From a virus (lineage: Duplodnaviria; Heunggongvirae; Uroviricota; Caudoviricetes), in the IMG/VR virus record IMGVR_UViG_3300010882_000010: a stretch of 64,000 nucleotides of DNA; one strand, given 5' to 3'. Below the pieces are notes generated by a model, which was not told the origin of the DNA, made no database searches, and was given only the letters and a program-made list of their open reading frames with translations. Shown here piece after piece: positions 1 through 64,000 of the stretch. The position numbers and the translations under genes were made by a program. How positions within the stretch are numbered: position 1 is the stretch's first letter; the number at the start of each line of letters is the position of its first letter.

Positions 1-4
1 TAAA

Positions 5-190
5 ATGGAAGTTTTTAAAGAAGGACTAGGAAAATACTGGTTAGTTATTGTAACAAAAGATGGATTTTTAAAGCGCAGAAAAGTTTACGAAGGTAATCTT
101 GTAGCAATGATGTCTCTTGTTCCATTAAGAAATCAGATGTTGGAAAGTTCAAAAAAATTACTAAAAGAATACGGATATTATGTTGACTAA
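5..190 (+). CDS. hypothetical protein
   Basis: 61-aa ORF overlapping the start of the next gene; no motif recognised. Confidence 0.5.
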   Translation: MEVFKEGLGKYWLVIVTKDGFLKRRKVYEGNLVAMMSLVPLRNQMLESSKKLLKEYGYYVD

Positions 191-1391
191 CAAACTTTAC
201 CTCATTTTTGACGGTACAAATTTTGCATACAAATCTCTTTTCGCAGCAAACGTTTTTACTAAAACTGTTATGCTTGACAATAAAAGAGATTGTGATGTTT
301 ACATGCGGAAGTTAGCTACTGATTTTGCTTTTTTAACAAGAATGGTAGGTCCTGTTGATGGTATTATTTACACTACAGATTTTGGTTCTTGGAGAAAGGA
401 AATTGATAGTAATTACAAAGCAACTAGAACCAGAGATAATTCTGTGAATTGGGAAGCTTTTCAGTCTATTAATAAAGAGTTTGTGGAAATTTTAAAAAAA
501 CAAGGAGTTGTTACATCTTCACTTTATTCTTGTGAAGGAGACGATTTAATGTACTTTTGGAGTGATAAATTGTACAATGAAGGACACAATGTAATTCTTT
601 GTACTGGTGATGGTGATATGACACAACTTGTTGACTATAATGATGATAATTTTGTTGTAGTTTTTAATGCAAAATCGACATCTCGTCAAGTTATCGGAAA
701 AACGGGGTTTTCAAAATGGGTTGAAAAAAAGAAGGTAGAAGCTGAAATTTCATTAGAAGACGAGTTTGATGTTTTTTTCAATTTGAGTTCTACTTTAATT
801 CCAACACCATTTTCGATAATTCAGAATTTGATAGAACAAACTAAATTAACTGAAATTAATCCGGAAGATGTTCTTTTTGAAAAGATAGTTTGTGGAGATG
901 AAGGTGACAATGTTCTACCAATTTTAAGTTGGCAAACAACACAATCTTCGGGAAAAGTAGTTAATAACAAAATTACACCTGTTAAAGCTAAAGTAATTCA
1001 AGAAGCAATTTTAGATAGAGGTAATGGTTGTAATCTTCCGAAAATGTTAGAATATCCAGATGTTTATCCCATTTTTCAAAAGACAATAAAGCAACTTTAC
1101 AATAAGGATTTAGAGATTAATGATTTGATGGAAAAATTGATGTTAAATGCAAAATTAGTTTATCTCAATAGGATGACAATTCCATTAATTATTCAGAATA
1201 ATTTTGAAAAACACTATGAAACTCTAAGAACAGAAGAAATGAAAAGTTTGCAAGGAATTACAATGTCAAAACTTTTGGAAGGAACTGAATACTACAAACA
1301 GAATTTTACATCAGTAGAATCTGATTTATTCAGAGATATTGCAACAATAAAGGATGTAAAACCAAAGAATAAAGCAAAATCATTATTTTAG
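180..1391 (+). CDS. rnh: 5'-3' exonuclease / T4 RNase H-like (FEN/PIN fold)
   Basis: Motifs FDGTN, SWRKEIDSNYKATR, EGDDLM, TGDGDMTQL, GDEGDNV match the flap/5' nuclease acidic clusters. Confidence 0.9.
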   Translation: MLTNKLYLIFDGTNFAYKSLFAANVFTKTVMLDNKRDCDVYMRKLATDFAFLTRMVGPVDGIIYTTDFGSWRKEIDSNYKATRTRDNSVNWEAFQSINKEFVEILKKQGVVTSSLYSCEGDDLMYFWSDKLYNEGHNVILCTGDGDMTQLVDYNDDNFVVVFNAKSTSRQVIGKTGFSKWVEKKKVEAEISLEDEFDVFFNLSSTLIPTPFSIIQNLIEQTKLTEINPEDVLFEKIVCGDEGDNVLPILSWQTTQSSGKVVNNKITPVKAKVIQEAILDRGNGCNLPKMLEYPDVYPIFQKTIKQLYNKDLEINDLMEKLMLNAKLVYLNRMTIPLIIQNNFEKHYETLRTEEMKSLQGITMSKLLEGTEYYKQNFTSVESDLFRDIATIKDVKPKNKAKSLF

Positions 1392-1392
1392 A

Positions 1393-1905
1393 ATGGCTAA
1401 AACTAAAGAAATTAAAACTGTTTGTCTTTTTGGTGAACCGGTAGTACAAAAACCAAAAGAAGATTTTGTTGATATGAAACCGTCAAAATCAACTGTTTGG
1501 GATTATGTTAACATGATGTTTTCAAATCCTAAAGAATTTGATAAGATATTAAATTATGAAAAAGGATCTAATTTTTTTATGTTGCAACGTACTTTTGCTA
1601 TTAAATATCCATTACAAGCTGCGGCTTTAAATCTTAATGGAATTAATCATGGTGAAGTTGTTAATTATTGGGCACAAAGTATTGGTCCATTATACAGTAA
1701 ATCTCCATCTTGGATTTATCAAGCTTTTAAAGAAGTAAAAGCAAAAAAACAAGTTGAAAGGGCTAAAATTAATAATATTCCAGAAGAAGTAATTTTAAAA
1801 TGGTGTCAATTAAATTATTCTTCAAAAAGAGAATTTAATGAAATTTTGGAATATTGTGGACAAGAATTTTTAAAAGAACTTAAAGTTTTAGAAGAAATAA
1901 TGTAG
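1393..1905 (+). CDS. putative clamp-loader small subunit (T4 gp62-like)
   Basis: FMLQRTFA..YP..AAALNLNG...NYW and YSSKRE pattern, size and replication context resemble gp62. Confidence 0.5.
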   Translation: MAKTKEIKTVCLFGEPVVQKPKEDFVDMKPSKSTVWDYVNMMFSNPKEFDKILNYEKGSNFFMLQRTFAIKYPLQAAALNLNGINHGEVVNYWAQSIGPLYSKSPSWIYQAFKEVKAKKQVERAKINNIPEEVILKWCQLNYSSKREFNEILEYCGQEFLKELKVLEEIM

Positions 1906-1940
1906 ATTAAATCCATAGCGGGGTTTGTCTAAAAATAATC

Positions 1941-1957
1941 AGAATAAATAGTAGAAA
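1941..1957 (+). promoter_or_regulatory. class A phage promoter (late-like)
   Basis: AGAATAAATAGTAGAAA, copy of the recurrent intergenic motif GGAATAAATAGTAAAA. Confidence 0.7.
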
Positions 1958-1983
1958 GGATACAATTAAAAAATCAATTCTAC

Positions 1984-2946
1984 ATGTACATCTACAAAAC
2001 AACAAATTTAGTAAATGGTAAAATCTATGTTGGAAAATGTGAAAATGTACCAGAAAAAACTAATTGGTATTTAGGTTCTGGAGATTTATTACAAAAAGCA
2101 TTTAAAAAGTATGGTAAAGAAAATTTTAAAAAAGAAATTTTAGAAATTTGTGATACTAAAGAAAAACTTAATGAAAGAGAAATTTTTTGGATTAAAAAAC
2201 TTAAGTTACCAAATTTTAAAATAGGTTATAATATTACAACCGGCGGAACAGGCGGAGATACGATATCAAATCATCCAAATAAAGATGAATTATTAAAAAT
2301 TTGGAGTTTAAATACAACAAAAAATAATAAAAATAGAGATTCAATAGTCTACATTAAATCTATTGAAACACGAAAAAGAAATAATAAAAATAGTCATACA
2401 GAAGAATCAAAGAAAAAATTATCAATTTCTCATACAGGAAAAAAGCATACAGAAGAAACAAAAAAGAAAATAGGTGAATTAAGCAAAGGTAATCAATATG
2501 CTTTAGGTAGTAAACGAACAGAAGAACAAAAAATAGAAATGTCTAAACAAAGAAAAGGAATAGTTAAATCTGAAGAACATAAAAAGAAAATTAGTGAAAG
2601 TAATAAAGGAAAAAAGATTTCTAAAGAATCCATACAAAAAGGTTTAGAAACAAAGAAACGTAATGGTACTAATGTTTGTAAAGAAGAAACAAAAACAAAA
2701 ATTCGTAAATCTATTATTGCTTTACAAGAAGAATATCCAGAATTAAAACCTCCATCTTTTAAAGGAAAAACACATACTAAAGAAACTAAAGAATTTTTAT
2801 CTAAACAGAAAAGTGGAGAAAAAAATCCAATGTATGGGAGAACGTTTTTTGAAATTTGGGTTGAAAAATATGGTATCGAAGAGGCACAAAAAAGACAACA
2901 ACAAAGAAGTGAAAAAATTGCAAATTCAAAAATAAAGAAAAAATAA
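1984..2946 (+). CDS. GIY-YIG homing endonuclease with NUMOD3-like repeats
   Basis: N-terminal YIYKTTNLVNGKIYVG, YLGSG, EREIFWI, GYNI..GG; repeated HTEE(T/S)KKK units. Confidence 0.92.
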   Translation: MYIYKTTNLVNGKIYVGKCENVPEKTNWYLGSGDLLQKAFKKYGKENFKKEILEICDTKEKLNEREIFWIKKLKLPNFKIGYNITTGGTGGDTISNHPNKDELLKIWSLNTTKNNKNRDSIVYIKSIETRKRNNKNSHTEESKKKLSISHTGKKHTEETKKKIGELSKGNQYALGSKRTEEQKIEMSKQRKGIVKSEEHKKKISESNKGKKISKESIQKGLETKKRNGTNVCKEETKTKIRKSIIALQEEYPELKPPSFKGKTHTKETKEFLSKQKSGEKNPMYGRTFFEIWVEKYGIEEAQKRQQQRSEKIANSKIKKK

Positions 2947-3353
2947 TGGAAAATAAAGGAATTCCAGAAATAAGGAATGAATCCTATTACAATGTTAAAG
3001 GAAGTTTTAAAGGACTAGATTTTGGTATTTATGGATGGACTGATGTGGATGCTTTACACTATGATCCAGCCACAGGAAAGGCTATTTTTATTGAGGCAAA
3101 AGCTAAAGTTTCTAATGATCCAGCAAATCGTGCATTTTACAAAAATCAATGGAGCACACTTAGGGGACTAACCAAAATTAGTCCAAATTTGATTGTTTTT
3201 ATTACAGAACATGGAAAATTTGCACAAAATGGCGATACAATGTTTTATCATTGTGAAGCAAAAGTGTGGGGTGCTTGGCAAAACGGAGAGTTAATTAACA
3301 ACTATAATGGTATGTTGATTAATGATGCAAGAAGAAAATTTTTTGCAGAATGA
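2946..3353 (+). CDS. small PD-(D/E)xK-family nuclease-like protein
   Basis: TDVDAL...IFIEAK catalytic-type pattern; ATGA overlap with the downstream MTase half. Confidence 0.55.
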   Translation: MENKGIPEIRNESYYNVKGSFKGLDFGIYGWTDVDALHYDPATGKAIFIEAKAKVSNDPANRAFYKNQWSTLRGLTKISPNLIVFITEHGKFAQNGDTMFYHCEAKVWGAWQNGELINNYNGMLINDARRKFFAE

Positions 3354-4255
3354 AATTTTCTAAAATTATCATTAATCCTCCTTACAGTAGTAATCTTCAT
3401 GTTTTAATAGCTGATAAATTGGTTAGAGAAATTGTTGATTTTCAAGATAATGGTTGCATAATTAGCTTGCAGCCATTTCTTAATTTTTATCGAGCAACTA
3501 TTGATATCTACAATTCTAATGACGAGAAACTAATTGAAGAATTTTTAATTCCAAAGATTGAAAAGTTGATTAAAATTAGTGCAGATGAATCAAGGAAAAA
3601 TTTTGATATCCGTATTCTTTCAGATATTGCAATTTTCAAATTTTCAGAGTTAGGTAAAATTAAGATAGGAGAAATTAATGATCTTTGGAAAGAGTATCAA
3701 CTTTTAAACAAAATTGTTAAACACAGAAATTTTAAACCGGTAAAAGATATTGTAGATCGTAATGAGTACTTAGGGATTAGAGTGAATTTTGTTGATGTTT
3801 CTTCTCTTGGAAATAAAGAGATTTGGAAAAAGAACAGAATTTTTACAGATGGATATGATAAGCAAGGTAATTGGTGGGGAAAAGCACCTTACACTAATAA
3901 TCAGTATGTTCATCCAGAACCTGGAGAAATTTTGTACCGAAAAAGTACTAAAAACTTTCTTTCACATCGTTCTAAAAATACTAAAGAAGATTTGATAATT
4001 CCATTCATTGGATTTTTTTCAAGTTTAAAGTGCGAAACTGAAACTATTGCAGAAAACATAGTAAAAACTATGCAAACTAAGTTTGTTACTTTTTGTTATC
4101 TTCATAAAATTGATCCTGTAATAAAGTTACGCTACATACCATGGATAAAAGCAAATTATGAAGAAGGACCTGTAACAGATGAAGATTTTTATCGAATTTT
4201 TGAACTAACTAAAAATGAAATTAAACTAATTGAGCGATATTATGCCAAAATCTAA
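3350..4255 (+). CDS. DNA amino-methyltransferase catalytic + TRD half (motifs IV-VIII, no SAM-binding motif)
   Basis: Begins MKFSKIIINPPY (motif IV at residue 9); GCIISLQP, FDIRILSDIAIF; C-terminal TDEDFYRIFELTKNEIKLIE typical of Eco57I/TaqI-like gamma MTases. Confidence 0.8.
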   Translation: MKFSKIIINPPYSSNLHVLIADKLVREIVDFQDNGCIISLQPFLNFYRATIDIYNSNDEKLIEEFLIPKIEKLIKISADESRKNFDIRILSDIAIFKFSELGKIKIGEINDLWKEYQLLNKIVKHRNFKPVKDIVDRNEYLGIRVNFVDVSSLGNKEIWKKNRIFTDGYDKQGNWWGKAPYTNNQYVHPEPGEILYRKSTKNFLSHRSKNTKEDLIIPFIGFFSSLKCETETIAENIVKTMQTKFVTFCYLHKIDPVIKLRYIPWIKANYEEGPVTDEDFYRIFELTKNEIKLIERYYAKI

Positions 4256-4682
4256 GAAAGCAGAAACAAAAAAGGATTTGTTAGATATTACAGATTCTGG
4301 AGATGTACAACAAAAATTTGAATACAGTAATGCTGATCATCTTGATAAGAAAACCAAACAACAACAGGGTTCATTTTACACACCAAGAGAAATAGCAATT
4401 AAAATGGCTAAAATGTTAGAATGGAAGCCTGGTCAAACTATTTTGGATCCATGTGTGGGTTCCGCTAATCTCATGGTAGCATGTATGGAAGTTTATCCAG
4501 AATTAACAGAAGATCTTCTTTATGGTGTAGATATTGATCCGGAAGCAATTAGGATGTGTATCAAAAAATTTCCAAAAGGTCACTGGCAAGTTGGAGATTG
4601 TCTTAAAGATCCTATTACAAATGATAAATTTTGGGCAAAAGATCCATTCAAACTTTATTATGAAACTAAGGCACTATTTTAG
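4242..4682 (+). CDS. DNA methyltransferase SAM-binding half (motifs X, I, II, III only)
   Basis: GSFYTP, ILDPCVGSANL, YGVDIDPEAI, GDCL; stops before any NPPY; ATG 4242 preferred over TTG 4230. Confidence 0.85.
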   Translation: MPKSKKAETKKDLLDITDSGDVQQKFEYSNADHLDKKTKQQQGSFYTPREIAIKMAKMLEWKPGQTILDPCVGSANLMVACMEVYPELTEDLLYGVDIDPEAIRMCIKKFPKGHWQVGDCLKDPITNDKFWAKDPFKLYYETKALF

Positions 4683-4707
4683 TTACTATTGACCTCCGAA
4701 ATAATTT

Positions 4708-4723
4708 GGAATAAATAGTAAAA
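4708..4723 (+). promoter_or_regulatory. class A phage promoter
   Basis: GGAATAAATAGTAAAA upstream of the neck/terminase operon. Confidence 0.75.
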
Positions 4724-4738
4724 GATGGTATTTAGTTA

Positions 4739-6787
4739 ATGTCACAAAATTGCGTACAAAGTTTTCCTACCGGTTCGGCACCAATGTTTCAAGGATTAAA
4801 TCCTAATAACAATAATGCAAATCAATTTAAGCCAGCTACTCTTAGTATTCCTGGTCAATTTGTTATTATTGAAAGTAACCAACTTTTTGTTAATGTTACA
4901 AGAATTAGAGGTTGGTCTGAAGAGGTTCAGGGATTAGGAACTTTGATTAAAGAATTCTCATGGTCTGTTGATAAATCCTCATGGTCTTATTGGACTCTTT
5001 TAACACAAGAGAATTTAGAAGCACTTTCAAATCGTAACATTTTACCAAAATCCGGTTTTTATTTTAGATTTCGTTACACTTTATCTTCAATAGGTAACAT
5101 AGTAATTTCAGGAGTTAAACTTAATGTTGAACAAAGTGCTACTGATACTAATTTAGGCTATGTTCCTCCTGGATTTTTTTGCGCGGAATTTGGATCTATG
5201 CAAGGTTCTATTCTAACTACTTGTGGTGGAAGCTTCAATCCCTACCTTATTAATCCTTGCAACGACATCCTACAACAACTTGCTTATGGTATTCAAAACA
5301 TGTTTGGTTTAGATTGTATCTACATGAGAGCAATACCGGATAAAAATTCTGCTGATGTTGTTTTTAAAGAATGGACTCTTTATTCAGTGGAAAATCCTGT
5401 TTGTACTAAAGTTTTAGTTCCTGATAATGAATTTCCGAGTTTTGATTTACAGTACAATCCATATGGAATTGAGTATGAATCTCCATTTGAAGTTCATATC
5501 GTAAAACAAAATTTTGAAGAACAATTTGGATTAGGTAAATTTCCACAACAAAGAGATATCCTCTTTTTTCCAATGTTTTCAGAACGTCTTTATGAAGTAA
5601 AATCTACTTCACCTGAGATGAATTTCCTTAGCCAGATGAGTTATTGGAAAGTTGATTTAATGATCTACAGAGCAAAAGCCAATACTTACGCTCCAGAAAG
5701 TATTCAAAACCTACTTGATGAAATTACAATGGATTCAGTTAAAGCTTTTGGTGCCGAAATGGAAAAAGAAACGTTGAAGATTACTAAACCACAACAATAC
5801 AATAGAAATATCGGTACTAATTTAATTGATCCTATCCGTAAGTACATCAATACTAATCTTAAAATTTTCTCTGTACCTGTTCAAAATCATGGTACAATAA
5901 TTTCAGATTCTCATTATGATTTAAGTTCTATCTTTGAACCGGATAAATCAATAGTAGGAGTTGAGTATGCACTTACTTCAAAATTCACAAAATTAGATAG
6001 TTTTGCTTTTTCATGTTGGTTTAAGGATAATAAGCCTAAATTTTTAATTCATGAAGATCCTGTTAGAATTGAAAAGATTTCGGATAGTGTTTTACGATTA
6101 AAATTGCAAGTAATTCGCAAATATCAAAAAGGTCAATATTTGCAGATATTTAGACAAGGTAAACTAAATTTCTATGGAAAAATTGTAGATGTACTTTCTG
6201 AATCTCAGTTTGATATCGAGGTAGAAAAAGAAGTTTTACAATATCTTGATTCTATTAATAATTCTTGGATTACAGCTCCAGGTTGGATTGCTAAAAGATG
6301 TTTCGAAAAAGTTTTCATGGATAGTTTGGTAGAGAAAGATAAAGAAATAAAGGGATGGAAAATTTCACAATTCGCGGAGCGATTTTTCATTCTTAATATC
6401 AATGGAAAGCAAATCTTCTTTAATACTCAAGAAAATACCGGTGATAAATGGAATGGACTATTTTTAAACTGGTCTCCAATTTTTAAACAACTTAATTTTT
6501 CTCTTTGGAAAATTAAAGATGGAGTACAAAATAACACACAATTAGAAGTAGTTTTTACTCAAACCATTGAAGATCTTGAATTTGAAGATTTTAATAGTGA
6601 AATTAATTACTTCTTACCAGCTAGCAATATCGCACTTACCAATTTAAGGATATTCAGCGAAATTGTACCATTTGAAAAACAAAGTTTGATATTGAACCAA
6701 AATATTGTGCAAGATTCACATCTTCTAATATTGGCAGATGACTCTAAGGTTAAGCACCGTCTTCCATTTGTTGGTTCTACAAAATAA
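4739..6787 (+). CDS. neck/head-completion protein (T4 gp14-like) with extra N- and C-terminal domains
   Basis: Central DCIYMRA..D.VFKE, FEVHIVKQNFEEQFG, PQQRDILFFPM..RLYEV as in gp14; beta-rich C-terminus. Confidence 0.7.
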   Translation: MSQNCVQSFPTGSAPMFQGLNPNNNNANQFKPATLSIPGQFVIIESNQLFVNVTRIRGWSEEVQGLGTLIKEFSWSVDKSSWSYWTLLTQENLEALSNRNILPKSGFYFRFRYTLSSIGNIVISGVKLNVEQSATDTNLGYVPPGFFCAEFGSMQGSILTTCGGSFNPYLINPCNDILQQLAYGIQNMFGLDCIYMRAIPDKNSADVVFKEWTLYSVENPVCTKVLVPDNEFPSFDLQYNPYGIEYESPFEVHIVKQNFEEQFGLGKFPQQRDILFFPMFSERLYEVKSTSPEMNFLSQMSYWKVDLMIYRAKANTYAPESIQNLLDEITMDSVKAFGAEMEKETLKITKPQQYNRNIGTNLIDPIRKYINTNLKIFSVPVQNHGTIISDSHYDLSSIFEPDKSIVGVEYALTSKFTKLDSFAFSCWFKDNKPKFLIHEDPVRIEKISDSVLRLKLQVIRKYQKGQYLQIFRQGKLNFYGKIVDVLSESQFDIEVEKEVLQYLDSINNSWITAPGWIAKRCFEKVFMDSLVEKDKEIKGWKISQFAERFFILNINGKQIFFNTQENTGDKWNGLFLNWSPIFKQLNFSLWKIKDGVQNNTQLEVVFTQTIEDLEFEDFNSEINYFLPASNIALTNLRIFSEIVPFEKQSLILNQNIVQDSHLLILADDSKVKHRLPFVGSTK

Positions 6788-6798
6788 TAACAAAAATC

Positions 6799-7536
6799 AT
6801 GAGTGATGATAAGAGTCCTAAAAAAAGAGGTCCAAAACCTGGTACAAAACCAGAAAGAAAACAACTTGAACCAGAAGAAAAAAGCAGACAACTTAAAGAA
6901 CGAAAAGAGCTTGAAGATTTAATCAAGTGTCAAGAAGAAAGTTTGATGACTTTAACAGAAGAGGCAAACAGTATACTACCAAAACAATGTGGCTTAAAGT
7001 TTGATAATGAACAAGCTACGTTAGTTGCAATTAGAGATTCGGCTGATATTGTTTCGGCAAATGCACAATTTTTCTTAGGAGATGAAGTTATTAAGGGCGA
7101 GCGTTACATCCAAGAGAAGATGAAAATTGATACTTTAATTGTTTCAGATCTCCGAAAAACTTCTATTATTTCAGATTGGTCTATTCTTAAGATGATTGAG
7201 AATATTGATGAAGGTAACAATCATCCAAGAGCTTACGAGGTTCTTAGTACACTACAAAAAACTAAGATGGATGTTTCTAAACTGTTAGCTCAGTATGTTA
7301 CTTCAATGGAAAACAACTACAAAAATATCAAAGAGGATTACAAAGTTAAGAAAAAAGAAGAAGCTTTGGAAGTTGAATTTTTAGAAGTAGATGGTACGCC
7401 TACAAAGAAAAATGGTGATGTTGTTTCAAGAGGTAGTAAAGATATGATTAGAAATCTTAGAATGGCAATGGATGAAATGGAAACAGAAGATGCTGAAGCT
7501 GAAATTGGTGAGATAGAAAAAATTGAAAACATCTAA
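6799..7536 (+). CDS. terS: terminase small subunit (T4 gp16-like)
   Basis: HPRAYEVLSTL motif, helical, directly upstream of terL. Confidence 0.75.
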   Translation: MSDDKSPKKRGPKPGTKPERKQLEPEEKSRQLKERKELEDLIKCQEESLMTLTEEANSILPKQCGLKFDNEQATLVAIRDSADIVSANAQFFLGDEVIKGERYIQEKMKIDTLIVSDLRKTSIISDWSILKMIENIDEGNNHPRAYEVLSTLQKTKMDVSKLLAQYVTSMENNYKNIKEDYKVKKKEEALEVEFLEVDGTPTKKNGDVVSRGSKDMIRNLRMAMDEMETEDAEAEIGEIEKIENI

Positions 7537-8048
7537 TGAGTGCACAGAATATCTGGAGTACAATTAAAATAGAGGAAACTTTATCGAGAATTGAAAATGG
7601 ACTTGAAGCAGACATGTCATGTTTTCATGAAGGTGATATTACACTTAGGAAAGCATACATCAATTTTCAGTATACTAAAGAAGAACAAAAGATTATTGCA
7701 CGATGTATGAAGGATATCCATTATTTTGCCAGTTTTTGTCAAGTAATGACAGATGATGGAATTCGAAAAATTAAACTTAGGGATTATCAAAAAGAAATTT
7801 TGACTAATTTTGCACATCCAACAAACAGGTACAATATCTTATTGGCTAGCAGGCAGATAGGAAAATGTCAACTTTTTACAACAAAAGTAACAATTAAGAA
7901 TAGAAAAACCGATGAAATTTTTGAAACAAGTATTGGAAATTTGTACTATGGTACTCTTTCACAAATTAGAAAATTAACCATTTTTGAGAGGTTAAAGTGG
8001 AAACTTTGGAATTGGTATAGTAAACTTTTAGAAAAGAAACAATTTTAA
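7536..8048 (+). CDS. terL: terminase large subunit N-terminal fragment fused to N-intein
   Basis: C..DIHYFA, LRDYQKE (Q motif), ILLASRQIGK followed by Cys111, the first intein residue. Confidence 0.92.
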   Translation: MSAQNIWSTIKIEETLSRIENGLEADMSCFHEGDITLRKAYINFQYTKEEQKIIARCMKDIHYFASFCQVMTDDGIRKIKLRDYQKEILTNFAHPTNRYNILLASRQIGKCQLFTTKVTIKNRKTDEIFETSIGNLYYGTLSQIRKLTIFERLKWKLWNWYSKLLEKKQF

Positions 8049-8504
8049 AATGTTTAGATTTTTTGTATGATTAAGAAACTATTAAGAAAATTGATCCTAT
8101 TTACCATTGAATTTATTGAAAAAATTGAATATCAAAAAATCGATCTCAACCAAGATGATATTTCAAAAAAAATTCTTAATAGTTTAGATTGTAATTTTGA
8201 TGTTTTTACAGATACAGGATGGGAACCTGCTATAAAAATTCATTTAACACAGCCATATTACAAATGGAAAGTAAAAACAGAATTTGGCAAACAAATTGAA
8301 TGTGCAGATAATCATATCATTTTTGATAAAAACATGAATGAAATTTTTGTTAAAGATCTTAAAGTAGGAGATTTGATACAAACTAAAGATGGACTAGAAA
8401 AAATTATTTCATTGAAATTTTCAAAAAGTAAAATTTCAATGTTTGATTTAACAGTTAATTCTAAAAATCATCGTTATTATACTAATGATATTCTTTCACA
8501 TAAT
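7866..8504 (+). mobile_element. naturally split mini-intein (IntN 7866-8045, 60 aa; IntC 8067-8504, 146 aa)
   Basis: Block A CQLFTTKV; block B ECADNH; block F MFDLTV; block G YYTNDILSHN followed by Thr; splicing restores Walker A RQIGK/T. Confidence 0.9.
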
Positions 8505-9938
8505 ACCATTTGTTCAGGAATTTTTATTGCATGGTACTTATGCTTTCATACAGATCGTAATATCTTAGTACTTGCTAATAAAATGGATACTACTAAAGAA
8601 ATTATCGACAAAATTAAGATAATCTATCAAAATTTACCATTCTTTTTAAAACCGGGGATTATTGAAAATGCTAAAACACAATTAAAGTTTGATAATGGAG
8701 TTCGTTTGTTTTCACAAGCAACTACAAAAACGGCAGCTATTGGTTTTGCAATTCACTTACTTTATGCCGATGAGTTTGCACACATCCATTCTAATTACAT
8801 TGAATCATTTTGGCGTTCAACATATCCAACACTTTCATCTTCTAATATCTCACGGGTTATTATTACTTCAACTCCTAACGGTTTAAACAAATTCCATCAA
8901 ATTTATCAAAGTGCAATAGAAGGTACTAATGAGTTTAAACATCAAAGAGTAGATTGGTGGCAAGTTCCAGGGCGAGATGAAGAGTGGAAACGTAAAGAAA
9001 TTGCAAACTTAGGTTCAGAAGAGTTGTTTAATCAAGAGTATGGTAATCAATTTCTTGCAAGTTCAAGAATGTTACTTAATAGTAATATCTTACTTTACTT
9101 AAAGAGAACATGCAAAAAGTACAAATGGAAAGAAGTTTTTGATTTTGATGATTTTGAAGGTGCTTATGATGAACTGAAATGGCATCCGGAATTTGATCCT
9201 AACACAATCGACAAAAAGAATGACAGATTTGTAGTTTCCATAGATTTGGGAGATGGTGTAGGAAGCGATTACACTATTGCTAATATCTTTAAAATTGAAA
9301 CACAGTCTCGTGCAATGATTAAGAAAATTGCAACTATTAATGATGAGTCTTCGTTTTTTAGATTAAGACAAGTTGGTTTATGGCGTTCAAACACGCATTC
9401 TGTAGATGATTTTGCCTACATCCTAGAAACTTTAATTTTCTCAGTTTTAAATGCTGATATTGTAAGAGTTGTACTCGAAATCAACTTTAAGGGAGATGTT
9501 TTAATTAAGAAAATGGAAAGAAATAGAGAGTATTATCCGGAAATTTTCATGCACACACAACATGCAGCGGGACACACCTACTTAAAACCAGGGATTAAGA
9601 TTAAAGCCGATAATAAAGAGATGTATGCTAGAGAATTAAAGAACTTGATTAAAATTAAAAGACTGATTCCTACTGAGATGAAAACTTTTGAAGAGTTGGG
9701 GGCTTTTGGATTAAATTCTAAAGGTCGTTATGAAGCACAAAGTGGACATGATGATTTACCAATGTCTTTAATTAATTTAGTTCCATATTTTGATAATGAT
9801 GTTTTTTACGAATTTGTGAGTGATATTTTTGATAATCAACCGGAATTAGTAAAGAAATTAATTGCAGATAAGATAGATGGACTACCAGATGAGAATGATA
9901 CAATAGAAAATATTAAATGGCTCCGTGAGTACATGTAA
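8067..9938 (+). CDS. terL: C-intein fused to terminase large subunit C-terminal fragment (T4 gp17-like)
   Basis: LLYADEFAH (Walker B), ITSTPNG, FNQEY, SIDLGDGVGSDY and GHDDL nuclease motifs. Confidence 0.95.
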   Translation: MIKKLLRKLILFTIEFIEKIEYQKIDLNQDDISKKILNSLDCNFDVFTDTGWEPAIKIHLTQPYYKWKVKTEFGKQIECADNHIIFDKNMNEIFVKDLKVGDLIQTKDGLEKIISLKFSKSKISMFDLTVNSKNHRYYTNDILSHNTICSGIFIAWYLCFHTDRNILVLANKMDTTKEIIDKIKIIYQNLPFFLKPGIIENAKTQLKFDNGVRLFSQATTKTAAIGFAIHLLYADEFAHIHSNYIESFWRSTYPTLSSSNISRVIITSTPNGLNKFHQIYQSAIEGTNEFKHQRVDWWQVPGRDEEWKRKEIANLGSEELFNQEYGNQFLASSRMLLNSNILLYLKRTCKKYKWKEVFDFDDFEGAYDELKWHPEFDPNTIDKKNDRFVVSIDLGDGVGSDYTIANIFKIETQSRAMIKKIATINDESSFFRLRQVGLWRSNTHSVDDFAYILETLIFSVLNADIVRVVLEINFKGDVLIKKMERNREYYPEIFMHTQHAAGHTYLKPGIKIKADNKEMYARELKNLIKIKRLIPTEMKTFEELGAFGLNSKGRYEAQSGHDDLPMSLINLVPYFDNDVFYEFVSDIFDNQPELVKKLIADKIDGLPDENDTIENIKWLREYM

Positions 9939-9983
9939 CAAAAATTGAAATGAATTTTGAATTAAAAACTTGTAAAATAATCT

Positions 9984-9999
9984 GGAATAAATAGTAAAA
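9984..9999 (+). promoter_or_regulatory. class A phage promoter
   Basis: GGAATAAATAGTAAAA. Confidence 0.75.
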
Positions 10000-10019
10000 A
10001 TGAGTGACTGATATTTTTT

Positions 10020-10475
10020 ATGGAAGATACTAACGTTTTAATCATAATTTCAAAGTATGCCAGTATTTTTACAGCCATTTTGATGGCAATGACAACTTTG
10101 ATATTAACTATTAAATCTATTAGAATATGGATAGCTAATGGATTGGCAAATTCTGTTAAATTAGAAGGATTGTCTAAAGATTCAGATCTTTACAAAGAAC
10201 TTTCTAAAAATAATGTTTATGAAGGAAATTTTTTAGAAATTGAAACTTCTTTAATTCGTTTAGAATTATTACGTTATTTCGATTTTCATCCAGAAGAAAA
10301 GAGAACAATTTATACTTTGATAGATAAATACAGAAAAACAGGTGGTAATAGTTATATGTGTGATATTATTACTGAATGGGAAAAAGGTGAGTATAAATCA
10401 ATGTGCCATAGAATGTGTGATATGATAGAAGAAAAACAAGAAGAAAAAACATCAAAAATTAACAAGTTATTTTAA
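10020..10475 (+). CDS. single-pass membrane protein, possibly holin-like
   Basis: N-terminal hydrophobic helix; Y...GGNSY motif; late-type promoter. Confidence 0.4.
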   Translation: MEDTNVLIIISKYASIFTAILMAMTTLILTIKSIRIWIANGLANSVKLEGLSKDSDLYKELSKNNVYEGNFLEIETSLIRLELLRYFDFHPEEKRTIYTLIDKYRKTGGNSYMCDIITEWEKGEYKSMCHRMCDMIEEKQEEKTSKINKLF

Positions 10476-10490
10476 AATTATAATAAGAAA

Positions 10491-10997
10491 ATGAAACAAA
10501 GAATTAAATCTTTAAATGAATATCAAAAAAACGTAGATGAAAGTATAGTAGTTACAACAATTGCTGGAATGTTGGGATTAGTAGCAGCAGCAATTTGTGG
10601 CACACTTTATGATTTTGCAAATGATGCAGGTGGTTGGAAAAATTTAGTTCAACAATACAAAGACAATAGAAAAGTTAAAGCTATTGTAGACAGACTTTTA
10701 AAAGATCCAGAAGTTGTTGAAATTATGGAACAACCGGAAGATAAAAGACATGCTGATTGGAGAACTATTATTGAATTGAAACTCGATAAAGAAGAAAAGA
10801 ATTATCTTAAAGGAGTTCTTGATAAATTAATGACAGAAGGTTTAATTACTGAAGATGAAATGGATGATTTAAAAGAATTTGATACTGATGTTAGAGAAAT
10901 TGTAGAAGAGTACTTTAAGAAAATTAAGCCAAAAGAAATGGCACATCAACTTGGTATTATTGCAGATGATTTGAAAAAAGGAAATTTTTTCAAATAG
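10491..10997 (+). CDS. putative internal head protein
   Basis: N-terminus MKQRIKSLNEY..VDES; one hydrophobic segment. Confidence 0.5.
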   Translation: MKQRIKSLNEYQKNVDESIVVTTIAGMLGLVAAAICGTLYDFANDAGGWKNLVQQYKDNRKVKAIVDRLLKDPEVVEIMEQPEDKRHADWRTIIELKLDKEEKNYLKGVLDKLMTEGLITEDEMDDLKEFDTDVREIVEEYFKKIKPKEMAHQLGIIADDLKKGNFFK

Positions 10998-11028
10998 TAG
11001 ATTATTTTAAGTAACAAAAAAAAACACT

Positions 11029-11226
11029 ATGAAACAAAGAATTATAACACTTGATAATTTTGTTAATGAAATGTGGGCTCCACAAACTTTTAGTTCTCAA
11101 AAGAAATTTCAAAGCGATCTCATTAAAGTAATTACAAAACATGCAGCTTTTATTAATATACCAGACATGATGGAAGGTATTCATGAAATTACAGATAATT
11201 TAAAAATGGGCGAGTACCATGAATAA
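11029..11226 (+). CDS. putative small internal head protein
   Basis: N-terminus MKQRIITLDNFVNE; body resembles the C-terminus of 10491..10997. Confidence 0.5.
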   Translation: MKQRIITLDNFVNEMWAPQTFSSQKKFQSDLIKVITKHAAFINIPDMMEGIHEITDNLKMGEYHE

Positions 11227-11246
11227 ACTAAAATAATAATACACAG

Positions 11247-12164
11247 ATGATAAGTTTTAACCAATATCAAAAAGGATTAGACAAGTTCAAAAGTAAACAA
11301 AGTTTGAATGAGTCTGTTAATATCAAAAATACTATTACAGAGTACAATAAAGTTCTTTTAGAAAGTAATTTTGAGATGATTAATGAAGCAGATGATGTAA
11401 ATCCAATTGAAAAACAATTAGCAAGAATTCCACTAAAAGTTAAAATAGCTAAATTCGGAAAAGCTTTTTACACTCAATATCTTAACAAATTTGATATGGC
11501 TGGATTAATTAAAGATGGAAAAGGTGATGATGAAAAAGATAGTAAAAAGTATGAAAAACAAAAAGCGGCAATTGAAGCAAAGCAAAAATCTATTGATGAT
11601 AAAGTTAAATTATTAGAAGATGATATTACACAAAATGCCAAAAAGACAAATAATGAAAAATGGGCAAGCGATAAAAAAGCTGATGTTAAATTGCAAGTAA
11701 TGGATAAAGTTGCTAAAAATGTTAACAAACTTTTTAACAAATCAGATCAAGCAGAATTTAATGATTCACAAGAAAATTTAAAAGATCAAGTTGCAAAAGC
11801 AGAAGAAGAAGATAATAATGTAGGAACTTATCCAAATGATCCAGCAGCAATTAAAGATTACAAAGATACACTTGAAAAGAAAGGTACTAAGTATAAAGAT
11901 TTAAAATTACTTGATAAAGATTCAGAAAAACCGGGTGAAAATTATTATGAAGTTGGTACTGCTAAAATAGGAGAAAAGGATAATACAGTAGAAAAAACTT
12001 TTTGGTTAGAAGCAGAGATTGAAGAAACTTTAGAAGATAAAATTGCAACAGCAGAAGCAGAAGGATATACTAGAGAAGAACCGACAGAAAAAGATAAAAG
12101 TAATTGGACATCTAAGAAGATATCGGCAGATGGTGATGAAGTAACAATGTGGAAAAAGAATTAA
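11247..12164 (+). CDS. putative internal head/core protein (charged, coiled-coil)
   Basis: MISFNQY..., repeated LNES/ITEY/LLES/INEA protease-site-like motifs. Confidence 0.5.
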   Translation: MISFNQYQKGLDKFKSKQSLNESVNIKNTITEYNKVLLESNFEMINEADDVNPIEKQLARIPLKVKIAKFGKAFYTQYLNKFDMAGLIKDGKGDDEKDSKKYEKQKAAIEAKQKSIDDKVKLLEDDITQNAKKTNNEKWASDKKADVKLQVMDKVAKNVNKLFNKSDQAEFNDSQENLKDQVAKAEEEDNNVGTYPNDPAAIKDYKDTLEKKGTKYKDLKLLDKDSEKPGENYYEVGTAKIGEKDNTVEKTFWLEAEIEETLEDKIATAEAEGYTREEPTEKDKSNWTSKKISADGDEVTMWKKN

Positions 12165-12169
12165 TTACA

Positions 12170-13171
12170 ATGAGAATTCAAACTTTAGATGAGTTTATCA
12201 AAGAATCTCTTAGAGAAGCAGATGAAATTGATCTTTCCAGAGCCAAGAAAACTTTAAAAGAATTTTTAGTTTGGTTAAATGATGGTAAAGCAATTCCAGA
12301 TGAAGTAACACCAAATTCAGATGTTATTGTAAATTGGGCAGAAGCTACAGATGTCGGAGATTCTAAAACTCATGTAGAACCATCGCAAGCATATGAACTT
12401 TATTCTAGATTCGGTGATGATATCATAGTTTTTAATTCTGAAAAGGAAGCTGCTAACTACAAAATTTCTTACAATTTAGGAACTTTAGGTTTTGTAACAA
12501 TTGCAGCAGCACCGGCTTTTAAAGGAAAAGCAATTACTGAAGATATTAACGAGTATGAACAATGGGAATACGATCTTGAAGATATGATTTTTATAGCAAG
12601 TAAAACTAGAGATTATCAAGAACTTGCAGATTGGTTAGATGTAAAGTATGATACAGTTGCTAAAATTTTTGCAAAAGACCGTAATCAAAACAGGATTTTC
12701 AGAGAATTGGTAAAGTTAATACCAAAAACACATGAAGCAATGGAAGTTAATAATAGAGGAACTATTGTAAACAGAGATAGACATCAAGTTCTTAGAATTA
12801 ATGGTCCTCAATACTTAGTGTACACTAAACAAGGTCAAATTTGGTTATCTGAGAATTGGCCAAAATTAATGAAAGAATTTCAAAAAATTTTAGGTAAGGA
12901 AATTCTTGTAGTAGAAGGAATTAATTGGAAGTTAGTACAATCTAATGGAGTTTTATCAATACCAGCTATGCCGGCTTTTACAATGGAAGATCCAGATTGG
13001 GTAGTTGCTAGACAAAAGAAACTTGAAGATGTTGGCTATTCTGTTTACTATTACAAAGGAGATCCAATTTTTATCAATGCAGAAGAGTTAAGTCAATCCG
13101 TTAGTGAACAAAATTCATTCGGAAGCAAAATGTTCTTTAATGAAAAATTTACCGAAGTGGTTACAGAATAA
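12170..13171 (+). CDS. putative internal head protein
   Basis: ATG 12170 gives MRIQTLDEFIKESLREA; internal AITEDINEY. Confidence 0.5.
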   Translation: MRIQTLDEFIKESLREADEIDLSRAKKTLKEFLVWLNDGKAIPDEVTPNSDVIVNWAEATDVGDSKTHVEPSQAYELYSRFGDDIIVFNSEKEAANYKISYNLGTLGFVTIAAAPAFKGKAITEDINEYEQWEYDLEDMIFIASKTRDYQELADWLDVKYDTVAKIFAKDRNQNRIFRELVKLIPKTHEAMEVNNRGTIVNRDRHQVLRINGPQYLVYTKQGQIWLSENWPKLMKEFQKILGKEILVVEGINWKLVQSNGVLSIPAMPAFTMEDPDWVVARQKKLEDVGYSVYYYKGDPIFINAEELSQSVSEQNSFGSKMFFNEKFTEVVTE

Positions 13172-13181
13172 AGAAAAACTA

Positions 13182-13210
13182 AAACTTTTTAAAACTTGAG
13201 TGTAATAATA
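13182..13210 (+). promoter_or_regulatory. class B phage promoter (early/middle-like)
   Basis: AAACTTTT-N13-TAATAATA. Confidence 0.7.
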
Positions 13211-13238
13211 ACAACAAAACTAAAAAAATCTTAAAACA

Positions 13239-13430
13239 ATGATTGAAGCGTTCAATATGAAGTCGAAACAGATGGAAGAAATGTTCGAATGTGAAGTAAC
13301 AACAACTAAACGAGGAGGTTACATGCTACGAGGTAAATCCAAAAATGGTGACAACATGTGTAAAATGTTAGGTAAAGCTACAGCAGAAGAATACATCAAA
13401 AAAGGCTGGGCAAAACAAAAAGCTGAATAA
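13239..13430 (+). CDS. small basic protein, DUF5679/zinc-ribbon-like without the Cys ligands
   Basis: EAFNMKSKQMEEM...TTKRGGYMLRG...GDNMCKM pattern; own promoter and terminator. Confidence 0.4.
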   Translation: MIEAFNMKSKQMEEMFECEVTTTKRGGYMLRGKSKNGDNMCKMLGKATAEEYIKKGWAKQKAE

Positions 13431-13460
13431 CAGTAAAAATTAATTTAAAATTGACAATAG

Positions 13461-13490
13461 AAAAGAGGAAGATTGATTTTTCCTCTTTTT
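13461..13490 (+). terminator. intrinsic terminator
   Basis: AAAAGAGGAA...TTCCTCTTTTT hairpin with T tract. Confidence 0.75.
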
Positions 13491-13510
13491 GATTTTAAAG
13501 AAGAAAAAAT

Positions 13511-13526
13511 GAAATAGATAGTAAAA
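13511..13526 (+). promoter_or_regulatory. class A phage promoter (variant)
   Basis: GAAATAGATAGTAAAA. Confidence 0.55.
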
Positions 13527-13549
13527 GAAGCTAAAAATAATACCAAAAT

Positions 13550-14329
13550 ATGGCAGACGATAAAAATCTTGATAAATTAATTGATCTTAGTTATGAAAAG
13601 TTTGTTGAAGGATTAGGAGATGTTGCAAATGATCCTAAAATTCAAGCAATTTTAAATAGTGGTAGTCGGGAAAAAATTTCATTTTCAAATGGAACTGTAC
13701 CCATAAACAAATTAACACCAACACAACAAGAGATAGTTATTGAAAAATCTATCAAGTATGAGTTTAATGGTAGTGATATGGTTGCAATTAATGATACAGT
13801 AAAGGGAAGACCTGTTGAGTGTGGAGGATTACCTATTATAACACTTAATGGTCGATATGTTCTAGATGGTCACCATAGGTTTTGTGGGGTTTATTGTTTA
13901 AATCCAAATGCAAAAGCAGCAATCTATGATATGAAACTTAATTTACCTCCTATTGAAGCACTTAAAGTTGTTCAATTAGCAATAGCAAGTGTAGCAAAAT
14001 CTGTTCCATATTCAACACCAGAAGGAACTAATCTTTTTGATACAGATGAGAAGCAATTAAAAAAGTTTATTGTTCAACATCTTGTTAAAGAAGTAGTTGA
14101 AGCGATGGGATATGATGATGTAGAAGAATGTGCTGAATACTTTTTAGGAAATCTTGAATTGCTTAAAGCACACAACAGACCTGTAAAAGGAGCGCCATCT
14201 AGAATTTACATGCCACAAACCGGGAAGGCACCAGGGAGTTTAGAAAAATTAAAACATGGTAAAGTAAAAACTACAAAGCCATTTATTTCTGGTAATGTTT
14301 TTGAAGATTTTTTACAAGGACGGATTTAA
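13550..14329 (+). CDS. ParB/Sulfiredoxin-like domain protein
   Basis: LTPTQQEI...PIIT..GRYVLDGHHR. Confidence 0.75.
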   Translation: MADDKNLDKLIDLSYEKFVEGLGDVANDPKIQAILNSGSREKISFSNGTVPINKLTPTQQEIVIEKSIKYEFNGSDMVAINDTVKGRPVECGGLPIITLNGRYVLDGHHRFCGVYCLNPNAKAAIYDMKLNLPPIEALKVVQLAIASVAKSVPYSTPEGTNLFDTDEKQLKKFIVQHLVKEVVEAMGYDDVEECAEYFLGNLELLKAHNRPVKGAPSRIYMPQTGKAPGSLEKLKHGKVKTTKPFISGNVFEDFLQGRI

Positions 14330-14401
14330 AATATCAATTTTTATATACCACAAATAAGTAAAGCTCTAAAATTTTTATGAATATATAAAATAAAGAATAT
14401 T

Positions 14402-15163
14402 ATGTATATTTATAAAACAATAAATCTTATCAATAATAAAATTTATATAGGACAATCTATAAGAACTGTAGAAGAATCTAAAAATTACTTAGGTTCTGGT
14501 AAACCTTATTTTAATAATGCTTTAAAAAAGTATGGTAAAGAAAATTTTAAAAAAGAAATCTTAGAAATTTGTAATTCACAAGAAGAACTTAATGAAAGAG
14601 AACAATATTGGATTAAAGAATTAAATTCACAAGATAGAAATGTTGGATATAATATTAAGGATGGTGGATTAGGAGGAAAATTAGCAGAAGAAACTAAAGA
14701 AAAAATAAGTAATACTTTAAAAGGACGAAAAACATATAGAGAACCATGGAATAAAGGAAAACAGATGAGTATAGAATTTTGTGAAAAAGTATCATTATCT
14801 ATAAAAGGAAAATCAAAAAAGAAAATGTCGGAAGAAACAAAACAAAAATTAAGAGAAATTAATACTGGTAAAAAAGCAACAGATGAATCAAAATTTAAAA
14901 TGAGTTTAAAAGCAAGAGAAAATATAACACCAGAATTAAGACAAGTACGGTCTAATAATGTACAAGGTCAAAAAAATCCTATGTATAAAAAATCTATTTA
15001 TGATATATGGATTTTAACATATGGTAAAGAAAAAGCAGAAGAAATGTGGAAAAATAGATATAAATCAAAAATTGTAAAATGTCCTTGGTGTGAAAAAGAA
15101 GGAGAAAATAGAATTATGAAACGGTGGCATTTTAATAATTGTAAATATAATCCTAAAAATTAA
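14402..15163 (+). CDS. GIY-YIG homing endonuclease
   Basis: YIYKTINLINNKIYIGQ, YLGSG, EREQYWI, GYNI; C-terminal CPWC...WHFNNC. Confidence 0.92.
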   Translation: MYIYKTINLINNKIYIGQSIRTVEESKNYLGSGKPYFNNALKKYGKENFKKEILEICNSQEELNEREQYWIKELNSQDRNVGYNIKDGGLGGKLAEETKEKISNTLKGRKTYREPWNKGKQMSIEFCEKVSLSIKGKSKKKMSEETKQKLREINTGKKATDESKFKMSLKARENITPELRQVRSNNVQGQKNPMYKKSIYDIWILTYGKEKAEEMWKNRYKSKIVKCPWCEKEGENRIMKRWHFNNCKYNPKN

Positions 15164-15264
15164 ATAAAGAAAAAATTTAAGAAAATTGTTAGTAACTTTT
15201 TCTTGATACAGTAGTTCAGTAAAAGAAAAAGTGCTATTTTTACAGAAAATTTTATGGCAAACTG

Positions 15265-15293
15265 AAACTTTTTCAAATTGCCGCATAATAATG
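15265..15293 (+). promoter_or_regulatory. class B phage promoter
   Basis: AAACTTTT-N13-TAATAATG immediately before the structured RNA units. Confidence 0.7.
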
Positions 15294-15301
15294 AACTAAA
15301 A

Positions 15302-15350
15302 AGGAACCATACAGCAATTATTCGTGGCTTTTACGGACAAAGGTTCCTGT
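15302..15350 (+). ncRNA. candidate structured RNA unit 1
   Basis: Stem AGGAACC (15302-08) / GGTTCCT (15342-48) enclosing ATACAGCAAT and an inner hairpin; ends CCTGT. Confidence 0.6.
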
Positions 15351-15373
15351 AACGATTTTTACAGAGAAGGAAA

Positions 15374-15420
15374 AGGTTAGCAATTCAGCAATCAAAATTG
15401 GGAAAACAATGTTAACCTGT
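15374..15420 (+). ncRNA. candidate structured RNA unit 2
   Basis: Stem AGGTTAGCA (15374-82) / TGTTAACCT (15410-18) enclosing ATTCAGCAAT; ends CCTGT. Confidence 0.6.
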
Positions 15421-15429
15421 TAGATTTTT

Positions 15430-15477
15430 AATCCTTAGTTTTCGTTACTTGTTGTAATAGAAACTAAGGATTTTTTT
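15430..15477 (+). terminator. intrinsic terminator/attenuator upstream of the DUF2828-type gene
   Basis: AATCCTTAGTTT...AAACTAAGGATT followed by a T run. Confidence 0.7.
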
Positions 15478-15511
15478 AATTAATCGAATACTAACTAAAA
15501 ACAAAAACAAA

Positions 15512-16039
15512 ATGCAAACAAACGCACTTTTAAATGCAATGACTACAGCAGACACTTTTACAGAAAATGGATGCTTAACTAACTCAACAACTTCAAGTGA
15601 TTGTGTGGATTTGTTTTTCACAATTGGCGCTATGAGATCAAACAGAAATGACAAATCTAAAATGAGAGATTTAGTTACAATGTTTGACCGGGCTTTTGCC
15701 GAAAATCCTCTTGTAGCAATGAAAATTTTATTCTGGTCTCGTGACATCCGAGGTGGTGTAGGCGAACGTGAAATTTTCAGAAAAATTTGGAAACATATCA
15801 CAGATGGTAAGAATAACCAAAAATTGTTTCTTGCTAATATGGCTAACTTTCCTGAATATGGACGTTGGGATGATTTATTTGGCTTAATTACTAAAGATTC
15901 AGGTGTTGAAGATCAGATTATTGAGTACATAATTAAAACTTTAAAAAATTCAGATATAGCTAATTCTATTTTAGAAAAAATTGATGAAATGACAGAAGAA
16001 GAATGTGAAATAGAATTAAAAAAAGTTTATGGGATTTAA
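15512..16039 (+). CDS. DUF2828/TROVE(Ro60)-like protein, N-terminal fragment
   Basis: TENG...STT...CVDLFF.IGAMR, LFWSRDIRGGVGEREIFR, PEYGRWDDL. Confidence 0.85.
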   Translation: MQTNALLNAMTTADTFTENGCLTNSTTSSDCVDLFFTIGAMRSNRNDKSKMRDLVTMFDRAFAENPLVAMKILFWSRDIRGGVGEREIFRKIWKHITDGKNNQKLFLANMANFPEYGRWDDLFGLITKDSGVEDQIIEYIIKTLKNSDIANSILEKIDEMTEEECEIELKKVYGI

Positions 16040-17089
16040 TCTACATTTTTTTTCATGTTTACTTAAATTACCATTATCTTTGTAGGTTTTCCCACAAAAT
16101 CTACAATAAAGTTCTTTGATTTCTTGATTAGGATTTGCTAAACATTTTTTCTCGTGTTGTGTTTTAGCTTGAAGTAGATTAAATTCTTTGTTACAAAATT
16201 GACAATAAAAAAGTTTTCGATTAGGATTTAATTCACAAGATTTTTCATGATCATTTTTAACACGTAACATACTAAATTCTTTGTTACAAAATTGACAATA
16301 AAAAAGTTTTCGATTAGGATTTAATTCACATCTACTTTCATGAATACCACGTGCTCCGGGATTTCCACATATTTTGTAACAATATTGACATATACAATCA
16401 TTTTCAGTATAAGTAAATTTATACCAAGTACCTGTTTCTTTTTGTTTTTTCATAGATTCTTTGGCGCGTAGTGATCGTTTCTCTAAAATAGAATTATTAA
16501 CATTTGGATTCATAAGACAATTATTACCATGAAATTGTAAAAAATTACCAGGATCAAAAAATTCATTACAATATGGACATTGAATTTTTTCTGTATTAAT
16601 ACGAGCGTTGGAAATGTTATTACGTCGCTCATTTGTACATGGACCCATAGAAATTCCATTATTCCATGAAGGAGTGCCACGTCCAATAGTCCATCCATTA
16701 GGAATTTCATAATCTTTATTATGCCAATGGGCTGAAATTTTACCATCAATTTCTTTAAAAATCAAAACTTTATTATCGTGTGAAAAAATTCCAGATCCAC
16801 GTCCGTAACATTTATTGAAAAATTTTTCACTTTTTACAGCATCATGATTAATTAAGTATTCATACTCATATCGTAAGGCATCTTCTTTAGATGAAAAAGT
16901 ACTTAAAATTTCATATGTAAAACAATCAATTCCATAATTTTTAATCAATTTATGGATAATATCTGAAGAAGTGAAGTATTTTTTCCAAAAATCTGTTGGA
17001 TGACAATTTTTAGCAAATCTAATACCACAATAAAGTTGTCCGGTTGGAATAAAAGTTAATAAGTAACAATAAGGTATTCTATCTTTCAT
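16016..17089 (-). CDS. Seg-like GIY-YIG endonuclease with C-terminal zinc-finger repeats
   Basis: PYCYLL...GQLYCGIR..YFTSS, YEYEYL, FFNK; four CxxC...H...C repeats. Confidence 0.8.
   Translation of the reverse strand: MKDRIPYCYLLTFIPTGQLYCGIRFAKNCHPTDFWKKYFTSSDIIHKLIKNYGIDCFTYEILSTFSSKEDALRYEYEYLINHDAVKSEKFFNKCYGRGSGIFSHDNKVLIFKEIDGKISAHWHNKDYEIPNGWTIGRGTPSWNNGISMGPCTNERRNNISNARINTEKIQCPYCNEFFDPGNFLQFHGNNCLMNPNVNNSILEKRSLRAKESMKKQKETGTWYKFTYTENDCICQYCYKICGNPGARGIHESRCELNPNRKLFYCQFCNKEFSMLRVKNDHEKSCELNPNRKLFYCQFCNKEFNLLQAKTQHEKKCLANPNQEIKELYCRFCGKTYKDNGNLSKHEKKCRLNPINFF
16180..16330. repeat. 58-bp perfect direct repeat, 93-bp period (zinc-finger duplication)
   Basis: 16180-16237 identical to 16273-16330; encodes CELNPNRKLFYCQFCNKEF twice. 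Confidence 0.9.
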
Positions 17090-17100
17090 TATAATACTCT

Positions 17101-17116
17101 TTTTACTATTTATTCT
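17101..17116 (-). promoter_or_regulatory. class A phage promoter driving the antisense endonuclease
   Basis: Reverse complement reads AGAATAAATAGTAAAA, 11 nt before the ATG. Confidence 0.7.
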
Positions 17117-17215
17117 AATTATTTTTAAAATTTTTAACTTTTAGTAAGTGGTTATCAAGAATAAGAGGAAAAGTATGATAAACAATTATAATAACAATTA
17201 AAAACTAAGATACTT

Positions 17216-18292
17216 ATGACAAACAAACAGTTATTAAAACAAAAACTAAATGAAGATGTATTACTCGCCGAAACATTATCAAAATGGTTACCTAGATTAG
17301 GTGGAAAAGTTTCTAAGGAAGACAAACTTATTGCAAACAAAATTAGAGTTGCAATGGAACTTTCTCCAGCAGATTATCGTAAGTACATCGTTGCTAAAAC
17401 TAAAGTAGTAGAAACAGCAATGTGTCAAAAAGAATGGGGTAGAATTGATTATGAACATGTACCATCAGTTGCGATGTCTCGTTACATGAAAGCTTTTGGT
17501 AAAAACGATGGAATTAGATTTACAGAATACGTGCAATCTGTTCAAAAAGGTGAAAAAGTAATGCATGCAAGTGCTACTTATCCATATGATATTATTCGCG
17601 CTTTAAGAAATTGTAGTAATCCTGATGCCGCAAATGCACAATGGTTGCAATTACCTAACTATTTGGAAGGTAATAAAGAATCTATTATGCCAATGGTTGA
17701 TGTTTCGGGTTCTATGGATAGCAAAGTTTCTGGAAGTATTACAGCAATGGATATTTCAATTTCTTTGGGAATTTATGTAGCAGAAAGAATGGAAGGACCG
17801 TTTAGAGATCATTTCATTACTTTCACAAGTGAACCAAAGTTACAAAGATTAACCGGAAGCTTATCTTCAAGATTACAACAAATTAAAGGACCTGTTGGAT
17901 ATGATACAAATATCGAAGCAGCTTTTAGAATGTTGTTAGATTGTGCTATTAAAGGTAATGTACCTCAATCTGAAATGCCTACAAAAATAATGATTATATC
18001 GGACATGGAATTTAATAATTCTTGTATTAGTGGACATGATGTAACAGCTATGTCAAAGATAAACAGTCTTTATGAAGCAGCCGGATACAAAAGACCTGAT
18101 ATTATTTTCTGGAAAGTAAACGTTCTTTCTATGGAAAATTGCCCTGTAAAACATGATGCAGAGGGTACATGCTTAGTTTCGGGATTTTCCCCAAGTATTT
18201 TGACATCATTGCTTGGTGGTGAAATGACTCCAATGAAAATTTTGGAAAAAACTATCAACAATCCAAGATATGATAAAGTAGTTCTTGGATAA
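17216..18292 (+). CDS. DUF2828/TROVE-like protein, C-terminal fragment with vWA domain
   Basis: SKWLPR, YRK...VVETAMC..W..IDYEHVPSVAM, MIDAS DVSGSM, IISDMEF, VSGFSP. Confidence 0.88.
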   Translation: MTNKQLLKQKLNEDVLLAETLSKWLPRLGGKVSKEDKLIANKIRVAMELSPADYRKYIVAKTKVVETAMCQKEWGRIDYEHVPSVAMSRYMKAFGKNDGIRFTEYVQSVQKGEKVMHASATYPYDIIRALRNCSNPDAANAQWLQLPNYLEGNKESIMPMVDVSGSMDSKVSGSITAMDISISLGIYVAERMEGPFRDHFITFTSEPKLQRLTGSLSSRLQQIKGPVGYDTNIEAAFRMLLDCAIKGNVPQSEMPTKIMIISDMEFNNSCISGHDVTAMSKINSLYEAAGYKRPDIIFWKVNVLSMENCPVKHDAEGTCLVSGFSPSILTSLLGGEMTPMKILEKTINNPRYDKVVLG

Positions 18293-18327
18293 TTAAAACG
18301 GTTTGCAGACCGATACCGAAAAAAGTA

Positions 18328-18372
18328 AAACTTTTTGGACCGTTTGTGTAATAATAGCACAAACGGTTTTTT
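18328..18372 (+). promoter_or_regulatory. class B promoter overlapped by a terminator-like hairpin
   Basis: AAACTTTT-N13-TAATAATA with the TAATAATA box in the loop of ACCGTTTGTG/CACAAACGGT plus T tract. Confidence 0.65.
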
Positions 18373-18375
18373 ATT

Positions 18376-18570
18376 ATGATTTTAAATTGGTTTTTTGCTT
18401 TTTGCTTACTTGGTATTTTAAGTGCCGGCGTTTTTGGAATTTCGAATGATTTTCTTTGTAATAATTCTAAAGGAGCTGAAATTGCTACCTTAATTTCGGG
18501 ATTTAGTATGATTTTAAGTCAACTAGGAATAATAGTATTAATAATTTTGGAAATAATTTCTTTATGGTAA
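18376..18570 (+). CDS. small two-helix membrane protein
   Basis: Two hydrophobic segments in 64 aa. Confidence 0.6.
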   Translation: MILNWFFAFCLLGILSAGVFGISNDFLCNNSKGAEIATLISGFSMILSQLGIIVLIILEIISLW

Positions 18571-19181
18571 TTTTAGAAGAGTTAAAGGAAATTTTAGGTA
18601 ATGAAGAAAAAGTAATCAATTTTGAAACTGTTAAAGTTGATGATACTTTTTTAAGGCCTAGCAAGATTAAGTTTCTTTCAGATGTTTCTTACCTTAATAG
18701 TAGATATTATGATTTTAGTTGGGATTATTCTAATGAAGCACTTAGAATTACAGTAGATGATATCAATTATCATTTATTGGAACTTAATGTAGTTGAAAGG
18801 TTTAGAGTAATAACTGAATATCAGTATGAAGATAGAAATTTTTTGTTTTTTCATTGGAGAAAGAAAGTAGGACAAACAACAAATGAAGATGCTTGTAAAA
18901 AACTCTTAGAGAAAATTAAGACTGATATTGAAGAAAAGAACAAGCATATCAAAATTGATATTAAGAAATGGTTTAGTAATAAAGATAATGCACTTTATTA
19001 TGGATTTAAGGTAAAGACCTATCTCATTAGTAAACAACAAGTTGGAAGTTACAAAACGGAATTACAAGAAGTTTCAATTTTTGATTTGAAAAGTTTGAAA
19101 AGAGAAAACAAGAAAAAGCAATTAAAAGAGAAGCAACAATTAATTGACAAAAAATTAGAAAATTTTTTAGCATGGCTATGA
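18564..19181 (+). CDS. hypothetical protein
   Basis: 205-aa ORF in an overlapping gene run. Confidence 0.6.
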   Translation: MVILEELKEILGNEEKVINFETVKVDDTFLRPSKIKFLSDVSYLNSRYYDFSWDYSNEALRITVDDINYHLLELNVVERFRVITEYQYEDRNFLFFHWRKKVGQTTNEDACKKLLEKIKTDIEEKNKHIKIDIKKWFSNKDNALYYGFKVKTYLISKQQVGSYKTELQEVSIFDLKSLKRENKKKQLKEKQQLIDKKLENFLAWL

Positions 19182-19426
19182 TACAAGAAAACAGAAAATT
19201 ATCAGGAATTTTCTTCAGGTTGAAAAATGAAGAATCTGGTGAAATGGAAGTTAGATGTTTTGAAGATTTTTCAGAAGATCAGCAAAAGTTCATTATGGAA
19301 CAAAATAGTAAGACTAACAAAGATTATCAGATGTGGTTAGAAGGTCTTTGTTTGCAACTTTCAAGAACAATTAAAGAAATTGGAAATGAGTTAGATCTCT
19401 TTTCTGAATACAACTTAGAATCTTAG
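19172..19426 (+). CDS. hypothetical protein
   Basis: 84-aa ORF. Confidence 0.55.
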   Translation: MAMIQENRKLSGIFFRLKNEESGEMEVRCFEDFSEDQQKFIMEQNSKTNKDYQMWLEGLCLQLSRTIKEIGNELDLFSEYNLES

Positions 19427-19542
19427 TTCAAAAAAGTTGGAATAGATAACATGACTGTGAATTTTGTCCGAGTTTAGCTCAGGCAAACAAAAACAAAATT
19501 AACAATACTAAAATAATATCCAATCTAAGGAGGGATTACAAA

Positions 19543-20007
19543 ATGCATGAATTAGTAAAATTCAACAATCAATTAAACAATTATTTAAATAGTTGGGGCG
19601 TAGAACCATTTTCAATTCTATGCCGAAATTTTTTCAATGAAAATTCACTTTTTGAACCGATTGAAGATTTTAAATTTAATCATCCTGTTGATGTAACAAA
19701 AACAAAGGAAGGATTAGAAATTGAAGTCGCGGCAGTGGGAATTGATAAAGAAGACATCAAAATTAACATTGAAGATGGTAATGTGCTTAGAATTTCTTAC
19801 GATAAGAAAGAAGTAGAAGAAACCGAAAATGAAGAAAAGAAAACAATCCACAAAGGAATCAGTAGAAAATCATTCAAGTATGGTTATCAATTAGATTCTA
19901 GCAGATATGATCTTAATGATATTAAGGCAAATTTAGAGAAAGGTTTGCTTACTATTAAGGTTAAACATTGTGAAAAAGCATTACCTAAAATGGTAACAAT
20001 TAACTAA
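19543..20007 (+). CDS. small heat shock protein (Hsp20/alpha-crystallin)
   Basis: PVDV......IEVAAVGIDKEDIKI, IHKGISRKSF, A.LEKGLLTI. Confidence 0.93.
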   Translation: MHELVKFNNQLNNYLNSWGVEPFSILCRNFFNENSLFEPIEDFKFNHPVDVTKTKEGLEIEVAAVGIDKEDIKINIEDGNVLRISYDKKEVEETENEEKKTIHKGISRKSFKYGYQLDSSRYDLNDIKANLEKGLLTIKVKHCEKALPKMVTIN

Positions 20008-20034
20008 AAGTAAAAACAAGATAATTCACAGTCG

Positions 20035-20062
20035 AAATCCCTTAAGAAATTGAGGGATTTTT
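20035..20062 (+). terminator. intrinsic terminator
   Basis: AAATCCCTTAA-GAAA-TTGAGGGATTT plus T tract. Confidence 0.8.
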
Positions 20063-20122
20063 AGTTTTAAATCAAAACTTTTTGAGAATTTTGAATTAAA
20101 ACAATAGTAGAAATTTGCAATT

Positions 20123-20428
20123 ATGATGACAGAAATTTGCGTAATTAAGATAGAGACAAAACATCTTTTTACACCAGGTAAGGATTATTTTCTTCGATAT
20201 GGAAAGCGGACAATTAAGTTAATTTGTTTAAGACCATCCACAGAAGGATGGATTTTTCAAGCAGAAGAAAAGTTGGAAGAAATTAAAAAGTACTTTGAAC
20301 CTGAAGGATTTTTAAATGGTAAGCTAACATCTGAAGATGCTAATACTATTGATACTTTACTTTTAGAAATCAAACCATTAACACCAACACATGGTCTAAT
20401 AAAAACAAAAGATAATGAAACATGTTAA
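20123..20428 (+). CDS. hypothetical protein
   Basis: ORF in an overlapping run. Confidence 0.55.
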   Translation: MMTEICVIKIETKHLFTPGKDYFLRYGKRTIKLICLRPSTEGWIFQAEEKLEEIKKYFEPEGFLNGKLTSEDANTIDTLLLEIKPLTPTHGLIKTKDNETC

Positions 20429-20891
20429 AATTCCTATTTACGAATTTAAAGAATTAAGTGAGAACATTCGTAAATGGAAAATTGAAGGAGTTGAAAAAAC
20501 TTTTGATGAAAATCCAGAATCTTTTATGCCAAAAGATGTTTGGGCAGAGTTAAAAGGATTTTACAAAGATAATTTAGTAGGAACTTTGCAAAACTATTAT
20601 TATCAAATTGATGGAACTGTTGTAGGAAAGAAGTGGGAAATTGATGAATTACAAGAGGATTTAAGATTCATGGATAATTTCATAGTAAGTTTTCAATATC
20701 CAAAATCTGGAATTTTTGAAGTTGAAATTAAAGATCCAAGAGATGTTTTAAAATTTCAAAAATTGTGTGAATTGATAAAGGTCCCAGGTGAGTATTATCC
20801 TGGAGTCAGAGTTTGGAAAAATGGTAAAGAAATTGATGTTTTAGATTTGCAAATTGCTTTAGGACAAGTTAAAATTAAAGAAATCATATGA
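20415..20891 (+). CDS. hypothetical protein
   Basis: ORF in an overlapping run. Confidence 0.6.
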   Translation: MKHVKIPIYEFKELSENIRKWKIEGVEKTFDENPESFMPKDVWAELKGFYKDNLVGTLQNYYYQIDGTVVGKKWEIDELQEDLRFMDNFIVSFQYPKSGIFEVEIKDPRDVLKFQKLCELIKVPGEYYPGVRVWKNGKEIDVLDLQIALGQVKIKEII

Positions 20892-21109
20892 TGATAGAAG
20901 CAATGCAAAACAGAATAATGCAGCCTAAATTAATGGAAGCACATTGGAAAAGTTGTCCATTCTTTGAAGAGAAAAATTGCGGAAGTTGGTATTGTTTTGC
21001 TAATAATTATGAAGCTGATTTTGAAGAACATGATGAACTTTGTGATAAGGATTGTTATTACATGAGAAGTTTTGAAGCAGAACTTGAAAAATTAGGTTTT
21101 AAAGCATGA
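20888..21109 (+). CDS. small Cys-rich protein
   Basis: CPFF....C...YC...CDKDCYYM. Confidence 0.55.
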   Translation: MMIEAMQNRIMQPKLMEAHWKSCPFFEEKNCGSWYCFANNYEADFEEHDELCDKDCYYMRSFEAELEKLGFKA

Positions 21110-21288
21110 CAATTAAAGAAAAAGAAAAATTAATCCAAGAACGCAGAGATGCTTGTTGTCTTTACAGTGAAAGAAATGGCGAAAGAAATTGTGCCAGCGG
21201 TTTAACTTTTAGGTGGAATCCTTGTGGAATTTTACCATGTAATGATCAATGTGATTGGATGCAAAACTATGTTAAAACTTTAGAATAA
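21106..21288 (+). CDS. small Cys-rich protein, probable paralogue of the preceding gene
   Basis: CCLY......RNC...CNDQCDWM. Confidence 0.55.
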   Translation: MTIKEKEKLIQERRDACCLYSERNGERNCASGLTFRWNPCGILPCNDQCDWMQNYVKTLE

Positions 21289-21773
21289 TGAGAATAGAAA
21301 TTAGACTAGGACAAGTTTTCAAAGATGGAAACTATGCAACGCCGGGAAGCGAAGAACAGTGGTATGAGTACGATTACAAAGATTGGAGTACACAACTATA
21401 CAAAGATAATTTTAAAGCCAACGTTAAAGTAGTTTACGATATTGTAGAACGAGCAAACAAGGGTGAAAACATCTTAATTGATAATTGTGACCATTTTGTT
21501 ACTTATCTTGTAAACAATTGTCTTTTTAGAAAAGTAGTTGAAAATGAGATTAAAAGATTAGAAGATGTTGAGATGCTTGAATTATTACCTCCTGTAGAAA
21601 CTTTTTGTGATATTTTAGAAATTGATGAAGATGGTAAAGAAGTTTCAATTTTAACAGAAGATCACAGAGGTTGTATCGGTAGTAATTGGTTTGACAAACA
21701 AATGAAAATCATAATGGATGATTTTTATCGACTATTGAATTTTTACTGGTCTGAAGATGAAAAAGAAGATTAA
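21288..21773 (+). CDS. hypothetical protein
   Basis: 161-aa acidic ORF. Confidence 0.6.
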   Translation: MRIEIRLGQVFKDGNYATPGSEEQWYEYDYKDWSTQLYKDNFKANVKVVYDIVERANKGENILIDNCDHFVTYLVNNCLFRKVVENEIKRLEDVEMLELLPPVETFCDILEIDEDGKEVSILTEDHRGCIGSNWFDKQMKIIMDDFYRLLNFYWSEDEKED

Positions 21774-21791
21774 AAAGTTTCAAAAAATTTT

Positions 21792-21807
21792 GGAATAAAT
21801 AGTAAAA
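21792..21807 (+). promoter_or_regulatory. class A phage promoter driving tnpB
   Basis: GGAATAAATAGTAAAA 23 nt before the ATG. Confidence 0.75.
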
Positions 21808-21830
21808 GTTGTAATCATACAAACACTAAA

Positions 21831-23075
21831 ATGATTTTATCAGAACAACACATCATTAAACAATCAAATCCTCTTTATCAAGAGTTAGATATGTTGTGTT
21901 TTTTATCTAAAAATCTTTACAATTCAGCTCTTTATTCTGTACGTCAACATTATTTTGAAACAGGTAAATATCTAGGAAAGTTTGAATTGATTAAAAAGTT
22001 TGTTAAAGAAAAACAAGTTGATTATTATGCTTTACCTACTAAAGTGGCTACATGTGTACTTTTTCAAGTAGATCAAAACATGAAATCATTTTTTACACTT
22101 TTAAAGTTAAAACAAAAAGGACAATATCAACAACAAGTTAAATTACCTAAGTATCTTAAAAAAGATGGAAGAAACATAGGGATATTTCCAGAAGATGGAA
22201 TTTCAGGAAAAGAATTAAAGAAAGGAATTATCAAATTCGGTGGAATAGAAATTAACAAAAAATTTGTTTCATTAGTTAAAGGAACTATCAAAACCAAACA
22301 ACAAAAGGTTCAACAAGTTCGTATTATTCCTAAAAACGGATACTATACTGTAGAAGTGCTTTACAAAGTAGAATCAAAATCTAAACTACAAGACAATCAA
22401 AAATACTTATCAATTGATTTAGGCATAAACAACTTAGCAACTTTAACTTCTAATGTAACTAAACCTATCATAGTAAACGGAAGACCTGTAAAGAGTATTA
22501 ACCAATACTTTAACAAAACTAAAGCAAAACTCTCTTCACAATTAGAAACAGTAAACAAAACTAAATCATCAAAAAGAACTCAATCTTTATCCTTAAAGAG
22601 AAACAATAAAATCAAAGATTACTTTCACAAGACATCTAGATTCATAGTGAATCATGCAATTTCTAACGACCTTAATACTATAATTATCGGTAAGAATCAA
22701 GGCTGGAAACAAGACACAAATCTAGGTAGAGTTAATAATCAAAAGTTTGTTTCAATTCCATTTAACAATTTAATTCAAATGATAAGTTACAAAGCTGAAT
22801 TACAAGGAATTAAAGTTATTGTAAGAGAAGAAAGTTACACAAGCCAAGCAAGTTTCTTGGATGGAGATTTCATACCAAAGTATGGAGATAAGGATATTAA
22901 GGAATTTAGTGGAAAGAGGATTAAAAGAGGTCTCTACCAGACTAAAAATGGTAGATTAATTAATGCTGATGTTAACGGAAGTTTAAACATCATGAAAAAA
23001 GAAGTTTCAAATGCTTTTGTGATAGAAAGATATGGAATAGAGGTGTGTGATACGCCATTAGTTGTAGGATTCTAG
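21831..23075 (+). CDS. tnpB: TnpB RNA-guided nuclease (IS200/IS605/IS607 OrfB family), no tnpA adjacent
   Basis: SKNLYN N-terminus, RuvC-I SIDLGINNLA, IIIGKNQGWKQ, REESYTS, RuvC-III NADVNGSLNI. Confidence 0.92.
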   Translation: MILSEQHIIKQSNPLYQELDMLCFLSKNLYNSALYSVRQHYFETGKYLGKFELIKKFVKEKQVDYYALPTKVATCVLFQVDQNMKSFFTLLKLKQKGQYQQQVKLPKYLKKDGRNIGIFPEDGISGKELKKGIIKFGGIEINKKFVSLVKGTIKTKQQKVQQVRIIPKNGYYTVEVLYKVESKSKLQDNQKYLSIDLGINNLATLTSNVTKPIIVNGRPVKSINQYFNKTKAKLSSQLETVNKTKSSKRTQSLSLKRNNKIKDYFHKTSRFIVNHAISNDLNTIIIGKNQGWKQDTNLGRVNNQKFVSIPFNNLIQMISYKAELQGIKVIVREESYTSQASFLDGDFIPKYGDKDIKEFSGKRIKRGLYQTKNGRLINADVNGSLNIMKKEVSNAFVIERYGIEVCDTPLVVGF

Positions 23076-23141
23076 AACTAAGAAAACTTTTTAAAAGTTA
23101 ATCATCGTAGGTAATTAGAACTATTAAAATTATTAACATCT

Positions 23142-23390
23142 ATGATTAAACTAACACAACATAGTGAATGGAATGGACAACCAAAACCAGATGATGGTAA
23201 GAAAGTTTTGATAAATCCATTTTGGCTTTCAATGGTTGAAGAGTTAGAATTTGGAACAAGAATACATGTGCAAGCTAATTCAAAATATGGGGTTACTAAA
23301 TTCCAAACAAAAGAAAGTTTTAAACAAATTGAAGATATTTTAAAAGTAGAACAGTTTGAAAAGAAGAACAAACCATTGACAATTGTTTAG
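23142..23390 (+). CDS. hypothetical protein
   Basis: 82 aa; MIKLT...VLINP..L.MVEE...T.I...TKES pattern recalls FlbD-like small proteins. Confidence 0.5.
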   Translation: MIKLTQHSEWNGQPKPDDGKKVLINPFWLSMVEELEFGTRIHVQANSKYGVTKFQTKESFKQIEDILKVEQFEKKNKPLTIV

Positions 23391-23643
23391 AAAAATAGAG
23401 GTAAATAGTAAGATGAATGAAGTACTTGAATTAACACCAGAAAATTTCTATGATTATTTTGATGATCCTCTTTTAGATGATGAATTGTTTGGAGATAAAA
23501 AACATTTTACACTTGAAGAGAAATTAAACAGTGGAAAAGAATCTTTTGATAATTTGGTATTATTAGGTTTGAAAAAACCGGAAGAATGGGATGAACACAA
23601 AAAAGAATTAACAAAATTTTATCAAGAACATGAACAAATTTGA
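23383..23643 (+). CDS. hypothetical protein (start may be ATG 23413)
   Basis: Acidic ORF overlapping both neighbours. Confidence 0.5.
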   Translation: MFRKIEVNSKMNEVLELTPENFYDYFDDPLLDDELFGDKKHFTLEEKLNSGKESFDNLVLLGLKKPEEWDEHKKELTKFYQEHEQI

Positions 23644-24481
23644 TCAATTTTTAAAAGGAGAAATTATTGTTGAAAAATCAATTAACAGATTTTTTTACAT
23701 GATGGAAAATCATGATATTGCAACTATTAGTGGATGGAGAAAAGAAATTAAAGCACAACATCCTGGAATTTCTTTATGGTATGGTTATCAACAGTATTTA
23801 GAAACTGGTGAACAAGTTAAAAGAAATAGTAAAGATAGTGCCAATAAAGAATTAGTACGAATGTTACAAAATTTAAAGTACGGAGTTACAAAAGTACAAG
23901 GTGGATATCCAGAAAATAATAATGGTAAAGTAAAACTTAATGATGCTGAAAATTCTTTCATAGTTGTTAATCTTAATAATGATCCAAGTTTTCATCAAAA
24001 TCTAATTAAAATAGCAGGATTTTTTAATCAAGATTCAGTTGGTTTTATTGATAAAGGAACAGAAGGAAACTTTTACTTGGTTACTACTAATGATTCAGAT
24101 GAAAATAGTCCATATGGTACTAAATTTTCAATTGGTAAAATGAAAAATGTTAATACTATTGAGTACTTTTTTACTAAAATCAAAGGTCATTATCTTTCAG
24201 CGATGGAAGAATCTTTAAATTCATTAACAAATCGTAATTTTCATGATTTTTTTGATTCAACAGATGAGATGTTTGAAGATGAAAAAAATCTTAATGGATG
24301 GTCTAGATTGGCTAAAAGAAAACAAACGTATGAAAATTTAAAGTCTCTTGATATTAAAGAAGCACGAGATTTCAATGGACATACAGATGAAGAAAGAAGA
24401 CAAGATCAAATTTTAGCAGAAGAAAACAATGCAAAAACTACAAGACCAAGTAAACTATTTCAAAATTTAGCAAAATTTTAA
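23630..24481 (+). CDS. conserved phage protein, possible SAM-lyase-like fold, with capsid-targeting-like N-terminus
   Basis: MNKFDQFL..EIIVE; IATISGWR, VQGGYPE, ENSFIV, FNQDSV. Confidence 0.45.
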   Translation: MNKFDQFLKGEIIVEKSINRFFYMMENHDIATISGWRKEIKAQHPGISLWYGYQQYLETGEQVKRNSKDSANKELVRMLQNLKYGVTKVQGGYPENNNGKVKLNDAENSFIVVNLNNDPSFHQNLIKIAGFFNQDSVGFIDKGTEGNFYLVTTNDSDENSPYGTKFSIGKMKNVNTIEYFFTKIKGHYLSAMEESLNSLTNRNFHDFFDSTDEMFEDEKNLNGWSRLAKRKQTYENLKSLDIKEARDFNGHTDEERRQDQILAEENNAKTTRPSKLFQNLAKF

Positions 24482-24484
24482 CAT

Positions 24485-25126
24485 ATGAAACATCTTATTA
24501 TAGCTGGACCAGATTGTGTAGGAAAGAATCTCTTAATTAAAAACATCATTAAGGATTTTGAGAATATTACAGTACGTCATTTTACAGTTCCGAAAAATCT
24601 AAAACCGGGAGAGATAACCAATTATTGGAAAGATGAGTATTCTCATGCTTTGCATTTGGTTAATCATGCACGAAAAGAAGAAAAATGTCCACACAAACTT
24701 TACGTTTGGAATCGTTCTCATATCTGTGAAACTGTTTATGGTCCTCTTTATCGAAATTCAAACTCAGAATGGATTTGGAAAATGGAACAATTTTGGGATT
24801 TAGACAAAGAAGATGAAACTTACCTTATCTTACTTTATGCAGATCCTGAATTTATTGTAAAACAAGAAGATGGTGAATCCATTTCTAATGAACTTGAAAA
24901 GAGACAAAAAGAAGTTCAACTTTATCTTGAAGGATTTGAAAAATCAATTATCAAAAACAAGTTAAAACTTAAAGTAAATGAAGGAGATGAGTATGTGCCG
25001 GCAATAGGAATTTGGTACAAAGTTTCAAATTTCATTCATGGTTTGGATATTGATAAAATTATTGCAGAAAATTCAACATCTTCACATGTTGAGCAATTAA
25101 AAGCACTTAACCGAAAGGAAAATTAA
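24485..25126 (+). CDS. thymidylate/dNMP kinase-like P-loop protein
   Basis: IIAGPDCVGKN, WNRSHICETVYGPLYR. Confidence 0.8.
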   Translation: MKHLIIAGPDCVGKNLLIKNIIKDFENITVRHFTVPKNLKPGEITNYWKDEYSHALHLVNHARKEEKCPHKLYVWNRSHICETVYGPLYRNSNSEWIWKMEQFWDLDKEDETYLILLYADPEFIVKQEDGESISNELEKRQKEVQLYLEGFEKSIIKNKLKLKVNEGDEYVPAIGIWYKVSNFIHGLDIDKIIAENSTSSHVEQLKALNRKEN

Positions 25127-25143
25127 AATAACGACAAAGAAAA

Positions 25144-25548
25144 ATGAAAAAATTTCTAAAACTATTAGTAGTTGGACTATTTTTTGGAATTTGCTTGACA
25201 TCATGTAATTCATGTAACATGCAAAAACCTGAGTTCCAATTTAATGTGGATGTTTGTGGTGAATTCTTTGAACCTCAAACAGGTATTTCAGGAGAATTTG
25301 ACAGTCACGTTTACAATTTTGTACTACCATTTAAAAATTTAGCAGATACCGAAGAAGAAATCAGAGAAGATGAAGTTACACCTCAGAAACAAAGTGAAAT
25401 GGAAGATTGGTTAGACAAGTACTTTAAAGAACAAATTCTTAGTAACATGCCAGAAACATCAACTTACTCTATTACAATTACAGGAATTTTAAGAGAAGCT
25501 AATACTGGAATTATGATTATGGTTAATAAAACATTCACAAAACCTTAA
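25144..25548 (+). CDS. lipoprotein
   Basis: MKK + hydrophobic core + lipobox LTSC. Confidence 0.7.
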   Translation: MKKFLKLLVVGLFFGICLTSCNSCNMQKPEFQFNVDVCGEFFEPQTGISGEFDSHVYNFVLPFKNLADTEEEIREDEVTPQKQSEMEDWLDKYFKEQILSNMPETSTYSITITGILREANTGIMIMVNKTFTKP

Positions 25549-25550
25549 TC

Positions 25551-25889
25551 ATGAATAAGTTTGATAAGTTTTTGGCTGGGAATACAGATGAAATTAATGA
25601 GTACTTAAGTTTAAGAAAGTATTTTGTGGGTGCTCAAACTGTTACTCAACTTGATTTTTTAAAGAAAAGATTAGAAAGAGAAATTGAACAAGGTAATCGA
25701 GATAAAGTTCCTCCCAAAATAGTTGATTTTTTCTACAGAGAAAGACTTAATCAACTAGGTCCTGGTTCATCAAAAGATGATGAAACTGAAGTAAACAGGA
25801 TAAATGCAGCAATGCAAGATTTGATAAGAAGTGAACAAATCAAAGCTCAACAAAATAGACCAACCGAGTTTGGACCATTAGCTTTTTAG
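25551..25889 (+). CDS. putative internal head protein
   Basis: MNKFDKFL.G...INEY, same N-terminus as 23630. Confidence 0.5.
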   Translation: MNKFDKFLAGNTDEINEYLSLRKYFVGAQTVTQLDFLKKRLEREIEQGNRDKVPPKIVDFFYRERLNQLGPGSSKDDETEVNRINAAMQDLIRSEQIKAQQNRPTEFGPLAF

Positions 25890-25942
25890 CAAAAAACTTA
25901 GTAAATTCAATAGTAAAAGTGAAGTTTTAGTTGTCAAAACTA

Positions 25943-25971
25943 AAACTTTTTTGATTCTCCGAATAGTAATA
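25943..25971 (+). promoter_or_regulatory. class B phage promoter
   Basis: AAACTTTT-N13-TAGTAATA. Confidence 0.65.
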
Positions 25972-26004
25972 ACCAATTTAACAAGAACTTTAATTTTTAA
26001 CACT

Positions 26005-27153
26005 ATGAGTGAACGCAAAAATCAAGATGCAATTGACCTCTTGCAAATGAAAGTAAAAGAGGTTACGGACAATAATCAGATTTGCCGTAATATCGAAAAA
26101 TTTGAATTAAAAGACATCAAAATCAGCGATCAGATGACATATGGAAGCAAAATGCTTTCAGATGATGCAATGAAATCTGTTTTAGATGTACTTGAAGTAA
26201 AGCCGGCTTTTAAAGAATTTCAAAAATCCATGTCTGAAAAAGATTGGGAATTAGTTTCAGACAAAATTAAAAAAGCTAAAGGTGAAACTTTTCTTTATGG
26301 TAACGTTACTGATCAAGGTATTGTTGCTGATATCTTTACAATGGATCCTAACAAGAAAAAACCGGATGATATGACTAATAGTTTGGCTGTTATTGATATG
26401 ATTCAGTATGAACTTGCCAATTCTGAATGTGACTATTCTCTTTCGGGTTTTAAATTCGATCCTGAAAAAAATCTTTTTGATGTTGAATTAACCAATGAAA
26501 GTCATCCTGTTGATCTGTTAGGAAATGATCCTTGGAAGACTGGTAATCGTTTCATTTTCAATAGTTTAAGCTTTCAATCAGCGCCCCACTTTATCCGTCA
26601 AATCTGTACTAATGGAATGCACAAAAAAGAGTTTGGTTTTCATTCAGATATCTCTAAAAAATCTTTCAATAACAACAAAATTGAAAAGATAATTGGAAAT
26701 GCTTTACACTCTATCAATGAAACTCATTATCAACTATTAGAAGAGTATTCATCAAGATTGAGAAACAATAACATCTCTTTAGATGAATTTTACGGACACA
26801 AACTTTGGTTCAATAAAGGCGAACGTAAAGAGTCCGAGTATGATATGATGATGGAAAAATACTTTGACGAGGCTCCATTCTACAAAACATATGGATTACC
26901 GGTTAATGAACAACCAAAAACTTGGCTTAGAACAGCAGATTCTGGAATTAATGCTTATGATTTTGTGAACTTGTTAACTTGGATTGCAAGTCATCCAGAA
27001 ACTTCTGGTTTAAGTGAAAAAGATAGTTTAGGTTTGAAAATTATGGCAGGTAACTTGTTTTTCAAAGAAAATCTTGATCTTGTTAATTTAGCACCTCGCA
27101 AAACACCAGAGTACAAGAGATTTGAATATCCGATACTTGCTGAGATGAAATAA
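26005..27153 (+). CDS. DUF932/DUF945-like protein
   Basis: FIRQICTNGM motif, NAYDFVNLLTW; ATG 26005 lies downstream of the promoter. Confidence 0.6.
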   Translation: MSERKNQDAIDLLQMKVKEVTDNNQICRNIEKFELKDIKISDQMTYGSKMLSDDAMKSVLDVLEVKPAFKEFQKSMSEKDWELVSDKIKKAKGETFLYGNVTDQGIVADIFTMDPNKKKPDDMTNSLAVIDMIQYELANSECDYSLSGFKFDPEKNLFDVELTNESHPVDLLGNDPWKTGNRFIFNSLSFQSAPHFIRQICTNGMHKKEFGFHSDISKKSFNNNKIEKIIGNALHSINETHYQLLEEYSSRLRNNNISLDEFYGHKLWFNKGERKESEYDMMMEKYFDEAPFYKTYGLPVNEQPKTWLRTADSGINAYDFVNLLTWIASHPETSGLSEKDSLGLKIMAGNLFFKENLDLVNLAPRKTPEYKRFEYPILAEMK

Positions 27154-27213
27154 TCAAAAAAAATTACTATAATAACTCAACTAACTAACAATTACTAACT
27201 TAACTAAAGCCCG

Positions 27214-27249
27214 GAAACAAGAGATAACTTAAAATTGTCTCTTGTTTTC
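27214..27249 (+). terminator. intrinsic terminator
   Basis: GAAACAAGAGATAA...TTGTCTCTTGTTTT hairpin. Confidence 0.7.
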
Positions 27250-27298
27250 ATTAAAAGCAAAGCGCTAAAAAAGCGAAATTAAAAAGACATGACTATTA

Positions 27299-28387
27299 AT
27301 GGAAATGTCAAAAAAAATATCGGTTAAAATCGGTCAAACCGAAGTTGGAAAAATTAATGAAAATGATGTGCAAACAATTTCACAATTAACCAATATTACA
27401 AAAAATGCAGAATACAAAGAAATTATCATTAATTGTTTTGTTAATGAAATTAACATAGTAAACTTGAATGATGATAAAAAAGAAACAGTAAGTGAGGATC
27501 TTTATTTAGCCATCTCTTCCGAAGAAAATAATTGTAAACAATTAGCTAATTATCTTCAAAATCGTACTATTTTACTAGAAAATTTCATAGGAAGAAAATT
27601 TAACATAGAAGAAATTAACAATCAGATTGGAATTACTTCTAAAAAAACAGCAACAAAGTTTTTTAAGTACAATTGGTCATCTTCTCCAACAATGGGACAA
27701 GGTGAAATTTATCTTTCAACAATTTTTAAAGATGGCAGAAAACCAATACCTGGACAAGAAAAAGGTGATATTAAAATTGGTAATACTATTGTTGAATGTA
27801 AAGGAACGAATGGAAGATTATCAGGTCAACATGGATATGGAACAGCAAGAGATATGAGAGGTTCTTTTTCTAAAATGATTGAATGGATTGCAATAGAAGC
27901 TGGACTTTTAGATTACAAAGTACTTGATACAGGAGAAGAAACATTTTGGAGTATTGCAAAAAATCAAAAGCGCGGAATAGAAAAAAATTTAATGAATATC
28001 GTAGAACTTAGAGAAAAAGAATTTACTCGTGAATTTCGTTCTATTATTTCACTTAAAATTGTTGAAGCATGGAAAAGAGGCTATCTTTTAGATATTAAGG
28101 TAAATGACTACAAAGATTTTTTTACTGATACAATACGAAATGATGGATCAATTGATAAACATGCTTTTTGCTTAGCAACTTTAGAAATGATGTTTCTTTA
28201 TTATCATGAAATGGAAAAGTTTAATTACTTAGCAATGGTTAATACTAAATCAGGTAATGTTTTGATAATAGAACCTAAAGATTTCATGGATTATGTTAGA
28301 GCTGGTAAAATTTTACTTACTGGTACACCATCTTTTACAGATAGAGCGGGTAATCAAGGTGGAGTTTGTGGAATTTCAATTAAGTAA
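27299..28387 (+). CDS. PD-(D/E)xK nuclease-like protein
   Basis: GQGEIYL...GDIKIG..IVECKG..GRL. Confidence 0.6.
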   Translation: MEMSKKISVKIGQTEVGKINENDVQTISQLTNITKNAEYKEIIINCFVNEINIVNLNDDKKETVSEDLYLAISSEENNCKQLANYLQNRTILLENFIGRKFNIEEINNQIGITSKKTATKFFKYNWSSSPTMGQGEIYLSTIFKDGRKPIPGQEKGDIKIGNTIVECKGTNGRLSGQHGYGTARDMRGSFSKMIEWIAIEAGLLDYKVLDTGEETFWSIAKNQKRGIEKNLMNIVELREKEFTREFRSIISLKIVEAWKRGYLLDIKVNDYKDFFTDTIRNDGSIDKHAFCLATLEMMFLYYHEMEKFNYLAMVNTKSGNVLIIEPKDFMDYVRAGKILLTGTPSFTDRAGNQGGVCGISIK

Positions 28388-28404
28388 CAGAGTTTTGAAA
28401 AAGT

Positions 28405-28420
28405 GGAATAGATAGTAAAA
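28405..28420 (+). promoter_or_regulatory. class A phage promoter
   Basis: GGAATAGATAGTAAAA. Confidence 0.7.
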
Positions 28421-28433
28421 GAGGTTTACTATC

Positions 28434-28862
28434 ATGGGCAGAAAATCTTTTCATTATGATCAAGAAAGATTTAGTTGGTCTGAAATGTTTGCTAATGCAG
28501 AAACAGGTAAAACATCAGCAACAGGATTTACTGGTGTAATTTGTATTGGAGTTGGTTTACTTGGATTTATTGCAAGTTTTGTTTTCATGTTTTTGAACAA
28601 AAGATTAGGTGAAGCAAGTGGTGAAGCAATTTATCAGTCCATAATTTTAATTACAATAGGTGCAGCTTTACTTGGTGTTCGTAAACTTTCATTTTCAAAA
28701 GCAGGAGTGAATGCAGCAGATGATTATGTTGACAAACCGAGTACTGGAAATTCAGGTAATAATTCAGGAAATAACAATAATTCCGGAGGTACAACCACAA
28801 AACCTAAAGCAAGTACAGCACCTCTAGAATATTATGATGGGGGTAGTTACTATGATAGTTAA
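28434..28862 (+). CDS. two-TM membrane protein with low-complexity tail (holin candidate)
   Basis: Two hydrophobic helices, GNNS-rich tail, class A promoter. Confidence 0.5.
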   Translation: MGRKSFHYDQERFSWSEMFANAETGKTSATGFTGVICIGVGLLGFIASFVFMFLNKRLGEASGEAIYQSIILITIGAALLGVRKLSFSKAGVNAADDYVDKPSTGNSGNNSGNNNNSGGTTTKPKASTAPLEYYDGGSYYDS

Positions 28863-29223
28863 AGGTTTTCAAACTTTTGAAGAGTTTCTTACTGAAAAAT
28901 GGGGTGAATCTAAGTTACAAAAAGAACTACAACAAAAGTACAAAGATGTAATTAAATCTTTAACTATTCATGAAAATGATGATTGTATTGACCTTAATTT
29001 TATTGTGATAAAGTCGGATGAAAGAGAAAAAGGATGGGGAGAGAAAATAATGAAGGATATTATTGCATACTCTGAAAAAGTTAAAAAACCTATCATACTT
29101 TCACCAGAAGACAGTCATGGAACTGAATTAACAAAACTAGAAAATTGGTACCGAAAGTTTGGATTTGAGTATGAAGATGGACAAAAGTATGGATATCTTT
29201 TTTGTATGGTACGAAATCCTTAA
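28852..29223 (+). CDS. GNAT acetyltransferase with capsid-targeting-like N-terminus
   Basis: REKGWGEKIM acetyl-CoA motif, LENWYRKFGF; N-terminus FQTFEEFLTE. Confidence 0.8.
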   Translation: MIVKGFQTFEEFLTEKWGESKLQKELQQKYKDVIKSLTIHENDDCIDLNFIVIKSDEREKGWGEKIMKDIIAYSEKVKKPIILSPEDSHGTELTKLENWYRKFGFEYEDGQKYGYLFCMVRNP

Positions 29224-29229
29224 AAACTA

Positions 29230-29257
29230 AAACTTTTCTTTAATTCTGTGTAATAAT
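29230..29257 (+). promoter_or_regulatory. class B phage promoter
   Basis: AAACTTTT-N12-TAATAATC. Confidence 0.65.
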
Positions 29258-29275
29258 CAAAAAGATTTAAAACAC

Positions 29276-29884
29276 ATGAAGATATTGGATTTTATCACTA
29301 AGTACGATCTAGGTTGGAAAGATACTGTTTACTTTTCTAAAATGACTGAAACTCAACTTAATGAGTTTAAAACTTGTGAAGAGTTTGCAGACGTTAAAAC
29401 GTTTAATGTTACTGATCCAAATGACAGTTTTTTTCAAAATAATGCAATTGATTTTAGATTAGTACCATTAAAAGATACTACAACTTTTAACAAACGGATT
29501 AATCTTGTTTCTATTAACATCTTTGGACCATTTGGAAATCATGATGTTTACGATTTGCCAGATGGATTTTCAATGTTTCGGTTTGTTGATGAAAAAGAAC
29601 TAAAAAACAAAGGTGGTTTAGTTTTCAAGTTTGATTACAATGAAGTTTCAAAAAATCTTCTTTCTACTGATGAAATCAGATTTACAATTGCAAAATACTT
29701 GAAAGAATTTAGTGAAGATTTAAGTAGTAAAAAACTTGATGAAGACAAGTTTCATCAGTATTACTATTTAATTGGAATTCGTTGCCACAAAGATTCTATT
29801 CTTGAAGATACAACAGTTTTGGGTGAGACAATTAAAGTTCCTGAAAAGAACATCACAAAAGAATTGAAAATTTTTCCAGCTTAA
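29276..29884 (+). CDS. hypothetical protein
   Basis: 202-aa ORF. Confidence 0.6.
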   Translation: MKILDFITKYDLGWKDTVYFSKMTETQLNEFKTCEEFADVKTFNVTDPNDSFFQNNAIDFRLVPLKDTTTFNKRINLVSINIFGPFGNHDVYDLPDGFSMFRFVDEKELKNKGGLVFKFDYNEVSKNLLSTDEIRFTIAKYLKEFSEDLSSKKLDEDKFHQYYYLIGIRCHKDSILEDTTVLGETIKVPEKNITKELKIFPA

Positions 29885-30222
29885 TGCCACATCATGTTAA
29901 TTTTGATACACTCGAAAATCAACTTTCTGATGTTGATATAATGGATATTGATGTAATTGGTTGGAAAAAACCATTACAAATTGAGTATGTCTATGTGAAA
30001 GATCATGTTAACAAATTGTTTTGGCGTGTAAAAGGAACAACGCATACTTTTACTATCGAATTAGAACAACTTAACAAAATTTCACAGGGGGATTATGTTC
30101 TTCATTTTCAACAGGCTTTAACAGTTTTTCGAGATGATTTAATCAAATGGGCAGCAGAAGGATTAACAGAAAAATGGATGCGAGAATATCTTTACATGTA
30201 CAAAAATTACATCATACTATAA
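29884..30222 (+). CDS. hypothetical protein
   Basis: TAATG-coupled ORF. Confidence 0.6.
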   Translation: MPHHVNFDTLENQLSDVDIMDIDVIGWKKPLQIEYVYVKDHVNKLFWRVKGTTHTFTIELEQLNKISQGDYVLHFQQALTVFRDDLIKWAAEGLTEKWMREYLYMYKNYIIL

Positions 30223-30806
30223 TGGAACAAAACAAAGTATCGAAAGAAGAAAAAATGGAAATTCTACCTGAAGATAGAATTATGCTAAAGCCTGGTGCTT
30301 TTGCAGACGATTATTATCCAACAGAAGAAGAATATCAGCAAATGACACAAGGGAATGGAAGTGCAAATTTAGGAAATGCAAACAGGATTCCACATCCTAA
30401 TGAAATTGCTTTAAACCCAGATTATGCAGTAAAACCACCAATAGTAAAAAGAGAAAAAGTTAATCCATTATTAGCTGGAATTCCAACAGAAGGTGAATCT
30501 CAAAAAAGAAAGAAAAATGCTTTATTAGATGGAATTGAAGAGGAAAATTTTAAACAAAAAGCGCCTGTTAATCCAGATTTAGAATTAATTACTAGATTAT
30601 TGACTAATTGTAAAAAATCTGAGTTTGAAATTGATTTCAATCTTAAAGTAAAATTACCATACATCAAATTTTTCGATATTTTTGATGATGATTTTGTGAA
30701 CAAAAATGAAGAATTGATTTTTGATGAAATTACAAAGTTGATAGATCAAAAGTTAATAACAGAACAACTAAAAGAAAAAGTAAAGGAAATCTACGATGTA
30801 CAATAG
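30222..30806 (+). CDS. hypothetical protein
   Basis: ATG 30222 overlaps the preceding TAA. Confidence 0.6.
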   Translation: MEQNKVSKEEKMEILPEDRIMLKPGAFADDYYPTEEEYQQMTQGNGSANLGNANRIPHPNEIALNPDYAVKPPIVKREKVNPLLAGIPTEGESQKRKKNALLDGIEEENFKQKAPVNPDLELITRLLTNCKKSEFEIDFNLKVKLPYIKFFDIFDDDFVNKNEELIFDEITKLIDQKLITEQLKEKVKEIYDVQ

Positions 30807-31122
30807 ACATGAGCGCAGGAAAATAGCCAAAAATCTTGGAATGACTAAAGAAAAAATGGCAAAAGAAAATGGTGAAACAGTTGAAGAAATCACAAGAAGA
30901 ATGATTGCAGCAGGTAAACAGATTCATCAAAATAATAAAGAAGAAGTTTTAAATGCACAAATTAAAGCAGAAGCTGAAAAAGAAGCTAAGATTTTGCAAA
31001 GTTTAATGGAACCAACAAAAGATAGAAGGGGTAAAGTACTTAAAGAAGGTCTAAGTTATGAAGAAGCTATGAAGATGATAAAGCATAATCGTCAATTAGA
31101 CATGAAAAAACAGGGCTTCTAG
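30796..31122 (+). CDS. hypothetical basic helical protein
   Basis: N-terminal NRHERR motif. Confidence 0.6.
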   Translation: MYNRHERRKIAKNLGMTKEKMAKENGETVEEITRRMIAAGKQIHQNNKEEVLNAQIKAEAEKEAKILQSLMEPTKDRRGKVLKEGLSYEEAMKMIKHNRQLDMKKQGF

Positions 31123-31127
31123 AAAGT

Positions 31128-31143
31128 AGAATAAATAGTAGAA
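31128..31143 (+). promoter_or_regulatory. class A phage promoter
   Basis: AGAATAAATAGTAGAA. Confidence 0.7.
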
Positions 31144-31158
31144 AATAGCAATAGTTTA

Positions 31159-31635
31159 ATGAAATTCTACTTTTCATCAGAACCGGCAGAATTTGTTCGG
31201 TCTTCTTTTTTTGTGAATAATGGTTTAATTGTAATAGATCCAAATGAGATTGTGGAAGAATTTGAAACAATTAAAAACATGAAGCACTTTGGATTTCTTG
31301 TTAATGAAGAGTTAAAAGCAAGGATAATTAATTCAATAGAACGGAAAAAGAATGCAATAGTTGTTTACACTAATGAACATCTTGATTGTGAAATCATTGA
31401 AAGTGTAAAACTGTTTTTGTTGGAAAGAAAAAAACATGTTACTTTTGCTTACATCAAGAAAGAAGATTCAGAAGAAAAAGAATACTATCATCTGTTTGAT
31501 GAGATAATTCATTTTCCAAAAGCAAAAAAAGGAAAGTTAATTGAATGTGAACCGATAAAAAGTCCATTATTTTATTGGGCAAATGGTTTTAAGAAGCCGA
31601 AATTTCTAAAAGAAACTAAAAATCCTCAATCTTAA
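31159..31635 (+). CDS. hypothetical protein
   Basis: 158-aa ORF with own promoter and terminator. Confidence 0.6.
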   Translation: MKFYFSSEPAEFVRSSFFVNNGLIVIDPNEIVEEFETIKNMKHFGFLVNEELKARIINSIERKKNAIVVYTNEHLDCEIIESVKLFLLERKKHVTFAYIKKEDSEEKEYYHLFDEIIHFPKAKKGKLIECEPIKSPLFYWANGFKKPKFLKETKNPQS

Positions 31636-31649
31636 GTTGGGGATTTTTT
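31618..31649 (+). terminator. intrinsic terminator
   Basis: AAAAATCCTCAA...TTGGGGATTTTTT. Confidence 0.7.
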
Positions 31650-31665
31650 GATTGCATGAAATCCT

Positions 31666-31681
31666 GGAATAAATAGTAAAA
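31666..31681 (+). promoter_or_regulatory. class A phage promoter for the baseplate operon
   Basis: GGAATAAATAGTAAAA. Confidence 0.75.
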
Positions 31682-31692
31682 AGTACTGTACA

Positions 31693-33888
31693 ATGGAAGA
31701 AGAAATGGATGTAATGGGTCCAGAGCCTCAAAAAGAAGGTAATTGGTGGAGAGTCTATGCTAGAATAGGACCAAAGTATGATTTTATTGGTATTGGTACT
31801 GAAAATGCTGGACAAAGAACAGGTTGGACATTTTCATATGTTCCAAGAAATGAAGATGGTAGTTTACCAGAAGGATACAATGTTGCAAAGCCGGCAAGTA
31901 CAAAACCGGAACCTAAAGAAGATGGTTTTGTTAATCCTCCAATGGCAGAATCTTTAGTAGCAGAAGAACCTAAAAGAGGTGAAAAAGCACAGAATAATCC
32001 AAGCGATCCAAGATTAAACAATATCTTTGTTCAAAAAGATGACAATGGTTTCTATGAAATTAGAAGACCTTACTATTCTGAAGATATGGATGATGGTTCA
32101 GCAGGATTACACGATAGAGAGAATGCAAAGAAAGAAAAAACTAACAATGAAACTAAAGGTGTACCATCTTTAATTAACAAGTTTGCAATTGTTAGATTAA
32201 AAGGAGCATACACAGATGAAACCGACAAAGCATACTCTTTAATTGATACACCAGGAAAAAGGCGTTGGTATGAAGATTTTGATTTTGGGGGACCAATTGA
32301 TAACAGAAATCTAAATTTACCAGGATATTCAAAAGATGTTACAGTTTCTAAATTAATTGATTTTGGTTTAGCAAATCCAAGAGGAGTTACACCATACAAC
32401 TATTCAGATTTTGCATATTGCACTTACTTTAATCGAATTCCTAACAATTACTTGATTACTTTAAGAAGATTTGCAGTTCCTACTTTTGATTCACTTGATT
32501 TTCCGTTTTTTACCGATACTTCAAAGATAATTAAAGGAAGTGAAACTGGCACAGTAAAAGATAAAGATGGCAAAGAAGTTAAAAAAACAATGCCTACTAT
32601 TAAAGTTGAGAATGATAAATCAGAACCTACAATTGATAAACAATTAAAGTCTCCTCCAATTGCACAAGCAATAACGTGGTTAGGTGATGTAACAGATAAC
32701 AAATTAAGTTCTTTACTTTCATTTTCTTGTGGATTAGGTTGGAAGCCATTAAAAGCAAAAGTTAATGAAAATAGTGAACAGATGGATGATCCTGCGAGTT
32801 CAAATCTTCCGGGGTGGATGAAAGGATTTGCAAGTTCTTTAGCAATGCTAGAAGCTAATGTTGCGGGTAAAGGTGCTAATATTCATTCAGGTACACCTCC
32901 AGATCCCTATGAAGATGGTCCATATGCAAATAGAGTAATTGGTCCTGTTAATAAGATTGATTCTGTAATGCAAAGAGACGATGATGGATTAAAATTTGAC
33001 CACAAACTTTCTCTTAATTTTCATTACAGTTCTCGTTCAATAGGTAACATCAATTCTAAAGCAGCAATGCTTGATATAATATCAAACTTTTTGTTACTTT
33101 GTTACAGTTCTGCACCATTTTGGGGCGGTGTAAACAGATTTAGAGGTTCAGCACAAGCATATCCTTGGAAAAAAGGTATGGCAGCAATTTACTCAGGAAA
33201 TCCAGCAAAAGCGCTGAATGCTATTACACACAGTTTGTCTAATATTGGATCAGCACTTACCGATATGTTAAACAATATCTTGCAGAATCCAATTGAGGGA
33301 TTAAAAGCACTTGCTGGAAATGTTGGACAAAAATTATTCCAACATCAATTAGCAGGTAAAGCGCCAATGTTTAAAGGAATGCGCGCACTTTTAACAGGAG
33401 AACCTGTGGGAGATTGGCACTTAGTAATTGGTAATCCATTTAATCCTATTATGATGATAGGAAATTTAGTTTGCACCGGTTGTGATTTTAAGTTTAATGA
33501 TGAACTTAGTGCTGATGATTTTCCAACAGAGATGACTGTTACAGTTACTTTAGAACATGGAATGCCACGTGATAGAATTGCAATTGAATCCATGTTTAAT
33601 AAAGGATCTGGTAGAATTTACGCTTTACCTGATGGATTAGAACAAAGTTTGTCTTCTAATAATGAAACAGGTGTGGATAAGAATACAGGAACAAGAAATC
33701 CTTACGTAAACAAAGTAATGGGGGTTGACAAATTAAGTAATACTACAAATGGAATTAAAGGTAAAGCACAATTTGATCAAATTGTAGACAGTACGCAAAA
33801 AGCAAAAAAGGTAGCAGTGGATCAAGGAACAAGACTAGCAGCAATAATGGAAATGGGATATGGATCCTATGGAGAAGGTAAAAAATAA
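31693..33888 (+). CDS. putative baseplate/tail-tube junction protein (gp48-like)
   Basis: Position before gp53-like gene; C-terminal NLVCTGCDFKF...FPTEMTVTVTL tube-fold pattern. Confidence 0.5.
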   Translation: MEEEMDVMGPEPQKEGNWWRVYARIGPKYDFIGIGTENAGQRTGWTFSYVPRNEDGSLPEGYNVAKPASTKPEPKEDGFVNPPMAESLVAEEPKRGEKAQNNPSDPRLNNIFVQKDDNGFYEIRRPYYSEDMDDGSAGLHDRENAKKEKTNNETKGVPSLINKFAIVRLKGAYTDETDKAYSLIDTPGKRRWYEDFDFGGPIDNRNLNLPGYSKDVTVSKLIDFGLANPRGVTPYNYSDFAYCTYFNRIPNNYLITLRRFAVPTFDSLDFPFFTDTSKIIKGSETGTVKDKDGKEVKKTMPTIKVENDKSEPTIDKQLKSPPIAQAITWLGDVTDNKLSSLLSFSCGLGWKPLKAKVNENSEQMDDPASSNLPGWMKGFASSLAMLEANVAGKGANIHSGTPPDPYEDGPYANRVIGPVNKIDSVMQRDDDGLKFDHKLSLNFHYSSRSIGNINSKAAMLDIISNFLLLCYSSAPFWGGVNRFRGSAQAYPWKKGMAAIYSGNPAKALNAITHSLSNIGSALTDMLNNILQNPIEGLKALAGNVGQKLFQHQLAGKAPMFKGMRALLTGEPVGDWHLVIGNPFNPIMMIGNLVCTGCDFKFNDELSADDFPTEMTVTVTLEHGMPRDRIAIESMFNKGSGRIYALPDGLEQSLSSNNETGVDKNTGTRNPYVNKVMGVDKLSNTTNGIKGKAQFDQIVDSTQKAKKVAVDQGTRLAAIMEMGYGSYGEGKK

Positions 33889-33897
33889 TAACAGAAG

Positions 33898-34470
33898 ATG
33901 AGATTTCCAAAAACAGTTGAAAGTAAGCCTATTATTACTGATAAAAACGGTGAGGCTATTAGAGATTTGACAACTCAATCTTTAAAGGATAATGAGTTCA
34001 TCTATGTTGATATGATGGCAGTTCCGCGCGATTTTATTATGAGACCTGAATTAATTGCACATCTTAGAATGGGTAATGTTGATAAACTTGAAATTTTATT
34101 GAAAGCCAATGAAATTTCAAATCCATTTTCAATTGATGAAAATGATATCATGTTAATTCCAGAAGTAATTACTTCAGATAAAAAGTTTGTTACAGAATTA
34201 GTGGGTGGTGATGTTAGAAAAATCATTAAAAAACAGTACATTGATCCCAAGAAATCTGATATCAAAAATACCGGAGATAACTATGAAGATTACAGAGATA
34301 GAGAAAAAACAATGTTACCTCCTAATTATGCAAAAGAAGATGATAAAGAGTTTGTTCTCACAGGTGGTAAAATTGTATTAGGTCCTTATGTAACCAAGAA
34401 AGCATACAAAGGAGATGTACCATTAGCAAAACAAAGATTTCTAGAAAAAATGCAAGAGTTAAGAAAGTAA
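33898..34470 (+). CDS. baseplate wedge protein (gp53/LysM-like)
   Basis: RPELIA...G.....ILLKANEISNPFSIDENDIMLIP. Confidence 0.8.
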   Translation: MRFPKTVESKPIITDKNGEAIRDLTTQSLKDNEFIYVDMMAVPRDFIMRPELIAHLRMGNVDKLEILLKANEISNPFSIDENDIMLIPEVITSDKKFVTELVGGDVRKIIKKQYIDPKKSDIKNTGDNYEDYRDREKTMLPPNYAKEDDKEFVLTGGKIVLGPYVTKKAYKGDVPLAKQRFLEKMQELRK

Positions 34471-34471
34471 A

Positions 34472-35941
34472 ATGGGTAAAACAATAGCAAGTCTTTTCGA
34501 ACCAACAATTGAACTCGATGAACAGGTAATGACCGACTATTCATATGGTAGCGCTGGAATTGATCCAAGTGCATATCCAGCCAATGAATTCAGAGGTGTA
34601 GATTTTCCGCACATCAATGTTAACGATTACACTTTTGGTGCAGAAGAGATAATGAAGTTTAATATCGACTGTACTGGAATTGTACCAAAGGTCTTCATTA
34701 AGGTTGTTTTGGCGACCTCTGGTGAGTTTTTATCCAAATCTATGCCAATGGACGGAGATATTGTTTCGGTGTACGTACGAGGTAAAGATGACCTTTTTAA
34801 GCCTATTCGAAATGACTATTTGATAACATCTGTGAGTACAATGGCAACACAAGATACATCAGCAGAAGGAGCCGGAAGTATTATCTCAATTGAAGGAGAT
34901 TTAAACATTCCCGGTCTTTATGATGAAACCATTTTTTCAGAACAGGGAACATCTTTTGAAGTTATGAAGAAACTTGCAGAACAGATGGGATTAGGATTTG
35001 CAACAAATGAAGATAATACCGATGATGAAATGAATTGGATTTGTGCCAATGATACTAAGTTAGAATTCATGAAACATGTTACAGGTGCAGCTTGGAAAGA
35101 TGAGACAAGTTTTTTTACTTTTTTTATTGACATGTACTATCATCTTAATTTTGTGAATGTTAATGATTTAATTACCTATGATGCAAGTACTTTATTAGCA
35201 CTTGCAGAGAATACAATGAGTGGAGGACAGTATGGTGAAGAAGAAACAGGAAAAGGTTTAATGGAAAAATGCTTTACCAACCATTCAAATCAAAGAAGTT
35301 CAAATTTCTACGTTAATAATTTTAAACCTATTAACAACTCTTCACAAATTTCAAAGAATTATGGTTATGCACTGAATACAATTTTCTATGATCATATTGG
35401 AAAAGAAGAGTGGCAATTACAAGCAAAAAGTTTGGTAACAGAAGGTGCTGAATCTCAAAAGGTTTTATTAAGGGGAAGAGCAAATGACGATAGTTACAAT
35501 AATCAACAAAAGTACAACTATGTTGGTATTCAATACAATCATAGTGAACTAGAAAATTCTAATGTTCATGAGAATTTTTACTTTGCAAGAGCACACAATA
35601 TGATGAATAATTTAGAAATGGACAAAGTAAACTTAGAGGTAAAAATCAACAAGTTTAATCTTAATATCTACCGATATGAAAATGTGCCCGCGATTTTCTT
35701 TGTAACAAGTGATATCAAAAGAATGAAAGAATTGTCAGATGATGAAGAACAAGTTGATCCAACATCTGATGATCCAGAAACAGTACCAATTGCCGTAGAT
35801 AGAGTGTACACTGGACATTATCTTGTTAAAGGACTGACTATTGTATTCAGTCCAACAGGTCAAGAATCTCCACAAGATTCCGGAATAACAGAAACTTTGG
35901 TATTAAGTAGAAGAGAGTGGCCAAGTCCATCAGGAGTTTAA
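34472..35941 (+). CDS. putative baseplate hub protein (gp27-like)
   Basis: Synteny between gp53-like and gp5-like genes; GTSFEVMKKLA, FFIDMYYHLNF, YTGHYLV. Confidence 0.6.
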   Translation: MGKTIASLFEPTIELDEQVMTDYSYGSAGIDPSAYPANEFRGVDFPHINVNDYTFGAEEIMKFNIDCTGIVPKVFIKVVLATSGEFLSKSMPMDGDIVSVYVRGKDDLFKPIRNDYLITSVSTMATQDTSAEGAGSIISIEGDLNIPGLYDETIFSEQGTSFEVMKKLAEQMGLGFATNEDNTDDEMNWICANDTKLEFMKHVTGAAWKDETSFFTFFIDMYYHLNFVNVNDLITYDASTLLALAENTMSGGQYGEEETGKGLMEKCFTNHSNQRSSNFYVNNFKPINNSSQISKNYGYALNTIFYDHIGKEEWQLQAKSLVTEGAESQKVLLRGRANDDSYNNQQKYNYVGIQYNHSELENSNVHENFYFARAHNMMNNLEMDKVNLEVKINKFNLNIYRYENVPAIFFVTSDIKRMKELSDDEEQVDPTSDDPETVPIAVDRVYTGHYLVKGLTIVFSPTGQESPQDSGITETLVLSRREWPSPSGV

Positions 35942-35954
35942 AATTTGAGTAATA

Positions 35955-37679
35955 ATGAAAGGAAGAAGTGTAAAGATACAAAACTTTTTAAGGGGATCAA
36001 CTAGAATTAATTCGATGCCATTAATTTTAGATTGGCAAGATCCTACTTTCTTGGGATTTGAGATTACTTTCTCATTTAATGACCCAAGTACTTCAATATT
36101 AGCTGATTATGATAGTCTTGGTAATCCATTGTTGATGAGTCCAAATGAAGAATCAAGTGCAATAAGATATCTTGATAATATCAATGAACCTGGAAGAGCA
36201 ATGGCATTAGCAACTTTTAGAAATTTGTTGCATACTATTTCATCTAATGCACCATGGCATTTTCAATCTATTTCAGGTGTTGATAATCTTTTTAAAATTG
36301 ATCCAGCGAAGAATACCAGAGTAACAGAAGAAGCCATAATTACAATTGATTGTCTTGAAGGTCTTGATATGAAAATTAGTTCAATGATTGACTCTTACAG
36401 AAGAGCTTGTTGGGATCCGATTGGACATCGTTGGATGTTGCCTGAAAACATGCGATACTTTAAGTGTGAAATTACAATTTACGATTTTAGAGAATTCCAC
36501 CGGACAAAATTTTTAGAAACAAAGTGGGGAAAATGGGGAGATCCGGAAATGCACAATGCTTTTGAAGATTCTGTTCATGATGGGATTTTTGGTGTAAAAC
36601 AAGAAGACGGTTCTAAAAAAAGACCTAGCGGACAAGAAGTCAAAGAAGCTGCAATACAAAAAGGAAAAGATTTAATCGCAAATTTAGTTAACTTAATACT
36701 TTCAGATATTGAAACAACACCAGATGATAGTTGGAAACCTTGGATAAAGTTAGAATGTGACATGTGTGAGTGGGATCTTTTAAATTGGGCACCACCGTTT
36801 GCAGACACTCTTGATAATAAGGGAGATTCTGAAATGGCAACACAACAATTAAAATTTAAAGTTGGTAAAGTACGAGAAGCAAGTAGATTTAGTGAACTTG
36901 GTATTAACTATGCTGATGTTGCAATGAGAGGTCTTTACTATCCTGATACAGAACCTATTGTAATGGCAGAAGCTGAAACAGAAGTAAAAACTATTCTACT
37001 TAACAAACTGAAAAAGAAAGCAGAAGGATTACTTCAAATGTTGTTTTTAGGAAATGCTTATCATTTTTCTTTAATGAACTTAGAATCTACCGCCATAAAT
37101 GCTGCCAGGGCAGCTTACAGAGCAATAGATAGTGCAGCACATGGAAGAAAGAAAATTGGAACTAATGCAGAATTGAAAGAACCACATGTTAAGAAAGATT
37201 TTAGTTCTGAAAACATGGAGTTACAAGAAACTGTTCCACATAATTATGGAGGAGCACCACTCGATGGGAGACCAAATCCTTATGAAGCAAAATTAGAAGG
37301 TAAAAGAGACAGAATTCGTTCTAATATTGAGTTTTACCAATTAACACCACATCAAACTACTATTCAAGATGATGCAGGATTTGAATCTCCTAGAACACCT
37401 AATACTAATTTAGGAAACGCCGGATTTGATGATTGGGAACACAAACCTCCTATAGGAGATAATATTGGCTACAACCAATTGGAAACTCCGCATAAAAATT
37501 GGGAGGATTGGGATTTTTCGGGAGAACCTAGCAAACCTCAAATGGATCAAAATATTGGACTGTCCGTAAATGAAAGTAATGTTCAAATGGAAGGTGTTGC
37601 AGAATTAAAAGAACCTTACGTTTCTACATCTATTGCAAACAAAGTAGAATTTTCAGGACCTCCGTCCTCATCAATGTAA
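35955..37679 (+). CDS. putative tail/baseplate structural protein
   Basis: Located in the baseplate operon; repetitive acidic C-terminus. Confidence 0.5.
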   Translation: MKGRSVKIQNFLRGSTRINSMPLILDWQDPTFLGFEITFSFNDPSTSILADYDSLGNPLLMSPNEESSAIRYLDNINEPGRAMALATFRNLLHTISSNAPWHFQSISGVDNLFKIDPAKNTRVTEEAIITIDCLEGLDMKISSMIDSYRRACWDPIGHRWMLPENMRYFKCEITIYDFREFHRTKFLETKWGKWGDPEMHNAFEDSVHDGIFGVKQEDGSKKRPSGQEVKEAAIQKGKDLIANLVNLILSDIETTPDDSWKPWIKLECDMCEWDLLNWAPPFADTLDNKGDSEMATQQLKFKVGKVREASRFSELGINYADVAMRGLYYPDTEPIVMAEAETEVKTILLNKLKKKAEGLLQMLFLGNAYHFSLMNLESTAINAARAAYRAIDSAAHGRKKIGTNAELKEPHVKKDFSSENMELQETVPHNYGGAPLDGRPNPYEAKLEGKRDRIRSNIEFYQLTPHQTTIQDDAGFESPRTPNTNLGNAGFDDWEHKPPIGDNIGYNQLETPHKNWEDWDFSGEPSKPQMDQNIGLSVNESNVQMEGVAELKEPYVSTSIANKVEFSGPPSSSM

Positions 37680-37691
37680 AACTAAAACAAC

Positions 37692-38648
37692 ATGACAAAA
37701 CTCAGTATTTTTACACCAGCTCATATTACCAACGATTTTTTTAAATGGTGCATACTTTCTGTAACTAATCAATCTTATCGAAATTGGGAATGGATAATTT
37801 TAGACAATTCACCAAATTATGGAATTGAAAATTTTCTTCGTAATGTTCTTTGGGAAAACTTTACACCTCTTGAAATAATTGAATTGAACAAGAAAATCAA
37901 GGTTTACAAAGATGTAACAGGTTCTAAAAATATTGGACAACTCAAAGATATTGCAGCAAGATTATGCACCGGTGAGCTTTTAATAGAACAAGACTGTGAT
38001 GATGTGATGATGTCATTTGCTTTAGCAAGTTTTGCACAGGCAACTAAGCATATTGAACGCGCACAATTTTTCTTTTCTGATTACATCCCGGTTAAAGTTT
38101 TTTACAACGAAAAAGATGAAATGGGATTTTTGAACATGAACAATGGACATCTTCATCTTGATAATTGTACTGTAGAATTTCACAAATTGTATGGTAAAAA
38201 TCTAAATCTTAATGTTAATGTCTTTGGTTCTCAAGCTATTACAAAGGATTTCATTCTTACTAATCAGATAGTTCCATGTAATTTAAGAGCATGGAGAAGA
38301 GAATTTTTTAATCAGATTGGAGGATTTAATCCAGAAGTTAAATTATGGGAAGACTATGATATTGTTTTAAGAAGTTATCTTGAAATCTTCAAAAATCCGG
38401 AAAACATCAGCAATAGTAGAATTTGCAGAATTTCACATCCTTGTTATCTTTACTTTCTTCATGATAAAAATTCAACAAATGAAGAAGTTAGTAACAAATT
38501 AAGAAGTGAAATTGTAGAGTCATTCAGACCTCAAATTGAAAATCTTTTTGAAAGAATCAAAGAAGAAATTGGAATAGAAACTTTACCAATTCACAGGTTC
38601 ATACCAACTCATCCACCAGAAGCCAAAAATTTTACTTTATTATCATGA
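37692..38648 (+). CDS. glycosyltransferase family 2
   Basis: LSIFTP...CILSVTNQSYRNWEWIILDNS, QDCDD, GGFNP...EDYDIVLR. Confidence 0.9.
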   Translation: MTKLSIFTPAHITNDFFKWCILSVTNQSYRNWEWIILDNSPNYGIENFLRNVLWENFTPLEIIELNKKIKVYKDVTGSKNIGQLKDIAARLCTGELLIEQDCDDVMMSFALASFAQATKHIERAQFFFSDYIPVKVFYNEKDEMGFLNMNNGHLHLDNCTVEFHKLYGKNLNLNVNVFGSQAITKDFILTNQIVPCNLRAWRREFFNQIGGFNPEVKLWEDYDIVLRSYLEIFKNPENISNSRICRISHPCYLYFLHDKNSTNEEVSNKLRSEIVESFRPQIENLFERIKEEIGIETLPIHRFIPTHPPEAKNFTLLS

Positions 38649-39619
38649 AAGTTACAGAGAAAAATCAATTAACAAGTAAAGATATTGCAGTAAAAGATTG
38701 GACAGGCGAAGTTGTAGTTAATGATGATCCATTAAAACTTTACCGATGTCGAATTAAAGTTTACGGGCTTTTTGATGATTTAGAAGATGATAAGATACCA
38801 TGGGCTCATCCAGCTGATAAATCAATTTTTGCGGGTGGAGAAACCAAAGGTTTTGGTTGCGGATCGGTTCCAAGAATAGGAACAAAAGTAAAAGTAAGAT
38901 TTGACAGTGGTAATATCTACTCACCAGAATATTATGCAATTCAAAATGTGAATGAAGCGCTTTTAGATACTTTAGGAGATGATTACATGGATTCTCAGAC
39001 TATTGTTTTTGATGAAGATGCACAACTTAAAGTTTACTACACAACTAATGATGGAGAAGATGAAGGAGGATTGCATATCATATTGAAAGACAGTCATGTG
39101 AAGATAGACAATAAAAACAACATCTACATCGACAATAATCAAAGTAAGTGTAGAATTGTAATGAAAGCAAATGGAGAAATGACTATTGATACTGAAAGCC
39201 ATATTGATGTTACTTCAAGACAAGGCAATATTACAGTAGTTGCAGAACAAGGAGATATGAAAGCAGAAGCAAAACAAGGTAAGATAGATGTAGTTGCTAT
39301 GAAGGATATCTCTGTTGAGTCAAAAACTGGGAATATTGATGTAGTTGCTACTCTTGGTGATGTTTCAATTGATGCAAAAGTTGGTAAAGTAGATGTAACA
39401 GCAACACAACAAATTACTTTAGATAGTAAAATTGGTGTAAAAGTAACATCATTAGGTCCAATAGTTTTAGATAGTACATCAAGTTTGCAAGTTTCTGGTT
39501 TGGGTGTAACACCTGGAATTGGACCATTTTGTGCTATTCCTGTTTGTCCTATTACAGGTATGCCACATCAAGGTTCAATAGCAGGAGGACCACTTGCAAT
39601 GCCATCATTATTACCATAA
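38645..39619 (+). CDS. baseplate central spike (gp5/VgrG OB fold + beta-helix)
   Basis: GEVVVNDDPLKLYRCRIKVYG..IPWA, VPRIGTKVKVRF; beta repeats; C-terminal C...CPITGMPH tip. Confidence 0.88.
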   Translation: MKVTEKNQLTSKDIAVKDWTGEVVVNDDPLKLYRCRIKVYGLFDDLEDDKIPWAHPADKSIFAGGETKGFGCGSVPRIGTKVKVRFDSGNIYSPEYYAIQNVNEALLDTLGDDYMDSQTIVFDEDAQLKVYYTTNDGEDEGGLHIILKDSHVKIDNKNNIYIDNNQSKCRIVMKANGEMTIDTESHIDVTSRQGNITVVAEQGDMKAEAKQGKIDVVAMKDISVESKTGNIDVVATLGDVSIDAKVGKVDVTATQQITLDSKIGVKVTSLGPIVLDSTSSLQVSGLGVTPGIGPFCAIPVCPITGMPHQGSIAGGPLAMPSLLP

Positions 39620-39631
39620 TCTTAAACTACT

Positions 39632-40354
39632 ATGGCTCTTAATTCTACAGCACTTTGCAATTTAATTCTGACAAAAAAAGATCAGATTACTAATTCTAAA
39701 AAAGGTTGGAATCCTCCATGTGAATATCCGCCTCCTAAGGAGATGAGAGATGAGTATCTTGATTATGAAGAAAATGTTAAGATGTACTATGTTGGTATTA
39801 TTAGAACCTACGTTTTAGCCAATACTCAAATTTTCTACAATTACACAGGAAATCTAACTATCTATCCGTTCTCTTCTGATCCTATGATGGCAACTCCCGT
39901 ACAAGCTACTAATCCATTACTTTCTTTTCTCTACACACCATATGATAAACCAACTACACTTTTGAATTTGCGTTTGTTTTTTAAAGAGACACAAGAAAGA
40001 GGAGAAAAAGGTTTACCTCCACCATTAAATCCGGTTGAAGAGTTAACCAATGCAATTTTTAGAGATATGGTAGGAATGCCGCCATTAATACCAATACCAA
40101 CCAATATTGTGCAAATTATGCCTCCATTTATTGGACCTCCAGCAATACCAACCTATTCTAGGATTCCAATTTTGAAACCTCAAGCAGATGCAGCAATTGC
40201 TTTAGACACAGCAAAACAATCAGCACCAAGAGAATTATGGCAATTGATTTGTGATTCTATTATTAATGGATACACTACTATGCAAACTCCACCTGTTGTT
40301 ACAACTACATCATCTCCAGGAGCAGGTGCAAGTGCTTTTACTAAGATTTTTTAG
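39632..40354 (+). CDS. proline-rich putative baseplate protein
   Basis: Follows the spike gene. Confidence 0.45.
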   Translation: MALNSTALCNLILTKKDQITNSKKGWNPPCEYPPPKEMRDEYLDYEENVKMYYVGIIRTYVLANTQIFYNYTGNLTIYPFSSDPMMATPVQATNPLLSFLYTPYDKPTTLLNLRLFFKETQERGEKGLPPPLNPVEELTNAIFRDMVGMPPLIPIPTNIVQIMPPFIGPPAIPTYSRIPILKPQADAAIALDTAKQSAPRELWQLICDSIINGYTTMQTPPVVTTTSSPGAGASAFTKIF

Positions 40355-40364
40355 TCCGAATGCA

Positions 40365-40393
40365 AAACTTTTGCGATTATCGGAATAATAATA
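40365..40393 (+). promoter_or_regulatory. class B phage promoter
   Basis: AAACTTTT-N13-TAATAATA. Confidence 0.7.
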
Positions 40394-40433
40394 ATAACTA
40401 ATTAATACTACGTTTTACTTAACACACTACAAG

Positions 40434-41624
40434 ATGAAAAAAAATCTTAATGGGCTCCAGGTGAACAAAAAAGTTTTGTTATCTGATCCCACAGACAAAG
40501 TTTTCTGTCAAGAAGATTATGCACAGGAACTTTACGACAAAATGTTCAATCATTCTAAATTGAACAACAGTCTTCCAAGAGGAGGCAAAGACCTAGAAAA
40601 AGGTCAATTTTTACCAATTACAGACATCTCATCTGTTTCAGAAAATGAAATTTGGTTTGAGGTAAACAACATGACGGCAATTCCGGTTAACATCAACAAG
40701 GAAAAGCGATTTTTTGAGTATTTTGGATACACAAAAGATTCTTTCATTGATTGGGTACGTTTACCACAAGGACGTAAAGAGTTTTTAAAAGAGGAACATC
40801 TAGTTTACATCGAAAAAGCACAACCAAGTCCAAGTGGATCTTTATTTGAAGGATTGCAAAATATTGTTAAAACAGAGTTCTTTGATCAGATTAAAAATCC
40901 AACAAAAGCTTACTATGCAAAAGTTAACAGTAAGAATCAAGGTGGATTTTTCATTGAAGTACAAGGTATTCAAGCATTTTTACCAGGTGGATTAGCAGCA
41001 GCTAACAAAATTGTGAATTTTGATTCTTACATCGGTAAAACTATTCCTGTAATGGTAGAAGATTATCTAGCAGATATTAACACTTTCATTTTCTCTAACA
41101 AGAAGTACATCCAACATGTACTACCAAAATTGGTGGCGGAACTTGATGTTACTAAAAAATTGCAAGGTTTTGTTACCGGTACAAACAAACATGGTGTTTT
41201 CATTGAATTCGATGAAACGTTTACAGGTCTTTTGCATACCAGCAAAATGACACCAGGAACTAAAAAGTATTTTGATGAACGCAGATTTCAACCGGGTGAT
41301 GAAATGGAAGTTTGGGTAATTGAAATTAACAGAAGTAATCAATTAGTACTTTCTGAGTACGAAAGAGGTGCTGAAGAAAACTATGAAAAAAGTTTACTCG
41401 AACAAGGTGTTGTTTATCCATGTGAACTTACAGCAATCCGAGATTTTGGTATTTTTGTTAAACTAACAGGAAATGATAAAGAAGGTAATCCAAGAAAAGA
41501 GATTGGTTTGATACCATCTAAATCTGACAACAATTATCTTTTCAATGTTGGAGACACTACAAAGAAAGTTAGGTTAAAAAACACAAGAGAAGGTAAACAC
41601 TATTTTGAGTTTGCTACAAACTAA
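40434..41624 (+). CDS. ribosomal protein bS1-like multi-S1-domain protein
   Basis: GGFFIEVQGIQAFLPG, GFVTGTNKHGVFIEF...TGLLHTS, AIRDFGIFVKL...GLI. Confidence 0.85.
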   Translation: MKKNLNGLQVNKKVLLSDPTDKVFCQEDYAQELYDKMFNHSKLNNSLPRGGKDLEKGQFLPITDISSVSENEIWFEVNNMTAIPVNINKEKRFFEYFGYTKDSFIDWVRLPQGRKEFLKEEHLVYIEKAQPSPSGSLFEGLQNIVKTEFFDQIKNPTKAYYAKVNSKNQGGFFIEVQGIQAFLPGGLAAANKIVNFDSYIGKTIPVMVEDYLADINTFIFSNKKYIQHVLPKLVAELDVTKKLQGFVTGTNKHGVFIEFDETFTGLLHTSKMTPGTKKYFDERRFQPGDEMEVWVIEINRSNQLVLSEYERGAEENYEKSLLEQGVVYPCELTAIRDFGIFVKLTGNDKEGNPRKEIGLIPSKSDNNYLFNVGDTTKKVRLKNTREGKHYFEFATN

Positions 41625-41636
41625 AAACTAAAAATT

Positions 41637-41671
41637 TGGGGCGATTATCTCAAAAATAGTCGCCCATTTTT
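41637..41671 (+). terminator. intrinsic terminator
   Basis: GGGCGATTAT...ATAGTCGCCC plus T tract. Confidence 0.75.
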
Positions 41672-41674
41672 ATT

Positions 41675-42520
41675 ATGGCACAATTTGACAGAATAATCAT
41701 GAATCCACCATATGGCGAGTTTCATTTTCCAATTTTTAAATCATCGGTTCAAAATTTTATCAAATCAACAGGAATAGTAACAAGTCTACAACCGATGACA
41801 TGGGTTCTTCATTCTTGGCGAGATGATGTTGATTTTGGATACAAAGAATTCATCTCCGAAATTGAAGATTATTGTTTCATTGAACAAGTACTTGATAATG
41901 GAGACGATACAACTTTTAAAGATGTTAACCTCTTTATCAATTTAGGAATTTTCAAAGTTTCGCACACTATTAAAAATCCTAATATCAGAGATATAGTTAC
42001 AACATCACATGGCATTCAATTCAAAAGATTTTTACCATTTTTGAAATCTTCTGGTGTTGATAATATCCGAGTAGAAAAGTTTGATAATCAACAATTTTGT
42101 GTACCATTAAAAACTATGCTCGGTGGTAATGGTAGAGGAATTGAAAGTCATTGTAAAGTAATTGTAAGAGTAAATTATGGAACAATAATTAATGGAATTT
42201 GTTCAACAACAGGAAAGTCTTTAAAAGATTCTAAAACTTCATGTTCAGGTAAGATAGAGGATTGGCCAGTAGTAGTTTTTGATACAGAACAAGAACTCAA
42301 AAATTTCTACAATTTTTGTCATCTTTTGAGTTTTAGATTTTTTGTTCTTTTAGGACAAATCAAAGCACAAATCATGTTAAAATACTTACCATTTCCATCA
42401 GACTACACAAAAGAATGGACAGAAGACAGTTACTTAAAATGGCTAGGAATTTTACATGAGAAAGAATGGATTTTAAATGTCATGAAACAAGCAATGAATG
42501 GAAAGTGGTTAAATTGTTAA
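41675..42520 (+). CDS. second DNA amino-methyltransferase catalytic + TRD half (no SAM-binding motif)
   Basis: Begins MAQFDRIIMNPPY; GIVTSLQP, FKDVNLFINLGIF, LKYLPF..DYTKEWTE. Confidence 0.8.
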   Translation: MAQFDRIIMNPPYGEFHFPIFKSSVQNFIKSTGIVTSLQPMTWVLHSWRDDVDFGYKEFISEIEDYCFIEQVLDNGDDTTFKDVNLFINLGIFKVSHTIKNPNIRDIVTTSHGIQFKRFLPFLKSSGVDNIRVEKFDNQQFCVPLKTMLGGNGRGIESHCKVIVRVNYGTIINGICSTTGKSLKDSKTSCSGKIEDWPVVVFDTEQELKNFYNFCHLLSFRFFVLLGQIKAQIMLKYLPFPSDYTKEWTEDSYLKWLGILHEKEWILNVMKQAMNGKWLNC

Positions 42521-42564
42521 TCACTTTTTTCTTTTTAAACAGTACTAAAGTAGTAAAATAATCT

Positions 42565-42580
42565 GGAATAAATAGTGAAA
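42565..42580 (+). promoter_or_regulatory. class A phage promoter
   Basis: GGAATAAATAGTGAAA. Confidence 0.7.
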
Positions 42581-42602
42581 GCTAGCAATAAGATTCATTA
42601 AT

Positions 42603-44030
42603 ATGGCACAAAAACAGTACACAAGAGAAGAGATTTTACAAGGTAGTAAAATTGGAATAGAGTTTGAATTTTTAACAAACATGGATCCGGTTGATACAGC
42701 AAGAAGTCTTTCAGATGCAATTGAAAAACGTGTGCTTGTTCCTCTAAATGTTGATGAATTCACAAAGTCAGAAGGAAAATTAAAGTATCATACACCAATT
42801 GATTTGGTTGGTATGCCATGGATGTGCAAACTTGAATCTGATTATTCTTGTGGAAAGAAAGGTAATGAACTTATCACAGCGCCTCTTCCATATCAAGATG
42901 CTAGAAACACAATACTTAGAGTTTGCAAATGGATTAAGCAACATGGTTGGACTACAGATAGATGCTCTATGCACTTAAACATCTCATTTGATGATAATTA
43001 CGTTAAAACTAAAACAGAAATTAGGCATATCAATGTTTTAAAATTTTGTCTTGATTTTGATGAAAACAAAGTGTATGCCGAATTTCCTAATAGAAAAGAT
43101 TCTATCTATGCTAATTCCATTAAAAAGTTGATTACCAATAATATCTTTAATACTACGATTACTACTAATAGTCAGTTAATTACACCAAATGAAAAGTATT
43201 ATGGTGTTAATTTTACCAAAGCTTTCAAAGATTACTTAGAGTTTCGTTATTTAGGATGTAAAGACTATGAAAACAAAGTAACTACTATTATTGATATGAT
43301 GGATTATTTTATTGAGTTTACTTTCAACATCTTGCAAAATCCAGAAGTTACTGAAAAAGAAAACAAGGAATTACAGGTTACTTTAGAAAACTACAAAAAA
43401 GTTTTGGAAGTTTATCGAAATCCTATGCTATTAAAGTCTAATTTTCCAAAATTGCAAATTATGGTAGATACTCAAGAAGATAGTAAAATTATTAAAACTT
43501 TTTGGGGTACTATTAAAGATAAAGTTCTTGAAGCACTATTAAAGTGTAATATCCATGAAGGAATTATCAACTATGATAGTGATATTTCAGAATTACAACT
43601 AAAAGATTGTGTTTTAAAATTTGGTACAATTGAAGATGTTACTTTAATTGGTTGTAGTGGAAACGGGTTTGTTAAAAATTGCAAAATTTTTGATTGTAAT
43701 TTTGAGGATGTTAACTTTACCGATTGTTGGTTTTTCACAGGTTCTAAAGTAAAAGACAGTCAATTAAAAAATTGCATAGTAAAACCTAGTAATGAGTTTA
43801 ATAATTGCTACATTCAAAATGAAAAACAATTTCTCTTTGCTGGAATAATGAATGGTGGGGTTTTTAGAAAAGGACCTATTTCAAAAGATGCCGAAATTTC
43901 ATCAAGTACTGATATTATTGAACACAAAGTTGTAACAGCAAATCCAAACGTGAAAAAGTTTGGGATTTACGTTAGCCCTGACAAAGGAACTTTTCAAAAC
44001 AAAAAACTTTTCGTAACAAAAGGAAAATAG
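42603..44030 (+). CDS. putative amidoligase (COOH-NH2 ligase) with C-terminal beta-solenoid repeats
   Basis: IGIEFEF, ESDYS, ELITAPL, TTDRCSMHLNIS, KYYGVNF, LEFRYLG. Confidence 0.8.
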   Translation: MAQKQYTREEILQGSKIGIEFEFLTNMDPVDTARSLSDAIEKRVLVPLNVDEFTKSEGKLKYHTPIDLVGMPWMCKLESDYSCGKKGNELITAPLPYQDARNTILRVCKWIKQHGWTTDRCSMHLNISFDDNYVKTKTEIRHINVLKFCLDFDENKVYAEFPNRKDSIYANSIKKLITNNIFNTTITTNSQLITPNEKYYGVNFTKAFKDYLEFRYLGCKDYENKVTTIIDMMDYFIEFTFNILQNPEVTEKENKELQVTLENYKKVLEVYRNPMLLKSNFPKLQIMVDTQEDSKIIKTFWGTIKDKVLEALLKCNIHEGIINYDSDISELQLKDCVLKFGTIEDVTLIGCSGNGFVKNCKIFDCNFEDVNFTDCWFFTGSKVKDSQLKNCIVKPSNEFNNCYIQNEKQFLFAGIMNGGVFRKGPISKDAEISSSTDIIEHKVVTANPNVKKFGIYVSPDKGTFQNKKLFVTKGK

Positions 44031-44031
44031 T

Positions 44032-45180
44032 ATGGAAATTAGAGGATTTAAATCATATGACCAATTTCTCTTAGAGAAAGATAGTTCAAAAATAATACCA
44101 AAAGAAAGTACTGAATTTGATAAGAAAGTTGGTTTTATCAAACTTTCTCATGATATGAGTGCACTTGATGGAGGTACTACAGGGAGACAGCTTTGGATGA
44201 ATCAAGCAGCTTTAAACAAACTTTATCTAACCTATTCTACTCTTGAAGATTTAGATAAAGATATCAAAGTTCCTACTGATATTCCTATGCTTAATTATGG
44301 CGGACACAGTAAACAAGAAACTAAAGATTTTATCAAAAAACACAAAATACCAACAGAAAATCTTTACAATAAGGGAGAGTTTACTAAGCTTTCAGGTTCT
44401 AAAGTAGAATTCGCAAAAATTTTCAAAGGAAAAGATTGGTTGCCTAAAACTGTTTTTAATAGAGATGAAGCAATTAATGGACAAGTTGGATTTCCTGTTA
44501 TTGCAAAAATCGAAGATGGACATAGTGGATTGGGAATTAAAAAATTTGATACTAAAGAAGATTTAGAAAAAGAACCTAAAACGTTTACACTTAGAGGTGA
44601 TGAAAGAACTTTTGATCTTTACTCACAATTCATCAACTTTGATCGCGAATATCGTTGTATTTTCATAGATGGCAAGTGTGTAATTGTTAATGAAAGAGTT
44701 GATAACATAAAAGAAGACAAATCCATACGAACTAAAAAACTAAATCAAAAATTGAAGTTCATCTATGTTGAACAAGATTTTGATAAAATACCAAAAGAAT
44801 GGTTAGAAAAAGTCAACAAAATTGCAAAAGAAATTTCTAAAGAAATTCCACTTGAAGCTTGGTCGCTTGATATTATTGTAGACAAAGAAGGTAAGATTTG
44901 GGTTTGTGAAATCAATTCAGCAACAGGATTAGGAAGTGGAAAGCTTTGTAAGTACTACATGACTATTTACGAAAATTTCTACAAAAAACAATTACCACAA
45001 GAATTTAAGGATGAGTTGTTTACGAATTTCATATCACAAGGATACATCCAATTTTGGCCAGAGAAAAAGAAAGAAATTGAATCAAGTCCTTGGGCTATTG
45101 ATTATGCAAAAATAGCAAAAGATTATCCAGAAATACCAGATCAATGGTACAAAGACAGATTAGAAGGAAGCAAAAATTAA
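44032..45180 (+). CDS. ATP-grasp ligase (RimK-like) with capsid-targeting-like N-terminus
   Basis: LPKT, FPVIAK..GHSGLGI, QFI..DREYR, SLDII, VCEINSATG; N-terminus FKSYDQFLLE. Confidence 0.85.
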   Translation: MEIRGFKSYDQFLLEKDSSKIIPKESTEFDKKVGFIKLSHDMSALDGGTTGRQLWMNQAALNKLYLTYSTLEDLDKDIKVPTDIPMLNYGGHSKQETKDFIKKHKIPTENLYNKGEFTKLSGSKVEFAKIFKGKDWLPKTVFNRDEAINGQVGFPVIAKIEDGHSGLGIKKFDTKEDLEKEPKTFTLRGDERTFDLYSQFINFDREYRCIFIDGKCVIVNERVDNIKEDKSIRTKKLNQKLKFIYVEQDFDKIPKEWLEKVNKIAKEISKEIPLEAWSLDIIVDKEGKIWVCEINSATGLGSGKLCKYYMTIYENFYKKQLPQEFKDELFTNFISQGYIQFWPEKKKEIESSPWAIDYAKIAKDYPEIPDQWYKDRLEGSKN

Positions 45181-45188
45181 AACAAAAC

Positions 45189-46409
45189 ATGACAGGAACA
45201 CAACTATTTGAGAATTTTTTGAATGAAAGATCTTTAAAATCGGATTTCCAAAATATCAAAAATTACAGAGACTACCGATATTACAACACCTACTTTTACT
45301 TTACCGAGTCTACTGATAAAATTTTTATCATGGATTTTCTAAGTAAAAAAGAAGATGAAATTTTTGGGACAAGTAATTTCAATGTAGAAGATTTGCAAAT
45401 GCACATCGAACAGAAAATACCAAATTTTAATTTCTCTGATGCTTTAATTTTAACTTTCTTAGTTGAACAAGCTTGTTATGGAGATATTGACCAATTAAAA
45501 AATGAAGCAAGAACTAAAGTAGAATTTTTGCAAGAATCTGGTAAAGTCATGACGGTTGAAGACATCTTTAATAATCGTGCAAAACTTTTCAAAATTATTG
45601 GAGGACGTAAAGGTTCATTTCCAGAATTTTCAAATCTTAAACTAAAAGATATCATTAAAATTTTACCATTATTTGAGTCCAAACTCATAGAGAAAATTCA
45701 AGATCCACGCGAAATGCGAAAATTTACGAAAGCTGATGTTTTGAAAATGTTTAATCCTGCTTATGCTAAGTTTATTGTAGACAGTATGGGAAATGGTCCT
45801 TATTTTAGGATAGATGGTGAAATGGGCTTTAAACATCAAGATCCTGAATTTGATACAATTGATAAGGAAACAATAGGAAAGTTTAATGCTAATCCAAATA
45901 CAGGAAGTTTTAAAGATCCTCAAAATGGAAACAAATCAACTATTGGTCACTATATCGTTAATGGAAAAGATGTTGTTAGAAAAGAACATGAAAAAGGAGG
46001 TGTTACTTATTGGATTAACTACAAAGACAAAGAAAAATTATTAGAATCTAAAGTTTACGAAGCACCTATTGCTTATCTTCCAGATAATACTGTTTCTTTT
46101 GATATTCGGATTGATTCAACAGTACACTCTGAAGAACGCAAAACTCGTCACAGTACTGAACATCCTATTACAGATGAACAAATTGTAGAAGTAATCAAAA
46201 AAGCATTAGAACCTATTGCAAAAGATCAACTTACCGGAGAAGATGACCTTGGACAAAAATATCACATCTATGCTCCTAAATACTATCACCTTAATATCAT
46301 AGGTCAATTTGGTAGAGATAAAGGAAAGCTTGTTTTTAGAGTAATCACAGTAATGGAAACACCAAAATTTTATCCATCTGCAGATGCTAAAACAATTAAA
46401 GTAAATTAA
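45189..46409 (+). CDS. putative multidomain internal head protein
   Basis: ATG 45189 gives LFENFLNE; internal LQES/LFES/LLES; C-terminal HSEER..R...VITVM recalls RelE/BECR-like RNases. Confidence 0.45.
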   Translation: MTGTQLFENFLNERSLKSDFQNIKNYRDYRYYNTYFYFTESTDKIFIMDFLSKKEDEIFGTSNFNVEDLQMHIEQKIPNFNFSDALILTFLVEQACYGDIDQLKNEARTKVEFLQESGKVMTVEDIFNNRAKLFKIIGGRKGSFPEFSNLKLKDIIKILPLFESKLIEKIQDPREMRKFTKADVLKMFNPAYAKFIVDSMGNGPYFRIDGEMGFKHQDPEFDTIDKETIGKFNANPNTGSFKDPQNGNKSTIGHYIVNGKDVVRKEHEKGGVTYWINYKDKEKLLESKVYEAPIAYLPDNTVSFDIRIDSTVHSEERKTRHSTEHPITDEQIVEVIKKALEPIAKDQLTGEDDLGQKYHIYAPKYYHLNIIGQFGRDKGKLVFRVITVMETPKFYPSADAKTIKVN

Positions 46410-46426
46410 AATTAAACTACAATATT

Positions 46427-46843
46427 ATGAAAAGCAGAATACAATCATTAAATGAATACACCAATTATGCTCAAGAAATTACAGGTAGAACTTCTGGTAG
46501 TGTAATGATGAGTTCTTTAGATATTGATGGAATGGCACAAAACTTTCAAATGACACCAAAACCTGTTAAAGTAGAATTTGTTACCGGAATTATTGATCCC
46601 GGGGCTAAATCTTTTGATTTAACTTTAGATCTTACTGATAAAATGGTTTTCGGTGCCACTTGTGCAAATTGGGATGATTACAAAGGTTTTGTTTTCTTAG
46701 AACAAAAAGCAGGTGGAAGAGCTAAATCTAAAATTCCAGTTAAAGAATTTAGAAAATGGTATGATAGAGATAAGCTTGTCATCTACAATTTAATGATTTT
46801 AATTTGTCAAGAATTTTATCCTAATTGGATATGGACCATTTAA
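46427..46843 (+). CDS. putative internal head protein
   Basis: MKSRIQSLNEY, nearly identical to the N-terminus of 10491. Confidence 0.5.
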   Translation: MKSRIQSLNEYTNYAQEITGRTSGSVMMSSLDIDGMAQNFQMTPKPVKVEFVTGIIDPGAKSFDLTLDLTDKMVFGATCANWDDYKGFVFLEQKAGGRAKSKIPVKEFRKWYDRDKLVIYNLMILICQEFYPNWIWTI

Positions 46844-46849
46844 AAAGTT

Positions 46850-46875
46850 AAAGACCTCACTTAGAGGTCTTTTTT
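46850..46875. terminator. terminator between convergent genes
   Basis: AAAGACCTC-ACTTA-GAGGTCTTTTTT. Confidence 0.8.
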
Positions 46876-46877
46876 CA

Positions 46878-48023
46878 TTATTTTGCAAACAGATGACTAT
46901 TTCTCATTTGGTATGGATATTCACACTCTCGATTTTGAAAAGTTATCACATCTTTGTTCATTACAAAACCATTCTTAATATCATAGGAATTACCTATTGT
47001 TGAATTTTCTGTATTCAAACTCACAATATCTTTCAGATATGGTAACAAACTTTTAGAAACTTCACGCGAACTTGCATGTTTTAAGTATGAAGGTGAGTGA
47101 TCACATGCATAATAACTAATTTTTTCATTCACATCAAAAATCGGATTTTCAAAAGTAGTTGGTTTTGCAAAGTAAAATCCCATTTTTTCATCACAAGAAA
47201 CGTCTACAATTCCCATACCTCTTTTTAATTTTGCTAATTCCATTGAATTTGCAATAAACATGATAGGTTTGTGAACATCTTGCAAGATGCAATTTACTAT
47301 TAAATCTGTATCTGAAAGGGTGTTAATCAGTTTTACTTTTTTACCATCTTCTGTTGTCCACATCTCACCATTTTCTTCCCAATAATAATGATAATAACAG
47401 TTGGGATTTTTATCAGCAACCAAGTGTGTGGGACGTTGTGTGTAAACATGGATATTTTCATATCCTCTACCAAGTAAAGCATAGATAGCACCACGAGAAG
47501 TCATGCCAAATCCAAATACTACAACTTTTTGACGCTCACCATAAAATCCGTCTAATCCTTTCAGCTGCAAATAATGCAATATTGAACAATATCCCGCTAA
47601 TTCTCGATTACGTGAAAAGATGTAGATTGATTTTTTATTGTTATGATAACCATACATGTTTTCCCATGCCATAAGAGAAAGCTTTTTATCTATAGCAAGC
47701 TGGGCAATCTTTCGTTGCTGTACAGTATGCACCCATCCAGAAAGTGTAGCACCATTTTTCATTTTTTCTAAATCTTCCGGCATAGGTTTAGTTATCATAA
47801 CTACGTCTTGTTGTAAAACAGTTTCCCTATCTGCAATTTGTGCTCCTAAATTAATGATTTCTTGATCCAAAACACCTACTTCTTTACCATATCCTTTTTC
47901 AAAAACTAAATTTTGCAAAATTTCTTTATCAATTTGCTTAATATACTCTGGTAATATTGGTACTCGATGTTCGTTTTCTTTCGAACTTGTTTTAATTATG
48001 CCTGTTTTGTAGTAATAGGTCAT
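46878..48023 (-). CDS. ceo: N5-(carboxyethyl)ornithine synthase-like (AlaDH/PNT family)
   Basis: SSKENEHRVPI, FEKGYG, GWVHTVQ, AWENM, FSRNRELAGYC, GFGMTSRGA, DVSCD. Confidence 0.8.
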   Translation of the reverse strand: MTYYYKTGIIKTSSKENEHRVPILPEYIKQIDKEILQNLVFEKGYGKEVGVLDQEIINLGAQIADRETVLQQDVVMITKPMPEDLEKMKNGATLSGWVHTVQQRKIAQLAIDKKLSLMAWENMYGYHNNKKSIYIFSRNRELAGYCSILHYLQLKGLDGFYGERQKVVVFGFGMTSRGAIYALLGRGYENIHVYTQRPTHLVADKNPNCYYHYYWEENGEMWTTEDGKKVKLINTLSDTDLIVNCILQDVHKPIMFIANSMELAKLKRGMGIVDVSCDEKMGFYFAKPTTFENPIFDVNEKISYYACDHSPSYLKHASSREVSKSLLPYLKDIVSLNTENSTIGNSYDIKNGFVMNKDVITFQNRECEYPYQMRNSHLFAK

Positions 48024-48060
48024 TTTTCTCTATTATTTTAAGTTACTGTTAATCAGTAAA

Positions 48061-48792
48061 TTAGTGGAAAATGTAGAACCAATCAGGTACATTTTCACTA
48101 TCTACTCTTTCTAAAATTTTCTCTAATTCATCTTGTCCGTCTTGTTTTATTGAATCTCCATTAATTGTAATACCACCAGGAAGATTAAAAGAAAATGTAG
48201 TAAGTACTCGCCCCAAACTAATTCTTGCTTGTGCTACACAATATCTTTGAAATGTCCAATCTTCAAACAATGACTCTTCAGGAATTTTATTGTAAGCTGA
48301 TATGCAAACAGAATACTTAGGATCTCTTCCGACTATTGTTAAAATCTTAGTATTATGATTAAAATCTGTAGAAATTCTGTCAATAAAGAAAGCTTTTGAT
48401 AAATCCCAATAAGACTCATATGCTGTACGAAGTACCATATCATCAGAACCCCAAGGACTGAGGTAAATTTCTTGTGCAATCATTTTTTCTGCAGAAAAAT
48501 CAGCACCAAAATATCCAAGTTTATTGTAACCTTTAATTTCTTTAACTTCATAGACAGAAACAACACAATCTGGGAGTTTAAGAGTACGACCTTTCTTAAA
48601 TTCTTTAGATTCAAAGTACTTTCTATCTACTATGTAATAACCTGCCGTTACTGAATATTGATAATCAATGTAAGCCCAACGTAAAGCTGAGTCAATAATT
48701 CTATTGTACTCTTTATCATTAAGAGAATAAGGAAGAACACAACCTGCTGTAATCTCATCTTTTATTAACTGGATAAATTGATCTCTTGTCAT
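48061..48792 (-). CDS. neck protein (T4 gp13-like)
   Basis: LPDCVVSV, W.FQRYCVA...LG...FNLPGGITINGD. Confidence 0.8.
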   Translation of the reverse strand: MTRDQFIQLIKDEITAGCVLPYSLNDKEYNRIIDSALRWAYIDYQYSVTAGYYIVDRKYFESKEFKKGRTLKLPDCVVSVYEVKEIKGYNKLGYFGADFSAEKMIAQEIYLSPWGSDDMVLRTAYESYWDLSKAFFIDRISTDFNHNTKILTIVGRDPKYSVCISAYNKIPEESLFEDWTFQRYCVAQARISLGRVLTTFSFNLPGGITINGDSIKQDGQDELEKILERVDSENVPDWFYIFH

Positions 48793-48796
48793 TAAG

Positions 48797-48883
48797 ATAC
48801 TACTTTTTACTATTTATTCCGAATTATTTTGAAGTTAAAATTATTGGTCAAAATAATTCGGAATAAATAGTAAAAAGTAGTAT
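48797..48883. repeat. perfect 36-bp inverted repeat forming a divergent class A promoter pair
   Basis: 48797-48832 is the exact reverse complement of 48848-48883; 15-bp spacer. Confidence 0.95.
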
Positions 48884-48886
48884 TAG

Positions 48887-50590
48887 ATGAACATCTTTAA
48901 CAAAACAAGGATAGCTTTTACAGAATTGTACAAAGATGCAACTCTGTTTTTACAAAAAGAATTTGAACAAGCCGGCCAACTTTTTTCAACATCTTCGGCT
49001 TTTGGACAACTTTTGCAAGTTATTCTATCATTAGGAAACTTAATTTTTTACTACATAGAAGACTCAATTTCTGAACTTAATATTGGAACAGCTACAAGAA
49101 CTAATAGTATTCAGGGTCTTGCTCGTATTACAGGACATAATCCTATGCGTTCTTCTTCGGCAACAGGTAATGTTAAAATTACTTACAATGGCGAAAATAT
49201 TGACATGTATGGAAATACTGCAATAATTCCAAATTTTACCAAAATTAAGTGTAAAGAAAATTCTCTTCCATATCTTATCATTTTACCAAATGAAGAGTTA
49301 CGTTTAATACTTACACCATTAAATTCAGCAATAGTTAAAATCGTTCAAGGTGAGTTTGAAATTCAAAAAGCAACAGGAACTGGTACTAAATTACAATCAT
49401 ACAGTTTTGTTCCTAAAAAAGGTAGAGGTATTGAAAACAAGTTAGTTAAAGTTTTTGTGAACAGTGAAGAGTGGAAAATCTATGATAGTATTATGGATAT
49501 TCCATATCAAGTACAAGGTTGTGTAGTAAAGACAGGATACACAGAAGGGATAGATGTTTGGTTTGGAAATGGTTACAAAGGTGCCATACCTCCCAATGGC
49601 TCGGAAATTCGTATTGAGTATGTTCTCAGTGGCGGGACAGATGGCAATATCCGTATGACTGATAATGTTTCTTGGACTTTTGATGACTTAGGTTTTGATG
49701 TGATAGGTAATGAAATTCCTCTTTCAGAAATTTTTGATATTACTACAGAAACTAACATTTCATTCGGCTCAGATACAGAACCACTATATCTTACAAAGCT
49801 TTTAACACCAATAACATCACGTAACTTTGTTCTTGCAAATACTGTTAATTACATCTACTTTCTTGAAAAATTCAACTATTTTTCATACATTGATGCTTTT
49901 ACTACTTTTGAAGATGATGATACTTCAGATGACAATGTAATCTATCTCTTCTTAGTTCCTGATGTAAACAAAAGAATTAAAAGTAATGAAAATTATTTTA
50001 CAGTTCCGATAAACAGTTTTTTCCTTAGTGAAGATGAGAAAAACAATGTTTATAGTGTAATAGAAGAGTCCGGACAAAAAATAGTGACAACAGTTTGTAA
50101 AATTATTGATCCGATAATTAAACGTTACATTGTTAATATTGCACTTGTAATTTTTGAAGATTTTAGCAAAGATGTAATTCGTCAAAATATTGAAACAAAA
50201 TTGTCTGAATACTTTTTGAAAAACAGACGTAGAGATTTAATACCAAAATCGGATTTGATTGCGATAATTGAAGGTATTGAAGGTGTTGATAGTGTAAATC
50301 TTTGGTTTACAGGTGAAGAAAATGAAAAACAATGGAGAAATGCAATAGAAGGAGAATTTGAAGATGAGATAACAGAAGATATTGGTATTGATAATTTTGG
50401 AGATATTACAATAGAAAGAGATGAATTGATACTTTTAAGGGGTGGGTGGTTTGATAGAAACGGAATTTGGATAGAAGACGGATTAGATCCGGAAAAACCT
50501 GGTAGTATTAACATTTCATACCAAAGAATAACACCTAAAACATACAATGCAAAAGTAAACAAAGATGTAATTAAAAAGATTAAAAAGTAA
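48887..50590 (+). CDS. baseplate wedge protein (gp6/baseplate J-like)
   Basis: ELNIGTATR..SIQGLARITGHNP, FGNGYKGAIPP.GSEIRIEY..S.G..GN, IEGVDSV. Confidence 0.88.
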   Translation: MNIFNKTRIAFTELYKDATLFLQKEFEQAGQLFSTSSAFGQLLQVILSLGNLIFYYIEDSISELNIGTATRTNSIQGLARITGHNPMRSSSATGNVKITYNGENIDMYGNTAIIPNFTKIKCKENSLPYLIILPNEELRLILTPLNSAIVKIVQGEFEIQKATGTGTKLQSYSFVPKKGRGIENKLVKVFVNSEEWKIYDSIMDIPYQVQGCVVKTGYTEGIDVWFGNGYKGAIPPNGSEIRIEYVLSGGTDGNIRMTDNVSWTFDDLGFDVIGNEIPLSEIFDITTETNISFGSDTEPLYLTKLLTPITSRNFVLANTVNYIYFLEKFNYFSYIDAFTTFEDDDTSDDNVIYLFLVPDVNKRIKSNENYFTVPINSFFLSEDEKNNVYSVIEESGQKIVTTVCKIIDPIIKRYIVNIALVIFEDFSKDVIRQNIETKLSEYFLKNRRRDLIPKSDLIAIIEGIEGVDSVNLWFTGEENEKQWRNAIEGEFEDEITEDIGIDNFGDITIERDELILLRGGWFDRNGIWIEDGLDPEKPGSINISYQRITPKTYNAKVNKDVIKKIKK

Positions 50591-50592
50591 AG

Positions 50593-50859
50593 ATGGGACG
50601 TGAAAATAATGCACACTTAAACAGAGAAAGTTATTATGATATAGCAGAATCTGTTTGGGATGATTACAAAAATCTTGGATATCAGTACAAAGGAATGATT
50701 TTCAGAAATTCCATATCTTCACTTTTTTATAGTGATAAAAGAAAAGTTAGAATAATAGATGAACTTGAAAAGATGATTTATCATTTACTAGAACATGTTA
50801 AAATGATAAAGAAGTTTAGAAATTTTGCCATAAAGAAAAACAGCCATAGAATTAACTAA
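50593..50859 (+). CDS. small baseplate-associated protein
   Basis: Coupled between wedge genes. Confidence 0.5.
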   Translation: MGRENNAHLNRESYYDIAESVWDDYKNLGYQYKGMIFRNSISSLFYSDKRKVRIIDELEKMIYHLLEHVKMIKKFRNFAIKKNSHRIN

Positions 50860-53800
50860 TGATATTATTTCACAATTTAGAGTTTTTTAACAAAAGTGGT
50901 AACAATTTAAATCTTGAAAAAGCTTTTAATGTTACAGTTACAGTAGAAGATATTGTAAAACCGGAACATGTTATCAAAGATAATAGTGGTTACAATCCAT
51001 ATCCTACTTTAGGTGATTTAGAAATGATAACAGGAAATCTAGGAGATGTTTACACTACTAATGATGGTGTGATTTTTGTATGGAAAGATGGAAGATGGCA
51101 AAGTAGTGAATTTGGTGCTAATTATGGTGAAGGTGCTGAAGTTGAAGTTGTGATAAATCTTGAAAATCAAATAGAGACTTTTGCAATATTAAAACAGGGT
51201 AAAAATTACACACCAAGAACTTTAATTACAATTAAAGATGTTAAGATAGGAACGGATTTTGAAATCTTTGGTGAAAATTTTGTAATACGAGACAGTGATG
51301 GAAAAATTGAAAGTATTTTTAGCCCCACAAGAGCAACAGGATTTACTTTTCCAGCAATGTACTACAAAGGTGAAATATTTTTCAAAAAATTATCAACAGG
51401 ACTAATTGAAACAGAACACATCTATGTTACAGAGCGCGTTAAATCTTCTGTAGATGGTAGTCTTATGCTGGTTTATCCAAGATATGGAATTTTTGAAAAT
51501 GGTAGTAAAATTGATAATATTGTAATTAATTTAGAAGATGGAGATCAAGAAATTTTTCCGTTTACTATTGATAAAAGCGGAGAATATCCTCAAATTAAAA
51601 AAGAATTTGATGATGAATTTTATTATTCTGAACCATTAGCTGAAGGATGGACAAATGGTGATTGGATTTGGGATAGAGAACCGGATCCATTAGTAGAAGG
51701 AGATTGGGGTGAAGGACACTATGAACAGATTAATGATGTTTTTGATTACAGTTTGACAAGAATTTTACCTCCTATGAACAATACAGTAATGCAATTGAAC
51801 ATCGGAGCAAGTTCTAATGAAGAAGGAATTTTTGAGAATACTTTGAAATTACAAATTCATGATAAAGATGAAAATGGTAAACCATTTCTTTACACTTTTG
51901 CAGAAATTTTAATGAGAGCTGAAATTGAAGGTGAAGATGAACGCTTTAGATTAGCTTTAGAAACTTTTGGATTTTCACTTAGTCAACAAGATGCTATTAT
52001 GTTAAGAGAAGCTGATATTAAAGAACACTTGCCTGACTTTCTCATGATTAATGAGAAACGTAAGGAAATGTTACTTGAATACAGCAATATCTTCCCATAT
52101 ATCGGTAGTTACAAAGCATTGGTTAATATCCTTAAGTATTTTGATTACAATGATTTGCGAATTAAAGAGTACTGGCTTAATGTTGAGATGGTGAATAGAG
52201 ATGATAAGAGAAAAAGTTTTAGAAAAGGTGAAAAACTAAAATCTAGAATTTCAGAACCTGTACCATCTAGAATTGAAGAAATTGAAACAGAAGAAAAAAT
52301 TGAAAATCTTGTTAAAATTCACAAAGCACCGTTAATTTCAAAAGAATCTGAAAAGAAAGGAAAAAGGTCTAAATTCAATAATAATCAAGATTTTGAAAAA
52401 GATGAAGAACAAGTTGTAGAGGAAGAAAAAAGACGCAAACATTTTCCAAAAGCTATTGAAATTGGAGATATGATTAAGTTCTGGGATAAGTACAACTATA
52501 TCCCTAATACTTATGGCAAGAATAATCGTAAATTGTTAAAATTCAATGAGAAATACTACAAACAAGTTGATATTCCATTTGAATTAAAAGGAAAAGGAAG
52601 GAATTGGAAAGATGAAGATTTTTTACCGTCTGAGATTTGGAAAAAAACGAGTCTTTTCAGTTTACATTATGATATCAACAAACCAAGTGGAAAAACAGAC
52701 CAATGGGGAATTCCAGAAGTAATTGATAATTTCATGTTTTCAGAAGAAGAAGCCTTGATTAAACTTTTCATGTTAAAACGTTACCTTAAAGAAAAGTTTC
52801 TTCCATTACATGCTAGAATTATTGATATTACAGGTGAAGGAATTTACTTTGCTAGATATGCTATCAGTACATGGAAAGATGATACTGATACTCTATATGT
52901 TGATAAAGAATTTCAGCCAGATTTCAAAGTTAAATCAAGTTACTTAATTGAAGACTTGCAAAATTATGGGGAAAAAGTTAGAGAAACTTTACCAGAACTT
53001 GCAAATGAACCACTCTTAGAATACTTGCAAAATGCACTTTTTAAATTTACCAATACTAAAAGTACTCCTCATAATGATATCGGTCCTATTGGTTGTATTC
53101 TACATCTTGATTGTGATACTTTTGATGTAAGTTGGAAAGACATGAATTTAACTTGGGATGATCTCATGATTTTCACAAGTATTCAGTTTGATATTACAAT
53201 GGTAAAACCTAAATCAATCTTAAGATTTGATGATTGGTTTACCGGAGAACTTTCAGAATTTCAGTTTACTAAGGATATTCCAAAGATAATAGAACCAGAA
53301 CATCCAGAAGAAATGAGTGAAACAGAACTCTTTGACTGGTATAATCCACAATACAAAGACATGTTTGTAGCAGTATATGAAGAGTTGTTAAGAGCAAGTG
53401 TTGTTCCCGATGAAGATACTTTAAATAGTTATTATGATCCTATTATTTCTTCATTTAATTACATTGATCCAATTCCAAGAGATATCCATGGAGTTGAAAT
53501 TCTAGGAGCTTTTGATTACAGAACAGCGAAAATTATTGCTTATTCTAATGAAATTAATCCAAGAACCGTTTCAGTACAATTCATCAATGGTGCACAAGGA
53601 ATTTTTAAACCTTGTCCAAATCAAGGGATAAACACTTGGGAAACAATAGGTCAACATGAATTTTACGAACTTGAATGGACTGTTACACACATGGATTCTT
53701 CTAAATTTTCAATGAAAATTAGAGACAATATCATATCAGGAAAAAACAAAACATTCACAGTTCCATTTTCGGGAAGATACAGAATTGATTTAACACTTTG

Positions 53801-56183
53801 GGACTTAACTAATCATAGTGTTAGAACTCACAAGTATGTTGATGTTAGAATGCCTGAAATAGAAGTGAACATGCTTACAAGAATAACAGAACATATCCCA
53901 AATTGGAAAGAATACAAAGAAATACCATGGAAATCAGCAGGACAAGAGCTTAGAACTCCAGCTTTAAGAAATGAAGTTAAATGGGAAGATTGTCAACTTA
54001 GATGGGAAGATTTTGATTTAAGAACCTACAATACAACAGAAGATGTTAGAGAACTTTTTGAAACATCTGAGTCAGCTAAAATGGTTAGAATTTCAGAATT
54101 TGATAGATTTGTTGGTGTTATTGTAGATTCCGGTATCGATGTTAATACTAAAACTGTAAAATGTGAAGGTAGTTTTAGACATCCTGAATTAAGACCTGGA
54201 TTAGATTTCGTATTCTTTAGAAGAGATGAAACTATTTTCAAAACTAAAGTAATTGATGTTATCTATGATGGAATCTACACTACTTTAATACTTGAAAATT
54301 TACCAATTGGATTAAACAAAACATGGGAAGTTCTTAGAGAAATCGGCGGCAATGTTTTAGTAGATGGCAAAGTTGATTATGATGAATCAGTAAGAATCAA
54401 TGGACTTAAAGTAGGTCAATGGTTAAAATTTTGGTATGATGAACAAAAAATAGAGCAACAAAAAATTCTATTAGAAGACATCATAGTTAAAACAGAATTA
54501 GCAAGTGAGCCAGAAGGAATCATACTTTCTATGCCAATTGATAAAGTTAAAAGCGAATTCGGAAAGGTCTACAGAATAAAAACTGGTGAAATTGGTACCG
54601 ATTTAGAAATTTTACCAGATACTATGCAAATTAAGATTAACTATGATCTTGAAGATGAAGAAATTAAACCTGGCTTTACTGAAATTTTATTAACATCTGA
54701 ATTTGAAGGTGAAGAATTTTTACAACGTGTTTTAGTTCAACATAGTACGCATGTTAACATAGAAGAGCTTGGAGAAGATCCAATTAACTACACTTTACTT
54801 GATGTAATTGAGATAGATTCAGATATTAGATTAGCTTTAAACGGTTCAAGTTTTGAATATGCTTATTGGCAATTCAATGTAAAGTTAGTACATTTTAATG
54901 ATAGTTATGGACCAACTGAATTACTTTTGAATTTTAATGACTATCCATATCACTCAAAATTCATTAAAATGGTACCACTAATTACAGAAGAACCTATCAC
55001 ACCGGGATTAGAACCTATTGTTATTGGGGTTGATTCCGGAAAAGCTATTAAAACAATTGAAGATTTTAATGATATTAACAAGTATCTAGATGAAACAGAG
55101 TACAAAATAGTTCTTAATGAAGATAGCGGATTATGGTATTTTGACTATATCACCAAAGATGGTACTTACTCAATTCAAGTTACCAATATTGGGGACGAAG
55201 ATGGTAGTTCTTTAATTACAGTTAATGATGATCATTCAGAACTTTTTCAAATAGGACCACAGTTTAAACTTAGTTGGACTAATTTTGATGAAGATTATGC
55301 TGAAAATAGAATAGGAATTCACAATCATACTTGGGAAAATTATGATGAAGTACAATGGAAAGATTTATCAGCATTACAATGGCAACATGGTGAATTTTAT
55401 CCAGGAGTTCTTTGTAGTTTTGAAATTACTAAAGTAATTAGAAAAGGAACTATTAGATTTGAAAATTTTCCTAAGTTTACGTTTAATGAAATTTTAGATG
55501 GAAATGTTGTAGGAACTTATGCTATGTGGAAATCGGCAACAAATGAACTTAATAATTCAACTAATGAAGGAATTTCTAAATTTAGTTACAGTTTGTTAGA
55601 AATTGAAGAAGGGATTTCATACAAAATTATTGCAACATCAAAAAATCAAACGATAAGTTCTTTAGGAAATTTAAAGTTTAGTAATGGGGTTGAAGGAATT
55701 TTTGAAACACACGAAAATGGATTTGTTTTTGCAAATTCTTATCCTCTTGGATATTACAAAGAATGGTATGATCCACATGTTTTCGGACCTGAAAACAAAA
55801 TAGCACAATGGAAACCTATTGCTAGAACATACTATGAACATGAACTTGATAAACAAGAAACTATTAAAGATTCCGATTTGTTAAATCAAGTTATTGGAGG
55901 TAGTTTTACTTGGGATGATTTCTTTTCTTCTACTAATTCAGAAGTATTCAGACCAATGACCACAGTTTTCTTTAATCTCTCTAACATCAAAATTTTTGGA
56001 AAGAAAAACTTTAAATGGATTTTGCGTAATAGAACTAATGATGAAATTCTTTGTGAAACTATTGACAAAAATTTCATATGGATGTTTACTGAAAAAGGAA
56101 TTTACGATTTAACAATTGAAGTTGAAGATATTAATGGAAATTATCAAACTATTACTAAAAATGGATTAATTACTATTCAATAG
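50859..56183 (+). CDS. large baseplate wedge protein (gp7-like) with PKD-like domains
   Basis: 1774 aa; YIGSYKALVNILKYF, FLPLHARI; GRYRIDL and GIYDLTIEVED.NGN motifs. Confidence 0.65.
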   Translation: MILFHNLEFFNKSGNNLNLEKAFNVTVTVEDIVKPEHVIKDNSGYNPYPTLGDLEMITGNLGDVYTTNDGVIFVWKDGRWQSSEFGANYGEGAEVEVVINLENQIETFAILKQGKNYTPRTLITIKDVKIGTDFEIFGENFVIRDSDGKIESIFSPTRATGFTFPAMYYKGEIFFKKLSTGLIETEHIYVTERVKSSVDGSLMLVYPRYGIFENGSKIDNIVINLEDGDQEIFPFTIDKSGEYPQIKKEFDDEFYYSEPLAEGWTNGDWIWDREPDPLVEGDWGEGHYEQINDVFDYSLTRILPPMNNTVMQLNIGASSNEEGIFENTLKLQIHDKDENGKPFLYTFAEILMRAEIEGEDERFRLALETFGFSLSQQDAIMLREADIKEHLPDFLMINEKRKEMLLEYSNIFPYIGSYKALVNILKYFDYNDLRIKEYWLNVEMVNRDDKRKSFRKGEKLKSRISEPVPSRIEEIETEEKIENLVKIHKAPLISKESEKKGKRSKFNNNQDFEKDEEQVVEEEKRRKHFPKAIEIGDMIKFWDKYNYIPNTYGKNNRKLLKFNEKYYKQVDIPFELKGKGRNWKDEDFLPSEIWKKTSLFSLHYDINKPSGKTDQWGIPEVIDNFMFSEEEALIKLFMLKRYLKEKFLPLHARIIDITGEGIYFARYAISTWKDDTDTLYVDKEFQPDFKVKSSYLIEDLQNYGEKVRETLPELANEPLLEYLQNALFKFTNTKSTPHNDIGPIGCILHLDCDTFDVSWKDMNLTWDDLMIFTSIQFDITMVKPKSILRFDDWFTGELSEFQFTKDIPKIIEPEHPEEMSETELFDWYNPQYKDMFVAVYEELLRASVVPDEDTLNSYYDPIISSFNYIDPIPRDIHGVEILGAFDYRTAKIIAYSNEINPRTVSVQFINGAQGIFKPCPNQGINTWETIGQHEFYELEWTVTHMDSSKFSMKIRDNIISGKNKTFTVPFSGRYRIDLTLWDLTNHSVRTHKYVDVRMPEIEVNMLTRITEHIPNWKEYKEIPWKSAGQELRTPALRNEVKWEDCQLRWEDFDLRTYNTTEDVRELFETSESAKMVRISEFDRFVGVIVDSGIDVNTKTVKCEGSFRHPELRPGLDFVFFRRDETIFKTKVIDVIYDGIYTTLILENLPIGLNKTWEVLREIGGNVLVDGKVDYDESVRINGLKVGQWLKFWYDEQKIEQQKILLEDIIVKTELASEPEGIILSMPIDKVKSEFGKVYRIKTGEIGTDLEILPDTMQIKINYDLEDEEIKPGFTEILLTSEFEGEEFLQRVLVQHSTHVNIEELGEDPINYTLLDVIEIDSDIRLALNGSSFEYAYWQFNVKLVHFNDSYGPTELLLNFNDYPYHSKFIKMVPLITEEPITPGLEPIVIGVDSGKAIKTIEDFNDINKYLDETEYKIVLNEDSGLWYFDYITKDGTYSIQVTNIGDEDGSSLITVNDDHSELFQIGPQFKLSWTNFDEDYAENRIGIHNHTWENYDEVQWKDLSALQWQHGEFYPGVLCSFEITKVIRKGTIRFENFPKFTFNEILDGNVVGTYAMWKSATNELNNSTNEGISKFSYSLLEIEEGISYKIIATSKNQTISSLGNLKFSNGVEGIFETHENGFVFANSYPLGYYKEWYDPHVFGPENKIAQWKPIARTYYEHELDKQETIKDSDLLNQVIGGSFTWDDFFSSTNSEVFRPMTTVFFNLSNIKIFGKKNFKWILRNRTNDEILCETIDKNFIWMFTEKGIYDLTIEVEDINGNYQTITKNGLITIQ

Positions 56184-56310
56184 TTAATCTTTGTTTTTTT
56201 TTTGAAAGCAAATCCCCTATGTAAGGATATTTTACTTTCTTCAAGAGACCTTGATTTTATGCACAATTTAAGATTAGTTTCACTTTTGTGAAATTTTTTC
56301 TTTTAATAGT

Positions 56311-56339
56311 AAACTTTTTGTTAAATTAGCATAATAATA
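56311..56339 (+). promoter_or_regulatory. class B phage promoter
   Basis: AAACTTTT-N13-TAATAATA. Confidence 0.7.
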
Positions 56340-56369
56340 AGAATAAGTAGGAAATTAAAACTTAATACT

Positions 56370-57080
56370 ATGATAAATCCAAAAAATTACTTTTACTTTG
56401 ACATCGAAACAACTGGAAAACATCCTGATTATGCTACTTTTAAATTAAAAGATGAAAGAGGTGCAGGACTTTTTAAGTACAAGCAAGAAAAACAACAAAA
56501 AACTGGACATGCTGATTGGCAAAGTACAACTGAGTCATATGAAAAATTTTGTACTCTTTATTCTGAGTATGGACAAATAGTTTGCATATCAACAGCATAC
56601 ATCAAAAAAGATGGAACAATTGGAATGCAATCCATTAAAATTGATAATGTTAAAATTAATAACGAAGAAGAATTAATTAAAGAATCGGTAAAGTACTTTA
56701 AAAAGGCTCAAGAATTGGGATTAATTTTGTGTGGTTTTAATATTAAAGGATTTGATATGCCATGGCTTTTTAAGAAGATGTGTGAATATGGAGTTGAAGT
56801 TCCAGAAAATCTTAATGTTTGGAACAAAAAACCATGGGAAATTACAGCACTTGATTTAATGGAAATTTGGAGAGGACGTGGATTTGAACCTACAACTTTT
56901 GATGAAATGGCTTATGCTTTAGGAGTACCATCTCCAAAGGATGGTGATGTAAAATCTTCAAATATCCAAAAATGGTGGTGGCAACGTCAAGGTGAAGATA
57001 CGACAGAAGTTTCAAAATATTGTGAACGAGATGTAATAACACTAATCGAATGTCTTAAAAAAATTGCTAACTTAATTTAG
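56370..57080 (+). CDS. 3'-5' exonuclease (DEDDy, PolB-exo-like)
   Basis: FDIETT, GFNIKGFDMP, YCERDV. Confidence 0.9.
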   Translation: MINPKNYFYFDIETTGKHPDYATFKLKDERGAGLFKYKQEKQQKTGHADWQSTTESYEKFCTLYSEYGQIVCISTAYIKKDGTIGMQSIKIDNVKINNEEELIKESVKYFKKAQELGLILCGFNIKGFDMPWLFKKMCEYGVEVPENLNVWNKKPWEITALDLMEIWRGRGFEPTTFDEMAYALGVPSPKDGDVKSSNIQKWWWQRQGEDTTEVSKYCERDVITLIECLKKIANLI

Positions 57081-57105
57081 TTCTAATTATTGTTCAAAAC
57101 AAATC

Positions 57106-57121
57106 GGAATAAATAGTAAAA
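57106..57121 (+). promoter_or_regulatory. class A phage promoter
   Basis: GGAATAAATAGTAAAA. Confidence 0.75.
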
Positions 57122-57136
57122 AATAGTAGACAAGAT

Positions 57137-57805
57137 ATGAGTCAAGTTACAATTCAAGACATCTTAAGTTCTGACAATGTTTCAGCTTCAAGAGCAACTA
57201 TCATGAGTAATTTTAGAACTTTAGCAGATTCTGTTAATAAAATGCAACTACTTTTGGATGTAAATCAAAATGGTGGTGCTTTAACAGTAGGAGGACTAAC
57301 TTTACAAAGAAAAGCAAATCCAACAAGTGCTTTTATCCTTAATGTTGAAGCTTCTGGATCTATTGCAGGAAGATTAACAATTAACCAAAATTTAGTAGTT
57401 GGAACAAGTAATAATTTAGAATCGGTTTTTAATGAACGTCTTTCTGTAATTGGTGAATTTAAAACAGTAGGTAAAACAGTAATTGAAGGACCAATTAAAG
57501 TTGGTTCCGGTGCTATTTCTGATATCACACCAATTCAAAATAGTTTTGTTACTTTAACTTTTCCTTCTTCGGGATTGGTATCACTTTCACCGGGTATTGA
57601 AGGACAAGTTGTAATTATTAAAATAGTTTCAAGTAATGCACTAGGTATTGATTCCGGTTCGCCATTACAACGTATTGCTGATTTAACAGGTATGTCTACA
57701 CCAGGCGCAACAGAAAAAACTTTTTTAACTTGTCTTTTTATTAACGGAGTTTGGAGAGTAATTAATTCTGTAGCCCCTAATAATGTAACTATTACAATTC
57801 CATAA
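57137..57805 (+). CDS. putative virion structural (fibre-like) protein
   Basis: I...D..S.SR.TI..NF N-terminus, Gly/beta-rich body, late-type promoter. Confidence 0.55.
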   Translation: MSQVTIQDILSSDNVSASRATIMSNFRTLADSVNKMQLLLDVNQNGGALTVGGLTLQRKANPTSAFILNVEASGSIAGRLTINQNLVVGTSNNLESVFNERLSVIGEFKTVGKTVIEGPIKVGSGAISDITPIQNSFVTLTFPSSGLVSLSPGIEGQVVIIKIVSSNALGIDSGSPLQRIADLTGMSTPGATEKTFLTCLFINGVWRVINSVAPNNVTITIP

Positions 57806-57835
57806 TATTGAGAAGATTAAAATTAGAAAAATAGA

Positions 57836-60130
57836 ATGAGTGTAACACCATTCATACGTCCAATAAAAATTCAAGGTGGTAGTTTCTACACTTGTAGTTC
57901 AGCTTCCGAAGATTTAAATTACACTTTAGATACTGGAAACAAAAAGTTTAGATTTAGTAATTTTGCACTTTTGAAAATTCCGGAATTTAAAGCTTTAACA
58001 ACGGCTAATAAAGCAGATTTGTTAAATAATTCGATTCCAAAACCTAATTTTGTTCAGCTTGATTCAATAATAGGAGCAAGTTCAGCTTGGTATAAAGGTA
58101 TGCCTAATATTGTACCTAACATACAGAATAATAATGCGTTAGCAGAGAGTTTTCAAAATTATTACTACAATCTTGAAGAAATTTTAACAGATGATAGTGA
58201 GTATGATATGGAAGAAGATCGTACTATTTCGGAACGAGCTTTTTTCAAATGGTTGAAAGAAATTGGTGCTATCAGATTTAGAGAAGCCAATAATACTGAA
58301 GTTGTTGAAATTACAGATGAGCATGGACAACCTGAAAAACGTTTTGTAGAAGAAGATGAAACTTTTGATATAGGTGGAAATCCAATTTACGAAAGAGTTG
58401 TTAAGTACTTAGGTAATATCAATGTTATTAACTCAATTCGTAATCCTGAAAATTCGTTTACAGAAGTTTACGTTCATGTACCTGTTAATCATGGGCACAC
58501 AAGAGATCCATTATTTTCTTCGATTTCGGATGAAAATTATTTTGCCGGCAAAATTGTAGAAACGAGTAATTTTGGAACTGATGAAGAATACATCCAAGGT
58601 AGAAGATACAATGATGTACATCCGGCAGGTTTGAATTTTCTTGCACACTATGATTGTAAAGGAATTGGAAGTTTTAGTAAGTGTTGGTATTTAAACCCAA
58701 GTACAACTAACTTTGAAAGAGGACCATACATGAGTGGATTGTCTTTAATTGATAATCCTAATTTTAAATGGTGGTATAATCATACTTCACCTGCAGATAA
58801 TGCTTATTATATGGAACCTATTGATCTTGAAGATAGTTTTACAGATCCAAGTAATGATGTTTTTGCTATCAGTCATTTAGAAGGTCAAAATCCTAATAAT
58901 CCAGAAGACTATCAAGTAACTAAGTTTATTAGAAGTAGATTAGATGGTATTTCACTTGATTTTGATCCTGAAAATTACAAAAAGATTGCAACAAGTGTAA
59001 GAATAGAAAGTTTGGCAGAATACAATGAAAGTCATTTTGCAAGTAATTTCAGTTTTAACACAGTTTTAATTTACTATGATCTTTACAGTGTTGATGATCC
59101 TGAAGACTATACTACAAACTTGTTTGGTGTGCTTTTCTTGGATAACGTTGATTTTATTCCAGGTCAAGGTGGTATTATTCCATCAATGAACAAGTACAAG
59201 CCTAATAAAATTTTGTCACAAAATGGAAATTCATATGCTTTTCGTTTAAATATTAAGTTTGATGTTCATGCAGAAGATGCAAGTATTGAAATTAACATCA
59301 ACGACTACAATACTTTTTCATTACAACTTTATCTTGATGCTTTGACTAAGATGAAATTAATGGCAGAAAGAATTGATGATTTTGTTAATAGTTACAAAAA
59401 TCTTAGAAATGAATTAAGAGATATTAAGGATTTTTACTTTAATGGAGATTCAATTAATGAACTAAAAGCAAGAATAGACCATATTGAAAAGAAGATAACA
59501 GATTCAGAAGAAGTTTTTTTGAATAACAATAATATTGTGAACTTAATTAACAAGACATATGAAGAAGTATCTAATATCTACAAAAATGTAACATCTGTAG
59601 AGATGTCTTACAATTTAGATTTAATTAAGCAAGGTGAAGGGATTGAAATTGATAGAAGTGTAAAAAATCAAATTACATTAGCAAGTACAAGACAAGCTTT
59701 TACTCTTGGAGAAAATTCAATAGTCAGTATAGTACATGATTTTAACAATTTACCGGAAATTTACTCTTGGTATCATGTTTTGCAAAATTTTGATAATTAC
59801 TTGAGAATTAAAGATGGAGATGTAGGAGAACCTTGGAATGTTGATAAAGATATTGTAATTTACGTTAATGATAGTGTGTCAGAATGGAAAAGAGGCCAAA
59901 AACTTAGAATTTCTTTTGAAAATGGATTATTGATGAATAATACTAATGGTAATTTTAATTTTCTAATCTACTCTGACAGTCTTGATAAACTTAATTCAGG
60001 TTACAAGTACAATAAGTTAATTGGATTCATTTCAAGTAATGAGTTTAGTTTAGAAAATCGAAACAAACCAATTATTGAGTTAATTTGCGTAGATCCATTA
60101 ACTTTTGAATTTGTAGTAGATGTTTTTTAA
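57836..60130 (+). CDS. putative virion structural protein
   Basis: 764 aa, coiled-coil segment, late operon. Confidence 0.55.
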   Translation: MSVTPFIRPIKIQGGSFYTCSSASEDLNYTLDTGNKKFRFSNFALLKIPEFKALTTANKADLLNNSIPKPNFVQLDSIIGASSAWYKGMPNIVPNIQNNNALAESFQNYYYNLEEILTDDSEYDMEEDRTISERAFFKWLKEIGAIRFREANNTEVVEITDEHGQPEKRFVEEDETFDIGGNPIYERVVKYLGNINVINSIRNPENSFTEVYVHVPVNHGHTRDPLFSSISDENYFAGKIVETSNFGTDEEYIQGRRYNDVHPAGLNFLAHYDCKGIGSFSKCWYLNPSTTNFERGPYMSGLSLIDNPNFKWWYNHTSPADNAYYMEPIDLEDSFTDPSNDVFAISHLEGQNPNNPEDYQVTKFIRSRLDGISLDFDPENYKKIATSVRIESLAEYNESHFASNFSFNTVLIYYDLYSVDDPEDYTTNLFGVLFLDNVDFIPGQGGIIPSMNKYKPNKILSQNGNSYAFRLNIKFDVHAEDASIEININDYNTFSLQLYLDALTKMKLMAERIDDFVNSYKNLRNELRDIKDFYFNGDSINELKARIDHIEKKITDSEEVFLNNNNIVNLINKTYEEVSNIYKNVTSVEMSYNLDLIKQGEGIEIDRSVKNQITLASTRQAFTLGENSIVSIVHDFNNLPEIYSWYHVLQNFDNYLRIKDGDVGEPWNVDKDIVIYVNDSVSEWKRGQKLRISFENGLLMNNTNGNFNFLIYSDSLDKLNSGYKYNKLIGFISSNEFSLENRNKPIIELICVDPLTFEFVVDVF

Positions 60131-60152
60131 AATTTAAAATAATACGAACTTA

Positions 60153-63100
60153 ATGCAAACGCAGAATAGTTTTAGTGAGCTAATAGACAAATTTGTACTA
60201 TTGCAAAATAATAGTTTAAGCATAATTCAAAAGCTTAATGAAGCAATAGTTTCGGATAATGAAGAGATTTCTTTCAAGTTGTACGATATGAATGGAGAGG
60301 AAAATGAGTACAATTTTCCTTCATTTGGTTTTCTTAAAGAGTCAATGAACAGAATTGATAATACTTTAAAAAAGTTAATGGGTATTGGAGACGGTGAGTC
60401 TATTATGCAAATGCCAGATGGAACTTTTAAAAGAATAGTTACTGTAGATTTAGCAACAGAACCGGCAAATATCTTAAATTTAGTTGTACCATCTCAATTT
60501 GGTGTAAAACCTAATTGGTTTTTTGAGTCTTTTCTTAGTCCAAGTCTTCATATATCAGTAGATGTTTCAAAGTATATCCCACAATCTGGAAAGCGAATTT
60601 TAGTAAAACGAGTAATAGTTCTCGCGGATACAATTAGTCAAAAAACTTTTTTTGATGTTAATTACAAAGGAAGAAATGATATCAAACTTGAAGAACTTTA
60701 TGCAGACCTTAATAATAATGGAATACTTTATCATGAAGATGAAGAGGTAAAAGAACTTCCTCTTTCAATTTTACAGTATGAAGGCACTTTTGATGTAATT
60801 GATATCAAAGATATTAGAGTAATTGATAATGATGGAATTGAAAAAGTAACAAGACAATACTTTCTTAACAAGTTAACATACAATAATAATCTCAATAAAG
60901 TTCCTGATTCACTTAGTCTTAAAATTGGAGATACTTTAGTAGTTGAAGATACAACATACCAAGTTTCTTCTGTAGATGCTTCAATTAATGCAATTACTTT
61001 AAGACGGCTTTCAGGATATGATACAATTTCAATAGGTGCTGATATTTTAAGAGTTTATAGTAGTTTGTTTGCACCTAAAAAAGCAGATGTTGATATCAGT
61101 TTTAACGAAAGACAAGTGGTTTTCTTTAAAGCAATCGAAGAATCTAATAATATTATCTCAAAACAATGGAGTCCTGGTATTGGTATTTTTACTAATGATT
61201 TAAAAATTGTTACAACAACAGGTGAACAAGATCTTAAAACGTTCTATTACAATAATGTAATGGATTTTAGTAATATCATCATGTCAATGGCAAAGGAAAA
61301 AACAATTCCTTCAATTTATGGTGAGATTCCTGATGCACCATTCATTGATGATACTAATTTTAAGGTAGTTAGAATTAATGAGCATTTGTTTGATAGTAAA
61401 GAGCAGGAAGATATCAGTAAAAAATCAGCAGATAAAGTTAAACTAAAATCTGAAATTCAACAAATTGAAAGTTCTATTGAGTCAAACAAACAAATTCTAG
61501 GAAATACTACATTTAAAACAGAGCAAGAAAGAACATCGGTAAAGAATACTATCAATTCTTTAATAGCTGAAAAAACAGCAAAATCGGCACTTTATGATTC
61601 TTTAGTTTTAGATTTAGTAGGAATTGCAAAAGAACACAATATTGTAGTTGAAAAACCAAGATATCATATCAGAGGATTTTTTGAAATTCCAGATCCTAAA
61701 TTTAATGAAAATACAGGATTTCAAGAAGTAATTCAATTTGAGTATGCTTACCGATATTTAAGAACAGACAATAAACCAGCGAAAGCACAACAATTAGAAT
61801 TTAGAGGAAGAGGTAAACAAACAAGAAGAGGAACTTACTCACCATGGGAATACGTTAAGTCTTCTATTAGAAAACGTTACTATGATGAAATTGCTGGTAT
61901 CTACAAATGGCAAGGTGAAGAGATAGAAAATCCAGATGTTGTTAATATTAATCAAGTTGATATTCCAATTACGAAAGGAGAAAAGGTTGAAATTAGAATT
62001 AAATCATTTTCTGAAGCAGGATGGCCAATTAATCCTATTGAATCAAGATGGTCAGATACAGTTACAGTTACTTTTCCCGATGAACTTTGGGTTAATGATC
62101 CAACAGCTCTAGCTTTAGAACAAGCAAGAAATGAAGAAAGTTTTGTTAGATTTGAAGCAAGTTTAAGAGCTAAAAATGTTGATTTGCACTTATCTACATC
62201 AACGCAAACAGGTGATAGATATTTAGCACATGATGCTAACATGATAGCAAGTGGGTTTTTTGATGATTCAGGAATAATTTTGAACATGTATGAAAAGATT
62301 CAACAACTTGAAGCTGAGTTAATGGCTCTTAGAAATCAAATTGATAAGAAAAAAGGTATTTTGCAAGTTGCAATAGTTGAAGGAGAAATTAATACTATTA
62401 AAACTTTTGTAGAAAATGGAAGTACTGTAGATTTGTTTGCAGGTTACTATACTGATTACATAGATATGCTACCTCCTAATGAAAAGAAAGGTGCTATAGT
62501 TACTAAAGTTTATCGTTTGGTAATTTCAAATACTGAAAAAGCACCATTAGAATTGGTTTCTCAATTTCCTGGAGGATTAATGGATAGATTACCTGAAGTA
62601 GCAACAGAAGAAAGAACTTTAACTTTTGATAGTGAAAATACTACTTTAGAATTAGAGTCGAGTACTTTAGCAACTAATGATATTTTAATTGGGGCTACAA
62701 TTCCAATAACACATGATATTCAAACAGAAGTAATGATTGCGGGTGCACCTACTATAGTTACTTTTCCAGCTAATTCAATTCAAATTCCAGCTAATGCTAT
62801 TACAATACCATCACAAAATCTTGAATTAGCTTCTCAAAATTTAGATGTTGGATTAAATAAAATGAGAACTACAATATCTTCAGAAGATGCAGGCTCTAGG
62901 GCTACAAGAGAAGATAATGATTATTTTAATAGACGTAGATATTGGGAAGTTCCTATTAATAATTTACCATTATTAACAGAAGAAACTAAAAATTCTAATG
63001 GAATTTATGCTGGTAATGTACAATCGCGTCAATTAAGATCTCAATTCATGTACTTACGCAAAAAGAATATTGGATTAGTAACAGATCTTTACAAAGATAG

Positions 63101-64000
63101 CCCAGGATCAAGATATTTAGAACCTTCAATTACAGGTACAAGAACGGGTTCTGGAACAACTTTATCTGGATCTTCGAATGCTTTTGTGTGGGGTGGAAGT
63201 TTTAATGTTGAAGATGAAAATAATATTATTCCAGAGGGTAATGGACCTCTTAATGATTTTTGTATTCATGTTGACTGTCCAATTTTACAACCTAAAAATG
63301 GTAGTAATTGGAATTGGGAAGATACAGTACCAACAATAGATGATTTTCAAAAACCTGAAATTGATTTAGGTCCTGATGATTTACCAGTTTCTCCAATGAA
63401 AGTTGTTGCTTTTAGACATGCAGAATTTTTTAACAGACAATCAACAGAGCAAGATGGTAAAATTCAATTACAATTTAAAGATGCTTGGGATTATGAAAAA
63501 ATTAATGGACAACCAAAAACTTTTGATGAAATCACAGAAGAAAAAGAATATCAATACCAAGATAAATTAGGATTTTATCCTCATGATAGATGGTTAATTG
63601 GTAAAAATACTTGCGGATGTTATCTTTTTGCAGCACCTTCTTATTTTGATCAATTATTAGTAGATGGAACAGATTTTAGAGCAACAAAAAATGTTGAATT
63701 TGGAGAGAATAAAGCAATAGTAGTTCCAATTATTTTTCAATATCGTATGGTAGATTTTTATGGTGAAGGGAATAATCCAAATAGTGGAATAATCGGAGGA
63801 TATACTACAGATAATACTAAATCAACTAATATTCAAAATATCATCTATGAAAAGAAATTAGGTATTGATATTAATATTAAAGATGAACCGATGTTTTCAT
63901 TTGATATTGGAGTTTCTTCAAAATATTCTAAAAAGACACAAGCAGAAAAAGTAGAGACTGTTGTAAATTTAGGACAACAATTAACTACTTTACAAGTTGA
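60153..64000 (+). CDS. large putative structural protein, truncated by window end (>1280 aa; missing from the ORF track)
   Basis: ATG 60153 (MQTQNSFSELIDKF...); the same frame reads open at the window end (...VNLGQQLTTLQV). Confidence 0.75.
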   Translation, partial: MQTQNSFSELIDKFVLLQNNSLSIIQKLNEAIVSDNEEISFKLYDMNGEENEYNFPSFGFLKESMNRIDNTLKKLMGIGDGESIMQMPDGTFKRIVTVDLATEPANILNLVVPSQFGVKPNWFFESFLSPSLHISVDVSKYIPQSGKRILVKRVIVLADTISQKTFFDVNYKGRNDIKLEELYADLNNNGILYHEDEEVKELPLSILQYEGTFDVIDIKDIRVIDNDGIEKVTRQYFLNKLTYNNNLNKVPDSLSLKIGDTLVVEDTTYQVSSVDASINAITLRRLSGYDTISIGADILRVYSSLFAPKKADVDISFNERQVVFFKAIEESNNIISKQWSPGIGIFTNDLKIVTTTGEQDLKTFYYNNVMDFSNIIMSMAKEKTIPSIYGEIPDAPFIDDTNFKVVRINEHLFDSKEQEDISKKSADKVKLKSEIQQIESSIESNKQILGNTTFKTEQERTSVKNTINSLIAEKTAKSALYDSLVLDLVGIAKEHNIVVEKPRYHIRGFFEIPDPKFNENTGFQEVIQFEYAYRYLRTDNKPAKAQQLEFRGRGKQTRRGTYSPWEYVKSSIRKRYYDEIAGIYKWQGEEIENPDVVNINQVDIPITKGEKVEIRIKSFSEAGWPINPIESRWSDTVTVTFPDELWVNDPTALALEQARNEESFVRFEASLRAKNVDLHLSTSTQTGDRYLAHDANMIASGFFDDSGIILNMYEKIQQLEAELMALRNQIDKKKGILQVAIVEGEINTIKTFVENGSTVDLFAGYYTDYIDMLPPNEKKGAIVTKVYRLVISNTEKAPLELVSQFPGGLMDRLPEVATEERTLTFDSENTTLELESSTLATNDILIGATIPITHDIQTEVMIAGAPTIVTFPANSIQIPANAITIPSQNLELASQNLDVGLNKMRTTISSEDAGSRATREDNDYFNRRRYWEVPINNLPLLTEETKNSNGIYAGNVQSRQLRSQFMYLRKKNIGLVTDLYKDSPGSRYLEPSITGTRTGSGTTLSGSSNAFVWGGSFNVEDENNIIPEGNGPLNDFCIHVDCPILQPKNGSNWNWEDTVPTIDDFQKPEIDLGPDDLPVSPMKVVAFRHAEFFNRQSTEQDGKIQLQFKDAWDYEKINGQPKTFDEITEEKEYQYQDKLGFYPHDRWLIGKNTCGCYLFAAPSYFDQLLVDGTDFRATKNVEFGENKAIVVPIIFQYRMVDFYGEGNNPNSGIIGGYTTDNTKSTNIQNIIYEKKLGIDINIKDEPMFSFDIGVSSKYSKKTQAEKVETVVNLGQQLTTLQV

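Follow-up and report, generated by a model that had tools for sequence, protein, structure and literature searches.

The window, by which we mean the whole 64,000-nucleotide stretch of phage DNA analysed here, carries a Ro60-like gene (TROVE plus vWA; DUF2828/DUF7788) as two open reading frames, 15512–16039 and 17216–18292. Between them, on the opposite strand, lies a gene for a putative free-standing homing endonuclease, which is convergent with the N half and overlaps it by 24 nt. A preliminary description of the sequence had proposed a gene split in this way, overlap included, and both the reading frames and the family matches are as it described. The features of the locus are as follows.

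15512..16039, + strand: N half, 175 aa
15512..15949, + strand: core of the N half, residues 1–146, TROVE part (phrog_850 5–136, DUF2828 1–73)
15950..16039, + strand: N tail, residues 147–175, SDIANSILEKIDEMTEEECEIELKKVYGI, plus the TAA stop; acidic, cassette-encoded
16016..17089, − strand: putative GIY-YIG/zinc-finger homing endonuclease, free-standing, 357 aa (PF19835, phrog_314)
16032..16349, − strand: tandem 93-nt units, additional C2H2-type zinc fingers at the C-terminus of the endonuclease (repeat search)
17090..17215, no strand assigned: divergent intergenic region, from the endonuclease start to the C-half start
17146..17174, + strand: copy of the gene's own K-W-L-P-R-L-G-G-K codons, AAGTGGTTATCAAGAATAAGAGGAAAAGT (target copy)
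17216..18292, + strand: C half, 358 aa
17216..17269, + strand: C head, residues 1–18, MTNKQLLKQKLNEDVLLA, with its own ATG; cassette-encoded
17270..18292, + strand: core of the C half, the remaining TROVE part plus vWA with MIDAS DVSGS (phrog_850, DUF2828, DUF7788, VWA)
17282..17296, + strand: K-W-L-P-R codons of the gene proper, AAATGGTTACCTAGA; no other DNA adjoining the insertion point is as conserved
18337..18369, + strand: terminator-like hairpin and T run, 3' of the C half

A Ro60-like gene in two reading frames

Against phrog_850 (476 positions), the N half spans positions 5–136 and the C half 139–475; thus, the cut is clean and nothing has been lost. By Pfam, the N half corresponds to DUF2828 positions 1–73 and the C half to positions 291–369, plus DUF7788/VWA (E 4e-40 for DUF7788), and the MIDAS motif DVSGS is present in the latter. 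One reading frame spans the cut point in 72 of the 80 related loci retrieved from IMG/VR, and the core of the N half can be aligned with intact homologues as far as ...IIKTLKN. In these homologues, YGRWDD and KW(L/M)PR are 33–34 aa apart (G114 to K151 in the intact allele L003), close to the 30 aa or so given in the preliminary description. Its statement that the N half ends just after YGRWDDL has to be corrected, since the frame extends 53 aa more, of which about 24–26 are core and the last 28–29 are tail.

The arrangement is real DNA. Contigs from independent termite-gut runs cross both junctions with zero differences, and no cassette-free joint across 16000–17200 was found among them. These termite-gut contigs break at the 93-nt finger repeat. 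Megablast gave no match to the region among GenBank phages.

An AlphaFold2 (AF2) model of the intact L003 protein (pLDDT 84) returned Ro60/TROVE structures in Foldseek, the Thermus phage Ro60 included, with E values of 2e-9 to 2e-6 and TM scores of 0.5–0.6. These matches of a predicted structure support the assignment of the host gene as Ro60-like, with a vWA domain bearing MIDAS after a TROVE ring of helical repeats. In the same model, the cut site falls in the loop 141–145, between helices 128–140 and 146–151. Two small structured RNA-like units lie directly upstream of the gene, both in the window (at 15265–15480) and at the intact locus L003; a search of 15000–18800 against Rfam, with E up to 10, gave no match to a Y RNA. 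Downstream, the terminator-like site at 18337–18369 is the sole one in 15200–18600, and the + strand between the halves has none.

Tails at the broken ends

Ten other uncultured phages carry an equivalent split, an endonuclease gene and homologous tails, making 11 loci with the window. Across them, the N tail measures 28–30 aa and the C head 17–24 aa. Neither tail occurs in the 67 intact homologues (tail absence was aligned over 7 split and 20 intact alleles), as the preliminary description had anticipated for unsplit relatives. The 67 intact alleles read ...LI..AL..-(K/D)NGLCAKWMPR, and it is precisely there that the 11 split alleles add about 50 residues. When 1.84 billion representatives were searched with a profile, no long protein among the best 150 matches carried the tail, and a tail-only search of longer proteins, weak evidence by its nature, gave no match. 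P0109, which the profile search had suggested to be a long tailed protein, is an ordinary intact one, and P0165 has an insert of about 30 aa in this loop that is unrelated to the tail.

The motif IL..(I/L)D.(L/M)(S/T)EE(E/D)C..(I/L)L is kept in the N tail in all 11 loci and in about 30 protein clusters, its Cys being nearly invariant; the C head conserves the pattern M..K..LK.LL. Some 50 short N-half proteins were seen in the protein search. Identity at the three codon positions is 0.53/0.66/0.40 in the N tail and 0.52/0.57/0.43 in the C head, with 0.64/0.78/0.42 in the cores. By this measure, both tails behave as coding sequence under purifying selection. At L005, the tail is conserved although the endonuclease gene there does not overlap it.

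The two tails differ in charge. The N tail of the window has a net charge of −6 and a pI of 4.1, and the pI lies between 4.1 and 4.8 in 10 of the 11 loci. For the C head, the pI ranges from 8.3 to 10.2; it is 9.7–10.2 in nine of the ten relatives, while in the window the head is weakly basic (net +1, pI 8.3). Thus, of the acidic and basic helices proposed in the preliminary description, the first stands as described and the second is weak in the window and clear in the relatives. The acid/base contrast is kept in 10 of the 11 loci, the exception being L092, whose N tail has a net charge of 0. Taken locus by locus, the contrast is weak in two, L092 and the window, the latter on account of its C head. 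The tails are predicted to be helical: in the AF2 model (pLDDT about 83 for the N tail), the N tail prolongs the last core helix (133–159), turns, and forms a second helix (162–173). The likeness of the tails to PKS/NRPS docking domains, also raised earlier, is an analogy, and membership in those families was rejected, as the halves match only DUF2828, DUF7788 and VWA in Pfam (E ≤ 0.01).

The endonuclease, its control region and the movement of the cassette

The antisense gene product matches PF19835 (SegE_GIY-YIG) at 37 bits, the cut-off being 25 bits, as well as C2H2 fingers and phrog_314. Y9, Y20, G22, R24, E75 and N92 are invariant across seven homologues, and this conserved set of Tyr, Tyr-x-Gly, Arg, Glu and Asn marks the protein as a probable GIY-YIG homing endonuclease. 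Homologues occupy the equivalent place in all ten other split loci. The distant relatives at L094–L097 were considered as gene splitters and rejected, being ordinary intergenic endonucleases with no gene split. The finger repeats (families D1/D2) form four in-register copies spaced 93–99 nt apart; they were missed by Tandem Repeats Finder and picked up by another repeat search. This expansion is specific to the window, the relatives having none or one such finger.

The intergenic region, 44–290 nt long in the relatives, presumably holds one or more promoters, among them a probable separate promoter for the C half. Two boxes in it are conserved among the relatives: one is the target copy, the other an AT box, AATAAATAT. 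A scan for sigma-70 promoters gave 20 matches against 18.5 in shuffled sequence, the AT-rich DNA making such a scan uninformative; it speaks neither for nor against the degenerate class B promoter that the preliminary description placed at 17135. The conspicuous element of this region in the window is instead the target copy. The 13-mer TTAAGTGGATGCC has 9 matches in the window against 13 expected; it is therefore not repeated there, and was rejected as a general phage promoter box.

The target copy is in register with the real codons at 17282–17310, with 22–23 of 29 nt identical. Nine relatives have the exact 11-mer AAGTGGATGCC, a copy of the K-W-M-P codons, placed 10–21 nt from the endonuclease ATG, and a tenth, L007, has it inverted; in the window, the copy is extended and matched to its own allele. 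In the real gene, AA(A/G)TGGATGCCNCG is nearly invariant among the 67 intact alleles. We infer that the real K-W-L-P-R codons are part of the endonuclease recognition site, and that a homing-site-like sequence, with the 11-mer as a putative part of that site, stands directly upstream of the endonuclease frame. The same is true of I-TevI, in which a homing-site-like sequence just 5' of the frame (15/20 nt) serves as an autorepression operator (Edgell et al. 2004, reviewed in PMC2988022). The copy is accordingly named here as a candidate I-TevI-like operator, or else as a mimic or relic of the target; it could instead be a worn duplicate of it.

Several comparisons bear on mobility. In the host-core tree, the nearest relative of every split allele is an intact one, and the 11 split alleles require 11 state changes, at least nine of them forced by starred branches, with gains and losses not distinguishable in this scatter. 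L009 and L093 share 93% identity in the endonuclease and 81% in the tail, against 66% in the core. Since tails and endonuclease can be far more alike than the host genes, and the nearest relatives are intact, the tails belong to the mobile cassette and move together with it. In one pair of loci, the split L091 and the intact L048, identity also shows a gradient like that of co-conversion, at 0.78 beside the cassette and 0.93–1.0 at 400–900 nt away. Overall, the divergences of endonuclease and host gene are correlated (rho 0.73), and much of the history is thus vertical.

Proposed reassembly of the halves and comparison with known systems

We propose, at a probability of about three in four, that a mobile cassette splits the Ro60-like gene, that the halves are translated separately and most likely reassemble, and that the tails are the cassette's own remedy for the break. 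The cassette would have entered a phage gene of Ro60-like type (TROVE plus vWA) at a position that encodes a short surface loop. It would have brought, in order, about 29 codons and a stop for the N half, the antisense GIY-YIG/zinc-finger gene, a control region, and a start with about 18 codons for the C half. The two products, made with neither RNA nor protein splicing, would probably come together non-covalently as a Ro60-like ring of the normal kind. Both tails, the N tail an acidic helix-turn-helix and the C head a basic helix, travel with the endonuclease and are kept by selection. One possibility is that they form a nicked helical hairpin in the loop and so keep the cut ends in place or in the right orientation; another is that they restore a step of assembly, as do the tails of Aeh1 NrdA-a and NrdA-b. 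Their purifying selection and conserved charge pattern point indirectly to a role in assembly or activity. As for the endonuclease, it presumably cuts endonuclease-free, intact alleles of co-infecting relatives near the conserved coding sequence for ...NGLCAKWMPR..., and homing would follow as repair of the break copies the whole cassette, tails included.

Having proposed that the tails remedy the break, we would note that the halves might also reassemble through the native Ro60-like interface alone, in which case the tails are not docking elements and are kept for another reason. They might cap or solubilise helix ends, make a higher-order contact (Ro60 dimer, RNA), or carry stop, start or expression signals with the peptides themselves being minor. 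The cut separates two helices of a tightly packed repeat domain at the short loop that connects them, and fragments cut in such loops often complement unaided. The weak charge contrast in L092 and in the window's C head fits this reading as well, as does the Aeh1 a/b heterodimer, which forms when the tails are removed (PMC3045599). Because the Aeh1 tails are dispensable for that step, 'docking' may be the wrong picture. Nevertheless, the amphipathic, acidic and basic character of the tails is conserved at the amino-acid level across cassettes whose endonucleases are only 43–48% identical, which argues for a function of the peptides. Furthermore, both tails flank one loop and so would have to lie side by side. 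We thus regard reassembly by the native interface alone as unlikely.

It is more doubtful still that the split inactivates the gene, or leaves the halves with separate jobs, the tails being conserved merely as part of a selfish cassette. The split alleles retain 102–111 of the 111 columns highly conserved in intact alleles, in both halves and with the MIDAS motif included; all 11 have open frames despite their divergence; and the candidate partner RNA genes are retained upstream. Both halves are therefore still constrained, and we consider inactivation very unlikely.

Least probable of all is that the gene is rejoined, as protein or as RNA, by a splicing element that escaped recognition, either a split intein that has degenerated or an intron of a new kind whose endonuclease gene is antisense. 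In its favour, phage genes are known to be fractured by split-intein halves with a free-standing endonuclease between them (PMC2677866), and the N tail has a nearly invariant Cys. In agreement with the preliminary description, which had argued against both intron and intein, no Rfam intron was matched in 15000–18800 of the window (E up to 10) or in the ten related loci (gathering threshold), so that a group I or group II intron with a conserved ribozyme core is not indicated, and no Pfam intein family was matched. At 28–30 and 17–24 aa, the tails are far too short for a HINT domain. The first tail residue is not a Cys or Ser, HN plus Cys/Ser/Thr is missing at the C junction, and the tails would not qualify as split-intein halves. 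Both tails are conserved in the manner of codons, and a conserved ATG of its own opens the C half. Neither RNA nor protein splicing would thus seem to take place, joining at the RNA level by an unfamiliar route being set aside by the same reasoning.

Among the loci compared, the tails are found only at broken genes, and they make up a naturally varied collection of short helices, acidic and basic, on which split-protein reassembly can be studied. The system, whose parts are two small proteins and a possible RNA partner, is tractable, and lets one ask whether a Ro60-like ring can work in two pieces. More tentatively, and at rather less than even odds, the cassette may be a co-adapted, self-neutralising mobile element, combining with its endonuclease gene a pair of complementary peptide adaptors to mend the broken protein, signals for expressing the C half, and a target copy that acts as an operator for self-repression. 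The operator reading would fit a copy that is exact in nine diverged cassettes, that would work in either orientation (L007) and that follows the local allele (the window). If true, this would be the first case in which a free-standing endonuclease is shown to join an I-TevI-like operator with repair of the host gene at the protein level, and the tails would form a split-protein complementation pair that evolved in nature.

The locus can be set beside several known systems. First, the model of the intact homologue matches Ro60/Rsr structures (PDB 9l5y, 2i91 and 1yvp; phage Ro60 among them) across both domains, although the solved structures are only 11–15% identical in sequence to the phage protein. 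Ro60/Rsr works with Y RNAs; here, the protein is in two pieces and RNA binding is putative. Second, I-TevI shares the target-like sequence 5' of a GIY-YIG frame (11/11 nt here, 22–23/29 in the window). It is encoded in an intron, unlike the free-standing endonuclease at this locus, for which binding and repression are putative; the target copy, as a candidate operator, could extend I-TevI-style autoregulation to free-standing endonucleases. Third, in T4 gp39/mobA/gp60, the insertion of an endonuclease gene splits an essential topoisomerase gene, and both products have tail-like extensions of contrasting charge (PMC3045599, PMC2988022). T4 gene 60 differs in having a 50-nt translational bypass too, and the function of the T4 tails is putative.

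Fourth, fractured genes with split inteins and a free-standing endonuclease between the halves were described by Dassa et al. (2009, PMC2677866). There, too, a phage gene is broken, with a GIY-YIG or other endonuclease between the pieces and its frame overlapping a neighbour; control elements arrive with the endonuclease, and electrostatic complementarity of the added N and C pieces was proposed. In those genes, however, the additions are the two halves of a split intein, which ligate the protein, and the three frames share one strand, whereas here the pieces are too short and without intein motifs, and the endonuclease gene is antisense.

The closest precedent is nrdA-a/mobE/nrdA-b of phage Aeh1. 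In both cases, one gene has become two translated frames through a free-standing homing endonuclease, with no intron or intein, and short tails of opposite charge, C-terminal on one product and N-terminal on the other, were born of the insertion and are missing in unsplit relatives. To our knowledge, Aeh1 NrdA is a single laboratory case that had remained an isolated example. Its tails derive from the cassette, bear opposite charges and are essential (Crona et al. 2011, PMC3045599); they are not needed for the a/b heterodimer but are needed for higher-order assembly, and its authors proposed that they neutralise the insertion and predicted that similar tails would go unnoticed elsewhere (PMC3045599). 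The idea of such tails is thus less new than the preliminary description implied. The two systems differ in the host gene (ribonucleotide reductase in Aeh1, Ro60-like here), in the endonuclease (HNH versus GIY-YIG), in its strand (the same in Aeh1; antisense and convergent with the N half here) and in charge polarity, which is reversed, the N tail being acidic and the C head basic at our loci. The function of the tails is proven in Aeh1 and suggested here by sequence comparison. Where Aeh1 is one case, at least 11 loci and about 30 protein clusters share cassette and homologous tails here, and this recurrence lets one see that the tails are under selection and that they move with the endonuclease. 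It supplies comparative evidence that, in many diverged phages, such tails are under purifying selection and move with the endonuclease between alleles.

Anatomy and identity of the split gene

The window belongs to a 217.7-kb uncultured virus record; the phage carries terminase and baseplate genes, and DNA near-identical to the window is contained in termite-gut metagenome runs. The preliminary description had reported a gene at 15512-18292 divided by an antisense homing endonuclease, an observation confirmed by three ORFs, by coverage of the family phrog_850 and by junction-spanning contigs. The ORFs are:

15512..16039, + strand: N half, 175 aa, matching the start of DUF2828
16016..17089, - strand: endonuclease ORF, 357 aa, with a SegE-type GIY-YIG domain followed by C2H2-type zinc fingers
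17216..18292, + strand: C half, 358 aa, matching the end of DUF2828 plus DUF7788/VWA

Of the 476 positions in phrog_850, 5-136 align with the N half and 139-475 with the C half; thus, the cut is clean and no part was lost. The N half and the endonuclease ORF run towards each other and share their last 24 nt. Since contigs from independent runs span both junctions without differences, the arrangement is no assembly artefact.

For the identity of the host protein, we modelled its nearest intact homologue, that of locus L003 (about 60% identical), with AlphaFold2 (pLDDT 84, pTM 0.80). In Foldseek, the model matches Ro60 and TROVE structures, including Ro60 from the Thermus phage phiLo (E 2e-9 to 2e-6, TM 0.5-0.6), and its C-terminal part matches vWA domains. 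On these matches, the split gene encodes a phage Ro60-like ring protein. The cut point falls in a five-residue loop of the model (141-145), flanked by helices 128-140 and 146-151. This loop tolerates insertions, as indicated by another intact homologue, P0165 (520 aa), in which some 30 unrelated aa (…AAIVMESHIQANNMEDFEKDHAKNLVLKGM…) are inserted there; one could imagine P0165 as a former split that has healed, but this has no support.

Several neighbouring features were also noted. Directly 5′ of the gene lie two tandem stem-loop RNA-like units (15265-15480; fold z-score -3.6), followed by a strong terminator hairpin. Every unit has (A)CAGCAA(T) just within its 5′ arm and CCTGT at its 3′ end, and in L003 (5730-5890) these motifs recur, with other stem sequences, ahead of the intact gene. 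No Rfam family matched; the units could be Y-RNA-like partners of the Ro60-like protein. One gene upstream of the split gene is a second, free-standing GIY-YIG + NUMOD3 homing endonuclease gene (14402-15163, +; phrog_314, E 2e-43), unrelated to the one in the split; around 14530-14660, both read depth and variant contigs point to related copies elsewhere or in other strains. A 414-aa ORF inside the phage genome (21831-23075) matches the transposase family phrog_506 (E 3e-51).

Cassette-encoded tails of the two halves

With aligned N halves as query, IMG/VR yielded 80 loci. A single ORF spans the cut point in 72, two reach the contig end ahead of the C part, and the remaining six (L004-L009) have exactly the split of the window, every one around an antisense endonuclease homologue (tblastn E 1e-46 to 1e-53). 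Querying with the endonuclease added the split loci L086, L091, L092 and L093 (L088 duplicates L007), and all close endonuclease relatives in IMG/VR sit in this split Ro60-like gene.

In alignment, intact proteins read ...LI..AL..-(K/D)NGLCAKWMPR at the cut point, and split proteins carry about 50 additional residues at exactly the LI..AL / NGLCAKWMPR junction. These form an N tail ending the N half (.KA..IL..(I/L)D.(L/M)(S/T)EE(E/D)C..(I/L)L.., then stop; N-half residues 147-175 in the window) and a C head starting the C half (M..K..LK.LL...(I)MT; C-half residues 1-18). About 50 short N halves with the tail were found in a collection of 5.8 billion proteins. Among the best 150 profile-search matches from 1.84 billion representatives, tail-bearing N halves form about 30 clusters at 50% identity; neither these matches nor a tail-only search included a long protein with the N tail. 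The claim that the tails are extra pieces of split alleles therefore stands, as they are absent from unsplit homologues.

Both tails are selected as peptides. Their identity by codon position follows the pattern of coding sequence rather than that of an RNA element or drift.

Pairwise identity at codon positions 1 / 2 / 3 among the window and L004-L009
N tail: 0.53 / 0.66 / 0.40
C head: 0.52 / 0.57 / 0.43
N-half core: 0.64 / 0.78 / 0.42
C-half core: 0.63 / 0.73 / 0.42

In most loci, the overlapping endonuclease gene does not reach the conserved part of the N tail, and in L005 the tail is conserved although that overlap is absent. There, 345 nt (6481-6825) separate the stops of the N half and the endonuclease, as against overlaps of 14-59 nt in the other loci. 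N tails have a pI of 4.1-4.8 in 10 of 11 loci (6.3 in L092) and C heads of 8.3-10.2; the window values are -6 / pI 4.1 and +1 / pI 8.3, respectively. In the AlphaFold2 model of the N half (pLDDT 79), the last core helix is extended to residue 159 and followed by a turn at M160-T161 and a second tail helix at 162-173; most of the tail is modelled at pLDDT about 83. A Cys in this second helix (…SEEEC…; window C165, nt 16004-16006) is at least 90% conserved in 20 diverged N halves and may be kept for packing; no such residue is conserved in the C heads.

The halves themselves are still under constraint: of 111 reference columns with conservation of 97% or more among 67 intact alleles, split alleles retain 102-111, the MIDAS motif included. 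Rfam revealed no intron in 15000-18800 (E up to 10) or in ten related loci (gathering thresholds), and Pfam no intein, for which the tails are far too short and lack junction residues. The preliminary interpretation holds in part: the gene is in pieces, probably without splicing, and bears selected tails that are encoded by the cassette, opposite in charge and predicted to be helical; these tails may dock the halves together.

Putative target copy and mobility of the cassette

The K-W-M-P codons are the host gene's most conserved DNA adjoining the insertion point, and a copy of them sits between the starts of the endonuclease and the C half. Nine loci have its 11-mer AAGTGGATGCC without mismatch, at a distance of 10-21 nt to the endonuclease ATG; outside the copy, the intergenic region is not conserved. 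Two readings are a candidate operator of the endonuclease, like that of I-TevI, and a worn duplicate of the target. Of the 29 nt of the window copy (17146-17174), 22-23 match the window's own gene (17282-17310), including lineage-specific codons (TGG TTA ... AGA ... GGA AAA GT) that intact L003 does not share; this extended copy shows that the real site is also duplicated or copied by gene conversion. In L086 and L091, the third base of the Lys codon shows no co-variation between copy and gene. We favour a candidate functional DNA site, because the 11-mer stays exact among cassettes with 30-45% difference between their endonucleases, and because the copy in L007 is flipped (the inverted 11-mer has AAA, as does L007's own gene). 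We infer that the 11-mer is part of the recognition site. In most loci, the copy is followed by an AT box, AATAAATAT, which may serve as promoter of either divergent gene or of both; a consensus promoter scan was uninformative in the window DNA.

The cassette is mobile together with its tails. In a host-protein tree (78 rows, tail columns left out), the 11 split alleles need 11 state changes, at least nine forced by well-supported branches, and the nearest relative of every split allele is an intact one. Between loci, endonuclease and tails can be far more similar than the genes around them. Identities between L009 and L093 are 93% for the endonuclease, 81% for the tails and 66% for the core; between L009 and L092, 80%, 60% and 62%. 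In the closest split/intact pair, L091 and L048, DNA identity runs from 0.78 beside the cassette to 0.93-1.0 at 400-900 nt, a gradient in a single locus pair that would be expected of co-conversion in homing. Overall, endonuclease divergence tracks host divergence (rho 0.73); the association is therefore an old one, mostly inherited vertically and transferred from time to time. In L093, the endonuclease gene (3501-4294) loses its reading frame beyond about residue 103, next to intact halves and tails, which may reflect endonuclease decay with the split kept, or a sequencing error.

The window endonuclease has an expanded C2H2-type zinc-finger array (16032-16349, -) of 93-nt tandem units in four in-register copies, compared with zero or one such finger in its relatives; assembly contigs are interrupted at this repeat.

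Comparison with known split genes

The preliminary description had likened the tails to docking domains, a comparison that holds as an analogy but not as a family assignment. In fractured genes (Dassa et al. 2009, PMC2677866), split inteins occur and the three ORFs lie on one strand, neither of which applies here. The present case is of the kind of Aeh1 nrdA, split by mobE insertion, whose a/b heterodimer forms without need of tails, whereas the dimer of heterodimers needs them; overlooked tails were predicted elsewhere, e.g. in T4 gp39 and gp60 (Crona et al. 2011, PMC3045599). It differs, however, in host gene and endonuclease family, in the antisense orientation of the endonuclease gene and in the reversed charge polarity of the tails, and, unlike the single case of Aeh1, it comprises a whole cassette family.

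Follow-up and report, generated by a model that had tools for sequence, protein, structure and literature searches.

In DNA methyltransferases of the gamma class, most contacts to the cofactor are provided by motifs X, I, II and III, as in M.TaqI. The TaqI/Eco57I-type enzymes of this class (M.TaqI, 1aqi; M.BseCI, 7qw5; CamA, 7lni; PF07669, PF02384) are single chains in which the motifs run in the order X-I-II-III-IV and onward to the target-recognition domain (TRD). The viral protein considered here, P_B, has their NPPY motif, their C-half and a TaqI-like TRD, but in its family the enzyme is represented by two genes cut between motifs III and IV, which occur in either order or unlinked, with several catalytic halves per cofactor half. 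The logic is that of Type I RM systems, in which a common HsdM is combined with exchangeable HsdS specificity subunits, and the use of a distantly encoded HsdS by HsdM has been documented in H. pylori (PMC3936762). HsdM is, however, a complete fold, whereas here it is the exchangeable subunit that carries the catalytic NPPY; P_B, with this motif and one TRD, is not an HsdS, which has two TRDs, conserved helical spacers and no catalytic motif. DNA methyltransferases made of two polypeptides are known both as natural enzymes (M.AquI, M.EcoHK31I) and as engineered ones (split M.HhaI, M.SssI) (PMC3404938). M.AquI and M.EcoHK31I differ from the present case in their C5 chemistry, in the place of the cut, which falls within or close to the variable region (after motif VIII, or with motif IX alone), and in having one fixed partner each, the sharing of a subunit among several catalytic subunits not being described for them. 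In Type ISP enzymes, nuclease, SF2 helicase, methyltransferase and TRD are united in one chain, whereas P_B (281 aa) has neither helicase nor nuclease; LlaBIII was a weak structural match to it (Z 3.4 over 88 residues). Multispecific C5-methyltransferases of phages such as SPR and phi3T place several protective specificities on one catalytic core by means of tandem recognition domains in one polypeptide. That topic is referenced in PMC12707154; unlike enzymes of the SPR/phi3T type, here each recognition domain is found on its own catalytic subunit and the cofactor half alone would be shared. An earlier sequence-only reading of this DNA knew of no described system of this sort. In the openly accessible literature, neither a natural cut between motifs III and IV nor a shared SAM-binding subunit was found described, and papers on MANTIS and BREX and RM reviews have nothing to say about such a division. 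The enzyme is of a known kind in its chemistry and fold, TaqI/Eco57I-type, and this split variant of it is apparently undescribed.

The window, meaning the whole stretch of 64,000 nucleotides that was analysed, corresponds to bases 16388-80387, read on the reverse strand, of an IMG/VR virus record of 217.7 kb and 30% G+C, the completeness of which is estimated at 75%. Two of its ORFs were named P_A and P_B, and their features are listed with those of their neighbours and of two further paralogs in Table 1. The N-terminus of P_B reads MAQFDRIIMNPPY. Its ATG lies only 5 codons after the opening of its stop-to-stop frame, and is abutted by the hairpin and T run that terminate the upstream S1-domain gene; given the short open frame and the terminator-like hairpin directly 5', a hidden N-terminal part of P_B is impossible. 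P_B is a separate transcription unit 37 kb from the gene of the small SAM-binding subunit. A Pfam search of its two neighbour genes gave no methyltransferase match. P_B itself gave no Pfam match at E up to 1 and missed the gathering cut-off of PF07669 Eco57I (25.3 bits), a tblastn comparison of P_B and P_A with 50,697 phage records gave no matches, and the sole match in a word-indexed protein search with P_B was P_B itself.

Table 1. Features of the P_B and P_A loci. Positions refer to the window unless given as genome positions.
Feature	Position	Strand	Basis or remarks
P_A, paralogous catalytic/TRD half, 301 aa	3350..4255	+	starts MKFSKIIINPPY
Small SAM-binding subunit, motifs X, I, II and III only, 146 aa from ATG	4242..4682	+	Pfam N6_Mtase, 4e-12
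S1-domain gene, upstream neighbour of P_B	40434..41624
Terminator-like hairpin and T run	41639..41674	+	hairpin 41639..41665; 10-pair stem, 5 G-C pairs
P_B, catalytic/TRD subunit, 281 aa	41675..42520	+	intact ORF; family profile match 3.8e-102
P_B residues 1-38: beta4, post-NPPY signature G-x-x-H-F-P-I-F, helix 14-29	41675..41788	+	predicted interface with SAM subunit
P_B motif IV, NPPY, residues 10-13, catalytic adenine-binding loop	41702..41713	+	sequence
P_B motif VIII-like F-D...IF, residues 82-96, last strands of the Rossmann C-half	41918..41962	+	F82 conserved; model strand 90-95
P_B variable target-recognition core, about residues 100-200	41972..42274	+	paralog divergence; structural alignment
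P_B conserved C-terminal module, residues 199-274	42269..42496	+	F202, E207, N210, P239, W248 nearly invariant
Amidoligase-like gene, downstream neighbour of P_B	42603..44030
P_C, catalytic half, 261 aa	genome 94083..94868		outside window
P_D, catalytic half with NPPF, 316 aa	genome 95806..96756		outside window

The structure of P_B was modelled from an 87-sequence alignment (pLDDT 84.2, pTM 0.81), an earlier model from 4 sequences having been unusable (pLDDT 44.5). When the model was compared with solved structures by VIA-align, the best matches were M.BseCI (Z 7.6, rmsd 4.6, 220 residues aligned; model 1-263, chain 124-576), CamA (Z 7.3, rmsd 4.5, 218 aligned; model 1-259, chain 156-577) and M.TaqI (Z 7.3, rmsd 5.0, 195 aligned; model 1-247, chain 96-412), Z scores of 7.3-7.6 being at a level for which the tool cautions that such arrangements are common. 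PglX, BpuSI and MmeI followed in this exhaustive comparison. The top matches were all gamma-class N6-adenine DNA methyltransferases and covered most of the model, and the three best alignments began at motif IV of each enzyme and extended through its recognition domain. The variable core of P_B was aligned to the TRDs of M.BseCI, CamA and M.TaqI; weak TRD-level matches to Type I S subunits were also obtained (1yf2, Z 3.5; 1ydx, Z 3.4). A Foldseek search of the PDB with the model returned nothing at E up to 0.001 (best, PglX at 1.5e-3), and no PDB sequence was a credible match to a profile built from the four paralogs. N10, P11 and P12 of the NPPY motif, as well as F82, are kept in at least 90% of the 87 aligned family members, and the conserved C-terminal blocks reached a pLDDT of 88-98. 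As modelled, P_B consists of a Rossmann C-half (beta4-beta7 with the NPPY pocket) and a TaqI-like TRD, with no cofactor-binding part. Since the ORF starts 9 residues before NPPY, and motifs X and I-III are absent, P_B is a subunit and not a complete member of the gamma class.

The missing motifs are found in the small protein encoded beside P_A. The Pfam N6_Mtase match of this protein spans profile positions 19-93 of 311, its motif I reads G-S-A and not G-x-G, and its gene starts within the last 14 nt of P_A, in a different frame. No other SAM-binding DNA-methyltransferase module was found in the 217.7-kb record by protein search, Pfam N6_Mtase or a filter-free HMM search over all frames of at least 50 aa; N6_N4_Mtase, D12 and C5 profiles detected nothing in the record save the same small gene, below the N6_N4_Mtase cut-off. 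A profile made from the divergent N-terminal extensions of about 100 aa found in fused relatives had no match in this genome. A second SAM-binding candidate (genome 200574..201065, E 0.0027) was set aside as an acidic helical ORF without motif X or I, and no methyltransferase signal was seen in a 148-aa gene overlapping the end of P_C or in a 135-aa gene overlapping the start of P_A.

The sequence-only reading had held that P_B and P_A are two intact genes broken at the same place, with common signatures and different central regions, and that P_B has no SAM-binding gene beside it. All of this was borne out: both ORFs are intact and NPPY-first, with 28% identity over the first 102 residues (BLASTP, E 2e-6), the alignment agrees on the common SLQP, F-D...IF and C-terminal signatures, the central DNA-reading region is only about 10% identical between the two, and the neighbours of P_B are the S1-domain and amidoligase-like genes. 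The total of two such ORFs, however, was wrong, as P_C and P_D, which lie outside the window, bring the number to four. A genome-wide search for ORFs with NPP(Y/F) near the start and for genes with motif I only, as that reading had suggested, yielded these four halves and one small gene. The motif NPP[YFWH] occurs in open frames of at least 50 aa five times in the whole genome; in four cases it lies no more than 16 codons into the ORF, and the four ORFs concerned are homologous to one another; as four of the only five such motifs are placed in this way, the NPPY-first arrangement is more than chance. P_D passes the Pfam Eco57I model (34.8 bits) over profile positions 73-166 of 171, that is, from motif IV onward. 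The variable core of P_B is 10-20% identical to those of its three paralogs (profile columns), and none of the four has another of them as its closest neighbour in a tree of 87 halves.

The distribution of halves and small genes in other genomes was read by six-frame HMM scans and gene tables. Small SAM-binding genes of 110-205 aa adjoin halves in both gene orders, on phage contigs and in bacterial MAGs. The half precedes the small gene in L006/L046, L008, L023, L032, L036, L045/L050 and L049, and does so with a gap of about 1 kb in L029/L030; the small gene precedes the half in L007, L025, L033, L034 and L035. One small gene together with two or three halves of differing DNA-reading domains was found on seven other contigs. 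The arrays comprise three halves followed by one small gene (L008), one small gene followed by three halves (L025) or by two (L033), two halves followed by one small gene (L045/L050), the same preceded by ResIII (L049), and three halves on a fragment of 2.9 kb (L044). A 219.5-kb jumbo-phage contig (G006) carries three halves at 48-50.7 kb, and its only good small subunit is encoded at 18.4 kb, 30 kb away and adjoining no half. Halves of one tandem array share 65-81% identity over the first 48 columns of the profile, with motif IV excluded too, and the TRD cores are 13-18% identical, excepting one near-duplicate pair in L008; these cores are no more alike within arrays than between unrelated records. 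Such a pattern of sequence identity is the one expected if exchangeable recognition modules were carried on a common docking part.

Whether P_B belongs with the small subunit of its own genome was addressed through the sequences that accompany each other at these loci. Small subunits of clade 1 carry the motif P-x-G-H-F-Q-V-G-[DN]-C-L, which sets them apart from clades 2 and 3. At 10/10 outside loci, halves with NPPY-G-x-x-H-[LF]-[PR]-I-[LF] occur with a small subunit of clade 1, and at 11/11, halves with NPPY-x-x-x-L-H-L-x-I-L occur with one of clade 2 or 3; these counts do not represent independent events because closely related MAGs are included. The unlinked pair of G006 obeys the same rule. 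The small subunit of the window is of clade 1, and the matching signature is borne by P_B (NPPYGEFHFPIF) and by P_C; that of P_D resembles the half of L009, which adjoins a clade-1 gene. P_A, the half that adjoins the small gene, bears a post-NPPY signature different from that of typical clade-1 partners. In the tree of 87 halves, the nearest neighbours of P_B (P0014, P0034 and P0018) are all located in half-half-small-gene arrays with clade-1 subunits. P_B and the small subunit, modelled as a complex together with SAM, scored an ipSAE of 0.85, against 0.01 for the best control, the mark applied being one reached by 58/80 solved complexes and 2/110 mismatched pairs, from the calibration of which the model departs in its custom alignments and riding SAM ligand. 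Three runs had at least 87% of contacts in common, with a partner pLDDT of at least 71. In this model, residues 4-9 of P_B (beta4) are paired with residues 65-70 of the subunit (the motif-I strand, beta1), as in the sheet of an intact methyltransferase, and the predicted interface comprises P_B residues 1-13, 16, 19-20, 23-24, 27-28, 34, 36 and 38, within which the clade-1 signature residues fall. Since the two proteins correspond to parts of one fold that is known from single-chain structures (TaqI, CamA, BseCI), a pass through likeness is to be expected; the result argues only weakly for pairing and may reflect nothing but likeness to those single-chain enzymes.

Taken with the single cofactor module of the record, these observations favour, with somewhat better than even confidence, an account in which P_B is the catalytic and recognition half of a split gamma-type m6A methyltransferase that shares its small subunit with P_A, P_C and P_D. 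Most likely, P_B works with the small cofactor-binding protein encoded 37 kb away, and the three other halves probably use the same protein. P_B would supply beta4-beta7, the NPPY loop, the motif VIII aromatic residue and the TRD, and the small subunit would supply motif X, the glycine loop, the acidic ribose-binding residue and motif III (beta1-beta3). By docking of beta4 of P_B on beta1 of the subunit, a seven-stranded sheet would be formed and the cofactor and adenine pockets rebuilt. As NPP(Y/F) is an adenine-type motif, the predicted product is m6A. If one small subunit serves all four halves, each of which appears to carry a different recognition domain, a single cofactor module could yield up to four methylation specificities, the most likely role of which would be to shield phage DNA from several restriction systems of the host, with no more than that one module to be encoded. 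That the small subunit is common to interchangeable halves had been proposed by the sequence-only reading, and this part of it is supported indirectly, by the single module, the co-variation, the arrays elsewhere, the G006 contig and the complex model. It drew no support from the interfaces of the four halves, which are no more alike than those of unrelated genomes: identity in the interface region is 30% among the halves of this genome and 30% to the halves of other records, so that there is no within-genome co-evolution signal, unlike in the tandem arrays.

The same lack of mutual interface similarity would also be seen if P_B were a genuine half whose partner is not the small subunit of the window, being either a dedicated subunit from the quarter of the genome that the record lacks or one borrowed from the host, for instance from a restriction system made of a helicase::half fusion and a small gene. 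At an estimated completeness of 75%, the genome could have another small subunit, and bacteria do encode clade-1 small subunits beside helicase::half fusions. This is nevertheless considered unlikely, as a clade-1 subunit is already present in the genome and the matching signature is borne by P_B, the relatives of P_B are found in arrays served by one clade-1 gene, and no second candidate was found in the 217.7 kb, searches with the HMMER filters off included.

A further possibility was that P_B no longer methylates at all, and is instead a functionless relic or a protein, descended from a methyltransferase half, that binds DNA at specific sites as a shield, regulator or decoy. In favour of this, it has neither a cofactor-binding part nor an adjoining partner gene, and P_B is very divergent, with 16-32% identity to the aligned family members. 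However, its ORF is intact in a densely coding region, its fold is predicted confidently, and it keeps NPPY and the other residues shared by 90% or more of the family, namely H17, L18 (which reads F in P_B), P40, W43, F82, F202, E207, N210, P239 and W248. The starting point of P_B is, moreover, widespread. A profile of the four paralogs, of which P_B was one seed, was searched against 1.84 billion representative proteins and gave 3150 matches with E no higher than 0.001, and 1165 with E no higher than 1e-10; P_B, itself a seed, matches profile positions 1-274. Of 157 proteins that were classified, drawn from the best matches, from cluster members and from ORFs of the loci, 92 begin with motif IV, 57 have a divergent N-terminal extension of at least about 100 aa in which no motif I can be recognised, 6 have a canonical SAM-binding N-terminus, and 2 do not match the start of the profile. 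The stand-alone form fills many virus-only clusters; where taxa are recorded for the nearest ESM Atlas clusters, viruses predominate, with five clusters wholly viral and another half so. The halves are not covered by any Pfam or NCBIfam model and are labelled hypothetical in their sources, and no protein with a half followed by a SAM-binding part was present among the family proteins collected. The breakpoint at motif IV is therefore strongly supported as a conserved and unannotated family trait and not a product of decay, and loss of methylation by P_B is judged improbable, slightly more so than the existence of another partner. The sequence-only reading, which had argued against decay, is strongly supported in its split-family part, although it overlooked two paralogs and the wide distribution of the family, bacterial restriction-type systems included. 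That P_B is a self-sufficient methyltransferase, binding SAM without motifs X and I-III, is very improbable, since no evidence in its favour was found, the model holds the C-half of the Rossmann sheet alone, and family halves come with small SAM-binding genes or fused N-terminal halves.

The preferred account, in which P_B is one of several halves completed by a common small subunit, may extend to bacterial systems. Several family members are the C-termini of ResIII-helicase proteins of 1000-1250 aa, and one of these relatives (P0050) has an N6_Mtase part in the same chain. A ResIII::half fusion followed by an overlapping small gene was found in a provirus (L009) and on a 250-kb viral contig (L037), and the same arrangement occurs in Candidatus Enterousia, Rickettsiales and other alphaproteobacterial MAGs (L039, L040, L042, L043). 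Such helicase::half fusions, with the same small gene behind them, are carried by gut bacterial genomes, and in most of the bacterial relatives the cofactor half is a separate downstream gene, unlike in Type ISP enzymes. A wider proposal, which is regarded as evenly poised, is that of a combinatorial methyltransferase in which a 146-aa subunit completes four scattered halves and so gives the phage four methylation specificities, the same lobe serves helicase-linked restriction enzymes of gut bacteria, and the family represents a living fission-fusion intermediate of the circular permutations long discussed for amino-methyltransferases.

If this is true, a Rossmann-fold methyltransferase would be naturally cut between its cofactor-binding and catalytic halves, and the cofactor half would be shareable among several specificity-bearing catalytic halves. 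Large phages would thereby have a cheap route to multi-specific protective methylation, and bacterial restriction a modular design. The family would also account for thousands of "hypothetical" phage proteins missed by current Pfam and NCBIfam models, allow better assignment of methylomes to genes in metagenomes, and offer both natural evidence for a fission-and-fusion origin of permuted methyltransferase classes and a natural scaffold for split, programmable adenine methyltransferases.

A fission-and-fusion model of methyltransferase permutation has been put forward (PMC3320104), and the occurrence of split pairs in both orders together with fused forms in the gamma order fits it. The position of the cut can also be located on an existing profile. 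The small subunit scored 27.3 bits against MADS MAD2 (NCBIfam NF047738), far from the curated cut-off of 720, and is not a member of that family, the comparison being useful only for locating the break. On the PADLOC mad2 profile, the small subunit matches positions 259-356 and P_B matches positions 357-426 (E 0.0061), and by these positions the break between the two proteins is exactly complementary.

Proteins in which a ResIII helicase carries an NPPY/target-recognition domain (TRD) half, the portion of the adenine methyltransferase that begins at motif IV, at its C-terminal end were found in four gut alphaproteobacterial MAGs (loci L039, L040, L042 and L043) and on two viral contigs (L009 and L037). 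Each of these 1005-1254-aa proteins has a small SAM-binding gene (134-205 aa) directly downstream, overlapping its own gene. The pair resembles a Type ISP-like restriction enzyme whose cofactor lobe is detached; PADLOC has no model for a large protein of this kind. A fused 1113-aa protein at locus L027 has a SAM-binding segment inside it (residues 735-819), upstream of its own NPPY half, and despite this internal segment an extra small SAM-binding gene of 123 aa comes next.

Further relatives carry additional sequence ahead of the half. In 57 of them (P0010, P0017, P0019, P0024 and 53 others), the N-terminal extension was not matched by the small-subunit profile. In the family forms of 360-420 aa, the extension is about 100 aa long and resembles Rossmann strands beta1-beta3, with the glycine-rich motif I absent (e.g., ...TVLLYEL...KYIVIGNE...). 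Profile comparison of these extensions with the small subunit, the SAM-binding gene proposed as partner of the halves, gave the right strand order at a probability of only 6%.

The genes flanking the halves of the virus itself are listed in the table. The cluster formed by P_A, one such half, and the small subunit has a GIY-YIG-like ORF immediately upstream, which, read from its sequence, is probably a homing endonuclease. The 135-aa ORF had no match when Pfam and NCBIfam were searched; among its closest ESM Atlas clusters are small restriction-endonuclease, PDDEXK_14 and Hjc-like ones, but with every score <0.9 a nuclease identity is no more than a lead. Together with P_A and the small subunit, this ORF might form a compact nuclease-methylase cassette.

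Features flanking or containing NPPY halves (window positions unless a locus is named)
Feature	Position	Strand	Remarks
320-aa ORF	1984-2946	+	GIY-YIG-like N-terminus (MYIYKTTNLVNGKIYVGK...); tail repetitive and lysine-rich
135-aa ORF	2946-3353	+	4-nt overlap with P_A start
Two ORFs immediately 3' of P_B (NPPY-first half)	42603-45180	+	475 aa and 382 aa
P_C and P_D, NPPY-first halves	G000:C1:94083-96756 (L005:4087-6757; strand given for L005)	-	outside the window
Fused 1113-aa protein	L027:2657-6350
IS605-type TnpB (OrfB)	L008:3099-4325
IS605-type TnpB (OrfB)	L050:2064-3287

Downstream of P_B, the 475-aa protein is amidoligase-like (Pfam Amidoligase_2, 3.3e-5) and also gives a weak match to pentapeptide repeats. 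A gap of 1 kb separates P_C from P_D, and the genes around them look structural; the end of P_C is overlapped by 4 nt by a 148-aa ORF, and P_D is followed by a gp25-like baseplate ORF.

As TnpB genes lie within or adjoin two of the half-array loci (L008 and L050), there is a hint that these cassettes are mobile or rearrangement-prone.
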